From an uncultured Methanosarcinales archaeon (GTDB lineage: Archaea > Nanobdellota > Nanobdellia > Woesearchaeales > CAXGTL01): a stretch of 64,000 bases of DNA. Location of the stretch: positions 1 through 64,000 of the forward strand of contig CAZHVK010000008.1 of assembly GCA_964535955.1 (NCBI GenBank), read 5' to 3'. Position numbers and translations under genes: made by a program. The first letter of the stretch is position 1; each line of letters begins with the position of its first letter. Below the pieces are notes generated by a model. That model ran no database searches. It was not told where the DNA came from and was given only the letters and a program-made list of their open reading frames with translations. This document shows positions 1 through 64,000 of the stretch, in pieces.

Positions 1-3000
1 CTTCCTCATGCCATATCAGCGTCGGATAAACACAAACATTATCAGGAGTTCCATACCCTTTTTGACAATCTTCTGTGCCTGTCCATGTTGTGATAGGAAC
101 CAATGGCAATACTTGTTTCCAGTCTTTGTCAGAGATCAAGAAAGTTTGTTTTTCTGAATATTTGTCCATGTTCTTTAGATTGATGTCTGCGCAATTAGGA
201 TCATCTTGTGCTATCAAGCCATCGCAGTCATCGTCTATAATGTTATTGCATATTTCTGTTTCTTTGCAAAGTCCTGCTTCAATCCATTTACCCTCATCAC
301 AGTACTTATAATGTTTACCATCTAAGTCATCATACACATCTTGGAAAATCTTTCCACCGATTGTGTCCATGTCGCCGTCACAGTCATGGTCAAACTCATT
401 GCATGTGTCTAATTCTCCTGGGTTGATGTCTGGGTTTGTATCATCGCAGTCTAATTGGTCTTGAAGTTCTGGATCTGTGCAAGTTGTTTCATCATAATAA
501 GTATCTTCATCTTTGTCAATGCATTCTGGTTCAACAGGTTCTTGTCCAACAGTGCTTGGATATTCTTTAAAATAAACATACATAACATCTTCTAAAAAGT
601 TTTCATCATATGAATCTGCATAGATATAGAAATTATCACTTCTCCAGCTAATAGTGAATATTGGTGGTTGTATTGGAATCTCTTTGTAATAATGTTTGTT
701 ATCCATGTATTCTCTTAATTCAAAATCATCTTTGCTTTCCCAATTAGCATTCAGTGCTAGTGCTGCTTTTTGTGATTCATATTCTGATACTTGTATTCCT
801 GCTTGTGAAGATAATGGTTCATATGAGACCATGTCTCGTCTTAAGACTTTGAACTTGCCGCCTTGTGGTCCAGAGATTGTTGTTTCATAGTTTTCTTTTG
901 TTCTTATATCTCCTCTTTGTTTGTGGTCTGGTAAGTCGAGGATAAGTTGTTGTCTTTTTTCAATACAAGCACCATCTTCACAACCATATTCGCAATTATA
1001 TCCTCTGAATCCTACATCTCCCTCTATAACTGGATCATCTTCTTGTGCACAATACCATTCAAGTAAATTAGTATTTGGGAATGGTGAGTCACAAGTGTCT
1101 GTTTCTTTAGTGCTGCTGTAAGTAAGTGTTCCTCTTTCACCATAATTCAATCCAAAAGGGAATTCTTCTGTTGAATCTGTATCAACACATTGTATATCTT
1201 CTTCACCAACATTAGAAGGATACATATCAAGATAAGCATCTAATAATGAATATAGTTTGTCGTCTGTGTAAAGTTCATCATTAACATCTTCAGTGCCTGA
1301 TAAGATAAGTTTGTTATCATGATACCATAAATGCCAGACATCATTACCAGTCTTTGTCTTGTATACTAAATTATCACCAATAGAAACTTGGTGAAACTCA
1401 ATTTCTTCATCTTCTGATACTTCTTTGATCAATGTATCAACTGATTCAGAAGTAATTAGAAATCCATGGATCTGTACTAAAGTTATAAAATCTCCTTTGT
1501 ATTCTGCCATACGACCTATAATGACTTCATTATCTTTTAATTCAATTTCAGAATCAGTTTCAGTACTAATATATTCAAGATTATCAATATCTTGATTAAT
1601 AACAAGATCTATACAAGCTCCTTCATAACAAGAATTACCTGATTCATCTGTATAAGGACAAGAATAATAAATTGATTGTAATTCACCTTGTTCACAATAG
1701 AATTCTACTAAACTCATTGCAGATCCTGCTTCATAATGACAACCATCCTCAGCACTTAATGCGTCTGTTGATATAATACCTTGTGTAAAATAATCAAGAC
1801 CACCATCAGTGTCTATGCAAGCTGGTTTTTCTTTACAAGCACCATCATCACAACCATGTTCACAATAATAATAAGTCGAACCAATATCCACACCAAAGTC
1901 TGCATCATCTACACAGAATAATTCAATAAGATTACCATCTTCACCAAGGTCTTGGCACCAGTCTGTTTCTTTTTCATCACCTAAAATAATAGTTCCTCTT
2001 TGATCATAATTAAATCCACCTGGGAACTCATCTGTAACATCTGAGTCAGTACATACAGGTCTTTTTATGCAAGCACCTTCATAACAACCATATTCGCATT
2101 TGTAAGGAATAAAACCAACACCATCATTGCAATAAGCTTCACCAATATAACAATCCTCATAATAACATTCATTTGTTGAGTCATACCAAACACCATCATA
2201 TTCAAAATAACCACCTTGTTCTTCTTGTTCAACAGGTGGCAATGGTTCAACACACATGTCATTGTATGTATGAAAATTATATTCTACAACATAACCAGGA
2301 ACATAATAATCTTTACCATCATCACTGTCAGAACATTGTACTTGTGGATCTACTATCAGGTCATGATCATATGGTCTTAATATGTTTTTGTCAGCAGAAC
2401 TAATGTCATAGCCTGTTATTAATAATTCTGAATCAATATATTCTTCTAACACATCTTGTGTCATCAATATTACTTGGTCTTTGTCACCATATTTTTCTGT
2501 AAGAGAATGTTTTGGTTTTGGTGTAGCATGTTCAATGGTATCATATGCTTTGTTTCCTGCTTGGTCTGTAACAACTGCTTTTATTGTATAATCTTGTGAT
2601 AATCCTGATGAATCAAAATTACCTTTCCATATACCACCTTGTTCAGTCATGTCAACTAGTATCTGATTATTGTTAGAGTCTGTTACAGTGACTGATGGTG
2701 AGTTGATGTAGTTTTTGTAAAAAACGTCTCGTGCATCCCAAAAACCAGTATTATATCTACCATCTGCCCATACAAAATGAGCATTTCCTAGATCATCTAA
2801 AGCAAGATTATTAGTTCCTAAGTCAATGATCTTTTCATCTACCAATGTTCCTTTTGTCCAAAGATTTTTACTTGGTTGATAAAAATCATAAGCAAGGCTA
2901 AGGTGTTCACCCCAATCTTCATGAATGATATATACATTATTATTTGGGTCTAAGACAAAATTGTTTTCTTTGTTACCAGATGAAACTGTTTTTATTGTTT

Positions 3001-6000
3001 TGACATAATTTATGTTATTATTGTCAAGGTCTAGGTAGCCATAATATAATTTAGTGTCCACAGTATCATGATCTTTATCATAAATTACATGGATCTTATT
3101 ATCTTTGTCAATCTGGATATTATGTATAGAAACCAATTCTGTGTTAATTGTTACTCTTTCATCTAATTCACCATCAGAGAGTTTTTTATAATAAGACTGC
3201 ATATATGGGTCGTATCCTTGCACAGAATCTTTTATTGCTTCTGACCAAACAAAATAAACATCATTGTTATTGTCAATTGCAAAATTAAACCTAGCAAAAT
3301 ATCTTTTAAGTTTATTAGGATCATTGAAAGCAAAAATTTTGGTTTTTTCTATGAGTGCATTGCCTTTTGTATCAATCTTTTTATAAAAAAGATTTAAATA
3401 AGTTCGAGCATATCCTTCTTCTTTATTCACTTCTCCACCATATACTTCTCCCCACAAAATATGAATATCATTATTCTTGTCTATTCTTGCTCTTACACCA
3501 TAAATATCTTTACTAAACCTGCCTGTTTTAAAAGGATCATCGCATATTTTATCTTTATGTTCTTCATAATTACTAAGTTCGTATTCTTCACAAATAGCAA
3601 GATCATTTTCACAAGCATCAACATAATAGATCAGATCATTTATTATATTCCATTTGTTTGTTTCTTTATCTAGTTTTCTTAGACCCATACCACCAATACT
3701 GCATAAAGCGCCGTTTGTTGTATAAGGTGACAAAGTGTAAATATTATCATACGAATCTTTCAATAATAAAGATTCCATAACATCAAAATAGACACTATCA
3801 CCAAGATTAGGTCTTTGGAATTTTTCATTTAACCACACTATTAATTGATCTGGATCATAAACAGTTGTTGTATCTTCTACTTGGTCTAATTCTGGATTAA
3901 ATCTAAAATTAAGAACAGCGTGAGGAGTCATGAAAAATCCAGGTCCTCTTAGAATATAATTAACAAATACTTCATCTTCTGAAATAATAATACTAGCAGG
4001 TTTGTCTGTTTCTTCTATATCAAAATTATGGTGTGTTAATTGTTTTCTAAACTGCCAACTAGGTGAAACATCTTCATTTGCTATTAGTTTGAGATAAACA
4101 ATGTCTTGTTCTTCAGAAGCTGTTAATTCTATTATTGGTAGATCCAAGTCACCTGTGAATTCTAGTTCACCATATATTGTGCTGCCTGTGACATCAATTG
4201 CTGTTGCAGACACAACATGTTTACCACTTTGTTTTACTTCAAATTCAAAATCTGCATTATGATAATTAGGATAAGCATACACTGAGATTATTTCTTCATC
4301 AGGTAATGTTATTGTTATATCTAGGTCTTGCATCTTTGGAAATGATTCTATGCTTATTTTTATTTTTCCATTTGTCACTTCCTTATCTGATGATAATTCT
4401 AAATGTGTTCTTTTGAACCATATAGGCACTTCTATTGTATTTGTTGAAGAGAATAATGTAAGCATGTTTTCATAATCCCAATCATCAACATATTGTTCAT
4501 CTGCTTTATCATTGTCAAAGTTAAGTGTTAGATCAAATTTATATTCTGAGTTTGGTTCTATTGTGATTGTTTCTGGGTATGATAATGTTGCCACTCCATC
4601 CATGTATGGATCTTCAAGAGTTAAAGTATAAGTAACTGGTTTATCATTAGTGTTTGTTATCTGGATTGTTTCTGTTTTTTGCCACAGACTTTTGCTCAGG
4701 TCAACTACACCAAAACCTATGCTTATAGTGTCAACATAAACAGATGCATCATGTTCACTTACTTTGACAGAATCAACTCTTTTATATTGTTCCCAAATAT
4801 CTTCACCTTTTATAATTGCATTCTTAACTTGTATTGGTGTATATTCTGGATGTTGTTGTTTTATTAGTGCTGCTAAACCAGCAACATGTGGTGCTGCCAT
4901 TGATGTGCCATCATAAGAATCATAACCTGAGTCTGTAATAGTTGATCTTATGTTATGTCCAGGTGCTGCAATATCTGGTTTAAGTAATACAGTGTTTTCA
5001 GAAATAACAGGACCACGTGAACTAAATGATGTTACCCAATCACCTTTTGTTGTTGCACCTACTGTGATTGCTTTTCTAGCTGTGCCTGGAGAACCTATTG
5101 TTTGTATGCCATGAGAACCATCATTGCCAGCTGCAATCACTGCAATAACACCTGCATCAACAACATTATCAATTGCAGTTGATTGAGGATCGTCAGGGCC
5201 GCAGAATTCACTAAACCCTCCTAATCTTTTTTTACAACCTAAGCCTAAGCTTAAACTTATAACATCAACCATGTCTGAAAAATCACCATCTTGGTTAGGG
5301 TCAACAGATCTTTCAATAGCTGCAATCACATCATCAAAACTTCCAGAACCTCTTGCATCTAATACTTTGTAAGCATATAATTGTGCATCTGGTGCAACTC
5401 CTTTTACTTCACCATTTGCAGCTGCAATTCCTGCACAGTGTGTGCCATGATCTCCATCATCCATTGGATCTAAGTCAAGTTCACAAAATTCACCTGTTTT
5501 TGATTCTGTATAACAATCACCTGTGTCCATATCACTGTTAATGTCAACCCATTTTTCATCTGTGCTTATATCTTTTTCACAGTATTCTCCTTGTTTATCC
5601 AAGACAAAGCAATCAAATAGATCAAAATCATTGTTAAGGTCATAAGTGTTTACAAAATCATAACCACCAATCACTTTTGCACATTCATTGTTAAGGAATT
5701 CTTCTTTTGTGCATCCGCCTAAGTCTGAATGTGTATAGTCAATGCCAGTGTCAATTACTGCGATTGTCATGCCTTTTCCTGTAAAACCTTGTTCCCATAA
5801 GTTTGGTGTATTTATCAATGGAACAGAGTCTTGTAAATTTGCCTGTACAACTAAGTTTGGGTAAACATTTTTAATATATGGTGAATCTTTGAATTCTTTT
5901 GCTTGTTGTTCTGAAATGTCTAATGATAATCCATTGAATGACTTTGTAAATTGTTTTCTTACTTTTGGCTGTGCTTGTTTAACTGCATAGCCTGTCATCA

Positions 6001-7111
6001 TGTTTTGTACTCCTAATGTTGATAAGAATTGTTCGTGTTCTGATTTTATTCTTTGTTCATGTTGTTGTAGTTTTTGTTTTATTTCCTGGTATGGTGTTAT
6101 TTCTTTTTCATATTTTAGTTTTCCAAAAGAGCCTGCTCCAAGTGCTTTTTGTACTGCTTGGCCTGATGCTTGTTCTAGTGATTGTTCTATTTTTAGTAAT
6201 GGTTTTGTTTTGAATTCTATAATGTATCCTCTTTGTTTTGGTGGCTGGTATTGTTGATAATTTCCTTTGTTGTCATATATTAAGTTTGATTCTGGTTTCC
6301 AATTGTTTTGTTCAAAATCTTGTGAAGGTCTGTTGTAATTTTTTTCTAGTTTTTGTCTTGCAGGAAGTTCTTCTTCTACTGCTTCTTCTACTTCTACTGC
6401 TATTATATCACCTTGGATTATGAGTTCATCTTGTTCTTGTGTTAATTTACCTTCTATACTGATTATTTCTTCAATACATTCACCAGTGTCTGGGTCTTGT
6501 CTTTGGAATTCTGTGCAATCTGTTGTTGGTCCACCAAAATCCAATTCACCTTTTTCTTTCATCTTTATTTGGTAACCTGTTTCTGGTTTGAATTCTGTTA
6601 AAGTGTTGTATCTTGAAGGAATGCTGGGGTCATAAACAGCTACATCTGTTGTTGTATATTCTCTGATGATGATTACATTGTTTTTTATTGATTCAATTGT
6701 CTGCTCAATATCAACTGTTTCAGTACCTAGATAAGGAATCTTGTTCCAACCTTTGTGAAGACTCACACTTGTTTCAGTGAATTGTGTTCCTGTCAGAGTT
6801 AGTTCACCAGCATTTGCCATCTTTATTTGATATGCTTTGCCAGGTGCAATTGTTTTTAGTGTATTATATCTTGGTGGTATGCCTGGATCATAAACCTGAA
6901 CATCTGTTTCTGTGTATTCTCTGATAATGATAATATTATCCATTATAGGTGCAAATGCTGTTTCTATTTCTTTTATGTCTGGGTCTATTGTTATTGGAAG
7001 AATGTTCCAGCCTTTGTGAAGGTCTAATGTAAGTTCATCTGCTAATGTTAATTGCGCAGATAAGATTAGAATAAAGATTAGAAATATGTTTAATATTATC
7101 TTGTTTTTCAA
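1..7111 (-). CDS. Giant secreted S8 (subtilisin-like) serine protease, multidomain, >2370 aa, 3' end beyond window
   Basis: Missing from the ORF track because there is no stop inside the window. Manual translation from TTG at 7111 (SD-like AGGTGG upstream) gives MKNKIILNIFLIFILILSAQLTLADELTLDLHKGWN. The catalytic triad motifs are IAVIDTGIDYTH, HGTHCAG and DGTSMAAPHVAG. Cys-rich C.D.DGG/MopE-like modules follow. The frame was spot-checked at several points and is still open at the window edge (...GTPDNVCVYPTLIWHEE). Confidence 0.9.
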   Translation of the reverse strand, partial: MKNKIILNIFLIFILILSAQLTLADELTLDLHKGWNILPITIDPDIKEIETAFAPIMDNIIIIREYTETDVQVYDPGIPPRYNTLKTIAPGKAYQIKMANAGELTLTGTQFTETSVSLHKGWNKIPYLGTETVDIEQTIESIKNNVIIIREYTTTDVAVYDPSIPSRYNTLTEFKPETGYQIKMKEKGELDFGGPTTDCTEFQRQDPDTGECIEEIISIEGKLTQEQDELIIQGDIIAVEVEEAVEEELPARQKLEKNYNRPSQDFEQNNWKPESNLIYDNKGNYQQYQPPKQRGYIIEFKTKPLLKIEQSLEQASGQAVQKALGAGSFGKLKYEKEITPYQEIKQKLQQHEQRIKSEHEQFLSTLGVQNMMTGYAVKQAQPKVRKQFTKSFNGLSLDISEQQAKEFKDSPYIKNVYPNLVVQANLQDSVPLINTPNLWEQGFTGKGMTIAVIDTGIDYTHSDLGGCTKEEFLNNECAKVIGGYDFVNTYDLNNDFDLFDCFVLDKQGEYCEKDISTDEKWVDINSDMDTGDCYTESKTGEFCELDLDPMDDGDHGTHCAGIAAANGEVKGVAPDAQLYAYKVLDARGSGSFDDVIAAIERSVDPNQDGDFSDMVDVISLSLGLGCKKRLGGFSEFCGPDDPQSTAIDNVVDAGVIAVIAAGNDGSHGIQTIGSPGTARKAITVGATTKGDWVTSFSSRGPVISENTVLLKPDIAAPGHNIRSTITDSGYDSYDGTSMAAPHVAGLAALIKQQHPEYTPIQVKNAIIKGEDIWEQYKRVDSVKVSEHDASVYVDTISIGFGVVDLSKSLWQKTETIQITNTNDKPVTYTLTLEDPYMDGVATLSYPETITIEPNSEYKFDLTLNFDNDKADEQYVDDWDYENMLTLFSSTNTIEVPIWFKRTHLELSSDKEVTNGKIKISIESFPKMQDLDITITLPDEEIISVYAYPNYHNADFEFEVKQSGKHVVSATAIDVTGSTIYGELEFTGDLDLPIIELTASEEQDIVYLKLIANEDVSPSWQFRKQLTHHNFDIEETDKPASIIISEDEVFVNYILRGPGFFMTPHAVLNFRFNPELDQVEDTTTVYDPDQLIVWLNEKFQRPNLGDSVYFDVMESLLLKDSYDNIYTLSPYTTNGALCSIGGMGLRKLDKETNKWNIINDLIYYVDACENDLAICEEYELSNYEEHKDKICDDPFKTGRFSKDIYGVRARIDKNNDIHILWGEVYGGEVNKEEGYARTYLNLFYKKIDTKGNALIEKTKIFAFNDPNKLKRYFARFNFAIDNNNDVYFVWSEAIKDSVQGYDPYMQSYYKKLSDGELDERVTINTELVSIHNIQIDKDNKIHVIYDKDHDTVDTKLYYGYLDLDNNNINYVKTIKTVSSGNKENNFVLDPNNNVYIIHEDWGEHLSLAYDFYQPSKNLWTKGTLVDEKIIDLGTNNLALDDLGNAHFVWADGRYNTGFWDARDVFYKNYINSPSVTVTDSNNNQILVDMTEQGGIWKGNFDSSGLSQDYTIKAVVTDQAGNKAYDTIEHATPKPKHSLTEKYGDKDQVILMTQDVLEEYIDSELLITGYDISSADKNILRPYDHDLIVDPQVQCSDSDDGKDYYVPGYVVEYNFHTYNDMCVEPLPPVEQEEQGGYFEYDGVWYDSTNECYYEDCYIGEAYCNDGVGFIPYKCEYGCYEGACIKRPVCTDSDVTDEFPGGFNYDQRGTIILGDEKETDWCQDLGEDGNLIELFCVDDADFGVDIGSTYYYCEHGCDDGACKEKPACIDTDGGLDYFTQGIISTDALSAEDGCHYEAGSAMSLVEFYCEQGELQSIYYSCPYTDESGNSCYEGACIDLVINQDIDNLEYISTETDSEIELKDNEVIIGRMAEYKGDFITLVQIHGFLITSESVDTLIKEVSEDEEIEFHQVSIGDNLVYKTKTGNDVWHLWYHDNKLILSGTEDVNDELYTDDKLYSLLDAYLDMYPSNVGEEDIQCVDTDSTEEFPFGLNYGERGTLTYSSTKETDTCDSPFPNTNLLEWYCAQEDDPVIEGDVGFRGYNCEYGCEDGACIEKRQQLILDLPDHKQRGDIRTKENYETTISGPQGGKFKVLRRDMVSYEPLSSQAGIQVSEYESQKAALALNANWESKDDFELREYMDNKHYYKEIPIQPPIFTISWRSDNFYIYADSYDENFLEDVMYVYFKEYPSTVGQEPVEPECIDKDEDTYYDETTCTDPELQDQLDCDDTNPDINPGELDTCNEFDHDCDGDMDTIGGKIFQDVYDDLDGKHYKYCDEGKWIEAGLCKETEICNNIIDDDCDGLIAQDDPNCADINLKNMDKYSEKQTFLISDKDWKQVLPLVPITTWTGTEDCQKGYGTPDNVCVYPTLIWHEE

Positions 7112-7150
7112 TTATACCACCTGTTTTTTTGATTTTTTATTGTGATTTTT

Positions 7151-10100
7151 TCACCTTTTTGTGATCTTTACAATGAAATAAATAAAGATTGGTAAAATAA
7201 ATATAAATGATAAAGCTCCAATCAGCATCAAACTCATGCTTTTTTGTGTTTCTGTTTTTGGCTGAATTGGTTTTGCTATTTGTTTTTTTGGAGAAGGTGT
7301 TGGTGTTTTTGGTTCTGGTTTTTTGCAAGCTTGACAAGGCCCACCACAATCTATACCTGTTTCATCTTGATTCTTTTTCTTATCAAAACAACTTGGTTTA
7401 AGTGCTGTTGAAACCTTTACATCTGTTTCATCATCATCATTCAAACTTTTACAACCAGGATCTTTCATGTCGATCAGTCCGTCACCATCATTGTCTACTT
7501 TATCAGCACATTTTCTATTAACAGCTCTTCCAGCAGTAGAACTTGCAGCAGGACCACCTCTAATGATTGTAGTAGTTGTTGGTGATGCACTAACAAATTC
7601 AACAGCTGCTGAATGTTTTAATCCTGTTATAACAAATTTATCATCTTGTTTTTCACAAGTATAGTGTAATTTCTTGCCAGGACATTTGATCAATGTTTCA
7701 TTTTTGCCTTTACATTTTGCACTAACTTGTGTTATATTCTCAACTTCTTGATCTTTTATACATACTGCATTTGATGATTTTATCACACGATCCAAGTAAA
7801 GGATTTTTGTCATATTAGTTAAGCTAAGACCTTTCAACAATACAAATCCTTTTTTATCTGAAGAATTTTGTTTTGTGATTTTTATTTTATTAAAATCAAT
7901 CTTGTCAAGATTACTATAGTTTGTCAAGTTAATCTTAATATGTGTAATGTTATTTTTTCTTAAGATAAATTGTTTTGTTTTATTTAATTCTTTAATAAAA
8001 TCTTTTTTGATTAGGCCTTTCTTATCTTCAATGTCAAAACCAATCTTACAATCCAAGAGATCATCTACCTTAGAATTACAATCATTATCAGCCTTGTCAC
8101 ATATTTCTTTTGCACCAGGTTTTATTTTTTTATCCTTGTCATTACAGTCTGTGTTAGTTGTTACATAAGTACTTGGTTTTGTGCATGATTTTATTTGTAC
8201 AGAATTGTCTCCAAAACTATCTTTATCAGAATCCTTGTAAAATGTTATAGAAACTCCTTCATCAGTCTTCTGGTTGCAGTTATTGTCCATATAGTCGCAA
8301 ACTTCTGTTTCACCAGGGTTTATCTTTTTTACAGTATCATTACAGTCAGTACTGTCTGTGACATAACCTGAAGGTCTTGAACATGCTTGGATAGGTTCGC
8401 TTAAGTTGCCAAATCCATCTTCATCTGAATCTTTGTAAAATATTGTTGTTTTACCTTCATCTATTTGTTGGTTACAATTATTATCAATATTATCACATTT
8501 CTCTTTTTCACCTGGATTTATTTTCTTATTTGTGTCATCACAATCTGTATTGTCTGTCACATAATCTTTTGGTTTTGTACATGCTTGCTGTGATACAGCA
8601 TTGTTTCCATAATTATCTTTGTCAGAGTCTTGGTAATATGTTGTTTTTTGAACATTATTATCTATTGTTCCATCACAATCATTGTCTTTGTTGTCACATA
8701 CTTCTGTTTTACCAGGGTTTTTCTTTTTATCAGTGTCATCACAATCTGTATTGTCTGTCACATAATCTTTTGGTTTTGTACATGCTTGCTGTGATACAGC
8801 ATTGTTTCCATAATTATCTTTGTCAGAGTCTTGGTAATATGTTGTTTTTTGAACATCATTATCTATTGTTCCATCACAATCATTGTCTTTGTTGTCACAG
8901 GTTTCTGTTGTTGATTCAATACTGTCTTTACAATCATCCCATTGTCCTTTTACACATGTTTGTGTTCCTTTTTCACATTCTCCTATGTCTGTGCCGCATT
9001 CTTTTGTTTCATCAGTAGTGCATACACAATCTTCATCTGTGTTACCATCACAATTGTTGTCAATATTATCTCCACATATTTCACTGTCACCAGGAAGTAT
9101 TGAGCAAGTGCTCCAAGCACCTTCTGCTGTGCATGTTTTTTCAGAACCTGCACAAGAACCATCTTGATCACAATTACTTGTTGTTGTTAAAACTTCTCCT
9201 AAATCATCTTTATGTTTATCACCATCACAATTATGATCAATTCCATCACATTGTTCTGGTTGACGCAGTATTGAACAAGCACTCCAAGTACCTTCTGCTG
9301 TACATGTTTTTTCAGAACCTGCACAAGCACCTTCTTGGTCACAATCTCCTTGTGTTGNNNNNNNNNNNNNNNNNNNNNNNNNNNNNNNNNNNNNNNNNNN
9401 NNNNNNNNNNNNNNNNNNNNNNNNNNNNNNNNNNNNNNNNNNNNNNNNNNNNNNNNNTGTTGTTAAAACTTCTCCTAAATCATCTTTATTTTTATCACCA
9501 TCACAATTATGATCAATTGCATCGCATTGTTCTGGTTGAAGTAGTATTGAACATTCACTCCAAGCACCTTCTGCTGTACATGTTTTTATTGAACCTTGGC
9601 ATGCACCTTCTTGAACACAACCGCTTGTTGTTGTAAATGGATTATCTTGATCATCTAGATGTTTATGAGTGTCACAATCATGGTCCTTGTCATCACAAAC
9701 TTCAACATCTGTTGCATCTATATAATTACAACCATCACATTTTTTGCTAAGTTCTGTTGCATGACATTCATCCTTCTGTTCAATATTACATTCACAACAT
9801 TGTTCAACACATTTACCATCTTTGTTCACTTTATCGTCAGGATTATCACAGCATACTTCTAATGACAGAGAATCGTCACAATTATTTGTTATAAGATATT
9901 CATTAGCATCATCACCGCAGCATTCAAACTCTGTTTCAGGGCCACCATCTTCTTTGCTATCGTATTCACCAACTCCTGGTTCACCACTTTTTACCAATTT
10001 TAATCCTGCAGTTTCACAAATAGTAGTGGTTGAATCAACATCTATCCATTTTCCATTTGCACAGATAACTTTTTTATCATTATCAACACCAGATATGTCT

Positions 10101-12193
10101 GCAATTCCATGATAACAAACTCCGTTTGACACACAATTATTTATATTATCACAACATGCTGCATCTGAAGGATCGTTACCCCATGCAACATTATACTGAA
10201 CATCATTATTTATTAACCTTGTTTTATAAAATTCATTATCATCACCACAACAATAACCATCATCTTTGTTTTGATTATAAGTATCACAGTTTTCTATTTC
10301 TTGTTCACATGTTACAGTTGTCCATGTTTCTGTACATGATTGTTGATCAATGTCCTCATCAGGAAGACAATCACCCCATAAATCATCAGTGCATGTTTGT
10401 GTACCTTTGATTGTATTTTCAGGATCAGTATAACAATCTCTTTGATAACCATTTCTACATTCTAAGCCAATAGCTGCTTTGATATCAAGCAGTCCTGCGC
10501 CTTGTGTGTTAATGTCATAACTATCTAATGTAATTGCTGTGTCCATTAATCTTTGTTTGATCTGTTCTGGTGTCAAGTCTGGGTGTGCTTGTTTGAGTAA
10601 TGCAACTGCTCCTGCTACTACAGGTGTTGACATAGAAGTTCCTGATTTTGTGAGATGTTTACCAGTATCTAAACAAGAATGGTAATCCTGGGTTTCAGGT
10701 GAACTGCTACCTTTCCATTTAGCTGCACAGATCTCAACACCTGGTGCAATAATGTCTGGTTTTGTTAATGTTTGTTCATTATCATTTTCATCTTTTTCAA
10801 TGATAGGACCGCGAGAACTGAAACATGCAATATCATTTTCAGTAGGATAATGGTCAAGACAAGTTGTTCTAGTACTAAATACAGACCCAGGAATCCATGG
10901 ATCAACAGGGTATGTCTTTTTAAAACCTGCACCAACTGATATTGCTTTTTGAGCAGTGGCTGGTGAGCCTATTGTTTGTTCAGTAGGACCAAAGTTACCT
11001 GCTCCAATAATAGCAATAATTCCTGCATCAACAACCATGTTAATTGCTCGTGATTTAATATCATCAGGGCCACAGATTTCATTATAAATTGATTTTGTTT
11101 TACCTTCTAAATAATATTTTTTACAGTAATCACTCAAACTCATGCTGATAATATCAATATGATCTGAAAAATCTTCGTCCTGATCAGGGTCTAAAGCATA
11201 GTCTAGTGCTGTTAACAAGACCAGGTCATAACTGTTTGGCCTGACCTTAAACATTGCAATGTTTGCGTCAGGTGCAATACCTTTCATCAATTCACCATTA
11301 CCAGCTGCAATTGATGCTACATGTGTGCCGTGGCCGTCATAGTCCATTGGATCAAAGTCAGTAACTATTTTTGAATAAAATTCGTCTTCTTTAAAATTAC
11401 CATCTTCATCATAATAATCTGTATAATCAATAAAAACATCTCCTGAAAAATCAAAACCTCTTACTGTGCTACCCCCTTTATCACAATATTCTTGTGCTAA
11501 GAATTGTTCTGTTGTGCATGATCCAAAGTCAGGGTGTGTATAATCAATACCTGTGTCAAAAATGCCGATGTCAATGCCTTTTCCTGTTAAACATTGTTTA
11601 TCTGTGTCTGCGCAATTGTTTCCATCTTCATCTAACAGATGTACTTGGTCTGCTTTTATCAAGGATGTTGTGTCTGTTGTGATCAACTCGTTTAACTTGT
11701 TTGGATAGACTCTTTTTACATTTGGTAATTGTTCTAATGCTTGTGCTTGTTGTTCTGTAATCAATAATCCAATGCTATTGATAACATTAAAAGTTTCACC
11801 TAACACAATGAGACCATTGTCTTGTTCTGCAACTGCATTTGCTGTGATTGTGTTTGTTGAAGGGTTGAGTGTTTGTTTTGCTTTGTTTTTAAACACATTG
11901 TGTTCAGTCTGCATAAGTTGTTTGAATGATGACATTGATTGTGTTATTGCTGGGTCTAAAGTGGATGCTAGTTCATATTTGTATTTATATTGTGCAAGTG
12001 ATCCTGCCATTGCAATCTTTGGCTGTACTTGTTGTTGTAATTGTTTTTGTGCTGTGTATTGTTTTATCAATGGTTCTTGTTGAAGTTCTACAATATAACC
12101 TAAAGTTTTTTGTTCTTGTGCTAGTGCTTGTTGTATGAGAAATATATTTAGAAATAGGATTAAGAATATTGCGAATGCTATTTTTTTCTTCAA
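7151..12193 (-). CDS. Membrane-anchored S8 protease with Cys-rich and MopE-like (putative metal-binding) repeats
   Basis: Signal peptide and I9-like prodomain; FDTGIDYTH, HGTHVA and SGTSMSTPVVAG motifs; many DCDD..NPG..EVCDNKDNDCDG repeats; C-terminal TM helix plus basic tail. Spans the N gap at 9358-9457. Confidence 0.9.
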   Translation of the reverse strand: MKKKIAFAIFLILFLNIFLIQQALAQEQKTLGYIVELQQEPLIKQYTAQKQLQQQVQPKIAMAGSLAQYKYKYELASTLDPAITQSMSSFKQLMQTEHNVFKNKAKQTLNPSTNTITANAVAEQDNGLIVLGETFNVINSIGLLITEQQAQALEQLPNVKRVYPNKLNELITTDTTSLIKADQVHLLDEDGNNCADTDKQCLTGKGIDIGIFDTGIDYTHPDFGSCTTEQFLAQEYCDKGGSTVRGFDFSGDVFIDYTDYYDEDGNFKEDEFYSKIVTDFDPMDYDGHGTHVASIAAGNGELMKGIAPDANIAMFKVRPNSYDLVLLTALDYALDPDQDEDFSDHIDIISMSLSDYCKKYYLEGKTKSIYNEICGPDDIKSRAINMVVDAGIIAIIGAGNFGPTEQTIGSPATAQKAISVGAGFKKTYPVDPWIPGSVFSTRTTCLDHYPTENDIACFSSRGPIIEKDENDNEQTLTKPDIIAPGVEICAAKWKGSSSPETQDYHSCLDTGKHLTKSGTSMSTPVVAGAVALLKQAHPDLTPEQIKQRLMDTAITLDSYDINTQGAGLLDIKAAIGLECRNGYQRDCYTDPENTIKGTQTCTDDLWGDCLPDEDIDQQSCTETWTTVTCEQEIENCDTYNQNKDDGYCCGDDNEFYKTRLINNDVQYNVAWGNDPSDAACCDNINNCVSNGVCYHGIADISGVDNDKKVICANGKWIDVDSTTTICETAGLKLVKSGEPGVGEYDSKEDGGPETEFECCGDDANEYLITNNCDDSLSLEVCCDNPDDKVNKDGKCVEQCCECNIEQKDECHATELSKKCDGCNYIDATDVEVCDDKDHDCDTHKHLDDQDNPFTTTSGCVQEGACQGSIKTCTAEGAWSECSILLQPEQCDAIDHNCDGDKNKDDLGEVLTTXXXXXXXXXXXXXXXXXXXXXXXXXXXXXXXXXXTQGDCDQEGACAGSEKTCTAEGTWSACSILRQPEQCDGIDHNCDGDKHKDDLGEVLTTTSNCDQDGSCAGSEKTCTAEGAWSTCSILPGDSEICGDNIDNNCDGNTDEDCVCTTDETKECGTDIGECEKGTQTCVKGQWDDCKDSIESTTETCDNKDNDCDGTIDNDVQKTTYYQDSDKDNYGNNAVSQQACTKPKDYVTDNTDCDDTDKKKNPGKTEVCDNKDNDCDGTIDNNVQKTTYYQDSDKDNYGNNAVSQQACTKPKDYVTDNTDCDDTNKKINPGEKEKCDNIDNNCNQQIDEGKTTIFYKDSDEDGFGNLSEPIQACSRPSGYVTDSTDCNDTVKKINPGETEVCDYMDNNCNQKTDEGVSITFYKDSDKDSFGDNSVQIKSCTKPSTYVTTNTDCNDKDKKIKPGAKEICDKADNDCNSKVDDLLDCKIGFDIEDKKGLIKKDFIKELNKTKQFILRKNNITHIKINLTNYSNLDKIDFNKIKITKQNSSDKKGFVLLKGLSLTNMTKILYLDRVIKSSNAVCIKDQEVENITQVSAKCKGKNETLIKCPGKKLHYTCEKQDDKFVITGLKHSAAVEFVSASPTTTTIIRGGPAASSTAGRAVNRKCADKVDNDGDGLIDMKDPGCKSLNDDDETDVKVSTALKPSCFDKKKNQDETGIDCGGPCQACKKPEPKTPTPSPKKQIAKPIQPKTETQKSMSLMLIGALSFIFILPIFIYFIVKITKR
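8532..8899. repeat. Intragenic direct repeat, 167 bp x2, period 201 bp
   Basis: 8532-8698 and 8733-8899 are identical except for one base (NNVQ vs NDVQ); they encode MopE-like repeats. Confidence 0.9.
9358..9457. other. Scaffold gap (100 N) within a tandem Cys-rich repeat
   Basis: Run of N; both flanks encode the same ~56 aa repeat unit. Confidence 0.98.
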
Positions 12194-12218
12194 TCATACC
12201 ACCTTCTTTTTGCTATAT

Positions 12219-12321
12219 ATGTCAAGAACCATTAAGTAATGTTCTTTTTAATTATATATATATTAGCCTCATGATCAATTGGTTCTTGATCATGATCAGA
12301 AACTTACAGTTTCTGACATAT
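12219..12321. repeat. Palindromic intergenic element (family A variant)
   Basis: CATGATCAA-ttggttc-TTGATCATG followed by TCAGAAAC-ttaca-GTTTCTGACA; resembles copies at 35763, 40754 and 62155. Confidence 0.7.
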
Positions 12322-12466
12322 AACTAGTATTGATTTATGGGAATTCTATATATAAAGGTATCGTTAATTTGGTGGTAAAATTGTTGTGTAAATGATTATG
12401 AAAAAAAGATTTAAAATAAAGAAAGAGATAAATTAAAAGAAAAAAAAAGAAAAAGGTTTTTAGTTA

Positions 12467-15400
12467 TTAAATACATTCTCCTTCTAATTGATAAAACCAA
12501 TTTGTAGAAGGATCTATTTCCCCAGAGTAATAATGATATGTTCCTCTTTCCATTGGATGCTCATATACTACACTAACATCAAGACTATATCTTCCAGTTT
12601 CATCACATGGTACATATCCTTCACATGTTGTAGATTCTCCTGGCATCAAGTCAATTGATTTACATCTAAAAATATAATCCAAATCAACTTTATCTAAAAT
12701 AATACCAAGTTCCATGTTATTCTTTACTTCTATTTTAAGTGTTTCTTCTTGATCAACTCCATGACTTATTATCCCAATATCAGCTGTTGCCCAACTAAAT
12801 CCTTCAAAAGGATAAGTAATATTAAAAGTTGGTATACTATGTCTGTTTTCTGTGACTGTTACTCCTGTTTGATAATCTTTGGCAATTTTTATTAATGGAT
12901 CTTCCTCTGTTGGATATGGTATTAATCCATCTACAAATTCTAAATTAATCTTGTCTTTTGAACCATGTGCATGAAGATCATATTTAATATGAGTTATATC
13001 TTTACCTGGGGAAAAGAGTTTTATATTAAGACCATCTTTGAATATATGATCTCTTTTGGTTTGCAATGTTTGTAATTCAATTACTGCTCCTGAATATGTG
13101 ATGATAGGTACAAATAAATCATAACCTACTTTACCAAATCTATGATAATTTATTCTTATTGGAAAATCATCCATTGTATCCTCCCCTGCAAGTTCTATCC
13201 TAAATCTATCTGAACCATACTCTAAATAAATATCTTCATCTCTTTTGTAAGTTACTTCTATATCTTCATCAGTATCCAAATCTCTAAATGTCATTATAGG
13301 ATTTGTATTATCACTCATATATTTGTCAGAACCTTTGTACTGCATACGGTGAATCTTGTAATACATAGAATAATCATCCATAAAAATAAATCTCAAATAA
13401 AAGATATCATTTTTATTAATAACATGACCAATAGTGCCTGATGCATCAAAGTCTACTTTTATTTTAAAATCATTTGAAGTGTCTGGACTTGCTGCCTCTA
13501 TTTTGAATCTTTTGCCACTAGTTTTAAGATAAATATCTTCATCTCTGTTGTAAGTAACTTCAATACCTTCACCTGTTGGAACATAAATAAATCTTATTGG
13601 AGGTGTTGTATCATCACTAGTATATTTATCAGCACCTTTATATTGCATTGCATAGGATTGTTTATTGTCTATGTCTGTTAAAACAAAATAATCATTTTTA
13701 TACAAAGGTATATCTTCATTTAAAATTGTGTAACGAGCAGAAGCTACTGTTGAACTGTATTTCTCACCTAGATAATATGTATTACTATCAACAACACCGA
13801 CTGGTAATTTTACTTTGTTATTGTTTGCATCTTGGAAAGTTAAGATGTAATTTGAGTAACCCCAATTATCAACAGAGATTGCTTCAAGTTTTACTGGTTT
13901 ATCTATGCAAACACCATTTTTACACATATAATCACAAGTATGTGTATCTGAACCAATGTATCCATTATCACGACAACTGAATTCAATTACAGAATGTTTA
14001 TCATTACATCTATCTGTTTGCATATCTTGTTCACCTGTTTCTTTGATAGTTGAAACAACTGTTGTTGCACGACCATCATACCTTTTTGATGAATCAGGAT
14101 CTTCACAAGACATTGTGTATTCTTTTTGAAGACACCTACCATTAAAACATCCATAAGTGCATCCTGGTTCTTGTCCTGTGAATTCTTCAACATTTACAGA
14201 ATATGAACCTTTACAATCATATTCTAAAAGTATTGGATATTTCTCAAGTACAGATTCATAAATACCTGTATAACCATGTTCTCCATAAAGACAAGCATCT
14301 GTGAATGTTTGATCTTCTGGTCCATAATTTATCACTGTTCCCTTTTCATAGATATTATAACCACCATCACTATCTCTGCATTCACCTACAACACCATATA
14401 ATACATAATCAAATGGTCTTAATAGTTTTGTGTCAGAAGTGTTTACATTATAACCTCTAATCTTCATTTCCATACCAACATGTTCTTCTAACACATCTTT
14501 TGTTAGTTTTTGTTCTTCCTCTCTATGACCATAATATTTTGTTAAATAATATTTGTCTTCATGTGGTGCTTCTAAAGTTTTTTCTATTGTTGTTAATTCT
14601 TTGCCATACTTAACTTCACCAAAAACACCGAATTCTGCTGCTTTTTGTTCATATGTTTCTAATAATTCTTCAAGTTCTATTCTAACTTCAAGTGGTAATG
14701 TTTCACCAACAATTACTAATTCATCGTCTTCTTGATTTAATATTCCTACTACATCTACAATCACTTCAATGCATTTGCCTGTGTCTGGATTTAATATTTG
14801 GAATTCATCACATTCTTGTCTAAGGCAAGCACCGTCTTGGCAACCGTGTGGGCATTGAAAACCACTATGAGCATCTGATAAATCTTCTTGACAATGATAT
14901 TCAATAATATAACATTTTTCACCTTGACAAAAAGTAACTTTTTTATCTTCATCATTAATTATATTATCTGAATCATACATATCAGGATCAAAGATACAAT
15001 AATCCCATTCCTGTCTTTCATAACTTTCATATTGTGGATTATTGTTTATTCTAAAACCTTTAGTGTAAATATCATCTCCACCATCTGAATCAACACATTC
15101 TTCTACTGCTGGTTCTTCTACACCACCACTTAAACCAGTATAATCAATATCCCAGTTTTCTGTGAACAATACTTCTGGTTCATCTAGTCTTGCTTCTATT
15201 ACTTTGCTCAATGATTCACCAGGTGCAACATAATAATCATCACCTGCATACATGTCAACTTCTATTGATTTTAGTTTGACAATTTCATTGTTGTCAGAAC
15301 CTTTGATAATCACTTTTGCTCCATCAATATTATTAGCTGTTCCATCTATGTAAAGATTTTTACTTGATTCTTCATCTTCTATGTTTGTGTCCCAGAGTGT

Positions 15401-18234
15401 TAAGTCATCTGCACCTAAGATGAATGTTGCTCTTTTTATACCATCTTCTTTTGCTTCATATTTTGTATCTAAGAGACCAATCTTTAAATAGCCACTTTCT
15501 TTACCTAACTTATATGTGTCACCAACATTAATCTTTCCTGTTTGTTCACCATTTATCTTAAAAGCAGCACGATCACTTGAATCAACATATGTTAGTTCTA
15601 CTTCATATGGTATATCATCAACTTTTAATAATCCTGTTTCACCTTGGTTAAGTGTTTCTTTTACTGCTCCACCAATTAATAATAATTTAACAGCACCTTG
15701 TATATAACCACCATTTCTTCTTGCAGATACAACAGTATATTCTTTACCTAAAAGATTTATATCTCTATTTGTAAATTCAGGCAAATATGTTCCATCTTTG
15801 TCTTTATTACCTTCTTTATCTGTAACAATAGATTCAACATGTGTTTCAAATTCTAATTTGTATCTAGCAATTTGTTTTCCATTAGGTATTATGAAATGAT
15901 CTGTCTGTACATCTGTGTCACTATATTCTATGAACTGAACAAAACCTGTATCAGAATTATCAAAAAACAATTTCTGAGAATATGGTTGTGCTACAAATGT
16001 TTTATATGATAATGAATATAATTCACTTGAACTAATACCACGAGATTCATCAATTCTAGGAACAACATCTCTTATTGTATCTTCTGGTGTTGCAGTACTT
16101 TGTGAATTACTTAGATAAAGGTTTTCATAACGTGTTTGGATTAACCAAGAATCTTTTCCAGATGAAATAAACACTTGTGGTAATCTTTGTTCAAAAGGAT
16201 GTTTTACATGTAGTTCAGGTATTCCTTTTGTTGGTTGATAAAATCTTACTTTTGTTCCATATGAAGTCATGCCATAACTATTCTCATGATTAACATATAA
16301 TCCTTTATTTCTTGTCATTGTGATTTTATCACCACTACCAGAAGCTGATAATTGGTAAATTATGTCATGAGGTTTAATTCTTTTTGAGTAAAAATCACCA
16401 TAAACTAATGATGAAATTTTTACACCAAAACCATTTTCTAAAACATTGCCTCTTCCTGGATCTGATGCTGAGAATTCAATCATTGCTCCTGAATATGTAT
16501 GAATAGGTACAATTAAATCATCACCAATTTCACCTGATGCATCATAGTCTATTGTTATTGGAAAATCATTCATTGTGTCTTTGCCTGCTAATTCTATTTT
16601 ATATTCTTCATTATAATATTTTAGATAAACATCTTGGCCTCTTTTGTAAGTTGCTTCAAAAGTATAACCATTACCCACATCTTTAAACATGATTGGAGGT
16701 GTAGTTGTGTCTGAAGTATATTTGTCAGCACCTTTGTACTGCATNNNNNNNNNNNNNNNNNNNNNNNNNNNNNNNNNNNNNNNNNNNNNNNNNNNNNNNN
16801 NNNNNNNNNNNNNNNNNNNNNNNNNNNNNNNNNNNNNNNNNNNNTGATTGGAGGTGTAGTTGTGTCTGAAGTATATTTGTCAGCACCTTTGTACTGCATA
16901 TGATGTTTTTGACCAGATTTACTTCTTAAATAGAACATATCATTTTTTTCAATAATATTTCCTATTTTTCCAGATCCATCTAAATCAATATTAAGATCAA
17001 AATCATTTGAAGTATCTGGGCTTGCTGTTTTTATTAAGAATTGACTTTTACCAAATTTAAGATAAATATCTTTTTCTCTTGAATAAGTTACATCAATGTT
17101 ATCACCACTTCCAACATCTGTGAAACTTATAGGAGGTGTTGTGTCATCTGTTCTATATTTGTCAGCACCTTTGTACTGCATTACATAGGATTTATTTTCC
17201 CACACATCTGTTAAAACAAAATAATCATTTTTCTTTATTATAGAATTTTCATCCATTATTGTGTAACGAGCAGAAGCTGGTGTTGAACTATATGAATCAC
17301 CAAGATAATAATTATTACTGTTAACAACACCAATTGGTAGATTTACTTGATTATTATTTGCATCTAAGAAAGTTAAGATATATCTTGAACCACCACTGCT
17401 TAGTATGCTGATGTTTTCTTGTTCTAGTTCTGGTAATTCTCCTGTACAAATACCATCTAAACAATTGTATGGACATTTATAATCATTCATCTGACATCTT
17501 AATCCATTTCCTCTGTCATCACAAACAATTTCTCTTAACCAGCCATCATGTTCACCACCAGTTATACATCCATCACCCATGCTTCCACCAAAAGTGTCTG
17601 CACATTCTCCTTTTACATAATAATTCTTGCCATTGTCAGTATCAATACATCCTGGTTCTTCTGTAAAATCAAGTTTACCACTATCTGACATCTTGATCAT
17701 ATAAGCTTTGTCAGAATAAAAATCTTTTAATGTGTTAAAACGAAGAGGAACACCAGGATCGTAAACTTTTGTGCCTGTTGATGCAAAATCTCTTATAACA
17801 ATAACATTGTCTTTGATTAGTTCTATTGATTGGTCAATTGATTTTGGTTTACTGCCTAAATAAGGAAAACAGTTCCAGCCTTTGTGTAATGATATTGTTT
17901 TGTCTTGGTCAAAAGAAAATGAACCAGTTAATAATAATTCTGCTTTATCCTTCATCTTTATTTGATATGCTTTACCATATTCTATTTGTTTTAAAGTATT
18001 GAATCTTAAAGGAATACCAGGATCATAAACTTTTGTACCACTATCTGTATATTCTCTAATAACTATAATCTTATCCATGATAGGATCAAATGCTTTGTCT
18101 ATTTCTTTTACATCTGGATCTATTGCTACTGGTATAATATTCCAGCCTTCATGAAAGTCTAATGTTACAGCATCTGCCATAACAAATTGTACACACAGAA
18201 TTAATAAAATTATATAGATTAAGTTTTTTTTCAT
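12467..18234 (-). CDS. Large secreted mosaic protein with S-layer-like domains and Cys-rich modules (probably one gene split by a gap; ~1870 aa if the flanks overlap)
   Basis: ORF track pieces 16621..18234 and 12467..16744. The 55 bp on either side of the gap are identical and merging them keeps the frame. It has a signal peptide, paired GWN modules, repeated MQYKGADKY modules and an S-layer-like block (LLGKEYTVVSARR...KLLLIGGAVKETL). Confidence 0.75.
16745..16844. other. Scaffold gap (100 N) with 55-bp duplicated flanks
   Basis: 16690-16744 equals 16845-16899. Confidence 0.97.
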
Positions 18235-18357
18235 TTAATACCACCTGTTTTTTTTATTATAATTATATTTATATATGATTTATAGGAGTTATATATATAA
18301 AAGTATCGCAAATATATTAAAAAATTAAAAGAAAAAAAAGGAAAAGGCAAGGGTTTA

Positions 18358-21300
18358 TTATCCAGTCAAACAAACACCATCTTGACAGCCAATTGAACAA
18401 ATCTCTGACTTATATTTAGAACATAATGCTCTTTTTGCTGGTTGATAAACATTATATTCTCCATCATAATACCTAAGATTCCCAAAACAATAGTCATTGC
18501 AAGATTCATCAAGACATGACATGTCTCCACATTTTGTTAGTCTAATAGTTGCACCTGCTGGGCTCTGATCAACAAAATTAAGTTTTATGTATCTATCTGT
18601 GTCCTGGACTTCAATGATATAATTAGTTCCTAATTCAAAGGAAGCTCCTAAAGATAGCAATTCCCTATCATAATACAATTTAAAACCTAATTTTTCTGGA
18701 ACATATTGATCAGTCAATAAGAACCTTAATTTATCATCTTCAAAAGATTTTCCATACTCTAATGAAAATGTGTATGTCTCTCCTTCAAATGGTTCTGCAC
18801 AAGCACCATCTTCACAACCATGTGGACATTGATAATATTCTTCATCTATGTAAGATTCTTGGTTCTCATCTTCTGCACAAAACATTTCTTTTAGATTGGC
18901 TGAAGGATCGTCATCAACACAATAATCATATTTCATCTCATCCTCTAGTACAATTGTTCCTTTCTTATCATAGTTCTTTCCATCTGGAAATTCTTTTGTA
19001 ATATCAAATTCAATACAGCCAGTAGCATCACCAACACAAACACCATCACTACAACCATTATAACAAAATCTAGACTTAGACCTTGAACAAAACATGTTTT
19101 TATCAGGCTCTCTTATTGATAAATCTGCACCATAATGTCTTATGCTTTCAAAACAATAATCATCACAAGATTGATCAAAGCATGATGAATCTTCGCATTG
19201 TGTTAATTTAAAAGTTACATGTTCTGTTGTCTGTTTAACAGGATTTATCAAAAGATATTTTTGTAAAGAAGGGATGTATTGAATATGTTTATTACCTATG
19301 GCAAAAGCTCCAATACTATAAATCTTTTTCCAATCATCATAAATATCTAAATTTATTCTTTGAGGAGCATACACATCTTCCAGAATGAAATCTAAACCAT
19401 TCCAGTCATATGTTTCACCATACCCTAAAGTAATGGTTTGTGGCTCTGACCAATCTATACAAGCACCATCTTTACAATCATGTGGACAAGAATAAGATTC
19501 AACATTCTGGATACCATCTTCACAATACCATTCATTCAAACTTCCATCAGCTGGATTACATTTGTCTTCATTATGATACTTTCCATCAACATAAATCTCT
19601 CCTCTTATAAAATAATTCTTGCCAAAGTCTGTGTCTGTGCATCCTTCTGCTAATGAGACCCTGCCTGTGTTTCTTGTGTTTTGTCTGTACATTGGCCACT
19701 GCATTGTCTCTCTATTGTAATCAGATTCAAGATCCAAAATATAAACTTTTCCTTCTGAAATAAGAGCCAAATCAATATCACCATCTTTGTCAATATCTGA
19801 CAATGTTGGTGAGAAATAAACTTTTGATATTGATTTTGGAAAGCCAGGAAGAATTTCTGCATCTTTATTCCAAGCATAGATCTTTGAGGTAGGTAATCTT
19901 GGATTAAGACCTAATTCAGGTCCTACAATACTAAGAATGTCAGGGTTTTGATCATTGTTCATATCTCCAATAACAGGAGTTGTAAAACGTCTTATCGTCA
20001 TAACCGCTGGGGAAGATCCACGATAAATTTCTACAGGCCATTTATCTAATTTAATTCTGTCTTTATTGTAAATTCTTAAATAATCATACGCAAAAATAGA
20101 CTCACGACCTACACGAAGGGAAAGACTAGCAAAAATAATGTCATTATAATTGTCATCATCAAAATCTGAAACAATAATGCCTGTTGATGGAACAGAATCA
20201 AAGGATTTTGGCCAAGGCCTTTTGCGTTTTCCTTCTGAATCTAAGACATGGATTGATTTCATATCATTAAAAATAACTTCTAAATGATTATCATTATCAA
20301 TGTCAGTTATGACTGGGTCTGAGTTAATTTTGTTATAAATATTATTAGGATACTTTGATTCAACTTTTTCAAATGGCCATCCATCAATATTTATACCATT
20401 ATTATTGATAGCATTCATTCTTAATACAGGATCACTATCTGCATTATAATATAAAGTATAAAAAATAATATCTAAAAAATCATCATTATCAAGATCACCT
20501 AACAAAGGACTTATATGTGCAACAACACCACTAACACTCCTTGGAAACCCTGGCCAACCAAGTTCAAGTTCATTTCCTTGATAATCTAATACATGTACCT
20601 GATGTGTACTCAAGATAACAATTTCTTGATAACCATCATTGTCAACATCACCTATAACCGGTGTTGAAAAACTATTTGTTCTGAAATTAGTGACTTCAAC
20701 AGGCCAGCCTTGTTTTAATTTCCCATCAGGTTGATAAACATAAACATTGTTATCATAACCACCAATGATAATCTCTTTTATACCATCATTATCTAAATCA
20801 GCTACAGCTGGTGCAGGTGAACTATAAGATCTTAACCTTGGTTTTCCCATAAATACAGGCCAACCATCAACATAAGAACCATCATGGTTCCAAGCATAAA
20901 GATATTGAAGTGAACGTGAAAGTATCTCTTCTTCTTTGTCATTATCTATGTTTGCCACTGTTAATGATCCTAATCCATATTCAGCTTTTACAGGCCAACC
21001 ATCCAATAAATTAAGATCATCAATGTTCCACAAAAAGACAATAATCCTATCTTGACTTGCAATATCAGATGTTGTTCGTATTCTAATACTATGATAACCA
21101 GTTTCAAACATACTAGGATCAAGTGTTGCTAAAACAGCTTTTTCTTTAGGTTCACCAGAACCAATAATTGTCCAAGATGTAGGATGTTTTCCAGTTCCTA
21201 CTTCTATAATATAATTATCAGTGGCTGTTCCTATTATGTCTGTTTTTGTAGAAATAGGAGGCTGTAAATTATCTAAAATAACAACAGGTGGTTTTTCTGA

Positions 21301-23589
21301 TTGAACGGCTTTAAGAATATCTATCCTTCCATAACCTTGTACATTGATTGGTCTATTAACATCAACAGCAGTGTTTCTTAGTGCGTATTTAATCTCATCA
21401 GGTGTCCAGTCAGGGTGTGCTTGTTTCATCAAAGCAGCTGCTCCTGCTACAACTGGAGTTGCCATTGATGTGCCTGCAAATAAAATGTGTTTGCCTTGTT
21501 CACAAGGTTCATAATAAGGATGTTCGCCTTTTTCAAAATCTTCTCCAAATCTTGTAGCACAAATCAAAGCACCAGGTGCAACTACATCTGGTTTCATGAT
21601 TACACCTTTATCCCATTCAACAGGGCCTGCTGAACTAAAAGCAGTAATGTCATCTACTTTAGGATTTGAGTCACCCCAATAATTGCAATAGATTTTGCCA
21701 TTTCGAGGACAAGTACCGCAACGACTTAGTGTTCCTGGTTCACAATCCCAATAAAAGTTTTCATAATTTTGTTTAAAAGATGCACCTACTGTTATTGCTT
21801 TTCTTGCTGTACCAGGACTACCAACAGTTCCTTCTTTGTTATTACCTGAGTTTCCTGCTGCAATAACTACTATTGTGCCTGATTCAACTAGATTATCAAC
21901 TGCTTTTGATTGAGGATCGTCAGGACCACAACTTTCACCATAACCCCACCAAGAACAATCTGCACCCAAGCTCATGCTCAAGATATCAACTTTATCAGAA
22001 AAATCTCCGTCTTTGTTAGGATCAACAGATGCTTCCATTGCTTGAATTATTATGCTGGAGTATGCATTTGGAAAAACTTTATAAGCATATAATTTTGCAT
22101 CTGGTGCAATGCCTTTTAACAAACCATTGCTTGCAATGATTCCTGCACAATGTGTTCCATGACCATAGTAATCCATTGGATCTTCATCAGGGACTATTTG
22201 TTCAAGTATTTCTTCAAGCGACCAACCAATAGCTATATCATTACCTGAAAAATCATAACCACCAATCACTTTATCACATTCTTTGTTAAGAAATTGTTCT
22301 CTTGTGCAGCTTCCAAAGTCAGGGTGTGTATAATCAATACCCGTGTCAATCACGCCAACAGTCACGCCATGTCCTGTCAAACATTCTTTGCCTGTATTGA
22401 TACATTCTTCTTGATTAAGATCTAGTTTCCAAACTTGGTCTGCATTAATAAGTTGAACAGATTCTTTTAAACTCAAATTATTCAAAAGATTTGGATAAAC
22501 TTTTTTAACATAATTTAGTTTTTCTATTTCTTTTGCTCTTTGCTCAGAAATTTCTAATGCAATGCCATTAAAAACATTATAATATTCAGCCATTACTTCA
22601 AAGTTTTGTTCAAGACTTTCATGTCCTGAAACAACATTTCCTGTGATCAGATCTTGGGAACCAGACAACCCAAAGATTAGTTTTTCATGATTTTTTTCCA
22701 TTGTTTGTTTTTGTTGTTCCAAACTTAATTGAATACCATGTTCAGATGTAGCAGAAAGTTCATGATTGTATTTAATTTCTCCGATTGTTCCAGCAGAATA
22801 TACTTTAGCAGAGATCTGTTCTGACAATTGATTTAAAGATGTAAATCTTTTTATCAAAGGATCTTGTTCAAATTCAATTATGTAACCAAATGAAAGATAT
22901 TCTTTTTCGTCGATTAATTCATCATGTATTTCATCTTCTATAAATTCTGGATTTATAACACATTCACCTGTGTCTGGGTCAATGATTTCCATTTCAGATT
23001 CACAACCTAAAAAATTCAATTTAATACCATTTTTTATTTTTATTTGATAACCAGTATCTAGATTAAATTCTTGCAAAGTGTTGTATCTTGGTGGAATGTT
23101 AGGATCATAAACACCAACACCTTTTTCTGCATATTCTCTAATAATAATAAAATTATCTTTGATTGGTTCTATTATTTGTTCAATTGGTTTTGATTTATCA
23201 CCCAAGTAAGGAATCTTGTTCCAACCTTTGTGAAGACTCACACTTGTTTCAGTGAATGGTGTTCCTGTCAGAGTTAGTTCACCAGCATCTGTCATCTTTA
23301 TTTGATATGCTTTGCCAGGTGCAATTGTTTGTAGTGTATTATATCTTGGTGGTATGCCTGGATCATAAACCTTAACACCATCAACTTGGTATTCTCTGAC
23401 AATGATGATATTATCCATGATAGAATCAAATGCTGTTTCTATTTCTTTTATATCTGGGTCTATTGTTATTGGTAATACATTCCAGCCTTGATGAAGTTCT
23501 AATGTAAGTTCATCTGCTAATGTTAATTGAGTGGATAGAAGTAAAATTATAACTAAGAGAAATGATTTTAATATTAATGTTTTCTTCAA
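18358..23589 (-). CDS. Secreted S8 protease with FG-GAP/VCBS-like repeats and Cys-rich modules
   Basis: Signal peptide and GWN modules; VIDTGIDYTH, HGTHCAG and AGTSMATPVVAG motifs; repeated PAVADLDNDG..EI / GWP units typical of FG-GAP beta-propellers. Confidence 0.92.
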   Translation of the reverse strand: MKKTLILKSFLLVIILLLSTQLTLADELTLELHQGWNVLPITIDPDIKEIETAFDSIMDNIIIVREYQVDGVKVYDPGIPPRYNTLQTIAPGKAYQIKMTDAGELTLTGTPFTETSVSLHKGWNKIPYLGDKSKPIEQIIEPIKDNFIIIREYAEKGVGVYDPNIPPRYNTLQEFNLDTGYQIKIKNGIKLNFLGCESEMEIIDPDTGECVINPEFIEDEIHDELIDEKEYLSFGYIIEFEQDPLIKRFTSLNQLSEQISAKVYSAGTIGEIKYNHELSATSEHGIQLSLEQQKQTMEKNHEKLIFGLSGSQDLITGNVVSGHESLEQNFEVMAEYYNVFNGIALEISEQRAKEIEKLNYVKKVYPNLLNNLSLKESVQLINADQVWKLDLNQEECINTGKECLTGHGVTVGVIDTGIDYTHPDFGSCTREQFLNKECDKVIGGYDFSGNDIAIGWSLEEILEQIVPDEDPMDYYGHGTHCAGIIASNGLLKGIAPDAKLYAYKVFPNAYSSIIIQAMEASVDPNKDGDFSDKVDILSMSLGADCSWWGYGESCGPDDPQSKAVDNLVESGTIVVIAAGNSGNNKEGTVGSPGTARKAITVGASFKQNYENFYWDCEPGTLSRCGTCPRNGKIYCNYWGDSNPKVDDITAFSSAGPVEWDKGVIMKPDVVAPGALICATRFGEDFEKGEHPYYEPCEQGKHILFAGTSMATPVVAGAAALMKQAHPDWTPDEIKYALRNTAVDVNRPINVQGYGRIDILKAVQSEKPPVVILDNLQPPISTKTDIIGTATDNYIIEVGTGKHPTSWTIIGSGEPKEKAVLATLDPSMFETGYHSIRIRTTSDIASQDRIIVFLWNIDDLNLLDGWPVKAEYGLGSLTVANIDNDKEEEILSRSLQYLYAWNHDGSYVDGWPVFMGKPRLRSYSSPAPAVADLDNDGIKEIIIGGYDNNVYVYQPDGKLKQGWPVEVTNFRTNSFSTPVIGDVDNDGYQEIVILSTHQVHVLDYQGNELELGWPGFPRSVSGVVAHISPLLGDLDNDDFLDIIFYTLYYNADSDPVLRMNAINNNGINIDGWPFEKVESKYPNNIYNKINSDPVITDIDNDNHLEVIFNDMKSIHVLDSEGKRKRPWPKSFDSVPSTGIIVSDFDDDNYNDIIFASLSLRVGRESIFAYDYLRIYNKDRIKLDKWPVEIYRGSSPAVMTIRRFTTPVIGDMNNDQNPDILSIVGPELGLNPRLPTSKIYAWNKDAEILPGFPKSISKVYFSPTLSDIDKDGDIDLALISEGKVYILDLESDYNRETMQWPMYRQNTRNTGRVSLAEGCTDTDFGKNYFIRGEIYVDGKYHNEDKCNPADGSLNEWYCEDGIQNVESYSCPHDCKDGACIDWSEPQTITLGYGETYDWNGLDFILEDVYAPQRINLDIYDDWKKIYSIGAFAIGNKHIQYIPSLQKYLLINPVKQTTEHVTFKLTQCEDSSCFDQSCDDYCFESIRHYGADLSIREPDKNMFCSRSKSRFCYNGCSDGVCVGDATGCIEFDITKEFPDGKNYDKKGTIVLEDEMKYDYCVDDDPSANLKEMFCAEDENQESYIDEEYYQCPHGCEDGACAEPFEGETYTFSLEYGKSFEDDKLRFLLTDQYVPEKLGFKLYYDRELLSLGASFELGTNYIIEVQDTDRYIKLNFVDQSPAGATIRLTKCGDMSCLDESCNDYCFGNLRYYDGEYNVYQPAKRALCSKYKSEICSIGCQDGVCLTG

Positions 23590-23710
23590 TCATACCACCT
23601 TTTTTGCTAATATTGATTTAGAAACTATATATATATAAATCTTTTGTAAAAAACCAAGAAAACACATTAAGAAATCAAATAAAAAAAAGAATAAAAAAAT
23701 AAAAAAAAAC

Positions 23711-25396
23711 TTAGCCAAGGTTTACTTCTATTGCTGAGCCTGCTGAAGTCCATGTTCCTGTTGTCTTAAGCATTCCATTTAGGAAAAAACTAATTTCATC
23801 TCCTTCTTTTGCTCCTTCGTCTATATCTGTTGTTAATGCGTCGTCTCCATAAACAGACATTAGTCCATATTCGCCATCAGCTGTTAATCTAAATGCACCG
23901 CAGATAATACCATCTGGATCTTCTGCAGTTACAACATCACCAACAACTCCACTAACTGTTCCATAGTATGGAGATGATTTGTCTGTTGCTTTTACATCTG
24001 GCATTTCTATTTCACCTTCACCTTCTGCTTCACCTTCTGCACCTAGGAATACATAAACAAAAATAGTGAAATCATTTATTGTGTCTTCACTTGCTGCTTC
24101 TACCAAATAAGTTCCACCCATATATTTTAGGTATACTTTTTCAGTTCTTGAATATGCAACATCTAATGGTTCGTTTGTATCTACTACTACAAAACTTATT
24201 GTAGGATTTGTGTTGTCTGATTGGTATTTATCAGCTCCTTTGTATTCTATTTCAATTGGTCCATCTGCTCCAGGTATAGTAAATCTGTCACCTTTATTTA
24301 ATTCATAAACCTGATCTCCTCCATCGATATAACCACTACATTTACAAGTTTCAAAGTCACATGCTTCACATTGACCTAAGTCTGAACCATCACATACTTC
24401 ATCTCCTTCTACAACATTGTTTCCGCACATTTGTTCTGGTTCACCTTCGCCTTCACCTTCTGCACCAAGTTCACATACTGCTTCCCAGTCTGTTTCTTTG
24501 ATTTTCATGTCTTCAAAGTCCATCTTTTCTTCAACTTCTGCTTTACATGCTACAGCGTCTTGAGGATCTGTGCAAGGTTCTTGTGGTAAACATTGTCCAT
24601 CTGCTGGGTCAATCTTAAAAAAGCTGTATTGACAACAATTGGATTTTCCACTTTCTTGTATAAAAGCTTCTTGTACATCATCACCACAACAATAACCATC
24701 TTCACCACCAATCCAGTCTAGACCGCAGTTAACACATATATCTTTAGCAGAGTCTAGGTCAGTTATTACTTTAACATATAAAAGATGTGCCATCCATTTA
24801 CCTTCTGAACCGCCTTCACCATGGCAGTCTTTTGCATCATCCCATACATATCTTTCATTTAGATCATAGTCTTTTGGTGCTGTCTCTGAACATCCATATG
24901 TTAAGAAAAATCTTTTTCTTGCAGGATCTTTTGATAAAGGAAATTTAGCTACAATCGGTGTAAGACCAGGTAGCCAGTTACTACTACCAATCCTTTCAGC
25001 ATTTGAATATTCTGTGAAAAGTTTTTCTTTCCAAAGATTATCTATATCAACTTCTTCACCAGGTGCAGGATCTTCTGCATATAAAAATGTATTATAGATA
25101 TACTGATCATTTTGTGCTGTTAACATAATATTTTTCTCATCTTCACCAAGCATAAAAACAACCATTTCCTCTGGTTCAATCTTAAAATGTTCACCAGGGT
25201 TTGCTGCCCATGTGTTTTGTTCAGCATCTAAAAATTCTGCTGCTTTATACACTTGTCCAACTGGTGCGTTTGCTGCTGCTTCTTCACCAGGTTTCATTGG
25301 TTCAGGCGGCAGGTTTCCTTCTTCTGCTGTTTTACATGCTGCTAAGCTGAATACTAAGCTTAACAAAACTAAAAACAGAAATAATTTTTTCAACAT
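23711..25396 (-). CDS. Putative surface lipoprotein, acidic and Cys-rich
   Basis: N-terminus MLKK, hydrophobic stretch and lipobox LAAC; EGEGE linkers; shares the YKGADKY module with the neighbouring gene. Confidence 0.75.
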   Translation of the reverse strand: MLKKLFLFLVLLSLVFSLAACKTAEEGNLPPEPMKPGEEAAANAPVGQVYKAAEFLDAEQNTWAANPGEHFKIEPEEMVVFMLGEDEKNIMLTAQNDQYIYNTFLYAEDPAPGEEVDIDNLWKEKLFTEYSNAERIGSSNWLPGLTPIVAKFPLSKDPARKRFFLTYGCSETAPKDYDLNERYVWDDAKDCHGEGGSEGKWMAHLLYVKVITDLDSAKDICVNCGLDWIGGEDGYCCGDDVQEAFIQESGKSNCCQYSFFKIDPADGQCLPQEPCTDPQDAVACKAEVEEKMDFEDMKIKETDWEAVCELGAEGEGEGEPEQMCGNNVVEGDEVCDGSDLGQCEACDFETCKCSGYIDGGDQVYELNKGDRFTIPGADGPIEIEYKGADKYQSDNTNPTISFVVVDTNEPLDVAYSRTEKVYLKYMGGTYLVEAASEDTINDFTIFVYVFLGAEGEAEGEGEIEMPDVKATDKSSPYYGTVSGVVGDVVTAEDPDGIICGAFRLTADGEYGLMSVYGDDALTTDIDEGAKEGDEISFFLNGMLKTTGTWTSAGSAIEVNLG

Positions 25397-25535
25397 TGTT
25401 TATCACCTTCTTTGTGTTTTATATTAATCATTATTGAAAATATCAATAATATTTAGTATTTATATGAATCTTATATATAAAGTTTACTGTAAAGAAAAGG
25501 ATAATAGCTGGTAATGTGCATGGTTCGTTCGCACT

Positions 25536-26681
25536 TTACCCATAAAGTCTTTTCTGTTCTTTGTAAGCTTTTGTTAATTCTTGAGAACAATGTCTTAGAT
25601 TATTAGGGTTTTTAGGTTTTAAGAATTCTTTTAATTTCCTTTGTTCACATTCTTCATAAGCTAAAAGTGCTGCTAAGCCAAATCTTGTCCTGTAATCACC
25701 TTTGATTTGTAATGTTTTTGATGCTATACCATACTTTTCCCAGCTTATGCCTTCTTCTAATTTACAGCCTGATAAACCACCATCTTTAACATCTGCTGTT
25801 GTTATTTGTAAACCACGGTCAGCACCTTCCCAATCTATGTTCAAAATTTGTGTTATTGTTGGTGATGTCTGTTGTATAAAGTTTTTAGGGCCGCCCCCGC
25901 CTAAAAGAAAAAATCCACTTGATTTAGAACAATAAACAATTGCAGCTGATAAATTAATATCATCCTGAGCACTTAACCTTACATTGATTCCATCAAGTTT
26001 TAGTTTTGCAAGGTTCATTGCAATTGAATGGTTTTGCATAGAATCCCAAAACAAAGGTACATAATGTTTTGCACAAGCTGCAACAAAACTTCTTTCTGGA
26101 TAAGGTGCTGTTTCTAAAACATATTTTCCTAATAAATAATTAAATTCTGCACTAGATATTTCTCTGCTAGTTAATAATTTTTGATATTTTTTGTCTTGAA
26201 CAAAAGCACAGATTATTTTATCCTGCTCCATTAATGTTGCTTTTGATTCTATAACAGCGTCATATATTCTAGCATAACCTTTATTTCTTAACAAGATATC
26301 ATACTCTCTACTTATTAAATCTGTATTTATTCTTTTTACAGGAAGACCGTATGCAAAATGCAGGTCATGATAAACTTGTGCACCTGTTGAACAGATCACA
26401 TCAATAAAACCCCTTTCCACCAAATCTATGACATAACTACCCTGGCCTTCAACAATTCCAATTCCAGCAATGCCTAACCAGATTGTATCATTATCCTCAA
26501 TCATTTGTTTATATAAATTAAAACAATGCTTTGAATCATGATACTCATCATCATGAAGAGTTTCATTTTTAGCATACAAAGAACAAAGTTCATGAAATAA
26601 ATCATCAAAAGTATAATATTTTAAACTCTTGGGAATTATGTTTTCACCTAATTGTAATTTTTGATCAAGTTCAGGTTTCAT
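25536..26681 (-). CDS. dys: Deoxyhypusine synthase family protein
   Basis: Motifs IDVICSTGA..YHD, LGGGGPKNF and DGGLSGC..EEGISWEK (active-site Lys region). Divergent, so it could be a homospermidine-synthase-like paralog. Confidence 0.8.
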   Translation of the reverse strand: MKPELDQKLQLGENIIPKSLKYYTFDDLFHELCSLYAKNETLHDDEYHDSKHCFNLYKQMIEDNDTIWLGIAGIGIVEGQGSYVIDLVERGFIDVICSTGAQVYHDLHFAYGLPVKRINTDLISREYDILLRNKGYARIYDAVIESKATLMEQDKIICAFVQDKKYQKLLTSREISSAEFNYLLGKYVLETAPYPERSFVAACAKHYVPLFWDSMQNHSIAMNLAKLKLDGINVRLSAQDDINLSAAIVYCSKSSGFFLLGGGGPKNFIQQTSPTITQILNIDWEGADRGLQITTADVKDGGLSGCKLEEGISWEKYGIASKTLQIKGDYRTRFGLAALLAYEECEQRKLKEFLKPKNPNNLRHCSQELTKAYKEQKRLYG

Positions 26682-26730
26682 ACATTGTGGGGTGGTTATT
26701 GAGTTTAAAAGTATTTATATGGTTGAGAAT

Positions 26731-27327
26731 TTAGCTTTGTCTATCTAATTCATTATGAACAATAACAATACAATGTGATGAATATATCATTAATGGTGAT
26801 AAAGAAATCTTTTCAGCACCTTTTCTTTTCAAAAGTCTGTTTGTTTGTTTGTCCATGCCTTTGTGGTCGCCAAAAATAAATACACTATCAACAGAATCAT
26901 CAAACTTTACTTTTCTTATGTCTGTGCCTTTTTTGTCTAAGTAATAAATCTGGCCTTGTACAAAGTTGACAAAGTCTGTGAATGTTTGTCTTTTGATTTC
27001 TATACCAGGTTCTACTTCTACTGATTGTTCTTTGTCTAGGCTGTTGCCTTTTTCAAGTGCTTTCTTGATCTTTGTTGCAATTGATCTTTCGTCATACTCA
27101 AACTGATGTAATTTAGATCCGTCAAAACTTATTATTCTTGTTGCATTTGGTTTTCCTTCCATTACAACATAAATAATTGTGTCTGGTCTGAAATGATTTG
27201 CAATAAATAATGAATTAGAAATACATCTTGTGACTAAATCAATTCTGCCAGAGTCTTTTAGATTGTTTAGATTGATTAATTTATCTGAAGTTGGTGCTTG
27301 TGTTGCTTTTAGTATGAAAGTTCTCAT
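26731..27327 (-). CDS. trmY: tRNA (pseudouridine54-N1)-methyltransferase, SPOUT family
   Basis: MRTFIL, SGRIDL..RC, FIFGDHKG, KISLSP and SHCIVIVHNELDR motifs. Confidence 0.9.
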   Translation of the reverse strand: MRTFILKATQAPTSDKLINLNNLKDSGRIDLVTRCISNSLFIANHFRPDTIIYVVMEGKPNATRIISFDGSKLHQFEYDERSIATKIKKALEKGNSLDKEQSVEVEPGIEIKRQTFTDFVNFVQGQIYYLDKKGTDIRKVKFDDSVDSVFIFGDHKGMDKQTNRLLKRKGAEKISLSPLMIYSSHCIVIVHNELDRQS

Positions 27328-27398
27328 AGAATCAAAGTAAATATGGGTGTATATAAAAGTATCTGATTAAAACAAGGATCTAGAAAAAGATCTAGAAA

Positions 27399-27998
27399 TC
27401 ATTTTTCATATCTTAAAATAATCTCTACAATCTGGTCTTCTGTATCTTGTTGTGAAGAAGGAATATTTGGAAGATTGTGATTAACAAAATTAATGATTTT
27501 TTGTGTTAGTGTGTCTATCTTTGAAAAATTTGCTTTTTTAGCATAAGAATAAAGTTCTTTAGATAATTTGTCAATTGTCTTTTTATGCTCTGTGTTAAAA
27601 TAAGGTTTTGATAAATTACATAATAATTCTATGTCTAGATATTTATGCATATATTTTTTTCTTCTGTCTGAAACTTTTTTTGGTTTTGTTATTTTTGGAA
27701 CATATTCTACACCAGAATTAACAATTGTCATGAGTTCATAGCTTAAGGATTTTTCCAGAACCTCTGCCTCTTTAACAGTTTTTTCAGACCTGTTTTCAGG
27801 ATGATTAATAATAGAATATAAAAATTTGATATCATTGTTACATTCTTCTATAGACATTGACCTGAATCTTTCTCTGACAAAGTCTCTTGTCTTTTTAATG
27901 TCCCTGTCCTGATCTTTGCATTTGATTATGCTGAGTCCTTTGAAATATTTTTGTTTGAGTTTTTCAAATTCTTGTTCTATATTGTCTTCATTGTCCAT
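27399..27998 (-). CDS. Hypothetical protein
   Basis: 199 aa ORF with no recognised motif. Confidence 0.65.
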   Translation of the reverse strand: MDNEDNIEQEFEKLKQKYFKGLSIIKCKDQDRDIKKTRDFVRERFRSMSIEECNNDIKFLYSIINHPENRSEKTVKEAEVLEKSLSYELMTIVNSGVEYVPKITKPKKVSDRRKKYMHKYLDIELLCNLSKPYFNTEHKKTIDKLSKELYSYAKKANFSKIDTLTQKIINFVNHNLPNIPSSQQDTEDQIVEIILRYEK

Positions 27999-28100
27999 GT
28001 TTATGAGGAAGATTGTATTTTTTTATAAATATAACTAGGTTGAAGTATATAATTTATGACATATAAATTTATATATATTTTCGCATTAATCGTGATTATT

Positions 28101-28283
28101 ATGTGTATTGGAGATAAAGTTATAAGATACTATAATAAGCCAGGAAGATATCGTAAACAGGATCCTAAATGGAATGGTGCTTCTCATAGTACTCATCCTG
28201 TGTATTATAGATATTATAGGAAATTAGTTAATTGTATTGATAATTATAGGTGTAGGAAATTTGGAGGAAAGTTTGAGTGCTGA
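28101..28283 (+). CDS. Small basic hypothetical protein
   Basis: Part of ORF 28056..28283; start MCIGDK is preferred because it lies just downstream of a TTTATATA box. Confidence 0.4.
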   Translation: MCIGDKVIRYYNKPGRYRKQDPKWNGASHSTHPVYYRYYRKLVNCIDNYRCRKFGGKFEC

Positions 28284-28492
28284 AAATGGTAAAAGAATAT
28301 ATAACAGTTGATGGGTTGGTTGCTTGTGAAGAAAAGAAAGTAGAGGACAATCCTGAAGGTGATCTGCTTAGAATAGTTAATGAACAATTAATGCAAGACA
28401 AAAGAAGAAATGAAGCAGCTATGCAGAAGATATATGATAATTTGAAATATAGAAAGGCAAGAAGATATAGGTCTGGAGTTGTTTATGTGTGA
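28277..28492 (+). CDS. Small hypothetical protein
   Basis: 71 aa ORF with GGAGG upstream, overlapping the previous stop. Confidence 0.5.
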   Translation: MLKMVKEYITVDGLVACEEKKVEDNPEGDLLRIVNEQLMQDKRRNEAAMQKIYDNLKYRKARRYRSGVVYV

Positions 28493-28558
28493 CTAAATCA
28501 CACTAACTTTTAATTTCTTCAGAAACATTATTAAATACTGAAACCTTACCAATGTAAA

Positions 28559-29119
28559 ATGGAAAGAGGAGTCAAAGATATCAATATATTGAATGAGTTT
28601 TGTGTTAGGTTCTGTAAAATATTAGAAAAACATGCTGATTATATCATTGTATCTGGTTTTGTTGCAATCGCTTCTGGTAGAGTAAGAGCTACAGAAGATA
28701 TTGATATAATCATTTCAAAGATTGATAAGGAACTATTTCTTCAATTACATAATGATTTGGTGGGAAATGATTTTGTATGTATGCAGAGTGATAATGGTGA
28801 TGAGATATATAATGAATATTTGAATCAAAAATCAAGTGTTAGATATACTTTAAAAGATCAACCATTGCCAGAGATGGAACTAAAATTAGCAAAAGATGAA
28901 TTAGATGAGTATCAATTAAAAACAAAACAGAAATTAGAATTAACTGGTCTAGATGTTTGGTTTAGTTCTATCAACATGAATATTGCATTTAAAGAAGAAT
29001 ATTTAAAATCTGACAAAGATTTAGAAGATGCAAAACATTTAAGAGAGGTTTATAGTGATTTAGTAAGTAATGATGAGATTAATAAAATAAAACAACTTAT
29101 AAAGAGGTTAAGATTATGA
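28559..29119 (+). CDS. Nucleotidyltransferase-fold protein (possible toxin-antitoxin component)
   Basis: YIIVSGFVAIASGRVRATEDIDI (G...R.T.DID) and C-terminal KD.ED motifs. Confidence 0.7.
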   Translation: MERGVKDINILNEFCVRFCKILEKHADYIIVSGFVAIASGRVRATEDIDIIISKIDKELFLQLHNDLVGNDFVCMQSDNGDEIYNEYLNQKSSVRYTLKDQPLPEMELKLAKDELDEYQLKTKQKLELTGLDVWFSSINMNIAFKEEYLKSDKDLEDAKHLREVYSDLVSNDEINKIKQLIKRLRL

Positions 29120-29346
29120 GAGATAAAACACATGATGACTTTATTGAACGTTGGGTAAAATTTATGAAAGAAAATCCTGTTAGGTGGAGAAGAATTCATG
29201 CCCAGTTTATTAATGCTCAATTTGATAATGCACATAAATTCTGGGAAAGATTGTTGAAAACAAAGAATGGTAAAGAAAAACTAATAAAGATTTATAATAT
29301 TAAGAATCTAAAAGGATATGAAGGGTTATTGAATGGTAAAAAATAA
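29116..29346 (+). CDS. Small protein translationally coupled to the nucleotidyltransferase
   Basis: ATGA start/stop overlap; 76 aa, helical and basic. Confidence 0.7.
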   Translation: MRDKTHDDFIERWVKFMKENPVRWRRIHAQFINAQFDNAHKFWERLLKTKNGKEKLIKIYNIKNLKGYEGLLNGKK

Positions 29347-29384
29347 CCTCAAGTTTTAAAAACAACTCATTCTACCTCTACATA

Positions 29385-30887
29385 ATGCAAGATATTAATG
29401 TAATTAAGAAAGAATTAAAGAAATTAATAGTTGATAGTGTAAAGAATCAAGTTAAGAATCTAGATGGAAATGTAGGTATTTTGTTTTCTGGAGGAATTGA
29501 TAGCACAATTATTGCGTTTATTCTGAAGTCATTGGGTGTGAAGTTTACTTGTTATTGTTTTGGTCTTGATGAGCCTGGACTTAAAGAAGCTGAAGATATT
29601 GTGTGGGCAAAGAAAGTTGCACTTGAGTTGGGTTTTAATTTGAAAATTATTAATGTTGATTTAAGTGGTGCAGAGAAATTGGTTCATCGAACTACAAAAG
29701 TTTTAGCTGGCATGGATAATAAGGTTGTGCATGTGGGTGTTGGTAGTGTGATGATTGGTGTTTGTGATGCTGCTAAGAAAGATAAAACTGTCCACCTATT
29801 CTCTGGGTTAGGAAGTGAAGAATTGTTTGCTGGTTATCAAAGACATGAACAGTCTGATGATATTAATAAAGAATGTGCTCATGGTTTGGAGTTAATGAAG
29901 AAAGGTGATCTTGTTCGTGATAAATTAATTGCTGATTCTGAAGGTGTTAAGTTCTTTGTTCCATTTCTTGATGATAAGTTGGTTAAGTATTCTTTGACAG
30001 TTCCTGGTGAATTAAAAATTAAAGATGATGTTAAAAAATATATTTTGAGATTGGTTGGTGTGGATCTAGGTCTGCCTAAAACAATTGCTTTTAGAAAGAA
30101 AAAAGCTGCACAATATGGATCTAATATGGATAAAGCAATCATGAAGTTGGCTAAAAAGAATGGTTTTAAATTTAAATCACATTATCTAAATCATCAAATA
30201 AAGTTAGGTGCACTTGTTTCAGGTGGAAAAGATTCAATATTTGCAATGTATAAAATGATTAAGCAAGGTTATGATGTAAAGTGTTTGATAACTGTTAAAT
30301 CTAAAAATCTTGATTCTTACATGTTTCATACACCTAATATTGATCTTGTTAAACATCAAAGTATTGCTCTTGACTTACCAATGGTTTATATTGAAACAAA
30401 AGGTGAGAAGGAGAAGGAATTAGTGGATTTGAAAAAGATTATAAAAGAAGCAAAGGATAAAGAAAAACTAGATGGAATTATAACAGGTGCTCTTTTTTCT
30501 ACCTACCAACGTGAGCGTGTTGAAAAGATTTGTGATGAGTTAGGTTTAGTTTGTTTTTCTCCATTGTGGCACACTGATCAAGAAACTTTGCTCCACCAAT
30601 TAATAGAGAATAAGTTTAGAGTAATGATTGTAGCTGTTGCTGCTGATGGTTTGGGTGAAGAAGATCTTGGTGAAGTTATTGATGAAAAATTTATAAAAAA
30701 AATGGTTGAATTGAACAAGAAGAATAAAATAAACATTGCATTTGAAGGTGGTGAAGCAGAAACACTTGTTATTGATTGTCCTATTTTTAAGAAAAGGTTA
30801 GAGATTGTTAAAGTAAGGAAAGAAATGGAAAATAAATATACTGGAAAGTATATAATAGAGGATATAAGATTGGTTGATAAAGTGTGA
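29385..30887 (+). CDS. dph6: Fusion: asparagine-synthase C-terminal domain + diphthine-ammonia ligase (Dph6)
   Basis: Two PP-loop motifs: FSGGIDS (with GLGSEELFAGY and RKKKAAQYGS) and VSGGKDS (with SYMFH, FSPLW and FEGGEAETLV.DCPIF). Confidence 0.88.
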   Translation: MQDINVIKKELKKLIVDSVKNQVKNLDGNVGILFSGGIDSTIIAFILKSLGVKFTCYCFGLDEPGLKEAEDIVWAKKVALELGFNLKIINVDLSGAEKLVHRTTKVLAGMDNKVVHVGVGSVMIGVCDAAKKDKTVHLFSGLGSEELFAGYQRHEQSDDINKECAHGLELMKKGDLVRDKLIADSEGVKFFVPFLDDKLVKYSLTVPGELKIKDDVKKYILRLVGVDLGLPKTIAFRKKKAAQYGSNMDKAIMKLAKKNGFKFKSHYLNHQIKLGALVSGGKDSIFAMYKMIKQGYDVKCLITVKSKNLDSYMFHTPNIDLVKHQSIALDLPMVYIETKGEKEKELVDLKKIIKEAKDKEKLDGIITGALFSTYQRERVEKICDELGLVCFSPLWHTDQETLLHQLIENKFRVMIVAVAADGLGEEDLGEVIDEKFIKKMVELNKKNKINIAFEGGEAETLVIDCPIFKKRLEIVKVRKEMENKYTGKYIIEDIRLVDKV

Positions 30888-30945
30888 AGGTTTTTATATT
30901 TGTTCTTATTATTGTTTTATAAAAAGAGGTTCTGAGAGGTTTAAA

Positions 30946-31683
30946 ATGGATAAAAAGATAATATTTTCAACTGGAAATTTTCATGTGAAAGGTACGACTA
31001 TCAATAAATGTATTAGTCTTTGTAAGGATCTTGATGTGGATGGGATTGAGGTTTGTATACTTAATCTGAGTGAGCTTGCAGATATAAGCAAAAGAAGTCT
31101 AAATATTTTGAAAAAGTTTGAGCATAATACAATACATGCTCCTATCAGAGAAGCCAGAGGGTATGGTGTTTTTGTACCTTTTTATTATGCAAAATGTACA
31201 ATGACAAAACTTGCATTGAATATAGTATATAAACTTGCTGATGAAATAAATGCACAAAATATTAATTTTCATGATCTAAGTCGTACAAAGGGTGGGCTTT
31301 TCAAGTATAAGTATAATCATACGATTGAGAATCTTTTAAAGAGACCAGAAATTAAATCTAAACCATATGTTAGACAATTGGAAAAACACAAAAAATTTAA
31401 TTTTCTGTTGGATGTGTGTCATGCAAGGAATGAAGTAGAGGAATATATTAAAGTATTAGGTGATAAAACTAAATATATTCATCTAAGCACATTAGGTGAG
31501 AGAACTGATGCAGGTAATCAAACACATCAACCATTGTGCACAAGGGATGCAGATGTTTTGAAAAAGATTTCACCTGTGAAAAGTCTAGATGCTCATGTCA
31601 TAATTGAAACTCATATAAGAAGAGTTGATGTTGATCTTATGAAAAGAGAAATTGATTTTGTAAAGGAGTGGTTGTATCAGTAA
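30946..31683 (+). CDS. Xylose-isomerase/AP-endonuclease-2-like TIM barrel protein
   Basis: DGIEV, IHAP, IEN, LDVCHA, IHLS, HQPL and IIE metal-ligand pattern; start moved to MDKK after GAGGT. Confidence 0.7.
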   Translation: MDKKIIFSTGNFHVKGTTINKCISLCKDLDVDGIEVCILNLSELADISKRSLNILKKFEHNTIHAPIREARGYGVFVPFYYAKCTMTKLALNIVYKLADEINAQNINFHDLSRTKGGLFKYKYNHTIENLLKRPEIKSKPYVRQLEKHKKFNFLLDVCHARNEVEEYIKVLGDKTKYIHLSTLGERTDAGNQTHQPLCTRDADVLKKISPVKSLDAHVIIETHIRRVDVDLMKREIDFVKEWLYQ

Positions 31684-31684
31684 A

Positions 31685-32812
31685 ATGGTACTTGAAGTTT
31701 GTGAACAAAGTCTATTAGACAGGATGAGAAGAGATTATTATCATCGTCTTAGGGATGAGCTAGACTATATTCTTATTCAGTATTTATTAATTGATTCTTT
31801 TAAGAATTATGTACAGGCAGGAGAAAAGTATCCATTTGTTGAAAAAAAAGAATTAAAACCAGGTGCTGCTGATCCTGAATATCTAGACGAAGAAATGCCA
31901 CTGCATAATAATGGATTGGTGTTGTTCATAGATGGCAAATTACCAAAATCATGTAAAAAACATATAAGGTTTAAGAAAAAAAACAGATTATTAAAAGACA
32001 ATATTGAGCATGATAGGTCAATTAATAAATTTTTTACAGAAGAAAATAAGTTTGATCTACAGTACACATATTTTGAGAATCCTATATTTGAAGAATATAT
32101 TACAACATTTATAAAAAAAGATTATAGTTTATTAATACAACATGATCCAAGAGTAAAGAAAAAAGAAAGATATTCATTAACTCATTATAAGGTTAGGATC
32201 GGTTTACTTATACCTGACATGGCTGAAAAATTAGCATTAAGATTAGGATATATTTCTAAACATATAAATGAAAAAGATGTTGAAGAAGATGAGATCCCTA
32301 TTTCAGAGCAATTAGAAGCAAAGTTTTGCGAATATTATGGAATCAGAGAAAATGCTGGTGGTAGAAGGACAGCAGCTGCATTAGCAGCTGAATATTTTCA
32401 AGATCTTAAAGCAATTAAATCAACTTATACTGTTTATGCTGGAAGTTGTGAATTAAGAACATTGATAAAGATCACAAGAAATAAGTTATGGAAATATTGT
32501 TTATTGGTCTTAGATAAAGATGAAATAAAACAAATAGAAGAAAAAGAAAGAGAAAATGAAAATTATGTGAATCTTAGACAACAATTTGGAATTTATGAAT
32601 TTCCTGATGCAAGTATTGTGTCTGTTTTGGGTGTAAGGTATAGTGAGACAAACCAATCAAATATTCCTGAAGAAAAACATTATAAACAAGGTGAAAGATT
32701 ATTTTTACAGAATAAATTTTGGAGAAGTGTTGATAAGAATATGTTATTAATATTACCAAAAAGAGAATTCATACATATTAATCCTGTTCACTATCCTAGT
32801 ATCTATAAATAG
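31685..32812 (+). CDS. Hypothetical protein
   Basis: 375 aa ORF with an SD-like GGAGTGG nearby; coupled to the upstream gene. Confidence 0.75.
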   Translation: MVLEVCEQSLLDRMRRDYYHRLRDELDYILIQYLLIDSFKNYVQAGEKYPFVEKKELKPGAADPEYLDEEMPLHNNGLVLFIDGKLPKSCKKHIRFKKKNRLLKDNIEHDRSINKFFTEENKFDLQYTYFENPIFEEYITTFIKKDYSLLIQHDPRVKKKERYSLTHYKVRIGLLIPDMAEKLALRLGYISKHINEKDVEEDEIPISEQLEAKFCEYYGIRENAGGRRTAAALAAEYFQDLKAIKSTYTVYAGSCELRTLIKITRNKLWKYCLLVLDKDEIKQIEEKERENENYVNLRQQFGIYEFPDASIVSVLGVRYSETNQSNIPEEKHYKQGERLFLQNKFWRSVDKNMLLILPKREFIHINPVHYPSIYK

Positions 32813-32845
32813 ATTTATAAAAAAATCCCTCTTACGGAGATAAAT

Positions 32846-33424
32846 ATGACTAATGAAACAAATGAAGAAGAAGAAGATTATGATCCAGATATGGAAGAAT
32901 TAGCAGATATGGCAGTAATGGAACTGCAAGAATTTATTGATATAGAAACTAATTCAGTTATTGGAGATAGGCAATTTATGGATGTTCTCTCAAATTGGGA
33001 AATAATTCTATTACATTCTGGTCAAAGTATAAATCACAAAAAGACAAACCAAATATTAAATGAATCATCATATAAACTAGAAAAAATTATTACATTAATA
33101 AATGAAGGAATCTTAGCTGAATTAATAATTAAAGAAAAAGAGGAAGAGGAACTAGAAAAATTAAAAACTGATAAAAAGACTAAATTATTAAAAAAAACAT
33201 TATTACATACTCCAAAAATAATACAAAAAGATATTAAACTTAAAACTAAAGAATTATCAAAATTACACACAATGTTTGAAGCATTTACAAGGCTTATTAA
33301 CCAAGTGAAAGACTTTGATCATTATCATTTATCAGAACTTGCAAAAGCAGTTATTGCTTATGAAAAAGCTTTTAGGCAAAGGCTGGATAAAGAAAAACTG
33401 ATTTTAGAAGAGTTTAAAAAATAG
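32846..33424 (+). CDS. Hypothetical helical protein
   Basis: 192 aa, acidic N-terminus, GGAG upstream. Confidence 0.65.
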   Translation: MTNETNEEEEDYDPDMEELADMAVMELQEFIDIETNSVIGDRQFMDVLSNWEIILLHSGQSINHKKTNQILNESSYKLEKIITLINEGILAELIIKEKEEEELEKLKTDKKTKLLKKTLLHTPKIIQKDIKLKTKELSKLHTMFEAFTRLINQVKDFDHYHLSELAKAVIAYEKAFRQRLDKEKLILEEFKK

Positions 33425-33433
33425 AGATTAGGG

Positions 33434-33506
33434 GGAATTCAAAATGAAAACTTACTCACTGACGTTCGTAGCCTTCATTCTGCAAGCAGTCAAAATGAGG
33501 AATTCA
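33434..33506. repeat. Short structured intergenic element upstream of metF
   Basis: Bounded by GAATTC...GAATTC; contains CTCACTGACGTTCG, similar to the CTCACTAATCGTTCG hairpin of the 47571 element. Confidence 0.45.
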
Positions 33507-33508
33507 GA

Positions 33509-34390
33509 ATGAAGATTATAGACATACTAGAAAAAGGGTTCACATGTTCAGTAGAAATACTTCCACCAAAAGGTGTGTTTAATTCTCATAAAGTATTGGA
33601 AAGAGTTGAATCATTGAAAGATGTTGTTGATTTTGCAAGTGTTACATCTGGTGCAGGTGGTAAGAGGAAGAGATGCGGAACAATTTCATTATCTCATCTT
33701 ATTAAAAAAGATCATGGAACAGAATGCATGTCTCATCTAACATGCTTAGATGCAAATGAAGCAGAGATCAAAGAAAAACTTGCTGATATTTATAATCTAG
33801 GAATAGAAAATATCTTGGCTTTAGTCGGTGATAAACCAGATAATGAACCCAAGATTAAGATTAATCCAGATGGACAATCTTTTTTCTTTGCATGCGACCT
33901 TGTTAGATATATAAGAGATGGTGAAAAAGTTTCTAAAAAACCAAATCATTTCTGCCTAGGTGTTGCTGCTTATCCAGAAGGTTATGAAAAAGATAAGAAT
34001 GTAGACAGGTCAGCAGGAATATTAAAAGTAAAAGAAAATTATGGTGCTGACTTTGCAATAACTCAGATGGTGTTTGATCAGAATATTTATTTTAATTTTC
34101 TTGAAAAAGCAAGAGCAGAAGGAGTTACAATGCCAATCATACCAAGTGTTCGTCTTGTTAGGTCAAAAGCACAGTGTGAATATCTTATAAATCAATTTGG
34201 TGTTAATATTCCCTTTATGGGTGTATTAGAAGGATTTTCAAAAGTAGCTAAAAATTATGAAGAAACCTTTTTATTTAATTATATGAGAGATCTTTGTAAA
34301 AATCTTAAACAAGGAGGAGCACCAGGAATTCATTTTGTTATATTAAAAGATACAGAACTTGTTCAAAAAATAGTTCCTTATTTAAAATAG
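33509..34390 (+). CDS. metF: Methylenetetrahydrofolate reductase
   Basis: SVEILPPK, SVTSGAGG, HLTC, GIENILALVGD, VAAYPEG, GADFAITQMVFD and GAPGIHF motifs. Confidence 0.92.
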   Translation: MKIIDILEKGFTCSVEILPPKGVFNSHKVLERVESLKDVVDFASVTSGAGGKRKRCGTISLSHLIKKDHGTECMSHLTCLDANEAEIKEKLADIYNLGIENILALVGDKPDNEPKIKINPDGQSFFFACDLVRYIRDGEKVSKKPNHFCLGVAAYPEGYEKDKNVDRSAGILKVKENYGADFAITQMVFDQNIYFNFLEKARAEGVTMPIIPSVRLVRSKAQCEYLINQFGVNIPFMGVLEGFSKVAKNYEETFLFNYMRDLCKNLKQGGAPGIHFVILKDTELVQKIVPYLK

Positions 34391-34408
34391 TAAACTGCAA
34401 ATAAAAAA

Positions 34409-35071
34409 ATGAAACAATTATTCATAGAAGCAAAATGTGAAACTTTTGTTCTACCGAATGATGTAATTGATAAACTTCCAAAAGAACTGACAATTGCAAC
34501 AAGTGTTCAGTTTATTGATTCTGTTGATGGGATTAAAGCACAATTGGAAGATGTTGGTGTTAAAGTTAAGTTGGTGAAAGGAAAACATTCGAAATATGAT
34601 GGACAGATACTTGGTTGTGATGTTGATGATTGTTCTGGTGATTATTTGTATGTTGGTGATGGTTTGTTTCATTCAAAAGCTTTGTTATTAAAGGGTGCAT
34701 CTAAGGTTTTTTCTTATAACCCATTTACAAAAAAGTTAAGTGAAATTGGTGGAAAGGAAATTGAAAAGATCAAGAAAAAAGTGCTTGGTGGATTGATGAA
34801 GTTCAAAACTTCAACAAATATTGGTGTTATTGTTACAAAGAAACCTGGACAGAATAGAATGAATGATGCACTAAAGTTTAAGACTAAGTGGGAAATTCAC
34901 CCTACCGAAAAGAAAAACATTTTTGTATTCTTAACAGACACATTAGACTTCAACGAACTAGAAAACTTTCCATTCATAGAATGCTGGGTAAACACAATGT
35001 GTCCAAGAATAGGTTATGACGACTCAATCAGACTCTCTAAATCGATTATTAATATTGATGATGTAGAATAA
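34409..35071 (+). CDS. dph2: Diphthamide biosynthesis protein Dph2 (short form)
   Basis: GQILGC, GDGLFH, KPGQ and WVNTMCPRIGYDD motifs. Confidence 0.88.
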   Translation: MKQLFIEAKCETFVLPNDVIDKLPKELTIATSVQFIDSVDGIKAQLEDVGVKVKLVKGKHSKYDGQILGCDVDDCSGDYLYVGDGLFHSKALLLKGASKVFSYNPFTKKLSEIGGKEIEKIKKKVLGGLMKFKTSTNIGVIVTKKPGQNRMNDALKFKTKWEIHPTEKKNIFVFLTDTLDFNELENFPFIECWVNTMCPRIGYDDSIRLSKSIINIDDVE

Positions 35072-35073
35072 TA

Positions 35074-35724
35074 TTACTCAACCTTTACTTTATAATGCTT
35101 ATCTTGTTCTAGTTTAGAAAGATCTTTAAGTAAATAAGGATAATCTTTTATTGCTATATTTTCAAGAATATTAAGCACATTAATAACATCTTTGCAATAA
35201 TTTAAGAAATCATCTTTTGAAAAATATAATTTCCTACTAGTAACATCATCACGCCAATCATAGTATTCTGATAGATTTTGTTCAATAACATCCTGACCAT
35301 AAAAAGAAACAATATCTCTAAGTTTGATTATCCTTGAAAATGGTATGAATTCTGGTTTTTCTCTAACCCCTATAATTGAAAATAAAATTGCATCAAGAAG
35401 TTTTTTAGGAGTTTCAGCTATTTCATGATTATTATATAATCTTTGAAAAGGGTTTTTTATTGAAGATTCTTCATACAAATGACCTTCATCATAAAGTGTT
35501 TCCCAAATCTGTATTTCATATAAAAAAGGATTAATGAAATCCATTTGTGTGGGTCTTAATGACTTTTTTAACATTTTCTTACTTTTCATAAGAGAAAATT
35601 GATTAACATCAAGAAGATATAAAAAAAGTTTATTTTCAGGATTAAATAATTTATTTAATACTTCTTTATTCTTTTCATTAGTATTGTCAGGACTCAAACG
35701 ATCCTTTAATGTGATTATTGTCAT
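35074..35724 (-). CDS. Hypothetical protein
   Basis: ORF 35074..35829; the N-terminal 35 codons overlap a palindromic element, so the start was provisionally moved to MTII. Confidence 0.6.
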   Translation of the reverse strand: MTIITLKDRLSPDNTNEKNKEVLNKLFNPENKLFLYLLDVNQFSLMKSKKMLKKSLRPTQMDFINPFLYEIQIWETLYDEGHLYEESSIKNPFQRLYNNHEIAETPKKLLDAILFSIIGVREKPEFIPFSRIIKLRDIVSFYGQDVIEQNLSEYYDWRDDVTSRKLYFSKDDFLNYCKDVINVLNILENIAIKDYPYLLKDLSKLEQDKHYKVKVE

Positions 35725-35762
35725 GGTATTGTGTAAATTTTTGTCTCTTATAAGTATTTGTG

Positions 35763-35815
35763 TGTCATAAACCACAGGTTTATGAGCATGCTCAGAAATA
35801 CTTGTATTTCTGACA
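35763..35815. repeat. Palindromic element family A (double hairpin around TGAGCATGCTCA)
   Basis: TGTCATAAACC-aca-GGTTTATGAGCATGCTCAGAAATAC-tt-GTATTTCTGACA. Confidence 0.85.
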
Positions 35816-35863
35816 TGTTCAAAGAGCAAAGTTTATATATATTACAACATATTTGTAATTATT

Positions 35864-36703
35864 ATGATTATTGAAACAATAAAAAGAGTCTTAGGTAAGA
35901 GTAATAAACCCATCAATAAACTAAATAATGATGTAAAAGAATTTACTTCTCAAGAAAAAACAATTATTAAGTATGGTGTAAAAGATATTAAAAAATTAAT
36001 TAGAGCTGAGAGGGATAATTATAAGATCGTAAGATTGTATGAAGGGTTGTTAAATAAAAAAATAAACATATTAGATGTTCTTGTTAAACATCTAAAACAA
36101 GGTGAAGGTGTTTTAGCAAAAAAAGATATTTCAATGAAATTAAAAGAATTGTCAATTATATTAAGCAGAGAAGCAAGTAAAAACAGTTTATTATTAGGAT
36201 TAATACAGTTTGATGTAAAACTCAATGATGATTTTATGAAAAGTGCTAATAAGCTGCAGATTGTTTATGAAAAATTAGAAGAAAGAATGAAAGAATTTAA
36301 AGAACAAGCAGCTATTGTAAAAGTTATTGGAAAAAGAATAACAAGGATCAATAATAATATTGCACAAGCAGAAATAAAAGGAATTAATCTTTTATTTGCA
36401 GATGAAAAAAATGTTGTTAAGTATGATGAAGCTGCACTAACATTAATCAATTATATGAAAGATGAATTAATAAAACAACAACAAGTCATTAGCAGTTTAG
36501 GTAGTATAAAAAACAAAGAATCATTGATCAAAGCATTTAATTATATGAAAATACATGTTTCTGAACAAAGAAGAAGTCTTGATAAATTCAAGAGAATTCA
36601 AATTGCAAAGAGAACCCTGTTAGATGAAATGACTACTGCATTATCTGACATTAATAAATCTATTAGATCTGCGAGAAGGATCTCTGCTCAAAAAGCTGCT
36701 TGA
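35864..36703 (+). CDS. Hypothetical coiled-coil protein
   Basis: 279 aa, K/I/L heptad-rich; TATA box upstream. Confidence 0.7.
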   Translation: MIIETIKRVLGKSNKPINKLNNDVKEFTSQEKTIIKYGVKDIKKLIRAERDNYKIVRLYEGLLNKKINILDVLVKHLKQGEGVLAKKDISMKLKELSIILSREASKNSLLLGLIQFDVKLNDDFMKSANKLQIVYEKLEERMKEFKEQAAIVKVIGKRITRINNNIAQAEIKGINLLFADEKNVVKYDEAALTLINYMKDELIKQQQVISSLGSIKNKESLIKAFNYMKIHVSEQRRSLDKFKRIQIAKRTLLDEMTTALSDINKSIRSARRISAQKAA

Positions 36704-37294
36704 TCTTTTTATTATTGTTTTTAATTCTTGCAGAGATATTTCTTGTGTTTTTTTTTCATTTTCTAGATATGACCATACCTTGTCCATTACTTTTATGACC
36801 AAAGCAGTGTTTGTTTTTATGTTTATTCTTGTATCTGCTTTTAAATAATTTGTAAACCAATCAATGAACTGCAGCTTTTGTGAATATTGTTTTGTTAAAT
36901 CTATTGAACTATCTTTGGTTAAATAATTAACCCAGGAATTATCTTTTAAGAGGTTTTGTGAAAAACAATCAAGATGTGTCATACATGATGTCATGAACTC
37001 GATTGATGTAAGATAAAGTTCATAATTATTTAGTTGTTTTGTGAAATCTAAAAAAGAAAAATAATCTTCTAATAACTGCTTTGTTTCATTATGTATCATT
37101 GGTTCACACATAGAAAAAAGATTATCCCCTATTAAACTATCTATATAAGGTGCGTTGTTTGTTTCTCTTATTACTTGTGAACTACTCTTTAAACGCTTTT
37201 CTTCATATTCTTTACTAGGATTTAGAGTCTTGATCCCATCTCTAATAATAATATCCAATGAATATTCTTTAAAATTGTATACATCTTTGCTCAT
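36641..37294 (-). CDS. Hypothetical protein
   Basis: 217 aa ORF with GGGGA upstream; 3' overlap with the convergent gene. Confidence 0.6.
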   Translation of the reverse strand: MSKDVYNFKEYSLDIIIRDGIKTLNPSKEYEEKRLKSSSQVIRETNNAPYIDSLIGDNLFSMCEPMIHNETKQLLEDYFSFLDFTKQLNNYELYLTSIEFMTSCMTHLDCFSQNLLKDNSWVNYLTKDSSIDLTKQYSQKLQFIDWFTNYLKADTRINIKTNTALVIKVMDKVWSYLENEKKTQEISLQELKTIIKRSSSFLSRDPSRRSNRFINVR

Positions 37295-37431
37295 GATTTA
37301 ATCCCCTTTGATTATATAAGGGAGGATATTTTCATTTATAAATGTTTTGTTTTTTTACTACTATTTAGAGGTTATTTTCTGCACTAATAGTGCTTAAGTT
37401 TATAAATTCTTATTCACATACAAAGATTAAT

Positions 37432-38652
37432 ATGAAAAAACCACAATTACTAGCACCTGCTGGATCATGGGAATCTTTGCAAGCTGCTATTCAATCAGGA
37501 GCAGATGCAGTATATTTTGGAATAAAAGCATTAAATATGAGAGCTAATGCAAAGAATTTCGAAGAAACTGAGCTAATTAAAGTTGTTGCAGAGTGTCATA
37601 AGAATAATATAAAAGCTTACTTAACATTAAACACAATTGTTTATGAAAATGAATTAGTCAAGTTGAAAAGGGTTCTTGAAAAAGCAAAACTAGCAGAAAT
37701 CGATGCTGTTATTTGCTGGGATCATTCTGTAATAAAGATGTGTAAAGAACTCAGTCTACCAATTCACCTTAGTACACAAGCAAGTGTTAGTAATTCTGAA
37801 AGTGTCCAGTTCTACAAAGACATTGGTGTTAGTAGAGTGATCCTTGCAAGAGAATGTTCTTTGGCTCAGATAAAGGAAATAAATAATAAAATTAAAACAG
37901 ATAATCAAAATATGGAAATCGAAGTATTTATTCATGGTGCAATGTGTGTTGCTGTGTCTGGCAGGTGTTTAACATCACAATTCTTGTTTAATAAATCTGC
38001 AAATAGAGGTGATTGTCTGCAGCCTTGCAGAAGAAAGTATATTATAAAAGATGTTGAAACAGGTGATGAACTTAAGCTCACAAATAATTATGTAATGTCT
38101 CCTAAAGATTTATGTGCATTGCCAATAATTGATAAATTGATTAATTCTGGAATTGATTGTTTTAAAATAGAAGGAAGAAATAGAGCTCCTGAATATGTTA
38201 AAGTTGTTGTTTCTGTTTATAGACAAGCTATTGATGCTTATGCTGATGGCAAATTTACAAAGCAGATGCAGAATAAGTTGTTGAAACAGTTGGAGACAGT
38301 CTATAATAGAAAATTCCACACAGGCTTTTACTTAGGCACTCCTACAAATGATGATTTTACAGATCTTTATGGAACAGCATCAAAGGTACAGAAGACTTAC
38401 ATTGGCTTTGTTAAGAATTATTATAAAAATGTAAAAGTTGCTGAGGTCAAGATTGAAACAGGTGAAGTTAAGATTGGAGACAAAATCATGGTAACTGGAA
38501 AAAGTACAGGTGTTTTAGAGTTTGATAATATATCTATGGAAATCAATGGTAAAAAAGTTGAGATTGGTAAAAAAGGTGAAAGGGTTGGTGTTAAAGTTTC
38601 TGAATTAGTCAGAGTTAATGATAAAGTTTTTGTGATGAAAACATTTAAATAA
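37432..38652 (+). CDS. U32 family peptidase-like protein (RNA hydroxylation, TrhP-like)
   Basis: PQLLAPAGS, GADAVYFG, HLSTQAS, HGAMCVAVSGRC, NRGDCLQPCR and FKIEGR motifs. Confidence 0.9.
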   Translation: MKKPQLLAPAGSWESLQAAIQSGADAVYFGIKALNMRANAKNFEETELIKVVAECHKNNIKAYLTLNTIVYENELVKLKRVLEKAKLAEIDAVICWDHSVIKMCKELSLPIHLSTQASVSNSESVQFYKDIGVSRVILARECSLAQIKEINNKIKTDNQNMEIEVFIHGAMCVAVSGRCLTSQFLFNKSANRGDCLQPCRRKYIIKDVETGDELKLTNNYVMSPKDLCALPIIDKLINSGIDCFKIEGRNRAPEYVKVVVSVYRQAIDAYADGKFTKQMQNKLLKQLETVYNRKFHTGFYLGTPTNDDFTDLYGTASKVQKTYIGFVKNYYKNVKVAEVKIETGEVKIGDKIMVTGKSTGVLEFDNISMEINGKKVEIGKKGERVGVKVSELVRVNDKVFVMKTFK

Positions 38653-38673
38653 AACAAACATATAATATAACAA

Positions 38674-39261
38674 ATGAAAACATTAAACAACAAAAATAAA
38701 TTTATTCTAGGTGTTCTACTAATCTACATAATCTGGACAATCATAACATTAATAACAAAAGATTATGAACTCATATTTGATAAAGTATTGTCAGCAGGAA
38801 TAATTATATTTGTCTATTACCTTAATAAGAAACATAAATTCTCATGGTTTGCACTTATTATTAATGCAATTGGTGTGACACTTCATCATGTAAAACTTTA
38901 TGGGAATTTCTATTTTGGAATTGGTTTTGATAAATGGATGCATTTGATTGTTCCGTTTGCATTGTGTTTTTTGGTTTATAGAATTATTGATAATTTAACA
39001 TCAAGTAAAAACAAACTAACAACAATAATATTAACAATGGTGGTTGTGTTTGGTTTGGCATGTTTGGTTGAGGTTGTTGAATTCATTGGTTATTCTGTAT
39101 TAGGACAAGGTGAAGGGCATGGTTTATTATTATATGGAGAAGCTGATTATGGAGAATATTTTAATACTTCATGGGATATTATTTGTAATTTAATAGGAGC
39201 TGTGGTTGGTACTATTGTTGCAGTAGTGATAAAAAAGTTAAAATTCTCGTCGATAAAATAA
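38674..39261 (+). CDS. Integral membrane protein (DUF2238/VanZ-like pattern)
   Basis: Several TM helices; FDKWMH, EVVEF and NTSWDIICNLIGA motifs. Confidence 0.7.
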   Translation: MKTLNNKNKFILGVLLIYIIWTIITLITKDYELIFDKVLSAGIIIFVYYLNKKHKFSWFALIINAIGVTLHHVKLYGNFYFGIGFDKWMHLIVPFALCFLVYRIIDNLTSSKNKLTTIILTMVVVFGLACLVEVVEFIGYSVLGQGEGHGLLLYGEADYGEYFNTSWDIICNLIGAVVGTIVAVVIKKLKFSSIK

Positions 39262-39268
39262 CGAAACC

Positions 39269-39276
39269 TTTATATA
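39269..39276 (+). promoter_or_regulatory. Archaeal BRE-TATA promoter
   Basis: CGAAACC-TTTATATA; predicted transcription start near 39299-39301. Confidence 0.6.
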
Positions 39277-39298
39277 TGAGTTCTCTATAAATAAACAT

Positions 39299-39340
39299 AT
39301 GAGGGGGAAAGTCTACAAACTGACTTAATGATCCTTACAT
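39299..39340 (+). promoter_or_regulatory. Kink-turn hairpin in the 5' UTR
   Basis: C-stem AAGUC/GACUU, 3-nt bulge AAU, tandem G-A/A-G pairs, then U-G, C-G, C-G, U-G, U-A and a closing AUG/CAU. Confidence 0.6.
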
Positions 39341-39368
39341 TTATTTTAAAAATATGGGGGTAGATAAA

Positions 39369-39548
39369 ATGGCAGCACAAAAAGTAGCAAAAGTTGGAAT
39401 TAAAAAAGAATCTGGTTGGCTTTATTTCGTTGACAAGAAAGGTGACATCTCCAGAGCAAAAATGGCTCGTGGTGGTAAAAAGAAAAAAAAGAAGAAAAAG
39501 AAAAAAGCTAAAAGAAAAGCTAAGAAAAAGAAGAAAAGAAGAAGATAA
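39369..39548 (+). CDS. Small Lys/Arg-rich nucleic-acid-binding protein (uncharacterised)
   Basis: MAAQKVAKVGIKKESGWLYFVDKKGDISRAKMARGG followed by a poly-K/R tail; SD GGGGGT; T-rich terminator downstream. Confidence 0.8.
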   Translation: MAAQKVAKVGIKKESGWLYFVDKKGDISRAKMARGGKKKKKKKKKKAKRKAKKKKKRRR

Positions 39549-39555
39549 GTAACCC

Positions 39556-39585
39556 ATTTCTTTATTTTTTTTTATTTATTTTTTA
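39556..39585 (+). terminator. Oligo-T archaeal-type terminator
   Basis: TTTCTTTATTTTTTTTATTTATTTTTT just after the stop codon. Confidence 0.5.
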
Positions 39586-39615
39586 TTAAAAATTTTAATA
39601 ATAAATACCAGAAAT

Positions 39616-40611
39616 CTAGTTTATCATCTGAAATGGACTATTAATTCTATTCTTTGCAAACATTTTTTGACCAATACCCTGGCCCAAGTAATATGAAATC
39701 TTATTAATTGCTTGTGAAAACATATCAGCAAATGTAACCTTTTTTCTATATACTGTGTAATAAATAGTCTCGGTCTTAAAATCTTTTTTAATGATCCCTT
39801 CTAAAGTTTTTTTGTCGCCTAACTCGTCAACTAGTCCAAACTCTTTGCCTTGAACTGCTACATAAAACATAGCTGTTTTTAATTCCTTTTGAATTTCTGC
39901 ATCTTCAATGTTTCTATTGTCCATTACATCACTAAAGAAAATAGCATGAACTTGTGATAATTGTTCTTCTAACATTTTTTTTTCTTTTTTTGTTAAAGGT
40001 CTGAATGGATCACCAATATCTTTATGTTCACCTGCTACTAATCTGTTGTAAGTTATATTATAATCATCTAATAAACCTGAAAACTCAAGATAGGAACTTA
40101 TCACACCAATATTTCCTACAATAGAAAATTCATTTGCTACAATTTTTTTATCAACAGCACTTGCAATCCAATATGCTGCTGATGTTGCCATTTCTCTTAC
40201 TAATGCATATTTTGGTTTTTTGCATCTTTTCATAGCATTTACAATTTCTTTTGAAGCAACTGCTGATCCACCAGGAGAATTAATCTCAAAAAGAATTGCA
40301 TCAATACTGTCATCCTCATTAATTGCATCAATATAACTAACAATATCTTGTGATGAAGTTATTTTAGAAGTTAATATACCTTGTTCATGGCTTGTTAAAA
40401 TAACACCTTCAATTGGAATAACAGCAATATTTACTTCTGAGAAATCTGAATTGCCAAATGAAGAAATAAAAGCAAATAACAAACCAAATACAATTACAAA
40501 CAAGAATATACCACCTATGATTAAAGAAATCACTAGAACTAACTTTTTATTGTCTTTTTTAGGTTTTAAGTTAGTCTGCTGTTTAGACCTCTTTTTTTTA
40601 GCCCCCTTCAT
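39616..40611 (-). CDS. sppA: Signal peptide peptidase (S49)
   Basis: N-terminal TM helix; INSPGGS, ATSAAYWIAS, IVGNIGV, KD and GLVDELG motifs. Confidence 0.92.
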   Translation of the reverse strand: MKGAKKKRSKQQTNLKPKKDNKKLVLVISLIIGGIFLFVIVFGLLFAFISSFGNSDFSEVNIAVIPIEGVILTSHEQGILTSKITSSQDIVSYIDAINEDDSIDAILFEINSPGGSAVASKEIVNAMKRCKKPKYALVREMATSAAYWIASAVDKKIVANEFSIVGNIGVISSYLEFSGLLDDYNITYNRLVAGEHKDIGDPFRPLTKKEKKMLEEQLSQVHAIFFSDVMDNRNIEDAEIQKELKTAMFYVAVQGKEFGLVDELGDKKTLEGIIKKDFKTETIYYTVYRKKVTFADMFSQAINKISYYLGQGIGQKMFAKNRINSPFQMIN

Positions 40612-40662
40612 ATTAATATTATTTGTAAGTTCTTATATATAAATGTTACCAAAAACTGACTC

Positions 40663-40829
40663 CATCCAAAAATCCTATTCCGTTTTGCTCGCTTTGCTCA
40701 CAAAACTCCATCTGGCCATGCCATCAATTCCTTTGGAATCAATGGCATTGATGTGTCAGAAATGTATATCATTTCTGAGCATGCTCAGAAACCTATGGTT
40801 TCTGACATCACAGACGGACATTTTGGATG
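40663..40829. repeat. Structured dispersed element family B, carrying a nested family A element (40754-40807)
   Basis: CATCCAAAA...TTTTGGATG terminal inverted repeat; homologous to 47571-47686. Confidence 0.85.
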
Positions 40830-40879
40830 AAGTCACATATACCAAAAACTATATAAACCAACCAGATTTCTTATATACT

Positions 40880-41227
40880 ATGGCTGGAATAAAGAAAAGA
40901 TTAGAAGAAGAAAAAAAACAAAAAGAACTAGAAATAAGAAGAACTAGGATGCCTAGAGATAAGCAGGTTCTTGGGATAGTTGAACAAAGATTGGGTGGTT
41001 CTAGAATGCATGTTAGGTGTCTTGATGGTAAAAATCGTATATGTAGAATACCTGGAAGATTAAAAAGAAGATTATGGGTTAGAGAAGGTAATTTTGTGAT
41101 TGTTGAACCATGGGAACTTGGTGGAGATGCAAAAGGAGATATAATTTATAAGTATAGACCTACACAAGTAGAATTCTTAAAACAAAAAGGAATGTTAAAA
41201 CAGTTAGAAGATGCTGATGAGTTTTAG
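40880..41227 (+). CDS. eif1a: Translation initiation factor aIF-1A
   Basis: [36 protein letters not shown] and KGDIIYKY motifs; start moved downstream of the repeat element. Confidence 0.95.
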
Positions 41228-41700
41228 TGTTTCTTTTTAATAAAATAAATAGCTAATAATATTGCACCAATTGTTATTGCACTATCAGCTATATTGAACA
41301 CAGGCCAAATACTGATTTTTATAAAATCTGTTATTGTGCCTAAAAAGATTCTATCAATCAGATTACCAAATGCACCGCCTAAGATAAGGCTAATGCTTAT
41401 TGCTAGTTTCCTGTTTTTGATGTCTTTTAAATAATAAATTATTACACAGATAATCAGAACATTAATGATTATCATAATTGGCTGCATGTTTTTAAATAAA
41501 CCAAATGCAATGCCTGTGTTTTGTATGTGTGTTAGTTCTAATACTTTTGGTATCAATGTTTCTGATTCATGCAATGCAAAAGATGTTCTGATTAAGAATT
41601 TTGTTAATTGGTCAAGTAGAATAATGAATATTGTGATTGAGAAGATTAGTTTGTAGTATTTAATACCCTTTCCTCTGTTCTTCAAGTGCGATCTCTTCAA
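41224..41700 (-). CDS. lspA: Lipoprotein signal peptidase II
   Basis: [25 protein letters not shown] and PVFNIADS motifs; exact start uncertain. Confidence 0.92.
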
Positions 41701-42043
41701 TCCGTTCCAGCCTCCGACTTACATTCTCAACCATAGCTTTGATTGTATCTAGCTTTGCAAGAATTAATTCTTGATCTTTTGATGATGATGATGATGCAGG
41801 TGCTTGTTGTAACTGTGGTCTTGTTATATCTTTTACAGAAAAATCAGTAGGCGGTGACTGAGGCATTGATTGTGGATGCATGCTTGGCTGAGCTGGATTA
41901 TCAGAACCAGGAGGCATGCCAAAGCCTGAACCAAGATCTGCACCATGTTTATCATCAACACCTGGTATTGGTTTTTTAAGACTATCATCTATAAATAAAT
42001 CATCATCGTGCTTTTTCCAAAACTTTAATTTGTCAAATACCAT
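41660..42043 (-). CDS. Hypothetical protein with Pro-rich linker and C-terminal coiled coil
   Basis: [28 protein letters not shown]; coupled to both neighbours. Confidence 0.75.
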   Translation of the reverse strand: MVFDKLKFWKKHDDDLFIDDSLKKPIPGVDDKHGADLGSGFGMPPGSDNPAQPSMHPQSMPQSPPTDFSVKDITRPQLQQAPASSSSSKDQELILAKLDTIKAMVENVSRRLERIEEIALEEQRKGY

Positions 42044-42808
42044 TTATTTAAAACCTTCAACTTGATTAGGTGATTCTGGAATTAAACTTGATAATTTTTC
42101 TTTAATAAAATCTATTGAAAGATAGTCAATAACCTGAAAAGTCAGTGTTTCAGGATAAATAATGACATTTTTGCTTTTGATCTCTGTTATAAAAAATAAT
42201 GGTTCTTTTTCTATTTTTTTATTTAATAATAATATAAAAAAACTAGATTTCACATCTTCTGGAATTGCCTTATCTACTAATAATTCATTATAATCTCTTT
42301 TTATTAATTCTTGTTTTAAGATATCATCTGGCTGACTTGATTCCATAATACCTAATACAAATTCATTTGAAAATTTTTCTTTCTGAAGATCTACTTGTTC
42401 AATGTCATTAAACACATCATAATTGATTAAAATTATTTTATAATTATTTTCTAATATTTTATCAAATTCCTGGTTGCCATAGTATTGATTAAGTGTGTTG
42501 ATTTTATCTTGAGAAAGTATGTTTAATGATTCCTTTTCTTCTAATTCTTGAACTTCATTTAATTTGATTTTAATTCCTGTTAATAAACTATTATCTTTGT
42601 ATAGGATAAATAAATTATCTTTTTCTGGAAAATTTTCTTGTAAATCCATAATATCTAAGTAAACCAAATAACTAAAAACACCAAATACAACTAATAACAA
42701 AATAACAAATATTGATGCTAGTTTAAATATAGATTTGATTATCTTAAATGAAAATAAAAGAACTAATGCAATAATAATAATTGCGATTATTGACCATAAT
42801 TGCCACAT
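42044..42808 (-). CDS. Hypothetical membrane protein
   Basis: Two N-terminal TM helices; AGGTGA SD. Confidence 0.75.
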   Translation of the reverse strand: MWQLWSIIAIIIIALVLLFSFKIIKSIFKLASIFVILLLVVFGVFSYLVYLDIMDLQENFPEKDNLFILYKDNSLLTGIKIKLNEVQELEEKESLNILSQDKINTLNQYYGNQEFDKILENNYKIILINYDVFNDIEQVDLQKEKFSNEFVLGIMESSQPDDILKQELIKRDYNELLVDKAIPEDVKSSFFILLLNKKIEKEPLFFITEIKSKNVIIYPETLTFQVIDYLSIDFIKEKLSSLIPESPNQVEGFK

Positions 42809-42890
42809 TGTTTATCACCTTTTTTGTTTTTATGTTAAGTATATTAGTTTATATGATATGTGTATATAAAGGTTTTTGTAAATTATTAAT

Positions 42891-43000
42891 ATGAAACTGC
42901 CTCGTTCGCATACTCAAAGTTTGTATTGTGGTAAATTGAGTACCTGTAAAGTCTTGCGAATAAGATTATTGCTCACTGGCCTAACTGGCGGCAGTGTCAT
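42891..43000. repeat. Structured dispersed element family C
   Basis: ATGAAACTGCC...GGCAGTGTCAT closing stem; core TCGTTCGCAT.CTCAA...ATTGCTCACTGGCCT.AC.GGC shared with 59761-59882. Confidence 0.8.
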
Positions 43001-43003
43001 TAC

Positions 43004-44101
43004 TTACTCACCAACATCATACCTATAAATAGCAGCTACCATACCTAATTCTTTTAGTTGCACACCTTCTCTTGTTTCTGTTGATATTATCTTAACTTCT
43101 GACTTGAATTCTCTTGCTTTTTCTTCAAACTTTTCAATTGTTTCGTCTTTTAATGATTCTGATAATAATAATGTGTCAACAACACCCATTTCTAGTTTTT
43201 TGTAAACTTCTTTTTCACCATATCCTGCTTTTCCTGGTTCTTTTGCAAGAAATAATAAAAATCTATTCATTATCTTTTTTTCTTCTATTATTTCTTCTTT
43301 TGCTAAAACATCTTTACATTTATCAACTAGTTCTTGTAAACCAAATTCACCTGTATAGCTTAGATCTTTAGTTGCAATTATTTTATTTTTCAGTTCTGTA
43401 GTAATAAATTCAATAAAATCATGCTTTGTTGGACCAGGACCACCAACCAAGATTCCTTTTAAATCTTTCATATGCAAGAATTCGGATTTAACATAATCTG
43501 CTACTTTTTTATAATGATCTTTTGCAGCTAATTCTGTGTTACGTTCAAAACGGGCAGCGGATTGTCCCCCAGCTTTCATTTTTCCAGGAACTTGTGAATG
43601 AGTCTTTTTAAGTGGAATTATTGATTTTCCTTTTAATATTGCAATATTTGCATCTCTTCTGTCCATAACTATCAATCCATAACATTCTTTTATCTCCATC
43701 ATGTCTTCTAATGGTTCTAGAACAAAAGTCTTATCACATCGATATAATCGTTGTTTCATTGGAATTGGTGGTTCTATTGACCAAACTTCTACATCTGATC
43801 TTCCTTGTTGTCCTGAAACATTGCCTGAGAAAGCTGCCAAACCATTTGGTGGTGTTCTTTTGAACAATTTTAAGTGCTGGATCATTCTTTCTAATGCATC
43901 CTGAACATTCTTTCTTGTAGAAGATGATTTGATGTTTGATGCTGTGCCTTTTTCCTGGTCTAGGTGTTGTATGATTTTTATAATATCATAGCCCTGAGGA
44001 ATGTATACTGATACTAGTTCTGTATGGCGTCCTCTATATGAAGCTAGTTCTTTAACAAACTTCTTAAGTTCAAATTGTTGTTTTGATGTTAGTGATGCCA
44101 T
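43004..44101 (-). CDS. prf1: Peptide chain release factor aRF1
   Basis: TASNIKS, YRCD and GGQSAARF motifs. Confidence 0.97.
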   Translation of the reverse strand: MASLTSKQQFELKKFVKELASYRGRHTELVSVYIPQGYDIIKIIQHLDQEKGTASNIKSSSTRKNVQDALERMIQHLKLFKRTPPNGLAAFSGNVSGQQGRSDVEVWSIEPPIPMKQRLYRCDKTFVLEPLEDMMEIKECYGLIVMDRRDANIAILKGKSIIPLKKTHSQVPGKMKAGGQSAARFERNTELAAKDHYKKVADYVKSEFLHMKDLKGILVGGPGPTKHDFIEFITTELKNKIIATKDLSYTGEFGLQELVDKCKDVLAKEEIIEEKKIMNRFLLFLAKEPGKAGYGEKEVYKKLEMGVVDTLLLSESLKDETIEKFEEKAREFKSEVKIISTETREGVQLKELGMVAAIYRYDVGE

Positions 44102-44189
44102 AATGTATATAGAAAAAGAAGGGGTTTAAAAAGTTAACTAATAAAACCAACTAATTGAATACATAATAATAAAATAAAAAGAAAAAAAA

Positions 44190-44657
44190 TTAAGCTTCTG
44201 AAAGCTGAGCTTTGAACGACCTTCTCATGAAATAAATCAATACAAATACCCAAAATCCTATCTGGAACAGTTCTAAACCAATTGTCCATGAAGCTCTTTC
44301 TATAGCACCTTTTGTTACTTCTGCTACTGAAAATAACCCAAATACTGCATTTGCTATTTCTAGTATATTTTTGATCAAGAATCCAATTGAACCAAAAAAG
44401 ATAAATTTTGATGATTTAGATCTCATCTGCAGCACTAAAAACCCGCCAGTAAATATCAATACACTAGATGCCATAGCAATCAAACCAATAAATAAGTCAA
44501 ACATGTTCTTGCTTGTAGACACATTAAACATCTTGCTTAGTAAGTAATTAACCCATTCATATCCCCAATAAGAAAATAAACAGATTGTTATTAAAAAAAA
44601 CAATACTGAGAATATTATGACCATTGGTGGTATTTCTTTTTTCTTTATTAATGGCAT
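44190..44657 (-). CDS. Hypothetical membrane protein
   Basis: Four hydrophobic helices; GGGGTGA SD. Confidence 0.75.
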   Translation of the reverse strand: MPLIKKKEIPPMVIIFSVLFFLITICLFSYWGYEWVNYLLSKMFNVSTSKNMFDLFIGLIAMASSVLIFTGGFLVLQMRSKSSKFIFFGSIGFLIKNILEIANAVFGLFSVAEVTKGAIERASWTIGLELFQIGFWVFVLIYFMRRSFKAQLSEA

Positions 44658-44708
44658 TGTATCACCCCTTATTATTTATTAAATTAATAGACAATATATA
44701 AATGTATG

Positions 44709-44840
44709 GTATGTATTTAGTTAGTTGGCCTAAAATTTGTTTTTGAAACATTCTGTATCGTGAGATGTTCGAGGAACTGAAAACCTTATGCTTCTTATAT
44801 TACGTTTTCAGGCTCAAAAACTGGCCAACTAAATACATAC
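44709..44840. repeat. Inverted-repeat-bounded structured element
   Basis: 14-bp perfect inverted repeat GTATGTATTTAGTT/AACTAAATACATAC, extended by TTGGCC/GGCCAA; internal stems TTTTTGA/TCAAAAA and CTGAAAAC/GTTTTCAG. Confidence 0.7.
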
Positions 44841-44885
44841 AATGTATGCAAAAATTTAAATATTCATCAAGATAAACATCTAAAC

Positions 44886-45500
44886 ATGGTATTTACATTA
44901 ATGGAATTATTTGATATGGTTGTAATAACAGCTGTATTAGGTTATATATTTAAAGATTATATCAAGATAAGACATCATTCTAAGTATGAAGATGATCCTG
45001 TTAAATTCTATAAACAAAAGATTATGACTTCTAATTTTAAAATAGCTGCCTTAGTTACTGCACCAGCCATTATATTTCATGAACTAGGGCATAAGTTTAT
45101 GGCAATAGCATTTGGAATGGTTGCTCAGCTTCATGCTGCTTATACATTTTTAGGCTTAGGTTTATTATTAAAAATACTTAATTTTGGATTTATATTTTTT
45201 GTACCTGCATATGTATCTTGGGGATGTCCTGATATGGGTTGTGTTGTTTTGTTACAACAAAATCCATGGATATATTCATTAGTTGCATTTGCAGGACCTT
45301 TTGTTAATGGTTTGATATGGTTAATATGTTATTTTGTGATAAAATATTCTATGGTCAAGCCTAAGTATTTGCCTATAATTGGTTTGACAAAAAGGATAAA
45401 TGGGTTTTTGTTTATATTCAACTTATTGCCAATACCAATGTTTGATGGATGGCATGTGTATAGTGGGTTATGGGAGACTATTAAGTTAATGATGATTTAG
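44886..45500 (+). CDS. M50 family (site-2) membrane metalloprotease
   Basis: HELGH, AFAGP and NLLPIPMFDG motifs. Confidence 0.9.
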   Translation: MVFTLMELFDMVVITAVLGYIFKDYIKIRHHSKYEDDPVKFYKQKIMTSNFKIAALVTAPAIIFHELGHKFMAIAFGMVAQLHAAYTFLGLGLLLKILNFGFIFFVPAYVSWGCPDMGCVVLLQQNPWIYSLVAFAGPFVNGLIWLICYFVIKYSMVKPKYLPIIGLTKRINGFLFIFNLLPIPMFDGWHVYSGLWETIKLMMI

Positions 45501-45671
45501 TGGATTTTGCTGAATATTATTATTAAAAATAGCATAAATTCTATGTTTTTAGAGCTTCTAAATGCCTTATTGATGTGTTTAAAATGGTTGCTGGGAAGGC
45601 TTCTAAGGCCCTTAAGAGGCATTTTAAAGGAGTTTTAACTCTTTGGTAGTAAATTATCGAAAGATTTAAAT

Positions 45672-45690
45672 AGTAGTATTTCTTACTACT
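45672..45690. promoter_or_regulatory. Putative operator (7-5-7 inverted repeat) between TATA box and RHH gene
   Basis: AGTAGTA-tttct-TACTACT directly after TTTAAATA. Confidence 0.5.
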
Positions 45691-45697
45691 TTATACT

Positions 45698-45847
45698 ATG
45701 AAGATAAAAGTCTCAGTATCAATGGAACAAGACACAATGAAGAGAGTTTCTGAAAAAGTAGGCTTAGGTGTGTTTAGAAATAAGAGTCATTTTATTGAAA
45801 TGGCTGTGTTGAAGTTGTTGGAGGAAAATCAAATTGACAATACTTAG
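45698..45847 (+). CDS. Ribbon-helix-helix (CopG/Arc/MetJ-like) protein, 49 aa
   Basis: Below the ORF-track length cutoff: MKIKVSVSMEQDTMKRVSEKVGLGVFRNKSHFIEMAVLKLLEENQIDNT. It has an alternating beta-strand followed by G.F.N.S..IE.A. Confidence 0.8.
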   Translation: MKIKVSVSMEQDTMKRVSEKVGLGVFRNKSHFIEMAVLKLLEENQIDNT

Positions 45848-46823
45848 AATACAAGCAGGAGATTTTCAAGACTCTAAGCAAGGAATGCAAGGTAATTTAT
45901 CTAAATTAGAAACTATTGTTAAACATGCAAATGCTGTGGTTGCAAGTGGTGAAACCTTAGCAGGTGTTGATATTGTTGGTGATTGGTATGATCAGCATAA
46001 TTCTGAATTAGTTCAGAAAATACAACAACAAAAAATGCAAGAACTTGAACAAAAGAATCCTGAAGCATCTAAACTTATTCAAAATTATTTTGGATTTCAA
46101 CAAACACTTCAGGAAAAGTACAAAACAACATTTCAAAGACAAGAAGATTATCAAAAATTAAGTAAAGAAGATCTGGAAAAAATTCAAGAAATATCAAAAG
46201 CAATGCAAGAAAACCCAGATGCAATTCAATGTCTTATGCCGGATTATCTTCAAGCGTCTAAAATCATATATAATGAACAAAAAAAGATTTTAACTAAATT
46301 AGATGATAATATTAAAATATACAGTGTAAGAGGTAATTGTGATACTAACTGTATAAGTGATGTACTTGAATCTGTTAGATTTATTGATATGGAAGATAAA
46401 TTAACTGAAGAAGGTGCTTTTACAATACTAGGTGCTAATAATACAAATATCCCAGCTGAAAATCCTTATCAAGGAACTGATTATGGAATTGAATATGATG
46501 ATGATTCTGACTTAAACAAAAGTGTTGCTTATCAAAAATATAATTTAGCAAAAACAGGTAAAAAAGCTAATATTATGATGCTTCATGGACCACCTGCTGA
46601 TATTGAAATGAGAGGCAGTCATGATAAAGGAATGGGAGTTGGTATTCCTCAACTAATAAAAGAACACAAACCAGGACTAGTAGAGTGCGGACACTTTCAT
46701 AAAGCTGCGATTGATACAATAGATGGAGTTGTATATGCAAGATCATCTCCTTATGTATTCTATGAGCATGAGTTTAGTGATGAAGGAGTTTATCTAGGTA
46801 GTGCAATATTGGAATATGTATAA
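45834..46823 (+). CDS. Calcineurin-like metallophosphoesterase with helical Q/E-rich insertion
   Basis: GD, VGD, RGNCD, HGPP and CGHFH motifs; TTG start after GGAGG, overlapping the RHH gene. Confidence 0.8.
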   Translation: MTILRIQAGDFQDSKQGMQGNLSKLETIVKHANAVVASGETLAGVDIVGDWYDQHNSELVQKIQQQKMQELEQKNPEASKLIQNYFGFQQTLQEKYKTTFQRQEDYQKLSKEDLEKIQEISKAMQENPDAIQCLMPDYLQASKIIYNEQKKILTKLDDNIKIYSVRGNCDTNCISDVLESVRFIDMEDKLTEEGAFTILGANNTNIPAENPYQGTDYGIEYDDDSDLNKSVAYQKYNLAKTGKKANIMMLHGPPADIEMRGSHDKGMGVGIPQLIKEHKPGLVECGHFHKAAIDTIDGVVYARSSPYVFYEHEFSDEGVYLGSAILEYV

Positions 46824-46884
46824 TTAATGTTTTGTTCTAAATTGATTTAAGATGTAGAATTTATTATTTTATACTAAAATCAAT

Positions 46885-47508
46885 TCATTTCCCCTTATCA
46901 TGCTCCCACTTAGGATCACCAGGTTTGTAACGACCAACTTCTTTTGATCCAGGTGTTCTTGATTTTGTTTCTGCTTTGTTTGCTTTTTGTGCCTTTTTGT
47001 CCTTTTTCTTTTTTTTGTCTTTTTTGTCACGAGTTATGTAATAAATAATAGCAGCAAAAATAGCAAGAACAAGAATTATCTCAAACGGAATAAATGAAGA
47101 AATCTTTTCACCAACTACAATAATATTAATATTCATGATCTTAAGCACGATCAAGATTATAATCACCAATAAACTAAGGATAATCCATTTATTAAATTCA
47201 TGATCTTTTAAGAATATGCTTGATATTAATTGAAACAAAAATATGAATACAAGTAATAAAGCAACATAATATAGTAAAAGGTTTAGTTTAGATACAAGAG
47301 ATTGAACAGCAACAAATGTAAACCCGCATACAAATGCAATTATTGCATGAACTTTTGTAACATCATTGTGGTCTCTGTTTTTTCCAAATATCATTGCTTT
47401 TTCTAGAATTCCAAAGATAACAACAAATATAAACATAAAAGGTAAGATAACATTCATAAAGCCTATTTTTTCTAATAATAATATTGTGTTTCTAAATATA
47501 TTAATCAT
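46885..47508 (-). CDS. Hypothetical membrane protein
   Basis: Multiple TM helices (ILPFMFIFVVIFGILEK) and a basic tail; the track's upstream extension is translated repeat sequence. Confidence 0.75.
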   Translation of the reverse strand: MINIFRNTILLLEKIGFMNVILPFMFIFVVIFGILEKAMIFGKNRDHNDVTKVHAIIAFVCGFTFVAVQSLVSKLNLLLYYVALLLVFIFLFQLISSIFLKDHEFNKWIILSLLVIIILIVLKIMNINIIVVGEKISSFIPFEIILVLAIFAAIIYYITRDKKDKKKKKDKKAQKANKAETKSRTPGSKEVGRYKPGDPKWEHDKGK

Positions 47509-47570
47509 AATATATTTTTTGTTATGCTGGTTTATATATCTTTTTGTTTTTTTTGAGTTAAATAAGGCTC

Positions 47571-47686
47571 TATCCAAAAATCCTACTACGTTTCGTCTCA
47601 CTAATCGTTCGACGAAACTTCGTCTGGCCATGCCATCAATGACAAGTCATTGCTGTCATTGCTGGCACAGACGGATATTTTGGATA
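47571..47686. repeat. Structured dispersed element family B
   Basis: TATCCAAAA...TTTTGGATA inverted repeat; GTTTCGTC/GACGAAAC hairpin; CGTCTG/CAGACG stem; homologous to 40663-40829. Confidence 0.85.
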
Positions 47687-47723
47687 AAGCTATAAAATAA
47701 ACCAAAATCTTTAAAAACCAACT

Positions 47724-48689
47724 ATGTTATCAATAGAAAATATGAGTAAATTACTAAAATTTTATGAAAAAGAATACAAAAAATTATTGATTATACCATT
47801 ACTTTTAATATTACTAGCTGTAGTACAAATAGGTTATCAATACAATACAACAGGGGACTTTCTTAATAGGGGTGTTGGACTTAAAGGTGGTACAACAATA
47901 ACAATAAATCATGTTTCATATTCAGGAACAGAAATACATGATGCTATAATCAAAGAATTTTCAGATGCTGACACAAATATAAGAACACAGGCATCTTTGG
48001 GCAGGATTTCTGGTTATATTGTTGATGTTGACATTGATACTGCTAATAATCAAGAAAATAAAGAAAAACTAATATACTTACTAGATGAACTTTATCCTGA
48101 TACTGTAACAAATGAAGAAGGTGTAGAAGAAAAATTATATAAATTAGGTACTATGGGTTCATCACTTGGTGAAAATTTCTTTAAACAAACTTCAATTGCA
48201 TTAGTAATTGCGTTTTTGTTAATGGGTTTGGTTGTTTTGATTTATTTTAGAACAATTATACCAAGCTTGGCTGTAATCTTATCAGCTGCATCTGATATAG
48301 TTATCACACTAGCAATTGTAAATTTATTAGGCATGAAATTAAGCACTGCAGGAATTGCTGGATTTTTATTATTAATAGGTTATTCTGTTGATACTGACAT
48401 ATTATTAACAACAAAAGTGTTAAAGACTAAAACTGGAAATATAATGGATAAAGTAATGGTTGCTATGAAAACAGGATTAAAAATGTCTATAACAACAATA
48501 TTTGCTGTGATTGCTGCCTTAATGTTTTCATTATCAGTTGAAATAAAACAAATTATGACTATTGTTTTGATAGGATTATTAATTGATCTGATCAATACAT
48601 GGATACAAAATGTTGGATTGTTAAGATGGTATCTTGAGAAAAAATCTAAAAAAACAAGTAAAAAAGAGCACGTTATAAAATATTTTTAA
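47724..48689 (+). CDS. secF: Protein translocase subunit SecF
   Basis: GLKGGT, IAGFLLLIGYSVDTDILLT and six TM helices. Confidence 0.93.
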   Translation: MLSIENMSKLLKFYEKEYKKLLIIPLLLILLAVVQIGYQYNTTGDFLNRGVGLKGGTTITINHVSYSGTEIHDAIIKEFSDADTNIRTQASLGRISGYIVDVDIDTANNQENKEKLIYLLDELYPDTVTNEEGVEEKLYKLGTMGSSLGENFFKQTSIALVIAFLLMGLVVLIYFRTIIPSLAVILSAASDIVITLAIVNLLGMKLSTAGIAGFLLLIGYSVDTDILLTTKVLKTKTGNIMDKVMVAMKTGLKMSITTIFAVIAALMFSLSVEIKQIMTIVLIGLLIDLINTWIQNVGLLRWYLEKKSKKTSKKEHVIKYF

Positions 48690-48716
48690 AATAATAAAAT
48701 TAAAAATTTTGATAAA

Positions 48717-50534
48717 ATGAACAGAAAACTTAAAAAAGTATTAACAAACTGGAGAATGATTTTGTTAATCGTATTTCTAATAATAGCTATATGGACTATT
48801 CATTTTAATCCTTATAAACAAGGTGTTGCAATCAGAAGCGTTGTATATAATAGTTCTGCTAATGCAGCTGGTATTGAAAAACCTTTACCAAATATAATGC
48901 CTATGAGCCGTGAAGTAATTTTGGCAATCAATAATCAAGATATTAAATCTACAAAAGATTTTTTTGAGATAACTGAAAATATTGAAGCAAATGATACTAT
49001 TGATATTAGAACAAATAAAGAAATATATAGAGTTTATGTCAGACCAGAGTATAATATTACTCTGCTAGATGAATTAGAAGAATATGAAGCACCTGTCATG
49101 GTTAATGTTACAAAAGAAATTGATGGTGAAGAAATAACTGTTTTAGAACCAAAAACAGAAATAAAAACTACAATGGTTGAAAGAACTGTAGTAGATTCTG
49201 AAACAGGAGAAACATATACAATAGAAGAAGAAGTCAATGAAACAAAAATAATAACTGAAATCAAAACAAGAAACAAAATTTTAAAAACAATAATTGGTAA
49301 AGAAGATCTAGGATTGTCAGTATACCAAGCACCAACTTCAAATATTAAAAAAGGACTTGATTTAGCAGGTGGAACAAGAGTAATATTGGCGCCAGTTGAA
49401 AAGATTGATGATGAACAACTTGATTTCCTTGTTGATATTATTAAAAATAGGTTGAATGTTTATGGATTAAGTGATATATCTGTTAGACCTTTTGGATTTG
49501 GTGAAGAAAAATATATTATTGTTGAAATTGCAGGAGCAACTAAGCAAGAAGTAGTTGACCTTTTAGCTAAACAAGGTAAGTTTGAAGCAAAGGTTGGAAA
49601 CAATACAGTATTTATTGGCGGCGAAGATATAACATATGTATGTACTGATTCAACATGCAGCAGGATATACCAGTGCGGTGCTTTGTCTGAAGAACAATGG
49701 ACATGCAAGTTTGAATTCTCAATCAAATTAAGTGCAAGTGCTGCTAAGAAGTTTGGAGAATCTACAAAAGATTTAGATATTGTGGGACAGTCTGGAGAAA
49801 GATCATATCTAAGTGAACCTATTAAATTCTTTTTAGATGGTAATGAAGTTGATTCATTACAGATTGCTGCTGAACTTAGAGGTTCTGAAACAACAGACAT
49901 AGCAATATCAGGTCCAGGCTATGGAAAAAATAAACAAGAAGCTGCATTAAATGCTGATGAAAATAGAAAAAAACTTAGAACAATACTTAAAACAGGATCA
50001 TTGCCTGTAAAACTTAATATAGAAAATAGTGTTGTTATATCTGCGATTGCTGGTGAACAATTTGTTCAGAATTCATTATTAGTTGGTATTATGGCTATAT
50101 TAGCTGTTTCTATTGTAATCTTTGTTATCTATAGAAGATTAAAAATATCAATTCCATTATTATTAACTTCATTATCAGAAGTTGTTTTGCTGCTTGGATT
50201 AGCTGCACTGATGCAAGAACTGGATTTTGCAGCAATAGCTGGTATCATAATTGTAGTTGGAACTGGTGTAGATCATCTGATTGTTATAACTGATGAAGTT
50301 CTTAGAGGTGAACAAGCTTCTTCTATCACTGACTGGAAAAAAAGGTTTAAAGCAGGATTCATGATCATCTTGATTGCATTCTTTACAACATCAGTAGCTA
50401 TGTTTCCTTTGATATTTGCTGGTGCTGGTTTGTTGCGTGGTTTTGCAATCATAACTATATTTGGTCTGGCTTTAGGAATATTTGTGTCAAGGCCAGCTTA
50501 TGGAGCTCTGATTGAGATATTGTTGAGGGATTGA
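48717..50534 (+). CDS. secD: Protein translocase subunit SecD
   Basis: GLDLAGG, RLNVYGL, LKTGSLPV, IAGII..VGTGVD..IVITDE and LRGFA motifs. Confidence 0.93.
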   Translation: MNRKLKKVLTNWRMILLIVFLIIAIWTIHFNPYKQGVAIRSVVYNSSANAAGIEKPLPNIMPMSREVILAINNQDIKSTKDFFEITENIEANDTIDIRTNKEIYRVYVRPEYNITLLDELEEYEAPVMVNVTKEIDGEEITVLEPKTEIKTTMVERTVVDSETGETYTIEEEVNETKIITEIKTRNKILKTIIGKEDLGLSVYQAPTSNIKKGLDLAGGTRVILAPVEKIDDEQLDFLVDIIKNRLNVYGLSDISVRPFGFGEEKYIIVEIAGATKQEVVDLLAKQGKFEAKVGNNTVFIGGEDITYVCTDSTCSRIYQCGALSEEQWTCKFEFSIKLSASAAKKFGESTKDLDIVGQSGERSYLSEPIKFFLDGNEVDSLQIAAELRGSETTDIAISGPGYGKNKQEAALNADENRKKLRTILKTGSLPVKLNIENSVVISAIAGEQFVQNSLLVGIMAILAVSIVIFVIYRRLKISIPLLLTSLSEVVLLLGLAALMQELDFAAIAGIIIVVGTGVDHLIVITDEVLRGEQASSITDWKKRFKAGFMIILIAFFTTSVAMFPLIFAGAGLLRGFAIITIFGLALGIFVSRPAYGALIEILLRD

Positions 50535-50542
50535 TTCTAGGT

Positions 50543-51517
50543 TCACAACCTAATCTCCTTTTCCAACCATTCAATATGTTCATGTTTTCTTTTCCAGAAT
50601 ATGTCTTCAAATATATAATGAGCTGCAAGCATTCTGTATTTCCCATATGTTTTTTTGAAATAGTTTAGGATTCTATCTGTTGATACTAAGGCTTTATTGA
50701 ATATTAATTTTGAATATATCTTTTGTTCCCATGGTGAGATATAATCAAAAGCATCATAATGATGATAAACTTCAAATAAAATGTACCAAACAGAAGCAGG
50801 ACCTATGCCATATAATTTAATAAGTTCTTCTTTTGCTTTGTCTTTACCTAATTTTCTTATCTCATATTCATTGATTTCTTTGTTTGCAAACATTTTTGAG
50901 ATCCTTTTTAAGAACTTTGCTCTGTAACCTATTTTCAATGTTCTTAATTCATCTTCACTTACTTTGTTTAATCTTTTTGGAAGCCAAAATGTGTTTAATT
51001 CCACAGAATCAAATCTTACTTTTTTCCCATACTTATCAAATAAGTTCTGCATCATCTGAACACTTCTTCTGACTGTTGCATTTTGCAAAACAATGCACAC
51101 AATCAAGAATTCGTATAATGAATAATCACAACTGATTCTCATTCCTTTGAATTTTTTTATAATATCTTTAAGAATCCTATCTTTTTTGAATTTATTAAAG
51201 AATTCTGAAAAATCTGTTTCAAAGTCATATCTCCATTTAACCTCATTAATAATCTCTGTGATCTGTTTTTTGTTTAGTTTGTCTTTATAATAAATACTTA
51301 ATTTAATCTTTGGTTTTGCTATTGTTCCTTTGTTTTCATATTTCAAGCCACAATATTTGTTTTTAAAAATAAAGCTTTGATAAAATATATTTTTTTCCCA
51401 TTTAATATTCTGAGTAGGAAAATGTGATGGTTTATGAAAAGTATAATTAAAATTATATGGTGATTGTGGTGTTAATGTTGCTGATTTCTTTTTGTCTAAT
51501 ATTATTGATTTTGGCAT
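50543..51517 (-). CDS. HhH-GPD DNA glycosylase (AlkA/OGG-like)
   Basis: YEFLIVCIVLQN, LKIGYRAK and LIKLYGIGPAS (HhH) motifs. Confidence 0.8.
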   Translation of the reverse strand: MPKSIILDKKKSATLTPQSPYNFNYTFHKPSHFPTQNIKWEKNIFYQSFIFKNKYCGLKYENKGTIAKPKIKLSIYYKDKLNKKQITEIINEVKWRYDFETDFSEFFNKFKKDRILKDIIKKFKGMRISCDYSLYEFLIVCIVLQNATVRRSVQMMQNLFDKYGKKVRFDSVELNTFWLPKRLNKVSEDELRTLKIGYRAKFLKRISKMFANKEINEYEIRKLGKDKAKEELIKLYGIGPASVWYILFEVYHHYDAFDYISPWEQKIYSKLIFNKALVSTDRILNYFKKTYGKYRMLAAHYIFEDIFWKRKHEHIEWLEKEIRL

Positions 51518-51619
51518 ATAGAAGTAGTATATCTAATTATATATAAATGTTCATACTTGATAAACAAGATTATTTCATATCCCAAAATTTAAATATGTTC
51601 TCACCTAACTTTTCTCTAT

Positions 51620-52432
51620 ATGAAGAAACTACTAACTGTAACAGCAGTGTGTTTGGTATTGTGTGGTTGTAGTTCATACTGTTCTGATAAAGCATATGCA
51701 GAAACATACAAATTAAAAGATGAAGATAAATTTAAACTTCAGCCTCATGTTGCTCTGCCTAGGCAGATGAGTATTGAGAATATGATTGAGTTTTATGCTG
51801 TGAAGTATGGTGTTAGGCCTGAGTTTATGAAAGCAATCTGCAAAGTAGAATCTAATTTTAAGCCTGATTGTGTATCATATCTAGGTGCTGCTGGTTTGTT
51901 TCAGTTCATGCCATATACTGCTGAATCAATAGGGTTAAAGATCTATAAAAATGAATTCTATACAAAAGCAATGAGTGCACAAACAAAAAAAGATAAACAT
52001 AAAAATCTAAAATTATATGCTAGTAGTTTTGAAAATTTTATTCGTTTGGTTGGTTTTGAAAAAGCAAAAACAATTGATCAGAGATTAGATAGAAATTATT
52101 GTGTGCAGAGTGCTGGAAGTTATATCAAAGCAAAACAAGAAAGGCATGGTAATGAAGCTTTGGCTGCTGCTGCTTATTTTGCTGGATCTGGTGCTGTTGA
52201 TGATTATGATGGTATTCCATCTTATGCAATTAATTATGTTGAAAAAGTTGCTGATAAGATGAAGGGCTTTGGAAGAGTTATGACTGGTTTAAAAGAGATT
52301 GAGAAAGCTAAGAAAAACAGAGGAAAACCACCAAAAAAGAAAAAAGAAAAAAAGAAGTATCGTACATTAAACAAGGTTATCAGAGAAATAAGAAAAATAG
52401 ACAGGTTAAGAAAATTTATATTTAGGTGGTGA
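51620..52432 (+). CDS. Lytic transglycosylase (SLT domain), putative lipoprotein
   Basis: Catalytic KVES; motifs S..GAAGLFQFMPYTA and AAAYFAGSGAV (AYNAG-like), INYVEKV; N-terminal VLCGC lipobox-like motif; Lys-rich tail. Confidence 0.88.
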   Translation: MKKLLTVTAVCLVLCGCSSYCSDKAYAETYKLKDEDKFKLQPHVALPRQMSIENMIEFYAVKYGVRPEFMKAICKVESNFKPDCVSYLGAAGLFQFMPYTAESIGLKIYKNEFYTKAMSAQTKKDKHKNLKLYASSFENFIRLVGFEKAKTIDQRLDRNYCVQSAGSYIKAKQERHGNEALAAAAYFAGSGAVDDYDGIPSYAINYVEKVADKMKGFGRVMTGLKEIEKAKKNRGKPPKKKKEKKKYRTLNKVIREIRKIDRLRKFIFRW

Positions 52433-53434
52433 TTAATTATGCAAATAAACCCTAAAACTATCCACATATGGAGAATTCCTTAATTTTTTTAATGATCTTG
52501 ATATGACAAGTCTTATTCCTTCCCTTGTCAAGTCATAATTTGCCTTGATTTCTTTTAAAGTTCTTTGAATTCCATCTCTTAAACCAAATCTCAACCTCAT
52601 TATTTCAGCATCCCTCTCAGATAAATACTTTGATAAGAAGCCTTCCACCTCAGACTTTAGTGCCAATTTGATTGCTGCATCCTCAGTACCCAACCTATTG
52701 TCTTTAACAAAATAATATTTTGATACAACACCTTTACCATCTTTTACTTTCTTGTCCAATGAATCACAAGTCTTATCATATCTTATTAATTCATTAAACC
52801 TTTCTTTAGAAATGTTTATTTCATGCGCCAGCTCATGATAATTAGGCTTTCTAAAATGTTTTCTAATGAACTTATTTTCAGTCCTAATCAGTTTGCCAAT
52901 CAACTCGTAAATCCAAGTAGGAATCCTTATAGTTCTGTCAGAATATATAATCTCATTAACAATCGCATTTCTTATTGACTTTCCTGCAAGATGAGATAGC
53001 TTTTTATTGAATTCAATCTTATATTTTCTTGCACATCTTAGCAAAGCAATGTTTCCCTCTTGAATCAAATCAAGAAAATCCAGTTTTCTAGTATCATACT
53101 CTTTTGCTATTTTCACAACCAAAGGCAAATTATTAGCAACTAAATCCTCTTCTGCTTCCTTGCTAAACTGCTTCTCCTTTCCTAATCTTAACTCTTCCTC
53201 AAGACTAAGAACTCTTACTTCTGGAAAACTAGTTATATATAACTTAAGGTTACTTTCCAAAAATTCTTTATCTTTAACATCATCTTCTTTTTTAGAATCA
53301 AATTCATCCCAATATTCAACATAATTAATATCTTTGCGCAAGCTTGTACAAAATCTTTCTATTTTCCCATCAATATCAGAATCTAGAATAAGTAATGCAA
53401 TTTCTGGTTCATATGCTGTTTGTACGTATTCCAT
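52433..53434 (-). CDS. Sigma70-family (RpoD-like) protein, divergent
   Basis: Region 1.2 LKLYI...LSLEEE; 2.1 NLPLVVKIAKEY; 2.2 DLIQEGNIAL; RTIRIP; region 3 PNYHELA...SLD; region 4 LSERDAEIMRLRFGL..RTLKEI..LTREGIR. Confidence 0.9.
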   Translation of the reverse strand: MEYVQTAYEPEIALLILDSDIDGKIERFCTSLRKDINYVEYWDEFDSKKEDDVKDKEFLESNLKLYITSFPEVRVLSLEEELRLGKEKQFSKEAEEDLVANNLPLVVKIAKEYDTRKLDFLDLIQEGNIALLRCARKYKIEFNKKLSHLAGKSIRNAIVNEIIYSDRTIRIPTWIYELIGKLIRTENKFIRKHFRKPNYHELAHEINISKERFNELIRYDKTCDSLDKKVKDGKGVVSKYYFVKDNRLGTEDAAIKLALKSEVEGFLSKYLSERDAEIMRLRFGLRDGIQRTLKEIKANYDLTREGIRLVISRSLKKLRNSPYVDSFRVYLHN

Positions 53435-53476
53435 TTATATATTAGTTTATATTAAAGGATTTATATATTTTACTGA

Positions 53477-54547
53477 TTAATTATATTTCCAGAAATCAAA
53501 GAACTTTTTTCTGAACATTGGACAAGCTCTTAATTTTCTAATTGCCTTTGCCTCAATCTGTCTTATTCTTTCCCTTACTACTCCATACTGCTCACCAATA
53601 CATTGTAAAGTCCTAGGGATTCCATCTTTCAAGCCAAATCTTTGCACCATCACATCAACTTCTTTCTCAGATAAATAATGTTTTTCATTAAAAAAATAAT
53701 CATACATACTTTTTCTTAGAACTGCATGATTGACAGCATTATCAACATTAAAATTTTTGTTTTCTATAAAATCTGACAATGTTTCACCTCCCTCATAAAT
53801 ATAATTTAAAGAAAGACATTTATGATTAGCTTTCATCAGTGTTTCTACTCTTTGTGGTTTATATCCAGAAGCTTGTGCAATCTCTAGATAAGTGGGTTTT
53901 CTTTTTAGTTTTTTTTCTAATTTTCTTTCATGTTGCAGTAATTGTGAAATTACTTGTACAGATTGAGCAGGTATTCTAATAGTTCTTGATTGTTCTTCAA
54001 TAGCCCTTACAATTGATTGTCTAATCCTATATGGTGCATATGTTGAAAATTTGTAACCAAATTTATAATCCCATTTTTTAACAGCTTTCATCAGACCTTT
54101 ATTACCTTCTTGAATAAGATCATTCCATTCTAAACCTCTATTTTTAAACATTTTAGCAACATGCACTACTAAACAAAGGTTTGCCTCTGTAAAATCATTC
54201 TCTGCTTGTTTACTTCCTTGTTCAATTCGTTTTGCTATTTTTTTTTGTTCTTCAAACTCCCTTATACATGATTTTTTCATTATCTCTGTTCTGTATTGTG
54301 AAAAAGAATTTGTATAGTCAATGTCTGGGTTTTGTTTTTCTTTCTTGTTATCTTGTGTTATCTGTTCAAATATATCATTATGTATTTCATTATCATGCTT
54401 TTCATTAGATTTTGTCTTTTTTTCTTGTTGTTTATTTATATTATATTCAAGAAGTTCTAATTCTATATTGTCTATTGATGTCTCTAGATTGACATTACAC
54501 TTAAGATCAATATTCACCTCTTTTGTCAATGTTTGTGTTTTATACAT
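53477..54547 (-). CDS. Sigma70-family (RpoD-like) protein
   Basis: ANLCLVVHVAK..NRGL..DLIQEGNKGLMKAV, GYKFSTYA, IRQSI.RAI..QSRTIRIP, PTYLEIA and RFGL.DG.PRTL..IG..GVVRERIRQIEAKAIRKLR motifs. Confidence 0.95.
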   Translation of the reverse strand: MYKTQTLTKEVNIDLKCNVNLETSIDNIELELLEYNINKQQEKKTKSNEKHDNEIHNDIFEQITQDNKKEKQNPDIDYTNSFSQYRTEIMKKSCIREFEEQKKIAKRIEQGSKQAENDFTEANLCLVVHVAKMFKNRGLEWNDLIQEGNKGLMKAVKKWDYKFGYKFSTYAPYRIRQSIVRAIEEQSRTIRIPAQSVQVISQLLQHERKLEKKLKRKPTYLEIAQASGYKPQRVETLMKANHKCLSLNYIYEGGETLSDFIENKNFNVDNAVNHAVLRKSMYDYFFNEKHYLSEKEVDVMVQRFGLKDGIPRTLQCIGEQYGVVRERIRQIEAKAIRKLRACPMFRKKFFDFWKYN

Positions 54548-54638
54548 AGTAATTTTGAGAAATCTAATTATTTGTTTTTAAAGTTTTTGGTTATAGGACT
54601 AAAGATTTATATATACCAAAAGATTAAAAGGTAATATA

Positions 54639-54965
54639 ATGAAATTTAAGGATTATAAATTAAAAATACATAATGTTGAAAAACATGTTAGATTAAATCC
54701 TGTAATGAAAACAAAAAAAGATTATGATGAAGAAATTCTTAGATTAAATGAATATTATGAAAAGATAAGGACTTATGAAAAAGAAGTAGAAGAGGACAAG
54801 GATCTGACAGACAGTGAAAGAGAACAATTGGTAATGTACTTAGGAGCTGTAAAAGACAAGATTGTTGATCAATTTAATAAAGTTACAGCTTTAGGTGATA
54901 AAATTATTAGAAAAAAGTTAGAAAAAGAGAATAAATGGGTGCCTGTTTTTGAAAAAGCTGCTTAA
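54639..54965 (+). CDS. Hypothetical protein
   Basis: 108 aa helical ORF divergent from the sigma genes; TTTATATA upstream. Confidence 0.65.
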   Translation: MKFKDYKLKIHNVEKHVRLNPVMKTKKDYDEEILRLNEYYEKIRTYEKEVEEDKDLTDSEREQLVMYLGAVKDKIVDQFNKVTALGDKIIRKKLEKENKWVPVFEKAA

Positions 54966-55723
54966 GTGTGATTCATTTTCCATTTCTTCCTAAAAAACTT
55001 CAAAGCTTTATTTCTAAATTTAGAATCATTTATTTTTATAGTTATAGGTTCATCCCCCCACATACTTATCAAAACATGATCCTTAAATATCATCAAACCC
55101 CATGGAAAAACTTCATCAGTGTACTTAACTTTGTATGTTTTTTTAGTTGTATACAGCTTTTCCCATTCTTTTTTAGATTCTTTTGGTGCTAAACCTTTTA
55201 AAATAAGTTTTTTATCTTTAGCAATTGTATCTAATTGTAAAAAAAGATTATGAAGTTTTTCATCTTTTTGAAATTCTTTTGGTTGAGATATGAAAGGTGC
55301 TTCACTACCTTTTCTAGTATTAAAATAACTTTCCATAAAAGCAGTTTTAAACCCTTTTCTTCCTTCATATATCTCTGCACTTGACTTTTTTGCTTGAGAT
55401 TTAATTGATTTTAGTTTAGGTAAACTTTTTTTAATTGTTTTTAGCTTTTTATCTAACACATTTTTCTGTTCCTGCACAAATCCAGTAAATACGTCAGGCT
55501 CTGCTGCATTATAATGCTTTATCTTACCTATTAATACAAATGTCACAAGACCTTTTTCAATCAACTTATTGACATTATTATGAACAACAGATGATTGTAG
55601 ATTTGTTTTTTTGATTATTTCACCGACTTTAGATTGTCCTAATTCTAATAAAATTAAGTAAATCACAGCCTGAGCATGTGTCAAACCAATATTCTGCAAT
55701 AATTCTATATCATTTCGATTCAT
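54962..55723 (-). CDS. TrmB family transcriptional regulator
   Basis: LQNIGLT..A.IYL.LLELG, L.EKGLV winged HTH, and IYEG.KG.K C-terminal domain. Confidence 0.85.
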   Translation of the reverse strand: MNRNDIELLQNIGLTHAQAVIYLILLELGQSKVGEIIKKTNLQSSVVHNNVNKLIEKGLVTFVLIGKIKHYNAAEPDVFTGFVQEQKNVLDKKLKTIKKSLPKLKSIKSQAKKSSAEIYEGRKGFKTAFMESYFNTRKGSEAPFISQPKEFQKDEKLHNLFLQLDTIAKDKKLILKGLAPKESKKEWEKLYTTKKTYKVKYTDEVFPWGLMIFKDHVLISMWGDEPITIKINDSKFRNKALKFFRKKWKMNHT

Positions 55724-55808
55724 ACTCTCCTAAGAAAGGAGAGTTAGTATATAAATATTACTATTTGTTACTATTTTTTTATTACAAACTGCTTGAGATA
55801 GAGACAAA

Positions 55809-56660
55809 ATGGATTATAGAGACAAGATAAAATTTGCAGATGAAAAAAGTCCTGAATTTATTAAGAATATGGATTATTTTTTTAGAAATTCAAATGAGGA
55901 TGTACAAATTACAACTGATTTTTTAAAAGAATTCAGGAAAAGATACAAACAACCAAAAACTAAGTTAGATTGGTTAGATGTTGGCACAGGACCTTGTGTT
56001 AAACCAATCATGATTTTAGAAGGAAGTAATAGAAATAGTGGTTTGATAAATGATTTCAATGAAATATATATTGATGTTATTGAGCCTGAAGAATCTTGGC
56101 ACGATATTTTTACACACAATCTTAATGAATTAGGATTATATTGGTTAATAACAAATATTTTTAGTTCAACATGGGAAGATTTTGATCAAGATAAAAAGTA
56201 TAATTTAATTACTTTTTTTCATTCAACATATGGGATTGATCCTGAATCATTAGGAAAAGTGCCAAATATATTGCATGAAGGTGGAATTGCATGCATTATA
56301 TTAGAAGATCCTGAATCTGCATTGTATAAAATTAAACAAAGAGTTAGTTCTTATATCAATTTAAGAGAAACAGTTTCATTTTCAAAAGAGATCTCTGATG
56401 TATTAAGTCAAAAAGGAATTTATCATGAAATTCAAAAAAATGAATCTAAGAGAATGCTTTATGTTGATGATCTATTGAAAGATGATGATATAACACAATT
56501 ATCATTTTTATTACAGACAAAATTAGAGAATCATGATAAAAGAATACAAAAAAAAGTATTAAATGAAATGAAAGATGAATTAAATAAACATATTAAAGAA
56601 GATCAAAATAGGAAAAAATATATAGAAACACCTGATGAATTTATATGGGTCTATAACTAA
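55809..56660 (+). CDS. Class I SAM-dependent methyltransferase
   Basis: WLDVGTGP, VIEP, YNLI..FHS.Y and LHEGG motifs. Confidence 0.8.
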   Translation: MDYRDKIKFADEKSPEFIKNMDYFFRNSNEDVQITTDFLKEFRKRYKQPKTKLDWLDVGTGPCVKPIMILEGSNRNSGLINDFNEIYIDVIEPEESWHDIFTHNLNELGLYWLITNIFSSTWEDFDQDKKYNLITFFHSTYGIDPESLGKVPNILHEGGIACIILEDPESALYKIKQRVSSYINLRETVSFSKEISDVLSQKGIYHEIQKNESKRMLYVDDLLKDDDITQLSFLLQTKLENHDKRIQKKVLNEMKDELNKHIKEDQNRKKYIETPDEFIWVYN

Positions 56661-56670
56661 CTGCAGAATT

Positions 56671-57183
56671 TCACTCAATCAAATCAACTATATAATCACA
56701 TTTATATTCTTGAATAATTGTTCCTACATCATAGAATTTTATCACATTAGAAAATTTAGATCTAATAACTCTTAAGACATCATCGAATTCTTTGAAATCT
56801 TTTGAACAAATTGCAATTGCTAGATCCCATTTACCAGTCATCTTATTTACATAGATAATATTCTTATGCTGGGTTAAAAACCCAATAAATTTATCTTCAA
56901 TTTCTGGAGTAAAATTAGACAAGCTAAACAAAACATAAGTATACATTGGATAACCTAATTTAGATGGATTCAAAAAAGCATGATACATACGAACAACCTT
57001 CAGATCTTCTAATCTTTTGATTCTATATTTTACAACATCTCTTTGTAATTTTGTTTTTCTAGCTATCTGGCTAATAGATTGTCTTGCATTAAGCTGCAAT
57101 TCTTTTAAGATCTTTTTATCTTTTTTATCTAACTTAACCTTTTCTCCAAACTCAATCAATGTATTTTTATGCATAATATCCAA
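56671..57183 (-). CDS. Lrp/AsnC family transcriptional regulator
   Basis: LDKKDKKIL.ELQ.NAR.S.SQIAR...V.YRIKRLE HTH; TGKWDL RAM domain. Confidence 0.92.
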   Translation of the reverse strand: MDIMHKNTLIEFGEKVKLDKKDKKILKELQLNARQSISQIARKTKLQRDVVKYRIKRLEDLKVVRMYHAFLNPSKLGYPMYTYVLFSLSNFTPEIEDKFIGFLTQHKNIIYVNKMTGKWDLAIAICSKDFKEFDDVLRVIRSKFSNVIKFYDVGTIIQEYKCDYIVDLIE

Positions 57184-57262
57184 AATGGATGAAATAATAT
57201 ATAAACTTTTCTATTTTGGTGGAAAAATAGGACATAAACATTTATATTATTAAGTTTATCAT

Positions 57263-57538
57263 TTGACTATGATGAAAGCAAATATACCACCTTGGCTTTG
57301 TTGGCTAATTGGAATATTGACCATAATTCCACTATCAATTGATTCTGGAAGACAGTTTTATTTAGAAAATAAACTATATAATCAAATAGAAATAGTAGCA
57401 GACACCAATAATGATAATAGAACCAGCGTAGATGAATGGGCTGAAGTCTATAAAAAGTTAGGAATTTATTTTAATGATCTTGATCCAAAAGACCTTACAA
57501 TAAAAGAAATGCAAAAATATTTATCAAGAAATAACTAA
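57263..57538 (+). CDS. Small membrane-anchored protein with EF-hand-like loop
   Basis: N-terminal hydrophobic helix; DTNNDNRTSVDE fits the Dx[DN]xD..xSxxE pattern. Confidence 0.55.
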   Translation: MTMMKANIPPWLCWLIGILTIIPLSIDSGRQFYLENKLYNQIEIVADTNNDNRTSVDEWAEVYKKLGIYFNDLDPKDLTIKEMQKYLSRNN

Positions 57539-58962
57539 CCAACCAACTTCCTAACAACATCAACAATCTTTCTACCATCAGCCTTACCTTTTAACTTTGC
57601 CATGACTTTGCCAATCATTGCATTGAATGGTAATCCTTTATTCTTGTCTATGATTGTCTTGACTTCAGACTCTAAATCAGAATCAGACATCAAATAATAG
57701 TTTGCAATAATATCTTTGACAGGCTTATTTTCCACCAAGATCTTTTCCACTGAATCTTTTGAAATCTTTCCATCATTAAGCTCTTTAAACAATGTCTTGA
57801 AATCATCATTGGTAGGATGAATGTCTTTTTTATGTTTTTTTGATAACATTTTTGGTAATGAGATAAGGACTTCACCGATAAAACTTGGTTTTATGTTTGT
57901 GTGTTGTTCTGCTAATTGTTCAAATAATTTGTGTTTCTTAGCTTTTGTCAATGCTTTTGCTAAATCCTTACCGAGTTTGTGTTTTTTTTCAAGTTTTTCA
58001 GAAATATCATCAATTAATTCTGGTAATTCTAGTTTAGATGTGTCTGGTTTGTATGTTGGCAGGTCTGTCTCTGGATACATCCTAGCACCGCCAGGCATTG
58101 GTCTTAAGTAGGTAGAAGTGTAATCTTTTTTAACATTCCGCACGTGTGCATGTGTTTTTGTGTTTTGTTTTATTTCTTCTAATTGTCGCAAAACTTCATT
58201 TTCAATTGCTTTTGGTATTGATCTTATGTCTTGGAAACCTTTTACTTCTACCCTTGGATGACCTTTGATTGAAACATTTAGATCTTGCCGAATTGTGCCA
58301 AGACCTCGCCTAACACCTTCAACTGACCTGCATATCATACCAATCTTTTGTGCAACTTCTTGTGCATGCATATTATCTTTGATATCAGGGCCTGTTGCAA
58401 TCTCAATCAAACCAATTCCTAGTCTTGAAATGTTCCACAAAGTATAGTCTTCATGGTCTTGAATCTTTTTAGCTGCTTCTTCTTCTAATAAAACAATTGG
58501 TATTGTAACACGACCTTTTGATGTATCAATATAACCATTTGTTGCGATAAGTGCTGTTCTTTGAAAACCTGACACATTAGAACCATCTATTACTGTTTTT
58601 CTCATGACTTGTATTTCATCAACAATCTTTGCATTTAATAACAAAGCAATCTTTAGTGCTGTTTCTAGACATTTTGGATTTACTTGATGAGGTGGTTCTT
58701 CATCCATTTCAATCAAACAATTTGTGTCATTATATGCTTCATAAACATGATATTTTTTTCTTTTTTGTTCATATGCAGCAGCTGTGTCAATTTTACCTGT
58801 CTCTCCAACAACTGCTCTGAGTTCTCTTTGAAATGTATAATCTGGTTTATCATCTCTAATAACAGCAGAACATTTACAGAATAGTTTTTTTCCATCAAAC
58901 TGTTGATGTGCTTCAATTCCACATAGGAATCCTAATTTTTGGTAATCAAGTTGTTCTGACAT
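57535..58962 (-). CDS. gatE: Glu-tRNA(Gln) amidotransferase subunit E (short form)
   Basis: GIEAHQQ..KKLFC, DEEPPH, MRKTVIDGSNVSGFQRT, RGLGTIRQDLNVSI and RPMPGGARMYPETD motifs. Confidence 0.95.
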   Translation of the reverse strand: MSEQLDYQKLGFLCGIEAHQQFDGKKLFCKCSAVIRDDKPDYTFQRELRAVVGETGKIDTAAAYEQKRKKYHVYEAYNDTNCLIEMDEEPPHQVNPKCLETALKIALLLNAKIVDEIQVMRKTVIDGSNVSGFQRTALIATNGYIDTSKGRVTIPIVLLEEEAAKKIQDHEDYTLWNISRLGIGLIEIATGPDIKDNMHAQEVAQKIGMICRSVEGVRRGLGTIRQDLNVSIKGHPRVEVKGFQDIRSIPKAIENEVLRQLEEIKQNTKTHAHVRNVKKDYTSTYLRPMPGGARMYPETDLPTYKPDTSKLELPELIDDISEKLEKKHKLGKDLAKALTKAKKHKLFEQLAEQHTNIKPSFIGEVLISLPKMLSKKHKKDIHPTNDDFKTLFKELNDGKISKDSVEKILVENKPVKDIIANYYLMSDSDLESEVKTIIDKNKGLPFNAMIGKVMAKLKGKADGRKIVDVVRKLVG

Positions 58963-59004
58963 TCTTATTTACTACATAAGCCCATGTTCTATTTAAAAGT
59001 TACT

Positions 59005-59679
59005 TTAAAATTTAAGATATCCAATCTCTATGAGCTTTTTTGTTATCTCATTCTCAATGATCAAGCATGATAAGTTTCTGTTACAGATCAGTTCCAGATA
59101 ACTTTCATTACCTGTCTCGAGATAAAGATTAAAAAACACAGGACAAAGACCTCCATCTGAAAAAGGAATTGGTGATTTAATCTTGAATTTACGCATTGCT
59201 TCGTTTTTTGACATATGTCCAAGCTTAATATCTCGAAATCTTAGATTTTTCATAAGATATTCTGCTTTTTGTCTGTCAGAAGCTTGTTTAAGAAGATTCT
59301 TTGTCATGTTTTCATCAAATTTTTTATAATAAGCTAAAATGTCTTGTAAACATTCTTCTTGTGTTTCTCTATTTGTTTGTGTTAAACAGAGTTCATGCAC
59401 AGCCCTGTCAGCATATATTGCATCTGTGCGTGGATCTCCTGGTTTTACTTTTCTTACAACCTGGATAATCATTCCTTTATCAAAGATTCCATAAACAACA
59501 GTGTTCATCTTGTCATAATTCCAGCTGACACCTAGATCACTATCACTTTCAGCTGTTTCTGCATCACCTATTACATGTTCTGCATAGAATTCTCTATCAC
59601 CAAAATAAAGATCTTCTGACTTGTATAATAATACATCATAAACATCATGTCTTTCAAAAATTCTATCTTTATAAGACAT
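59005..59679 (-). CDS. Hypothetical protein
   Basis: 224 aa ORF with a strong GAGGTGA SD. Confidence 0.7.
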   Translation of the reverse strand: MSYKDRIFERHDVYDVLLYKSEDLYFGDREFYAEHVIGDAETAESDSDLGVSWNYDKMNTVVYGIFDKGMIIQVVRKVKPGDPRTDAIYADRAVHELCLTQTNRETQEECLQDILAYYKKFDENMTKNLLKQASDRQKAEYLMKNLRFRDIKLGHMSKNEAMRKFKIKSPIPFSDGGLCPVFFNLYLETGNESYLELICNRNLSCLIIENEITKKLIEIGYLKF

Positions 59680-59760
59680 CTTATCACCTCAAACCTTAGT
59701 AAGAAATTTTGTCTGAGTTTATAAAATTTTATATTGTAAAATAGTAGTGAAACTTTGAGA

Positions 59761-59882
59761 ATAATAGTTAAACTCTTTCGTTCGCATGCTCAATGTTTTT
59801 ATCATGATCAATTGACCATCAGTTAAGTTTTACAATCCTAATAATTGCTCACTGGCCTTACAGGCAAGAGTTTAACTATTAT
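59761..59882. repeat. Structured dispersed element family C
   Basis: 17-bp perfect inverted repeat ATAATAGTTAAACTCTT/AAGAGTTTAACTATTAT around a core shared with 42891-43000. Confidence 0.85.
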
Positions 59883-59953
59883 TTGTAAATTCTATGTTCA
59901 CTTCTACCTAATTATTACAAATGCTTATATAAGAACTATTAATCCCACCACTT

Positions 59954-61816
59954 ATGAACAATCTTCTATTCCCATACAAAAAAATAAGACCAATACAAAC
60001 TGATTTGATAAAAGATATCAGACATTGTATTGAAAATAAGTCTCATGCTATTCTACATGCACCTACTGGATTGGGTAAGACAATTGCTTCACTTGCACCA
60101 ACATTAAAATATGCAATTGATAATGATCTTACAATCTTTTTTTTGACTTCTAGACATACACAGCATTTGATTGCTTTAGAAACACTGAAATTGATAAAAG
60201 AAAAGTTTGATGAAAAGATTGTGTCTGTTGATATTATCGGAAAAAAGCATATGTGTCTGCAGCCTGGTATGCAGATGTTTAGTTCATTTGAGTTTTCAGA
60301 ATATTGTAAAAAATTGCGTGAAGATAACACATGTGATTTTTATAAAAATATAAAAGTAAAAAATCAAGTCACAAAACAATGTAAGATTTTATTAGATCAA
60401 TTAACACCACAATTACCATTGCATGTTGAAGATATGATGAAAGAATGTGATAAATGTAATGCATGTCCTTATGAAATTACTATTGAACTTGGAAAAAAAG
60501 CAAATATAATAATCTGTGATTATTATTATATATTTAGTCCAAGTATTGCAAAAACATTTTTTATGAAAACAAATAAAAGTTTTGAAAAATCAATTGTAAT
60601 TGTTGATGAAGCGCACAATCTTCCTTTTAGGATCAGAGATCTGTTGACAAAAAGATTAACAACAATCATGTTAAGAAGATCAATTTTCGAAGCAAGGAAG
60701 TTTGGTTATGATGAAACTGTTCAGATGCTTGATATGTTGAAAGATATTCTTGATAATTATAGTGATAGGTTGAAAAAGGATGATGAGCTTTTAGTTGAAC
60801 GAGATGAATTTATAAAAAAAGTTGAATTGACAATTGAATTTGATCAATTGATAGCTGATCTGGAATTTATTGCATCTGATATAAGAGAAAAACAAAAACG
60901 AAGTTATATTGGTGGGGTTGCTGATTTTTTGCAAAAATGGAGTGGTGGTGATGAAGGTTTTGCAAGGATTGTTAGTAAAATAAAGTCTAGGAAGTTTGGT
61001 GAGATTACAAGTATTTCTTATCGTTGTCTTGATCCTAGTCTAGTAACTTCTGATGTGATTGACAAAACATATTCAACAATTTTAATGTCAGGAACATTGA
61101 CACCAACTTCTATGTATCGTGATCTTTTGGGTTTTCCTGAAAACACTTTTGAACGTGTTTACAAAAGTCCTTTTCCTACAGAGAATAAATTAAGTTTAAT
61201 TATTCCTAAGACCACAACAAAATTTACAATGAGAAATGAAAAAATGTATGAAGAGATTGGTAAAGTCTGTGCAGAAGTTGTTAATATTGTGCCAGGTAAT
61301 TGTGTTGTGTTTTTCCCCTCGTACTACCTACGAAATGAAGTCAATAAGTTTTTTACTAATGTTTGTAAAAAGACCACATTTATGGAAGAATCAGATTTAA
61401 CAAAAACAGAAAAACAAGAATTGCTTGAGAAGTTTAAAGAATATAAAGATGTGGGTGCTGTTCTGTTAGGTGTGATGGGTGCTAATTTTGCAGAAGGTAT
61501 TGACTTGCCAGGTGATCTATTAAAATGTGTTGTTGTTGTTGGTCTGCCATTACGAAGACCTGATCTAGAAACTAGGGAATTGATTAAGTATTTTGATGAC
61601 AAGTTTCAAAAAGGATGGGATTATGGTTATTTGTTTCCTGCTATGAATAAATGTTTTCAGTCAACTGGCAGGTGTATTCGTTCTGAGACTGATCGGGGAG
61701 TAGTTGTTTATCTAGATGCTAGGTATAAATGGCAGAATTATTATAGATGTTTTCAAGAACAAGTTCAGACAAGTGAAGATTATGTTAGGTTGATTAAGGA
61801 GTTTTTTGGTGAATGA
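59954..61816 (+). CDS. xpd: XPD/Rad3-like Fe-S DNA helicase
   Basis: APTGLGKT, Fe-S Cys residues (MC, YC, TC, CPYE), DEAH, MSGTL, FFPSY, EGIDLPG and QSTGRCIRS motifs. Confidence 0.92.
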   Translation: MNNLLFPYKKIRPIQTDLIKDIRHCIENKSHAILHAPTGLGKTIASLAPTLKYAIDNDLTIFFLTSRHTQHLIALETLKLIKEKFDEKIVSVDIIGKKHMCLQPGMQMFSSFEFSEYCKKLREDNTCDFYKNIKVKNQVTKQCKILLDQLTPQLPLHVEDMMKECDKCNACPYEITIELGKKANIIICDYYYIFSPSIAKTFFMKTNKSFEKSIVIVDEAHNLPFRIRDLLTKRLTTIMLRRSIFEARKFGYDETVQMLDMLKDILDNYSDRLKKDDELLVERDEFIKKVELTIEFDQLIADLEFIASDIREKQKRSYIGGVADFLQKWSGGDEGFARIVSKIKSRKFGEITSISYRCLDPSLVTSDVIDKTYSTILMSGTLTPTSMYRDLLGFPENTFERVYKSPFPTENKLSLIIPKTTTKFTMRNEKMYEEIGKVCAEVVNIVPGNCVVFFPSYYLRNEVNKFFTNVCKKTTFMEESDLTKTEKQELLEKFKEYKDVGAVLLGVMGANFAEGIDLPGDLLKCVVVVGLPLRRPDLETRELIKYFDDKFQKGWDYGYLFPAMNKCFQSTGRCIRSETDRGVVVYLDARYKWQNYYRCFQEQVQTSEDYVRLIKEFFGE

Positions 61817-61877
61817 ATTCTTTACCATATTGAAAACAAAGGTCATATTTAAATATTAGGTTGTTTTTCTATATATT

Positions 61878-62147
61878 ATGGGATTTGATGAATATAATTT
61901 TGATAATGTTGTTGATGATCTTAGATACAATATACAAGAATGCATAGATTATTATAGAAATACTGATAATGATAAACCTAAGAATTATACTACTTTTATG
62001 TTATTTTTACAAATTTTAAAACACGAACATGGTGTAGAAGATCCAAGTAATGTGGAAATAATGAATTCTTTTAAAAAAAAACCTTGTAAAACTAAAGAAA
62101 AACAAGCTTTGCAAGACAATGTAATAGATTTGTCAGAATACTTATAA
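61878..62147 (+). CDS. Hypothetical protein
   Basis: 89 aa ORF with TTTAAATA about 28 nt upstream. Confidence 0.55.
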   Translation: MGFDEYNFDNVVDDLRYNIQECIDYYRNTDNDKPKNYTTFMLFLQILKHEHGVEDPSNVEIMNSFKKKPCKTKEKQALQDNVIDLSEYL

Positions 62148-62151
62148 AGTA

Positions 62152-62186
62152 TTCTGAGCATGATCAAGAATCTGCGATTCTTGACA
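62152..62186. repeat. Partial family A palindromic element
   Basis: TTCTGAGCATGA-TCAAGAATC-tgc-GATTCTTGA-CA. Confidence 0.6.
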
Positions 62187-62342
62187 TAACTTCTAGATTA
62201 AAGCAATAAAGTTTCATACTTTTGAAAAGTGGTGACTATTAAATTCTTAACTTATATGTTCTGTATGTGACAATATACTGTTTTGTATACTAAATTACAA
62301 ATATACACTTTCGTAACATTTATATACTAGTATAACATAAAA

Positions 62343-62810
62343 GAATGTATAACAAATGATCATTAACAAAGCTAATGATTGTTAACATTCATAAAAAAGG
62401 GGCTCTGTTTATAATTCTAATAATACCACCCCTCACACTCATATAACTCGAGCCCCTTATTATTTTCACATAATCATTAATTCATATAGGCGAAGAAAAA
62501 AGTAATAAGTTGTTCATTAATGCAGATCAGGAATATGAACAATGAAACGAGTTGAATCTGACCTGAAACCAAAAAGCTACTTAGACCAGCTCTTTACTTG
62601 ATAGGACCTTGGAGAAAAAAGAGGTGTAAAATAAATTAGTATGAGGTGATGCAATAGTAACTTTGATGACTAAATGCTTTTTTTGGGCAAGGCATTTATG
62701 AAAAGTAGTTAATTAACATTTTAATTGCCCTATATTTTTTTTTAACCTGGGTGAGTATAAGTTTGACTTGGTGCTGGGCTGTTACCTTGTAAACTTCACA
62801 AAAACTCACC
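62343..62810. ncRNA. Candidate structured noncoding RNA or leader (multi-hairpin)
   Basis: At least five helices found by eye after a TTTATATA box at 62319; no long ORF. Not matched to any family I recognise. Confidence 0.3.
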
Positions 62811-62842
62811 AAATATTTTTTTTAAAAACAAAAACAAGAAAA

Positions 62843-62977
62843 ATGGAAGACACTGTATTTGGATCAATAATATTTAGCACAAATCTTATCTTAATAGTTC
62901 TGAGTTTATTCATAACAATGCATTATACTAAGAATTACAAATTACTAAAAGAAATAAAAGAGGTGATTACAATCTAA
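62843..62977 (+). CDS. Putative small single-pass membrane protein (44 aa)
   Basis: MEDTVFGSIIFSTNLILIVLSLFITMHYTKNYKLLKEIKEVITI; hydrophobic core followed by a basic tail. Confidence 0.35.
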   Translation: MEDTVFGSIIFSTNLILIVLSLFITMHYTKNYKLLKEIKEVITI

Positions 62978-63190
62978 AGAATGAATTTTTGATCGAACTA
63001 ATTGTTTTAAGGACACAAAAGGTTGATTTCTTTAATCTGTTTTATATAGGTTAATCTAATTTTCTTACAAGTTCTTCAATACAATAAACAAAAATAATAC
63101 ATGAATACATAAAATTTTAAGTATTCTGTCTAATTCTGAGATTTAATAAATTAGCAAAGATTTATAAACATTACACAAAAACAAAATAAC

Positions 63191-64000
63191 ATGTTAACAA
63201 AACAAGATTATGATGATATAAGAAAAGAATTAGACAATTGTCATCACCCTGTATATTTTTATGATGATGATGCAGATGGTTTATCTAGTTTCTTATTATT
63301 CTATAGATATGTAAGAGAAGGCAAAGGTATTATTCTTAAAACACATCCAAATGTGGATATGAAATTCATTGATAAAGTCAAATATTATTTTCCTGATAAA
63401 ATATTTATACTAGATATTGTAAGAACTGAACAAGAATTTATTGATAAAGTAAAAACACCGATTATATGGATTGATCATCATGGTCCTATTGAAAGAAGAG
63501 GTGTAAAATATTATAATCCTTTGTTAAAAGAACCTAAGAAAAACATGCCTACTTCTTATTTATGTTATAAAGTTGTTCAACAAGATCTGTGGATTGCAAT
63601 GGTTGGTATTGTAGGAGATTGGACATTGCCAAAAGATTTAGGTGAAAAGTTCTCTGAAAAATATCCTGATCTGCTTCCACCTAATGTGACTGACCCGGGT
63701 GTAGCAATGTTTGAAACTAAACTTGGCACACTTATACAAATTTATGAGTTTTGTATGAAAGGAAAAACATCTGAAGTAAAGAAATTCATAAAGATATTGA
63801 CAAGAATTAATGATCCTTATGAAATTTTGCAAGGCAAGACACCAAGAACTAAATTGATTATGAGGCATTATAAGAAGATTAAAAAAGAATTTGATTCATT
63901 GAAAAAAGAGATTAAGGTTGATAAATCATCACCATTAGTTGTGTTTCAATATCATGTTAATAGAATGAGTCTATCTGGTGAACTTTCTAATTATGTATTA
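63191..64000 (+). CDS. DHH family phosphoesterase (partial, runs off right edge)
   Basis: Manual translation MLTKQDYDDIRKELD...FYDDDADG...IFILD...WIDHH...GIVGD; absent from the track because there is no stop in the window. Confidence 0.88.
   Translation, partial: MLTKQDYDDIRKELDNCHHPVYFYDDDADGLSSFLLFYRYVREGKGIILKTHPNVDMKFIDKVKYYFPDKIFILDIVRTEQEFIDKVKTPIIWIDHHGPIERRGVKYYNPLLKEPKKNMPTSYLCYKVVQQDLWIAMVGIVGDWTLPKDLGEKFSEKYPDLLPPNVTDPGVAMFETKLGTLIQIYEFCMKGKTSEVKKFIKILTRINDPYEILQGKTPRTKLIMRHYKKIKKEFDSLKKEIKVDKSSPLVVFQYHVNRMSLSGELSNYVL

Follow-up and report, generated by a model that had tools for sequence, protein, structure and literature searches.

Archaea start transcription with TBP and TFB, and because their initiation uses these two factors it is not evident what a bacterial sigma factor would do in an archaeal cell. 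Reportedly, "complete sigma factors in Archaea" were announced by Rinke et al. in Nature in 2013. In the parts of Castelle et al. 2021 consulted here (PMC8204110, Table S3) a sigma-70 family is recorded in 39 % of 196 Woesearchaeota genomes, 38 % of 90 Pacearchaeota, 38 % of 37 Aenigmarchaeota and, in Micrarchaeota, 15 %. The same parts of that paper rule out mis-binning, find no anti-sigma factors, call the mechanism unclear, note that the DPANN carrying the family have TBP, TFB and TFE, and propose some Woesearchaeota and Pacearchaeota as episymbionts of bacteria. About two in five Woesearchaeota genomes thus keep a sigma-70 gene though they are otherwise shedding genes (PMC8204110). Further literature searches brought up no other relevant study; a sigma factor named in a provirus paper is RpoN of a different provirus and has no bearing here.

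The two tandem genes described here, sigA' and sigB', lie in a window of 64,000 nucleotides, i.e. the whole stretch of DNA that was analysed. They belong to the sigma-70 set already reported in ~39 % of Woesearchaeota genomes, so the novelty suggested in the earlier note was overstated: DPANN sigma-70 genes are documented in the consulted parts of Castelle et al. 2021 (PMC8204110).

sigA' (53477..54547, minus strand, 356 aa) is a group 1/2-like member of the sigma-70 family in which regions 2, 3 and 4 are present and region 1.2 is weak; sigB' (52433..53434, minus strand, 333 aa) is a more divergent member. Both ORFs are confirmed at these coordinates as full length, without frameshifts or stops. 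The earlier note had assigned regions 1.2, 2, 3 and 4 to both. This holds for regions 2 and 4, with Pfam scores of 50.7 and 45.2 bits for sigA' and 39.9 and 38.6 bits for sigB', all above the curated cut-offs (24 bits for PF04542, region 2; 24.1 bits for PF04545, region 4). Region 3 passes its cut-off of 25.3 bits in sigA' (32.4) and falls just below it in sigB' (23.5). The assignment of region 1.2 did not find Pfam backing, PF00140 giving no match at E<=0.01 in either protein; in the alignment a 1.2-like segment is visible in sigA' and weak in sigB', and full-length RpoD models align from residue 9 of sigA'. Region 1.1 (PF03979) has no Pfam match in either protein and none in the precomputed domains. 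The N-termini are disordered or a single long helix in the AF2 models (in sigA', residues 1-24 disordered and 25-72 a long helix).

Neither protein reaches the equivalog cut-offs for the primary sigma factor RpoD/SigA. The best NCBIfam match of sigA', RpoD PRK09210, scores 238.2 bits against a cut-off of 572, and RpoD_Cterm scores 225.8 (sigA') and 160.3 bits (sigB') against 354, while sigB' is above the cut-off of the superfamily model TIGR02937 (68.6 against 42.9 bits). Both have the region 2 domain, the region 4 helix-turn-helix and the overall fold by which the Sigma-70 superfamily is recognized. The AF2 models have a mean pLDDT of 84.8 (sigA') and 75.7 (sigB'). The best Foldseek matches are SigA chains, from bacterial holoenzymes for sigA' (E down to 1e-21) and with E 2e-15 for sigB', and the top matches of both proteins are all SigA/RpoS chains at probability 1.00; the global TM of the models is only 0.4-0.6, because the domains are differently arranged. 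sigA' and sigB' derive from bacterial group-1/2 (RpoD/SigA-like) sigma factors.

The contig carries the archaeal markers aRF1, aIF1A, deoxyhypusine synthase, Dph2/Dph6, GatE, XPD, TrmB and Lrp, with such markers on both sides of the sigma pair; TrmB, Lrp, GatE, an HhH-GPD glycosylase and SecD/SecF lie at 0.4-3 kb on either side. Named relatives of GatE are Woesearchaeota/Nanoarchaeota, and the best-matching loci in a genome-collection scan with the GatE alignment are Woesearchaeota MAGs. The host is a DPANN archaeon of the Woesearchaeota/Nanoarchaeota type. The sigma genes share its AT-rich composition, as had been claimed (GC 0.286 and 0.308 against 0.298 +/- 0.032 for 45 window genes), and are host-like in GC3 and codon use too. 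The window contains two runs of N (9358-9457 and 16745-16844) and is therefore a scaffold. No rpoA/B/C-type gene is present among the window ORFs scanned (64 kb of genome), and when the window and 80 DPANN loci were scanned for catalytic motifs, one archaeal Rpo1N and no bacterial beta-prime came up. Searches of the locus for tRNAs and Rfam families gave no match. Its surroundings contain neither virion nor integrase genes nor any others of phage type, and the neighbours, examined for a mobile-element origin, show no phage or defence families beyond domain-level SLT/HTH matches.

The closest related genome is an independently assembled Woesearchaeota MAG (L002), with a GatE 85 % identical. The backbone XPD-GatE-[sigma, sigma]-SecD-SecF-M50-aRF1-LspA-aIF1A recurs in it, and the tandem sigma pair is retained at the same locus while other genes of the island have been exchanged. 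The sigma proteins are nevertheless only 31-36 % identical between the two genomes, against 41-87 % for the flanking orthologues, and in L002 the region 4 model has ceased to match sig2. In a quick tree (62 rows), where the median branch is 0.6 substitutions per site, those of the archaeal sigmas measure 2.5-7.2, i.e. 4-12 times longer than those of their bacterial relatives. Judged by these comparisons, the sigma pair evolves extremely fast. The four archaeal sigmas (sigA', sigB' and the L002 pair) group weakly in this tree (support 31, with a long-branch warning), and sigA' placed alone falls within no supported clade. As to the earlier proposal that the genes had been duplicated, the copies are 32 % identical and the tree fits one acquisition followed by duplication as well as two acquisitions.

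The sigA' protein cluster is found on 6 contigs, and sigB' recurs on another, independent contig with zero substitutions and one 9-residue in-frame deletion. A check for near-identity to a bacterium or phage found none: the best real bacterial or viral matches, of the full-length type, have at most 47-48 % identity, and the 133 phage records with homologues are all below 60 % (best 43.8 %). A genome-collection scan with the sigA' sequence alone gave 72 pattern matches with no relative among them, an exhaustive search of representatives found no clade-mates, and the ESM Atlas search returned bacterial and viral sigma clusters only. Four top-scoring representative entries were set aside, as they contain internally repeated segments and are probably assembly artefacts.

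The sigma pair had been described as flanked without gaps by archaeal genes. Archaeal genes are indeed near, but the immediate neighbours are a bacterial-type gene and an unassigned ORF. The former (51620..52432, plus strand, 270 aa) encodes a lytic transglycosylase that has an SLT domain and a lipoprotein-type signal (…LCGC…); the gene is convergent on sigB' and abuts its stop. Its product matches Pfam SLT at 59.5 bits, and its catalytic E-S and G-L-x-Q motifs are intact in alignment with the MltC/EmtA structures. SLT has zero matches in 80 related loci, and the SLT-sigma adjacency is not conserved in L002. The latter (54639..54965, plus strand, 108 aa, K/E-rich) is divergent from sigA' across a 91-nt spacer. 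In Pfam nothing matches it above cut-off, it falls into no family of NCBIfam, PADLOC or PHROGs, and it has neither a tblastn match in the 80 loci nor a homologue in L002.

TATA-like boxes had been reported upstream of both sigma genes, and both were located. TTTAAAAA (54575..54582, minus strand) starts 35 nt upstream of the sigA' ATG, and TATATAAA (53460..53467, minus strand) starts 33 nt upstream of the sigB' ATG, within the 42-nt spacer between the two sigma genes. Of 44 window genes, 25 (57 %) are preceded by a box at this position, compared with 11-25 % for other upstream bins, and a TATA-like hexamer stands at -30 and -32 before the L002 sigma genes. There is no Shine-Dalgarno sequence before sigA', so its promoter is probably a leaderless archaeal one. 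Each sigma gene thus has, as predicted from the DNA, the TATA-box/leaderless promoter layout of its host. A scan for sigma-70-type promoters showed no enrichment (74 matches against 85.8 +/- 10.5 in shuffles). With archaeal markers on both sides, host-like composition and codon use, this promoter geometry and the recurrence on other contigs, the claim that sigma-70 homologues sit inside an archaeal chromosome is upheld.

To map residues we used the E. coli RpoD numbering. In bacteria it is with region 2.2 that a sigma factor docks on the clamp helices of beta-prime; region 2.2 also belongs to the domain core. D403, I405, Q406, E407, G408, N409 and L412 of this region are identical in all four lineage proteins, both sigA' and sigB' showing the D-IQEGN--L patch. 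The residues that melt and read the promoter, on the other hand, differ from copy to copy across the four. sigA' has the substitutions T432P, W433Y, W434R, T440V, H455Q and E458Q, and sigB' Y425K, F427L, T429H, Y430L, W433K, W434S, Q437N, R441N, R586G and Q589L. The near-invariant Y430, W433 and W434, which we take to be the promoter-melting residues of region 2.3, are not kept: positions 430/433/434 read Y, Y, R in sigA' and L, K, S in sigB'. The Trp-Trp dyad is lost in three of the four lineage proteins. It is present in all 238 other homologues listed and in 147 of 149 library representatives, the remaining two being one PW and one unreadable. In sigA' the -35-reading helix R-E-R-I-R-Q is complete and regions 2.3/2.4 are mostly preserved; sigB' has lost the region 2.3 aromatics, shows partial changes in region 4.2 and has a basic region 3.2 linker. 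In a comparison with 58 bacterial sequences, sigA' retains 64 and sigB' 51 of the 85 positions that are conserved in >=90 % of them. The 2.2 patch is not preserved in the more distant sigma-like ORFs of L004 and L078; the family is therefore heterogeneous and may not have a single function.

We are highly confident in the descriptive part taken jointly: intact sigma-70 genes of bacterial group-1/2 origin in a DPANN genome, adapted to their host, preceded by TATA promoters, belonging to a reported family and evolving fast. As for their function, the reading that we tentatively prefer is that sigA' and sigB' may have become, within the archaeon's own cells, DNA-binding transcription regulators of sigma descent and may no longer act as canonical initiation factors. 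We know of no bacterial core polymerase in these archaea. Because of this, and because region 1.1 is missing and the -10 melting and reading residues are variably substituted, the two proteins would no longer serve as canonical bacterial initiation factors. They would contact DNA through the region 4 helix-turn-helix and the region 2-3 surface, a use resembling that which archaea make of bacterial-type regulators such as Lrp and TrmB. Region 1.1 blocks DNA binding by free sigma, so that its loss fits a regulator. The conserved region 2.2 docking patch, however, is not obviously needed by a stand-alone DNA binder, and the very high divergence also fits relaxed constraint or an arms race. For sigA' in particular a true sigma activity is possible, since the -35 helix and most of regions 2.3/2.4 are kept and the Tyr at 433 could still be an aromatic wedge.

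The conserved docking patch leads to two other readings, both of them unlikely in our estimation. In one, the sigma proteins would be passed to a bacterial host or prey and dock on its core RNA polymerase through region 2.2 (plus region 4), where they would redirect transcription or, for the copies without melting residues, act as blocking decoys. Parallels would be the sigma factors encoded by phages and the nuclear-encoded plastid sigma factors, which serve a polymerase encoded in another genome. Such a role would explain why the 2.2 patch is identical in the four lineage proteins while the promoter-contact residues vary, and an identity between relatives far below that of the flanks (31-36 % against 41-87 %) is expected in an arms race with a host. 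The adjoining gene, a predicted peptidoglycan-cleaving SLT lipoprotein with intact catalytic motifs, points the same way; yet its adjacency is not conserved in L002, and SLT is lacking in all of the 80 related loci. The residues R275, E295 and A302 of the beta-prime clamp helices, presumably needed for sigma-70 binding, are replaced by I, L and H at the aligned positions of a DPANN Rpo1N from another organism (L050, an Aenigmatarchaeota MAG), which argues weakly against an archaeal docking site. On the other side, the sequences of both sigma proteins show neither a signal peptide nor any other sign of export, we are aware of no way in which DPANN cells pass proteins into bacteria, and two copies per genome with differing promoter-reading residues are left unexplained. 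The consulted parts of Castelle et al. (PMC8204110) bear on this reading in both directions: bacterial episymbiosis is proposed for some Woesearchaeota and Pacearchaeota, but the family also occurs in DPANN thought to live on archaea, e.g. Micrarchaeota (15 %), which counts against a host-directed factor because a sigma factor would be useless against an archaeal host. The fuller scenario, of fast-evolving weapons or tools against a bacterial partner in which the SLT lipoprotein would help to breach the wall and the delivered sigma mimics would seize the core polymerase by way of the 2.2 patch and reprogram or jam its transcription, is a little less likely still. If true, it would be the first time that a cellular organism is seen to hijack the transcription machine of another domain.

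In the other of these two unlikely readings, region 2 would dock on the Rpo1N clamp coiled-coil, to which the clamp helices of bacterial beta-prime are homologous, and modulate initiation together with TBP, TFB and TFE. The conservation of the 2.2 patch would be accounted for, the beta-prime clamp region and a DPANN Rpo1N are alignable (40 % identity over 130 residues), and the predicted archaeal-type promoters in a reduced genome argue for a cellular role. This is opposed by the three clamp-helix residues, presumably critical for sigma binding, that are not conserved in the Rpo1N of the Aenigmatarchaeota MAG, which is another organism. To our knowledge there is no precedent for a sigma-type accessory factor of the archaeal polymerase. 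As the family is carried by only ~39 % of Woesearchaeota in the consulted table (PMC8204110), it is therefore not a core part of their transcription machinery.

That the genes are decaying relics, i.e. transferred DNA drifting to loss with no present function, appears improbable. The very long branches, the loss of near-invariant residues (with 64 and 51 of the 85 conserved positions remaining) and the L002 sig2 without a region 4 match are what such decay would leave. But both ORFs are full length with no frameshift or stop, their folds are predicted confidently, sigB' has accumulated zero substitutions and one in-frame deletion on an independent contig, L002 retains the tandem pair at this locus despite the exchange of other island genes, and each gene has its own promoter box. 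All this occurs in a small, streamlined genome, and the family is widespread in DPANN according to the consulted tables (PMC8204110).

An assembly or binning artefact, with bacterial or phage DNA wrongly joined to an archaeal contig, is very improbable: the window is a scaffold with two runs of N, but over 35 kb separates these gaps from the sigma genes, which have archaeal genes at 0.4-3 kb on either side and share the composition, codon use and promoter layout of their host; the backbone with its sigma pair recurs in an independently assembled Woesearchaeota MAG, the sigA' cluster is on 6 contigs, and mis-binning is ruled out for the family in the consulted passages of Castelle et al. (PMC8204110).

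Between sigma-derived regulators, which we tentatively prefer, and the two docking readings the question reduces to one of binding: DNA alone, the archaeal polymerase or a bacterial polymerase. The locus offers several handles on it, namely two intact copies each with its own predicted archaeal promoter, a conserved putative polymerase-docking patch set against fast-changing promoter-contact residues, and a syntenic, hyper-divergent pair in a sister genome. Binding to a bacterial polymerase would bear on whether some DPANN archaea live on bacteria.

Among known systems, the sigma part at the C-terminus of the MzaA model (MZA anti-phage system) aligns with sigA' and sigB'. They differ from MzaA in scoring 217.8 and 149.3 bits against a cut-off of 800 and in the absence of its ~400-residue N-terminal part. 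Membership of an MZA system was rejected, there being no MZA partner genes among the neighbours and no full-length MzaA match. With the sigma-70-like factors of phages (PHROG 351, the rpoD-like genes of large phages) the pair shares a location outside the bacterial chromosome and a phrog_351 match of E 2e-54; unlike these, it stands at an archaeal locus without phage genes, on a chromosomal backbone conserved with L002.

The bacterial RpoD/SigA proteins (group 1/2; Bacillota, CPR SigA) resemble sigA' and sigB' in the domain order 1.2-2-3-4 and the predicted fold, and region 2.2 and the RTIR-P motif are kept as in them, together with the -35 helix RERIRQ in sigA'. In contrast to RpoD/SigA, the archaeal proteins have no region 1.1, other residues stand in place of the WW dyad and of H455 (extended -10), and the genes belong to an archaeon, where they are apparently transcribed although no bacterial core polymerase is in view.

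The nearest described phenomenon is fam00359 in the consulted parts of Castelle et al. 2021 (PMC8204110), i.e. K03086-like sigma-70 genes in Woesearchaeota-type genomes with no anti-sigma nearby. As K03086-like sigma-70 genes on a DPANN-archaeal contig, sigA' and sigB' qualify as members and represent the same phenomenon, likened by description and not by sequence. In the searches made here they have no relative closer than ~36 % outside their own population. Three details do not appear in the passages and tables of PMC8204110 consulted here: two copies in tandem, hyper-divergence although the locus is conserved, and a region 2.2 that is kept while the WW dyad is lost. What is new at this locus is a sigma pair that is syntenic and hyper-divergent in a relative, that keeps the 2.2 patch, and that has lost the Trp-Trp dyad in three of four proteins.

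Two adjoining ORFs on the minus strand, sigA' (53477-54547, 356 aa) and sigB' (52433-53434, 333 aa), are separated by a spacer of 42 nt and share 32 % identity. With Pfam, the domains Sigma70_r2, r3 and r4 of sigA' are all over the curated cut-offs, as are r2 and r4 of sigB', whose r3 is slightly under. RpoD-type models rank top in NCBIfam for both proteins, well under the equivalog cut-offs (238 vs 572 bits and 226 vs 354 for sigA'; 160 vs 354 bits for sigB'), and sigB' exceeds the sigma-70 superfamily model (68.6 vs a cut-off of 42.9). Pfam found no region 1.1 domain and reported no region 1.2 in either protein; the alignment of sigA' shows a 1.2-like segment. AlphaFold2, run on alignments of 52-53 rows, gave mean pLDDT values of 84.8 (sigA') and 75.7 (sigB'), with disordered N-termini in both and a long helix at residues 25-72 of sigA'. 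The top matches of these models in the PDB (Foldseek) are solely bacterial SigA/RpoS chains (E 1e-21 and 2e-15 respectively). Thus the sigma-70 pair is a real observation, well past chance.

The window encodes the archaeal markers aRF1, aIF1A, deoxyhypusine synthase, Dph2, a Dph6-like diphthamide enzyme, GatE and XPD, as well as TrmB-type and Lrp-type regulators and SecD/SecF. Among the relatives of its GatE, those with names carry the label Woesearchaeota, Nanoarchaeota or Nanoarchaeia, and the best-matching genome loci in a GatE-alignment scan are Woesearchaeota MAGs. The reading of the earlier note, two tandem bacterial sigma70 (RpoD-like) genes inside an archaeal chromosome, was correct as to sigma-70 genes in an archaeon. 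A 500-aa ORF at 29385-30887 (+) joins an asparagine-synthase-like N-terminal domain to a Dph6-type diphthamide synthase C-terminal domain. Several public MAGs with a DPANN-like archaeal GatE (L051, L005, L015, L017, L019 and others) bear seemingly inconsistent labels, e.g. 'Candidatus Liptonbacteria bacterium' or 'uncultured Methanosarcinales archaeon', which probably reflects binning or labelling problems in public records.

The GC of sigA' and sigB' is 0.286 and 0.308 (mean of 45 window genes 0.298 +/- 0.032), their GC3 0.176 and 0.246 (mean 0.196 +/- 0.038), and by codon-usage distance they rank 10th and 34th among these 45 genes. The AT-rich composition is common to the sigma and window genes, as the earlier note had it, and the TATA-like boxes that it placed upstream of both were recovered at -35 (sigA') and -33 (sigB'). 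Such a hexamer begins 26-36 nt before the ATG in 25/44 window genes (11-25 % in other upstream bins), including the neighbouring SLT gene (-32); this position is typical of leaderless archaeal mRNAs. The window shows no enrichment of sigma-70-type promoter matches (74 vs 85.8 +/- 10.5), and no intrinsic terminator was found there (0 vs 4.1 +/- 2.3). The sigma genes are apparently transcribed by the archaeal machinery.

The SLT gene, at 51620-52432 (+), encodes a bacterial-type lytic transglycosylase that carries a lipobox-like signal (…LCGC…) and whose catalytic motifs are intact; together with the signal peptidase II (LspA) gene at 41224-41700 (-), it points to a bacterial-style lipoprotein pathway in the archaeon. 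Giant ORFs (1425-2370 aa) follow one another over 2-23589 (-), none with an SLT domain. Three of them, carrying S8 subtilase domains and MopE-type or FG-GAP repeats, are probably surface proteins. Unlike most window genes, the giant ORFs have a Shine-Dalgarno-like box (GGTGGT/GGTGAT) before the start, and their TATA-like box lies farther upstream (-42 to -50).

Among the 80 DPANN loci fetched by the GatE-alignment scan, tblastn found sigma genes in one only, the nearest relative L002 (contig CAXGTL010000024.1, labelled Candidatus Woesearchaeota archaeon), where two tandem genes of 315 and 360 aa (sig1 and sig2) directly follow GatE, with TATA-like boxes at -30 and -32. L002 and the window have a common backbone, XPD-p220-GatE-...-SecD-SecF-M50-aRF1-...-LspA-aIF1A, whose flanking orthologues are 41-87 % identical (XPD 81, GatE 85, SecD 78, SecF 75, M50 72, aRF1 83, LspA 73 and aIF1A 87 %; three unassigned proteins 41-65 %). 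Identity between the sigma proteins of the two loci is 31-36 % whichever pairing is taken. The GatE-SecD stretch (window 50543-57538, L002 4099-7510) is a variable island: the sigma pair aside, its gene content is entirely different (Lrp, p91, p283, TrmB, p108, SLT and HhH-GPD in the window; a 120-aa secreted protein, a NUDIX protein and a 100-aa protein in L002), with the backbone conserved on either side. The window aIF1A ORF (40643-41227, +) has 194 aa, its eIF-1a domain covering residues 108-170 only, and its L002 orthologue 92 aa, 87 % identical over the eIF-1a part; the long form has either an N-terminal extension or a start called too far upstream.

Profile search of 3,165 ORF segments from the 80 loci and the window yielded three more sigma-like ORFs, much weaker: 306 aa with r2 and r4 in L004, a fragment with r2 and r3 in L078, and a region-4-like piece lacking a Pfam match in L011. 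With the L002 pair counted, a Pfam-confirmed sigma-70-domain ORF lies within reach of GatE in 3/80 loci, and the family is heterogeneous. In L004 (8412-9844, -; Nanoarchaeia MAG) the divergent sigma-like gene, about 2 kb from GatE, overlaps an upstream same-strand lipoprotein-like gene (…LAGC…). The sigma pairs of the window and L002 likewise adjoin secreted or lipoprotein genes; where genomes hold many genes of this sort, the adjacency may be coincidental.

No close source was found. Word-indexed searches returned bacterial primary sigma factors (Bacillota, CPR and others), at most 47 % identical to sigA' and 38 % to sigB'. An exhaustive search of 1.84 billion representatives gave 83,799 homologues, none above about 48 % identity over a full-length-type match; its four top scorers have internally repeated segments and are probably assembly artefacts. 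All 133 phage records with a match were below 60 % (best 43.8 %). Near-identity to a co-occurring bacterium or phage, which the earlier note had named as fatal to its reading, is thus not seen. The archaeal clade that it wished tested by phylogeny fared less clearly: in a quick-search tree of 62 rows the four archaeal sigmas do fall on one side of a branch, but with a support of just 31 and a long-branch warning, and sigA' placed alone joins no supported clade. The end branches of the four measure 2.5-7.2 substitutions per site, against a median of 0.6.

Residues were numbered as in E. coli K-12 RpoD. At least 90 % of 58 bacterial rows agree at 85 positions, of which sigA' keeps 64, sigB' 51, L002 sig1 52 and L002 sig2 53. 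The same order gives 11, 8, 8 and 10 of 11 positions in region 2.2, 9, 4, 6 and 9 of 12 in region 2.3, and 15, 10, 13 and 4 of 18 in region 4.2. Region 2.2, which we take from the bacterial literature to be the patch that docks on the beta-prime clamp helices, retains D403, I405, Q406, E407, G408, N409 and L412 in 4/4 proteins, and the R448-T-I-R451-x-P453 motif is likewise kept in 4/4; the ORFs of L004 and L078, which are more distant, do not retain the patch. Y430, W433 and W434, presumably the -10 melting residues, are Y/Y/R in sigA', L/K/S in sigB', F/S/G in L002 sig1 and C/W/W in L002 sig2. The WW dyad is present in 238/238 other homologues among the matches listed and in 147/149 representatives (the other two being one PW and one unreadable); in the L004 gene it is P-C. 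H455, taken with E458 to make the extended -10 contacts, is altered in 4/4. The region 4.2 helix R-E-R-I-R-Q, with the presumed -35 contacts R584/E585/R588/Q589, is kept in sigA' and L002 sig1 and reads R-E-G-I-R-L in sigB' and R-Y-K-L-K-K in L002 sig2.

SigA' and sigB' are intact, host-adapted, fast-evolving sigma-70 homologues. We infer that they are not canonical initiation factors, because they lack region 1.1, their melting residues are altered and no bacterial core polymerase was seen. Our preferred reading, a tentative one, is that they may be sigma-derived DNA-binding regulators at work inside the archaeon. A mimic directed at the polymerase of a bacterial partner would agree with the conservation of the 2.2 patch, with a divergence like that of an arms race and with the adjoining SLT lipoprotein gene; the sigma proteins carry no export signal, however, and the SLT link is not conserved, and we consider this unlikely. 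Docking on the archaeal clamp as an accessory factor seems doubtful too: three beta-prime residues, which we assume to be crucial to the binding of sigma, correspond to I, L and H in a DPANN Rpo1N, a point that counts weakly against it. Decay of the sigma genes is quite improbable, and an assembly artefact very unlikely. The cluster of the 356-aa sigA' protein is present on 6 contigs, and sigB' recurs, free of substitutions, on a further contig, 4 kb long, where an in-frame deletion removes 9 residues of the disordered N-terminus (residues 44-52, window 53280-53310) and is the only difference between the two proteins. Two scaffold gaps of exactly 100 N (9358-9457 and 16745-16844) lie more than 35 kb from the sigma genes, one inside a giant ORF and the other immediately upstream of another. 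As a well-defined sigma pair, the locus is suited to simple binding experiments.

Sigma factors in such archaea were reportedly first described by Rinke et al. in 2013. The sigma-70 genes of DPANN correspond to fam00359 (K03086) of Castelle et al. 2021 (PMC8204110), found in 39 % of the Woesearchaeota genomes (n = 196), in 38 % each of those of Pacearchaeota (n = 90) and Aenigmarchaeota (n = 37), and in smaller shares elsewhere; its authors excluded mis-binning, detected no anti-sigma factors and left the mechanism open. The co-occurrence module of the family, module 15, includes Lgt and LspA, each in ~83 % of Woesearchaeota genomes, and no bacterial core polymerase subunit among 30 of its 31 families (PMC8204110). 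The passages and tables consulted (PMC8204110) make no mention of a tandem, syntenic yet hyper-divergent arrangement, of a conserved 2.2 patch against variable promoter-contact residues, or of an archaeal promoter layout of the sigma genes, and our literature search found no later functional work on DPANN sigma factors. The novelty estimated in the earlier note was too high, because the phenomenon had been published by Castelle et al. 2021 (PMC8204110); the window pair is a further example of it.

Follow-up and report, generated by a model that had tools for sequence, protein, structure and literature searches.

What could two bacterial-type sigma-70 genes do in an archaeon whose genome is expected to hold only an archaeal RNA polymerase? 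This question is raised by a tandem gene pair in the stretch of 64,000 nucleotides analysed here (the window). Complete sigma factors in Archaea were reportedly described by Rinke et al. in 2013. According to the passages of Castelle 2021 (PMC8204110) that concern such genes, sigma-70 family fam00359 is present in 39% of 196 Woesearchaeota genomes, no anti-sigma factors were found, the mechanism of DPANN sigma factors was called unclear, and the genes are reported there without a functional explanation. The window pair would belong to this already reported set: like the fam00359 homologues it is of the bacterial sigma-70 type, is embedded in a Woesearchaeota-type DPANN contig and has no evident anti-sigma factor, the likeness being one of gene type and host contig. 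Unlike those reports, which in the same passages do not describe an erosion of the melting region at the level of residues, the window pair adds a residue-level clue. Through extensive divergence the helix that grips the polymerase has been preserved in both copies and the helices that read DNA in one of them, but the promoter-opening module has not. No earlier account of a loss of region 2.3 or of the W-dyad in archaeal sigma homologues was found in the literature covered (Rinke 2013 and the bioRxiv supplements lay outside this scope).

The two genes lie on the minus strand, the sigA-like gene being the upstream and the sigB-like gene the downstream copy, in the following arrangement:

51620..52432, plus strand: lytic transglycosylase with an SLT domain and a lipoprotein-like N-terminus, convergent with the sigB-like gene and adjoining its stop codon
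52433..53434, minus strand: sigB-like gene, 333 aa, a more degenerate sigma-70 family paralogue with K-S at the W-dyad site (ORF listing)
52478..52531, minus strand: region 4.2 helix of the sigB-like protein, LTREGIRLVISRSLKKLR, carrying R586G and Q589L
52961..53002, minus strand: region 2.3/2.4 segment of the sigB-like protein, KLSHLAGKSIRNAI (translation and alignment)
53051..53071, minus strand: region 2.2 DLIQEGN of the sigB-like protein (alignment)
53435..53476, minus strand: AT-rich spacer of 42 bp separating the tandem sigma genes
53477..54547, minus strand: sigA-like gene, 356 aa, sigma-70 family, group-1-derived, with Y-R at the W-dyad site (ORF listing)
53528..53581, minus strand: region 4.2 recognition helix of the sigA-like protein, VVRERIRQIEAKAIRKLR, with 5/5 of the R584/E585/R586/R588/Q589 equivalents present
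54011..54052, minus strand: region 2.3/2.4 segment of the sigA-like protein, KFSTYAPYRIRQSI, equivalent to E. coli 426-439 (translation)
54101..54121, minus strand: region 2.2 DLIQEGN of the sigA-like protein, with the core-binding D403/Q406/E407/N409 equivalents (alignment)
54548..54638, no strand: divergent intergenic region of 91 bp between the sigA-like gene and ORF108
54639..54965, plus strand: ORF108, encoding a small protein that is rich in Lys and Glu and belongs to no known family; divergent from the sigA-like gene

Both genes are intact members of the sigma-70 family and descend from bacterial group 1 (RpoD-like). The sigA-like protein exceeds the Pfam cut-offs for regions 2, 3 and 4 (50.7, 32.4 and 45.2 bits against 24, 25.3 and 24.1), and the sigB-like protein those for regions 2 and 4 (39.9 and 38.6 bits against 24 and 24.1). 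Region 3 of the latter scores 23.5 against 25.3; alongside this score below the cut-off, the region 3 helices are present in its model with a pLDDT of 84-94. The predicted folds are confident across sigma2 to sigma4 (mean pLDDT 82.6 and 79.8 for the sigA-like and the sigB-like protein, respectively), and the sigB-like model resembles the SigA chains of holoenzyme structures. SigA/RpoD is the top PDB and NCBIfam match for both proteins, and the ESM Atlas, queried with the sigB-like protein, returned only bacterial clusters and one viral sigma cluster. Like the bacterial group 1 and 2 factors (RpoD/SigA, RpoS), which are the best matches in sequence, profile and fold, the two proteins have regions 2, 3 and 4 in the same order. 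As the first-pass annotation had stated, DLIQEGN, RTIRIP and the region 4 helix-turn-helix are found in both copies (ORF translations and alignment); the RERIRQIEAKA recognition helix is kept in the sigA-like protein. Unlike these factors, the window proteins lack WW, sit on long branches in an archaeal host, match neither of the Pfam region 1.1/1.2 models (PF03979, PF00140) at E <= 0.01 and score far below the NCBIfam RpoD equivalog cut-offs (sigA-like: 238.2 against 572 for NF006666, the best model, and 225.8 against 354 for TIGR02393; sigB-like: 160.3 against 354 for TIGR02393). In a tree whose sampling of group 3 consisted of E. coli RpoH and FliA only, a branch with an SH-aLRT of 99 sets these two apart from a clade with RpoD, RpoS, all representatives and both window proteins.

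The host is a Woesearchaeota-type DPANN archaeon, tiny and of a symbiotic type. Pfam matches on the same contig include deoxyhypusine synthase, diphthamide synthase, eIF-1A, aRF1 and an XPD-type helicase, and TrmB and Lrp/AsnC regulators adjoin the sigma genes. Among the 120 relatives listed for the adjacent SecD, 19 bear an organism name; these are archaeal without exception and include 12 Woesearchaeota. The GC contents of the sigma genes (0.286 and 0.308), their GC3 and their codon-usage distances (0.195 and 0.199) all lie within the range of the host genes. Contamination is contradicted by the archaeal genes on both flanks of the pair, by this host-like composition and by the record of the sigA-like cluster from six contigs, and the sigma genes have long been resident in the host genome. 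Since the contig is archaeal, a resident bacterial sigma factor or core enzyme is not expected.

The closest non-self relative of the sigA-like protein is 47% identical, and those of the sigB-like protein are 36-38% identical. Word-index and exhaustive profile searches for close orthologues returned only the window's own clusters, followed by WW-bearing RpoD-like proteins; the sole variant, P0121, is identical save for an in-frame deletion of nine residues. Two high-scoring entries (P0361 and P0362) were discarded as relatives because they are internally duplicated sequences. A genome scan with the sigA-like protein gave no match, and one with a SecD alignment gave 80 loci (1.16 Mb), which come from species genomes titled archaea in 80 of 80 cases. 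SecF was the only syntenic gene (79 of the 80 loci); no orthologous locus was found among these Woesearchaeota-type SecD loci, and tblastn at E <= 1e-5 detected in them no relative of the sigma genes, SLT, ORF108, HhH-GPD, TrmB, ORF283 or Lrp. As relatives of 73-79% identity exist for the neighbouring SecD and the searches found none above 47% or 38% for the sigma genes, the distribution of the sigma pair is patchy, as would be expected of a dispensable gene no less than of a specialised one. A phage origin was rejected, since the 133 matching phage records all stay below 60% identity (best 42-44%) and are no closer than bacteria. A link to a defence system was likewise discarded, since the only matches are unspecific and confined to the sigma portion of MzaA (218 against an NCBIfam cut-off of 800).

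The sole Pfam match of ORF108, MIP-T3_C, reaches 18.6 bits, under the cut-off of 25.8; PADLOC and PHROGs contain no family for it, and the ESM Atlas gave no usable match. With no family above threshold in the first three collections and adjacency as the sole hint of binding, ORF108 was not retained as an anti-sigma candidate. A search around 51.5-55 kb for flanking repeats as borders of a mobile element found none that was convincing, and the 64-kb window contains no tRNA and no Rfam family. Sigma-70-type promoter-like sites number 74 in the window, compared with 85.8 ± 10.5 expected, and TTGACA occurs 60 times, compared with 80 ± 8.6; neither is in excess, and the window therefore gives no sign of a regulon of the sigA-like protein.

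The positions equivalent to W433-W434 of E. coli sigma70 were located by aligning both copies to SigA chains of known structure and to E. coli RpoD, RpoS, RpoH and FliA. At this site the sigA-like protein reads Y-R and the sigB-like protein K-S, so the W-dyad is missing in both copies, as the first-pass annotation had observed; both region 2.3/2.4 motifs that it quoted are found where listed above, and the near-consensus motif RERIRQIEAKAIRKLR that it ascribed to one copy occurs in the upstream, sigA-like copy only. The near-invariance of WW in group-1-like relatives was also borne out. The dyad is present in 238 of 238 non-self matches of two word-index searches and in 148 of 148 of a profile search run exhaustively over 1.84 billion representatives, corresponding to 385 of 385 distinct proteins (one being common to both sets), and only the window's own clusters, P0001 and P0121, are without it. 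The difference at the W-dyad exceeds chance.

The loss is not equivalent in the two copies, being mild in the sigA-like and severe in the sigB-like protein. Of seven aromatic positions in region 2.3, six are aromatic in the sigA-like and one in the sigB-like protein; this list of residues, like the roles of the core-binding residues, follows the relevant part of bioRxiv 10.1101/2020.09.07.285775. The sigB-like protein jointly lacks Y425, F427, T429, Y430, W433, W434, Q437 and R441, which exceeds the states of E. coli RpoH and FliA in the same alignment. The substitutions at this site had been read in the first-pass annotation as fitting proteins that open promoters poorly. Poor opening is not implied by the lack of the dyad alone, since FliA (QR) and RpoH (HW) lack it in our alignment and are functional. 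As described in the sections on the wedge, I79 and R80 replace WW in sigma28 and the Arg matching W434 is conserved across group 3 (PMC12784957), and wedge activity falls in the order WW > HW > QR (PMC10216364), the group 3 wedge being weaker yet working. Nor does poor melting follow for the sigA-like protein, given its six aromatics, all five of the -35 contacts checked and a group-3-like Arg434, which matches the Arg of FliA. By its residues (Y-R, the aromatics, Q437 present) it looks like the functional group-3 state. Unlike group 3, it has the RpoD-type Q437 and region 4.2, and the sigB-like protein has neither the Arg nor the aromatics. The Arg at the W434 position is found in the sigA-like protein only, and neither protein groups with FliA and RpoH, the two group-3 sequences in the tree.

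Outside the dyad, the core-binding residues D403, Q406, E407 and N409 are present in both copies according to the alignment, in agreement with the first-pass annotation, and would be consistent with a capacity to bind a polymerase core. The claim that region 4 is retained was only partly upheld: the recognition helix is intact in the sigA-like protein (5/5 contacts to the -35 element), but not in the sigB-like protein (3/5), which lacks R586 and Q589 in addition to Q437 and R441. The sigma finger of the sigB-like protein is charge-reversed. Among 102 near-invariant columns, 68 are retained and 34 altered in the sigA-like protein, and 57 retained and 45 altered in the sigB-like protein. With region boundaries that we take to be approximate, 19 of 25 such columns are retained in regions 2.1 and 2.2 of each copy, compared with 12 of 28 (sigA-like) and 11 of 28 (sigB-like) in regions 1.2, 2.3 and 3.0 (p=0.025 and 0.012, the grouping being post hoc). 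The decay is thus uneven, and the uniform decay that the first-pass annotation had named as a sign of neutral drift is not seen. The comparison of region 2.2 with region 2.3 that it had proposed is not significant alone (p=0.15 and 0.22, near-invariant columns of relatives). Regions 1.2 and 3.0 are eroded as well as 2.3, and so is region 4.2 in the sigB-like protein; in region 1.2, two of nine near-invariant columns are retained in the sigA-like and four of nine in the sigB-like protein.

The explanation that we favour, and to which we give an even chance of being right, sees the pair as transferred sigma genes held under a changed constraint, with partner binding retained and melting no longer selected. 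In a cell with an archaeal polymerase, selection for promoter opening would have disappeared together with the bacterial core enzyme, and the module for single-strand -10 capture and melting (regions 1.2, 2.3 and 3.0) would have eroded. This erosion would be partial in the sigA-like protein, leaving a group-3-style wedge of aromatics plus Arg and a complete -35-reading helix, and nearly complete in the sigB-like protein, with the -35-reading helix partly gone and the sigma finger reversed in charge. In both copies the region 2.1/2.2 surface, which in bacteria grips the clamp helices of the polymerase, would have been preserved, together with the DNA-reading helices in the sigA-like protein. 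The products would be sigma-derived regulators inside the archaeon. Their partner would most plausibly be a clamp-type coiled coil of a polymerase, which they would bind without melting promoters; the sigA-like protein would bind DNA too, and the sigB-like protein would be a DNA-blind variant that only occupies the partner. The identity of the genes, their ancestry, the host and the residue pattern are shown by the data, while a relaxation of selection, the nature of the partner and a role in regulation are our inferences. In a further reading, the conserved region 2.2 surface would bind the clamp coiled coil of the archaeal polymerase in competition with TFE or Spt4/5. Adaptation to a different archaeal partner would not predict the strict retention of the beta-prime clamp-helix contacts, which may be due to the demands of the fold or point to a bacterial target. 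Further points against the favoured explanation are the patchy distribution of the pair, the missing regulon signal in the window, the post hoc grouping behind the regional contrast and the long branches that are joined when the two proteins are placed as sisters. The puzzle of archaeal sigma genes becomes testable in this form, by way of clamp binding (bacterial or archaeal), DNA binding alone and the generality of region 2.3 erosion.

A bacterial target is the core of another reading, which we consider unlikely: the archaeon would live or prey on bacteria, and the sigma proteins would act on bacterial RNA polymerase like phage-encoded sigma factors, the sigA-like protein redirecting the polymerase to other promoters and the sigB-like protein occupying the core without reading promoters, with the neighbouring lytic transglycosylase helping to breach the bacterial wall. 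The residues contacting bacterial core are strictly kept in both proteins despite 53-64% divergence from their nearest relatives, and the sigB-like protein shows the pattern of a competitor, with core-binding residues present and DNA-reading residues gone. The lipoprotein-like SLT gene adjoins the pair and has an intact catalytic Glu motif (Pfam SLT, 59.5 bits; its VES motif lines up with MltC/EmtA chains). Moreover, in the part of Castelle 2021 (PMC8204110) on SLT-domain proteins, some Woesearchaeota and Pacearchaeota are proposed from these proteins to be possible bacterial episymbionts. Like phage sigma factors, the window proteins are carried by a genome without a bacterial polymerase of its own, and both match the phage sigma family phrog_351 (PHROG 351). 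However, unlike in the phage case, there is no evidence that they reach another cell: inspection of the N-termini by eye found neither a signal peptide nor another export signal. In addition, cellular RpoD is at least as close as the phage records, which reach 44% identity at most. The SLT gene is oriented towards the sigma genes and is not co-transcribed with them, gene neighbourhood alone is weak evidence, and the literature covered does not document a bacterial host for any DPANN archaeon. The dominant-negative decoy proposed in the first-pass annotation corresponds to the sigB-like part of this reading; it agrees with the kept core-binding residues, but requires a bacterial core polymerase, while the contig is archaeal. 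A complete inter-domain hijacking kit, in which attachment and wall breach by the transglycosylase would be followed by the sigA-like protein retargeting and the sigB-like protein jamming bacterial RNA polymerase, is a shade less likely still. If true, it would make the pair the cellular counterpart of phage sigma factors and provide the first evidence at the molecular level that DPANN archaea can have bacterial hosts; a bacterial polymerase as target would in any case bear on whether some of these archaea have such hosts.

We regard it as equally unlikely that both genes are decaying relics, acquired from bacteria, functionless in an archaeal cell and drifting, with the loss of WW as part of the decay. 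The very long branches, the third and more of near-invariant columns that are altered, the erosion reaching regions 1.2, 3.0 and, in the sigB-like protein, 4.2, the absence of orthologues among the relatives searched and the lack of enrichment of target-like motifs in the window would all be in line with it. On the other hand, the frames are open across 356 and 333 codons at about 30% GC, where stops arise easily, the single known variant is an in-frame deletion, the predicted domains are confident and regions 2.1 and 2.2 retain 19 of 25 columns in both copies. A further point against relics is that useless DNA tends to be lost from the small genomes of DPANN archaea. Very improbable, finally, is that the pair are ordinary alternative sigma factors with a bacterial-type core encoded elsewhere, or that the contig is a chimera or bacterial contaminant: although FliA and RpoH function without the dyad and the sigA-like protein retains nearly all promoter-reading residues, the pair lies between archaeal genes for translation and repair on a single contig whose composition is uniform, the neighbouring SecD groups solely with archaea, the joint loss of eight residues in the sigB-like protein goes beyond E. 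coli RpoH and FliA, in the tree both proteins stand with RpoD and RpoS, across the branch from RpoH and FliA, and mis-binning of DPANN sigma genes is ruled out in the corresponding passage of Castelle 2021 (PMC8204110).

The two genes probably arose by tandem duplication, and their evolution has been very rapid. The proteins are 32% identical, and their end branches measure 2.76 (sigA-like) and 5.94 (sigB-like), which is 4 to 10 times the median of 0.62. They pair up at an SH-aLRT of 88; when the other is left out of the tree, each takes a different position, for which the support is weak (81 and 34), and because of the long branches a sister relationship is neither confirmed nor rejected. Derived residues common to both copies, at columns conserved to at least 95% in relatives, are T440V, V576I, F580Y and L607F, and an in-register stretch of 75 nucleotides is 73% identical in DNA sequence between the two sigma genes.

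Translation of the minus strand gave two tandem sigma-70-family genes, sigA-like (the upstream copy) and sigB-like (the downstream copy), and the motifs that the first-pass annotation had quoted at the site of the tryptophan dyad (W433-W434 of E. coli sigma70) matched both ORFs exactly. The pair and its immediate neighbours are:

53477-54547, minus strand: sigA-like, ORF of 356 aa
54011-54052, minus strand: W-dyad-site motif of sigA-like, KFSTYAPYRIRQSI (translation)
52433-53434, minus strand: sigB-like, ORF of 333 aa
52961-53002, minus strand: W-dyad-site motif of sigB-like, KLSHLAGKSIRNAI (translation)
Between sigA-like and sigB-like: AT-rich spacer of 42 bp
51620-52432, plus strand: SLT-domain lytic transglycosylase, 270 aa (Pfam SLT, MltC/EmtA alignment)
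54639-54965, plus strand: ORF108, divergent from sigA-like

No further sigma copies were found in the window. The Pfam models for sigma-70 regions 2 and 4 scored above cut-off in both proteins and that for region 3 in sigA-like (32.4, cut-off 25.3), with sigB-like just under it (23.5); at E ≤ 0.01, the models for regions 1.1 and 1.2 matched neither protein. The top NCBIfam models were RpoD, and judged by their scores (238 vs. 572 bits for sigA-like, 160 vs. 354 bits for sigB-like) both proteins lie far under the RpoD equivalog level. Among solved structures, the closest matches were SigA chains from Bacillus, Staphylococcus and mycobacteria, whose W-W is aligned opposite Y-R of sigA-like and K-S of sigB-like.

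With E. coli K-12 RpoD as the numbering ruler in the alignment, the two copies were found to be in different states. D403, Q406, E407 and N409 are described as core-binding, region 2.3 as containing seven aromatics, and Q437 and T440 as readers of position -12 (bioRxiv 10.1101/2020.09.07.285775). All four core-binding residues are retained in both copies. At F419, Y421, Y425, F427, Y430, W433 and W434, sigA-like has W, Y, Y, F, Y, Y and R (6/7 aromatic), whereas sigB-like has Y, I, K, L, L, K and S (1/7). T429, R436, Q437 and R441 are retained in sigA-like, as are R584, E585, R586, R588 and Q589 (5/5), which we take to be the -35 contacts; sigB-like is further changed by T429H, Q437N, R441N, R586G and Q589L. 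Both copies carry T440V and have lost H455, which presumably has a role at the extended -10 element. In the region 3.2 loop (sigma finger), acidic residues number eight in E. coli and four in sigA-like, and basic residues are absent from both; by alignment count, the loop of sigB-like has three acidic residues and six Lys.

Loss of the dyad is unusual. WW occupies the aligned site in all 238 non-self matches from two word-index searches, and of the 148 non-self matches listed when 1.84 billion cluster representatives were searched exhaustively by profile, 146 have WW by pattern and the other two (P0505, P0413) by inspection. The two sets overlap by one protein, and the dyad is absent in 0 of the 385 distinct relatives. 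The window's own clusters aside, no closer relatives of either sigma were present in the collections searched; the best non-self matches, all RpoD-like proteins, reached identities of 47% (sigA-like) and 36-38% (sigB-like). Two seeming high scorers, P0361 and P0362, proved to be internally duplicated sequences and were ruled out. In the literature searched, no account was found of archaeal sigma homologues that have lost the W-dyad or region 2.3.

The first-pass annotation had suggested that loss of the dyad fits poor promoter melting. In the same alignment, the site reads Q-R in E. coli FliA and H-W in RpoH. In sigma28, I79 and R80 stand in place of the two tryptophans, and group 3 has a conserved Arg at the W434 position that contacts position -12 (PMC12784957, a 2026 structure paper); wedge activity has been ordered as WW > HW > QR in a structural study of sigma32 (PMC10216364). 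Because of these precedents, the Tyr-Arg of sigA-like, with the rest of the module intact, may be likened to the weaker but working wedge of group 3 sigmas, and the argument for poor melting does not carry over to this copy. It stands as a reasonable prediction for sigB-like, which has lost its entire -10 capture helix and is predicted to be unable to read or open the -10 element.

To describe the decay by region, we used 102 alignment columns conserved to ≥95% among 238 relatives, 68 of which are retained in sigA-like and 57 in sigB-like.

Near-invariant columns retained per sigma region (region boundaries approximate)
Region 1.2: sigA-like 2/9, sigB-like 4/9
Region 2.1: sigA-like 8/13, sigB-like 11/13
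Region 2.2: sigA-like 11/12, sigB-like 8/12
Region 2.3: sigA-like 7/11, sigB-like 4/11
Region 2.4: sigA-like 11/14, sigB-like 8/14
Region 3.0: sigA-like 3/8, sigB-like 3/8
Region 3.1: sigA-like 2/2, sigB-like 2/2
Region 3.2: sigA-like 4/7, sigB-like 4/7
Region 4.1: sigA-like 4/5, sigB-like 4/5
Region 4.2: sigA-like 16/20, sigB-like 9/20

The comparison of region 2.2 with 2.3 proposed in the first-pass annotation was not significant alone (p = 0.15 for sigA-like, 0.22 for sigB-like). Regions 2.1 and 2.2 together retain 19/25 columns in each copy, against 12/28 (sigA-like) and 11/28 (sigB-like) for regions 1.2, 2.3 and 3.0 (Fisher p = 0.025 and 0.012; post hoc grouping). By these column counts, the polymerase-gripping part is retained, the parts handling single-strand DNA are eroded and the decay is not uniform; on the same basis the -35 reader is also eroded in sigB-like.

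Both frames are open for >330 codons in DNA of ~30% GC. The sole variant found, P0121 (324 aa), matches sigB-like throughout apart from nine residues (44-52) deleted in frame from the acidic N-terminal stretch. AlphaFold models from 50-row alignments were confident from sigma2 to sigma4 (mean pLDDT 82.6 and 79.8) and scored low over the N-terminal 50-80 residues, and the sigB-like model matched SigA chains of holoenzyme structures (Foldseek E about 1e-14). Confident sigma models would be expected from an RpoD-dominated alignment and weigh little.

The ancestry of the pair was analyzed in a 41-row tree of the two proteins, four E. coli sigmas, nine chosen matches and 26 profile-search representatives. 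To select the 26, eight representatives that were duplicated, multi-stretch or very long were set aside, and every third of those with ≤520 aa was taken. RpoH and FliA were split from all other rows, sigA-like and sigB-like included, by a branch of SH-aLRT 99. The end branches of the two proteins measured 2.76 and 5.94 (median 0.62), and they joined with support 88, with a program warning that two long branches were joined. When sigB-like was left out, sigA-like fell beside P0408 (support 81); when sigA-like was left out, sigB-like fell beside P0127/P0129 (support 34). A common origin is suggested by the tandem position, by derived residues common to both copies at near-invariant columns (T440V, V576I, F580Y, L607F) and by a 75-nt in-register stretch in region 4.1 (52553-52627 vs. 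53603-53677) with 73% DNA identity, and tandem duplication is probable. This stretch, in proteins that are 32% identical overall, may have been left behind by duplication or by gene conversion.

The host is archaeal. The contig also encodes deoxyhypusine synthase, diphthamide synthase, eIF-1A, aRF1 and an XPD-type helicase, and TrmB-like and Lrp/AsnC regulators adjoin the sigma genes, as does SecD. An organism name was attached to 19 of the 120 listed SecD relatives, every named one being an archaeon (12 Candidatus Woesearchaeota, 4 Nanoarchaeota, 2 'archaeon', 1 'Euryarchaeota archaeon SM23-78'); a SecD-alignment scan of species genomes gave 80 loci at 38-57% identity, all archaea-titled and mostly Woesearchaeota or Nanoarchaeota. 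Since GC content (0.286 and 0.308), GC3 and codon usage of the sigma genes are like those of neighbouring genes, they appear to be neither recent arrivals nor contaminants. 'Complete sigma factors in Archaea' were reportedly described by Rinke et al. in 2013. Sigma-70 in DPANN archaea has been published as fam00359, 'particularly prevalent in Woesearchaeota', in a study that excluded mis-binning, did not find anti-sigma factors and called the mechanism unclear (Castelle et al., 2021, PMC8204110); its Table S3 gives the share of genomes with the family as 39% for Woesearchaeota (n = 196), 38% for Pacearchaeota (n = 90) and 38% for Aenigmarchaeota (n = 37).

Our preferred reading, to which we give roughly even chances, is that bacterial group-1-type sigma genes were transferred to the archaeal genome and have been kept there under a different constraint. 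Selection for opening promoters with a bacterial core enzyme would have ceased; the clamp-gripping surface is retained in both copies, and the DNA-reading helices in sigA-like. Within the archaeon, both proteins may serve as regulators that bind only, with sigB-like as a putative DNA-blind form. The decoy role proposed earlier fits the residue pattern of sigB-like well but needs a bacterial polymerase, which the proteins would meet only inside a bacterial partner. Such action is attractive given the adjacent transglycosylase and the suggestion of episymbiosis with bacteria by Castelle et al. (PMC8204110), but we consider it improbable. The intact frames and the unevenness of the decay speak against drift of useless genes, to which we assign a similarly small chance. 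Given the genomic context, it is very improbable that the proteins work canonically with a bacterial core enzyme or that the genes are contaminants.

The SLT gene is convergent with sigB-like and ends one base short of its stop codon. Its product, a predicted peptidoglycan-cleaving enzyme in an archaeon, retains the E-S catalytic motif, which aligns with MltC/EmtA; the N-terminus is lipoprotein-like (a signal sequence in which LCGC, with its Cys, resembles a lipobox), and the C-terminal tail is very basic. The same archaeal contig encodes a lipoprotein signal peptidase II of bacterial type (41224-41700, minus strand; Peptidase_A8, 136 bits), which fits the processing of such lipoproteins. ORF108 had no family above threshold in Pfam, PADLOC or PHROGs and no usable Atlas match. 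Likewise, none of these three collections gave a family for a 283-aa ORF (ORF283; 55809-56660, plus strand), whose DVGTGP stretch resembles SAM-methyltransferase motif I.

No flanking repeats marking an inserted element were found around the sigma pair, and among the 80 SecD loci from archaea, which span 1.16 Mb, none contained a relative of either sigma or of the SLT, ORF108, HhH-GPD, TrmB, ORF283 or Lrp genes. Because SecD relatives at 73-79% identity exist and no comparably close sigma was found, the pair appears patchy in distribution. Sigma-70-type promoter-like sites (74 vs. 85.8 ± 10.5 expected) and TTGACA (60 vs. 80 ± 8.6) were not enriched in the window, intrinsic-terminator-like hairpins numbered 0 between 46000 and 60000 (4.1 ± 2.3 in shuffles), and no tRNA or Rfam match was found within the 64 kb.

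A run of giant ORFs occupies 2-23589 on the minus strand (2370, open-ended, 1680, 1425 and 1743 aa). Three have subtilase (Peptidase_S8) domains with an I9 propeptide, MopE-type metal-binding repeats or FG-GAP repeats, none of the run has an SLT domain, and the subtilase ORFs are probably surface proteases. The GC skew flips sign sharply near 28 kb (27000-29000), from about -0.2 to +0.4, coincident with a change of coding strand.
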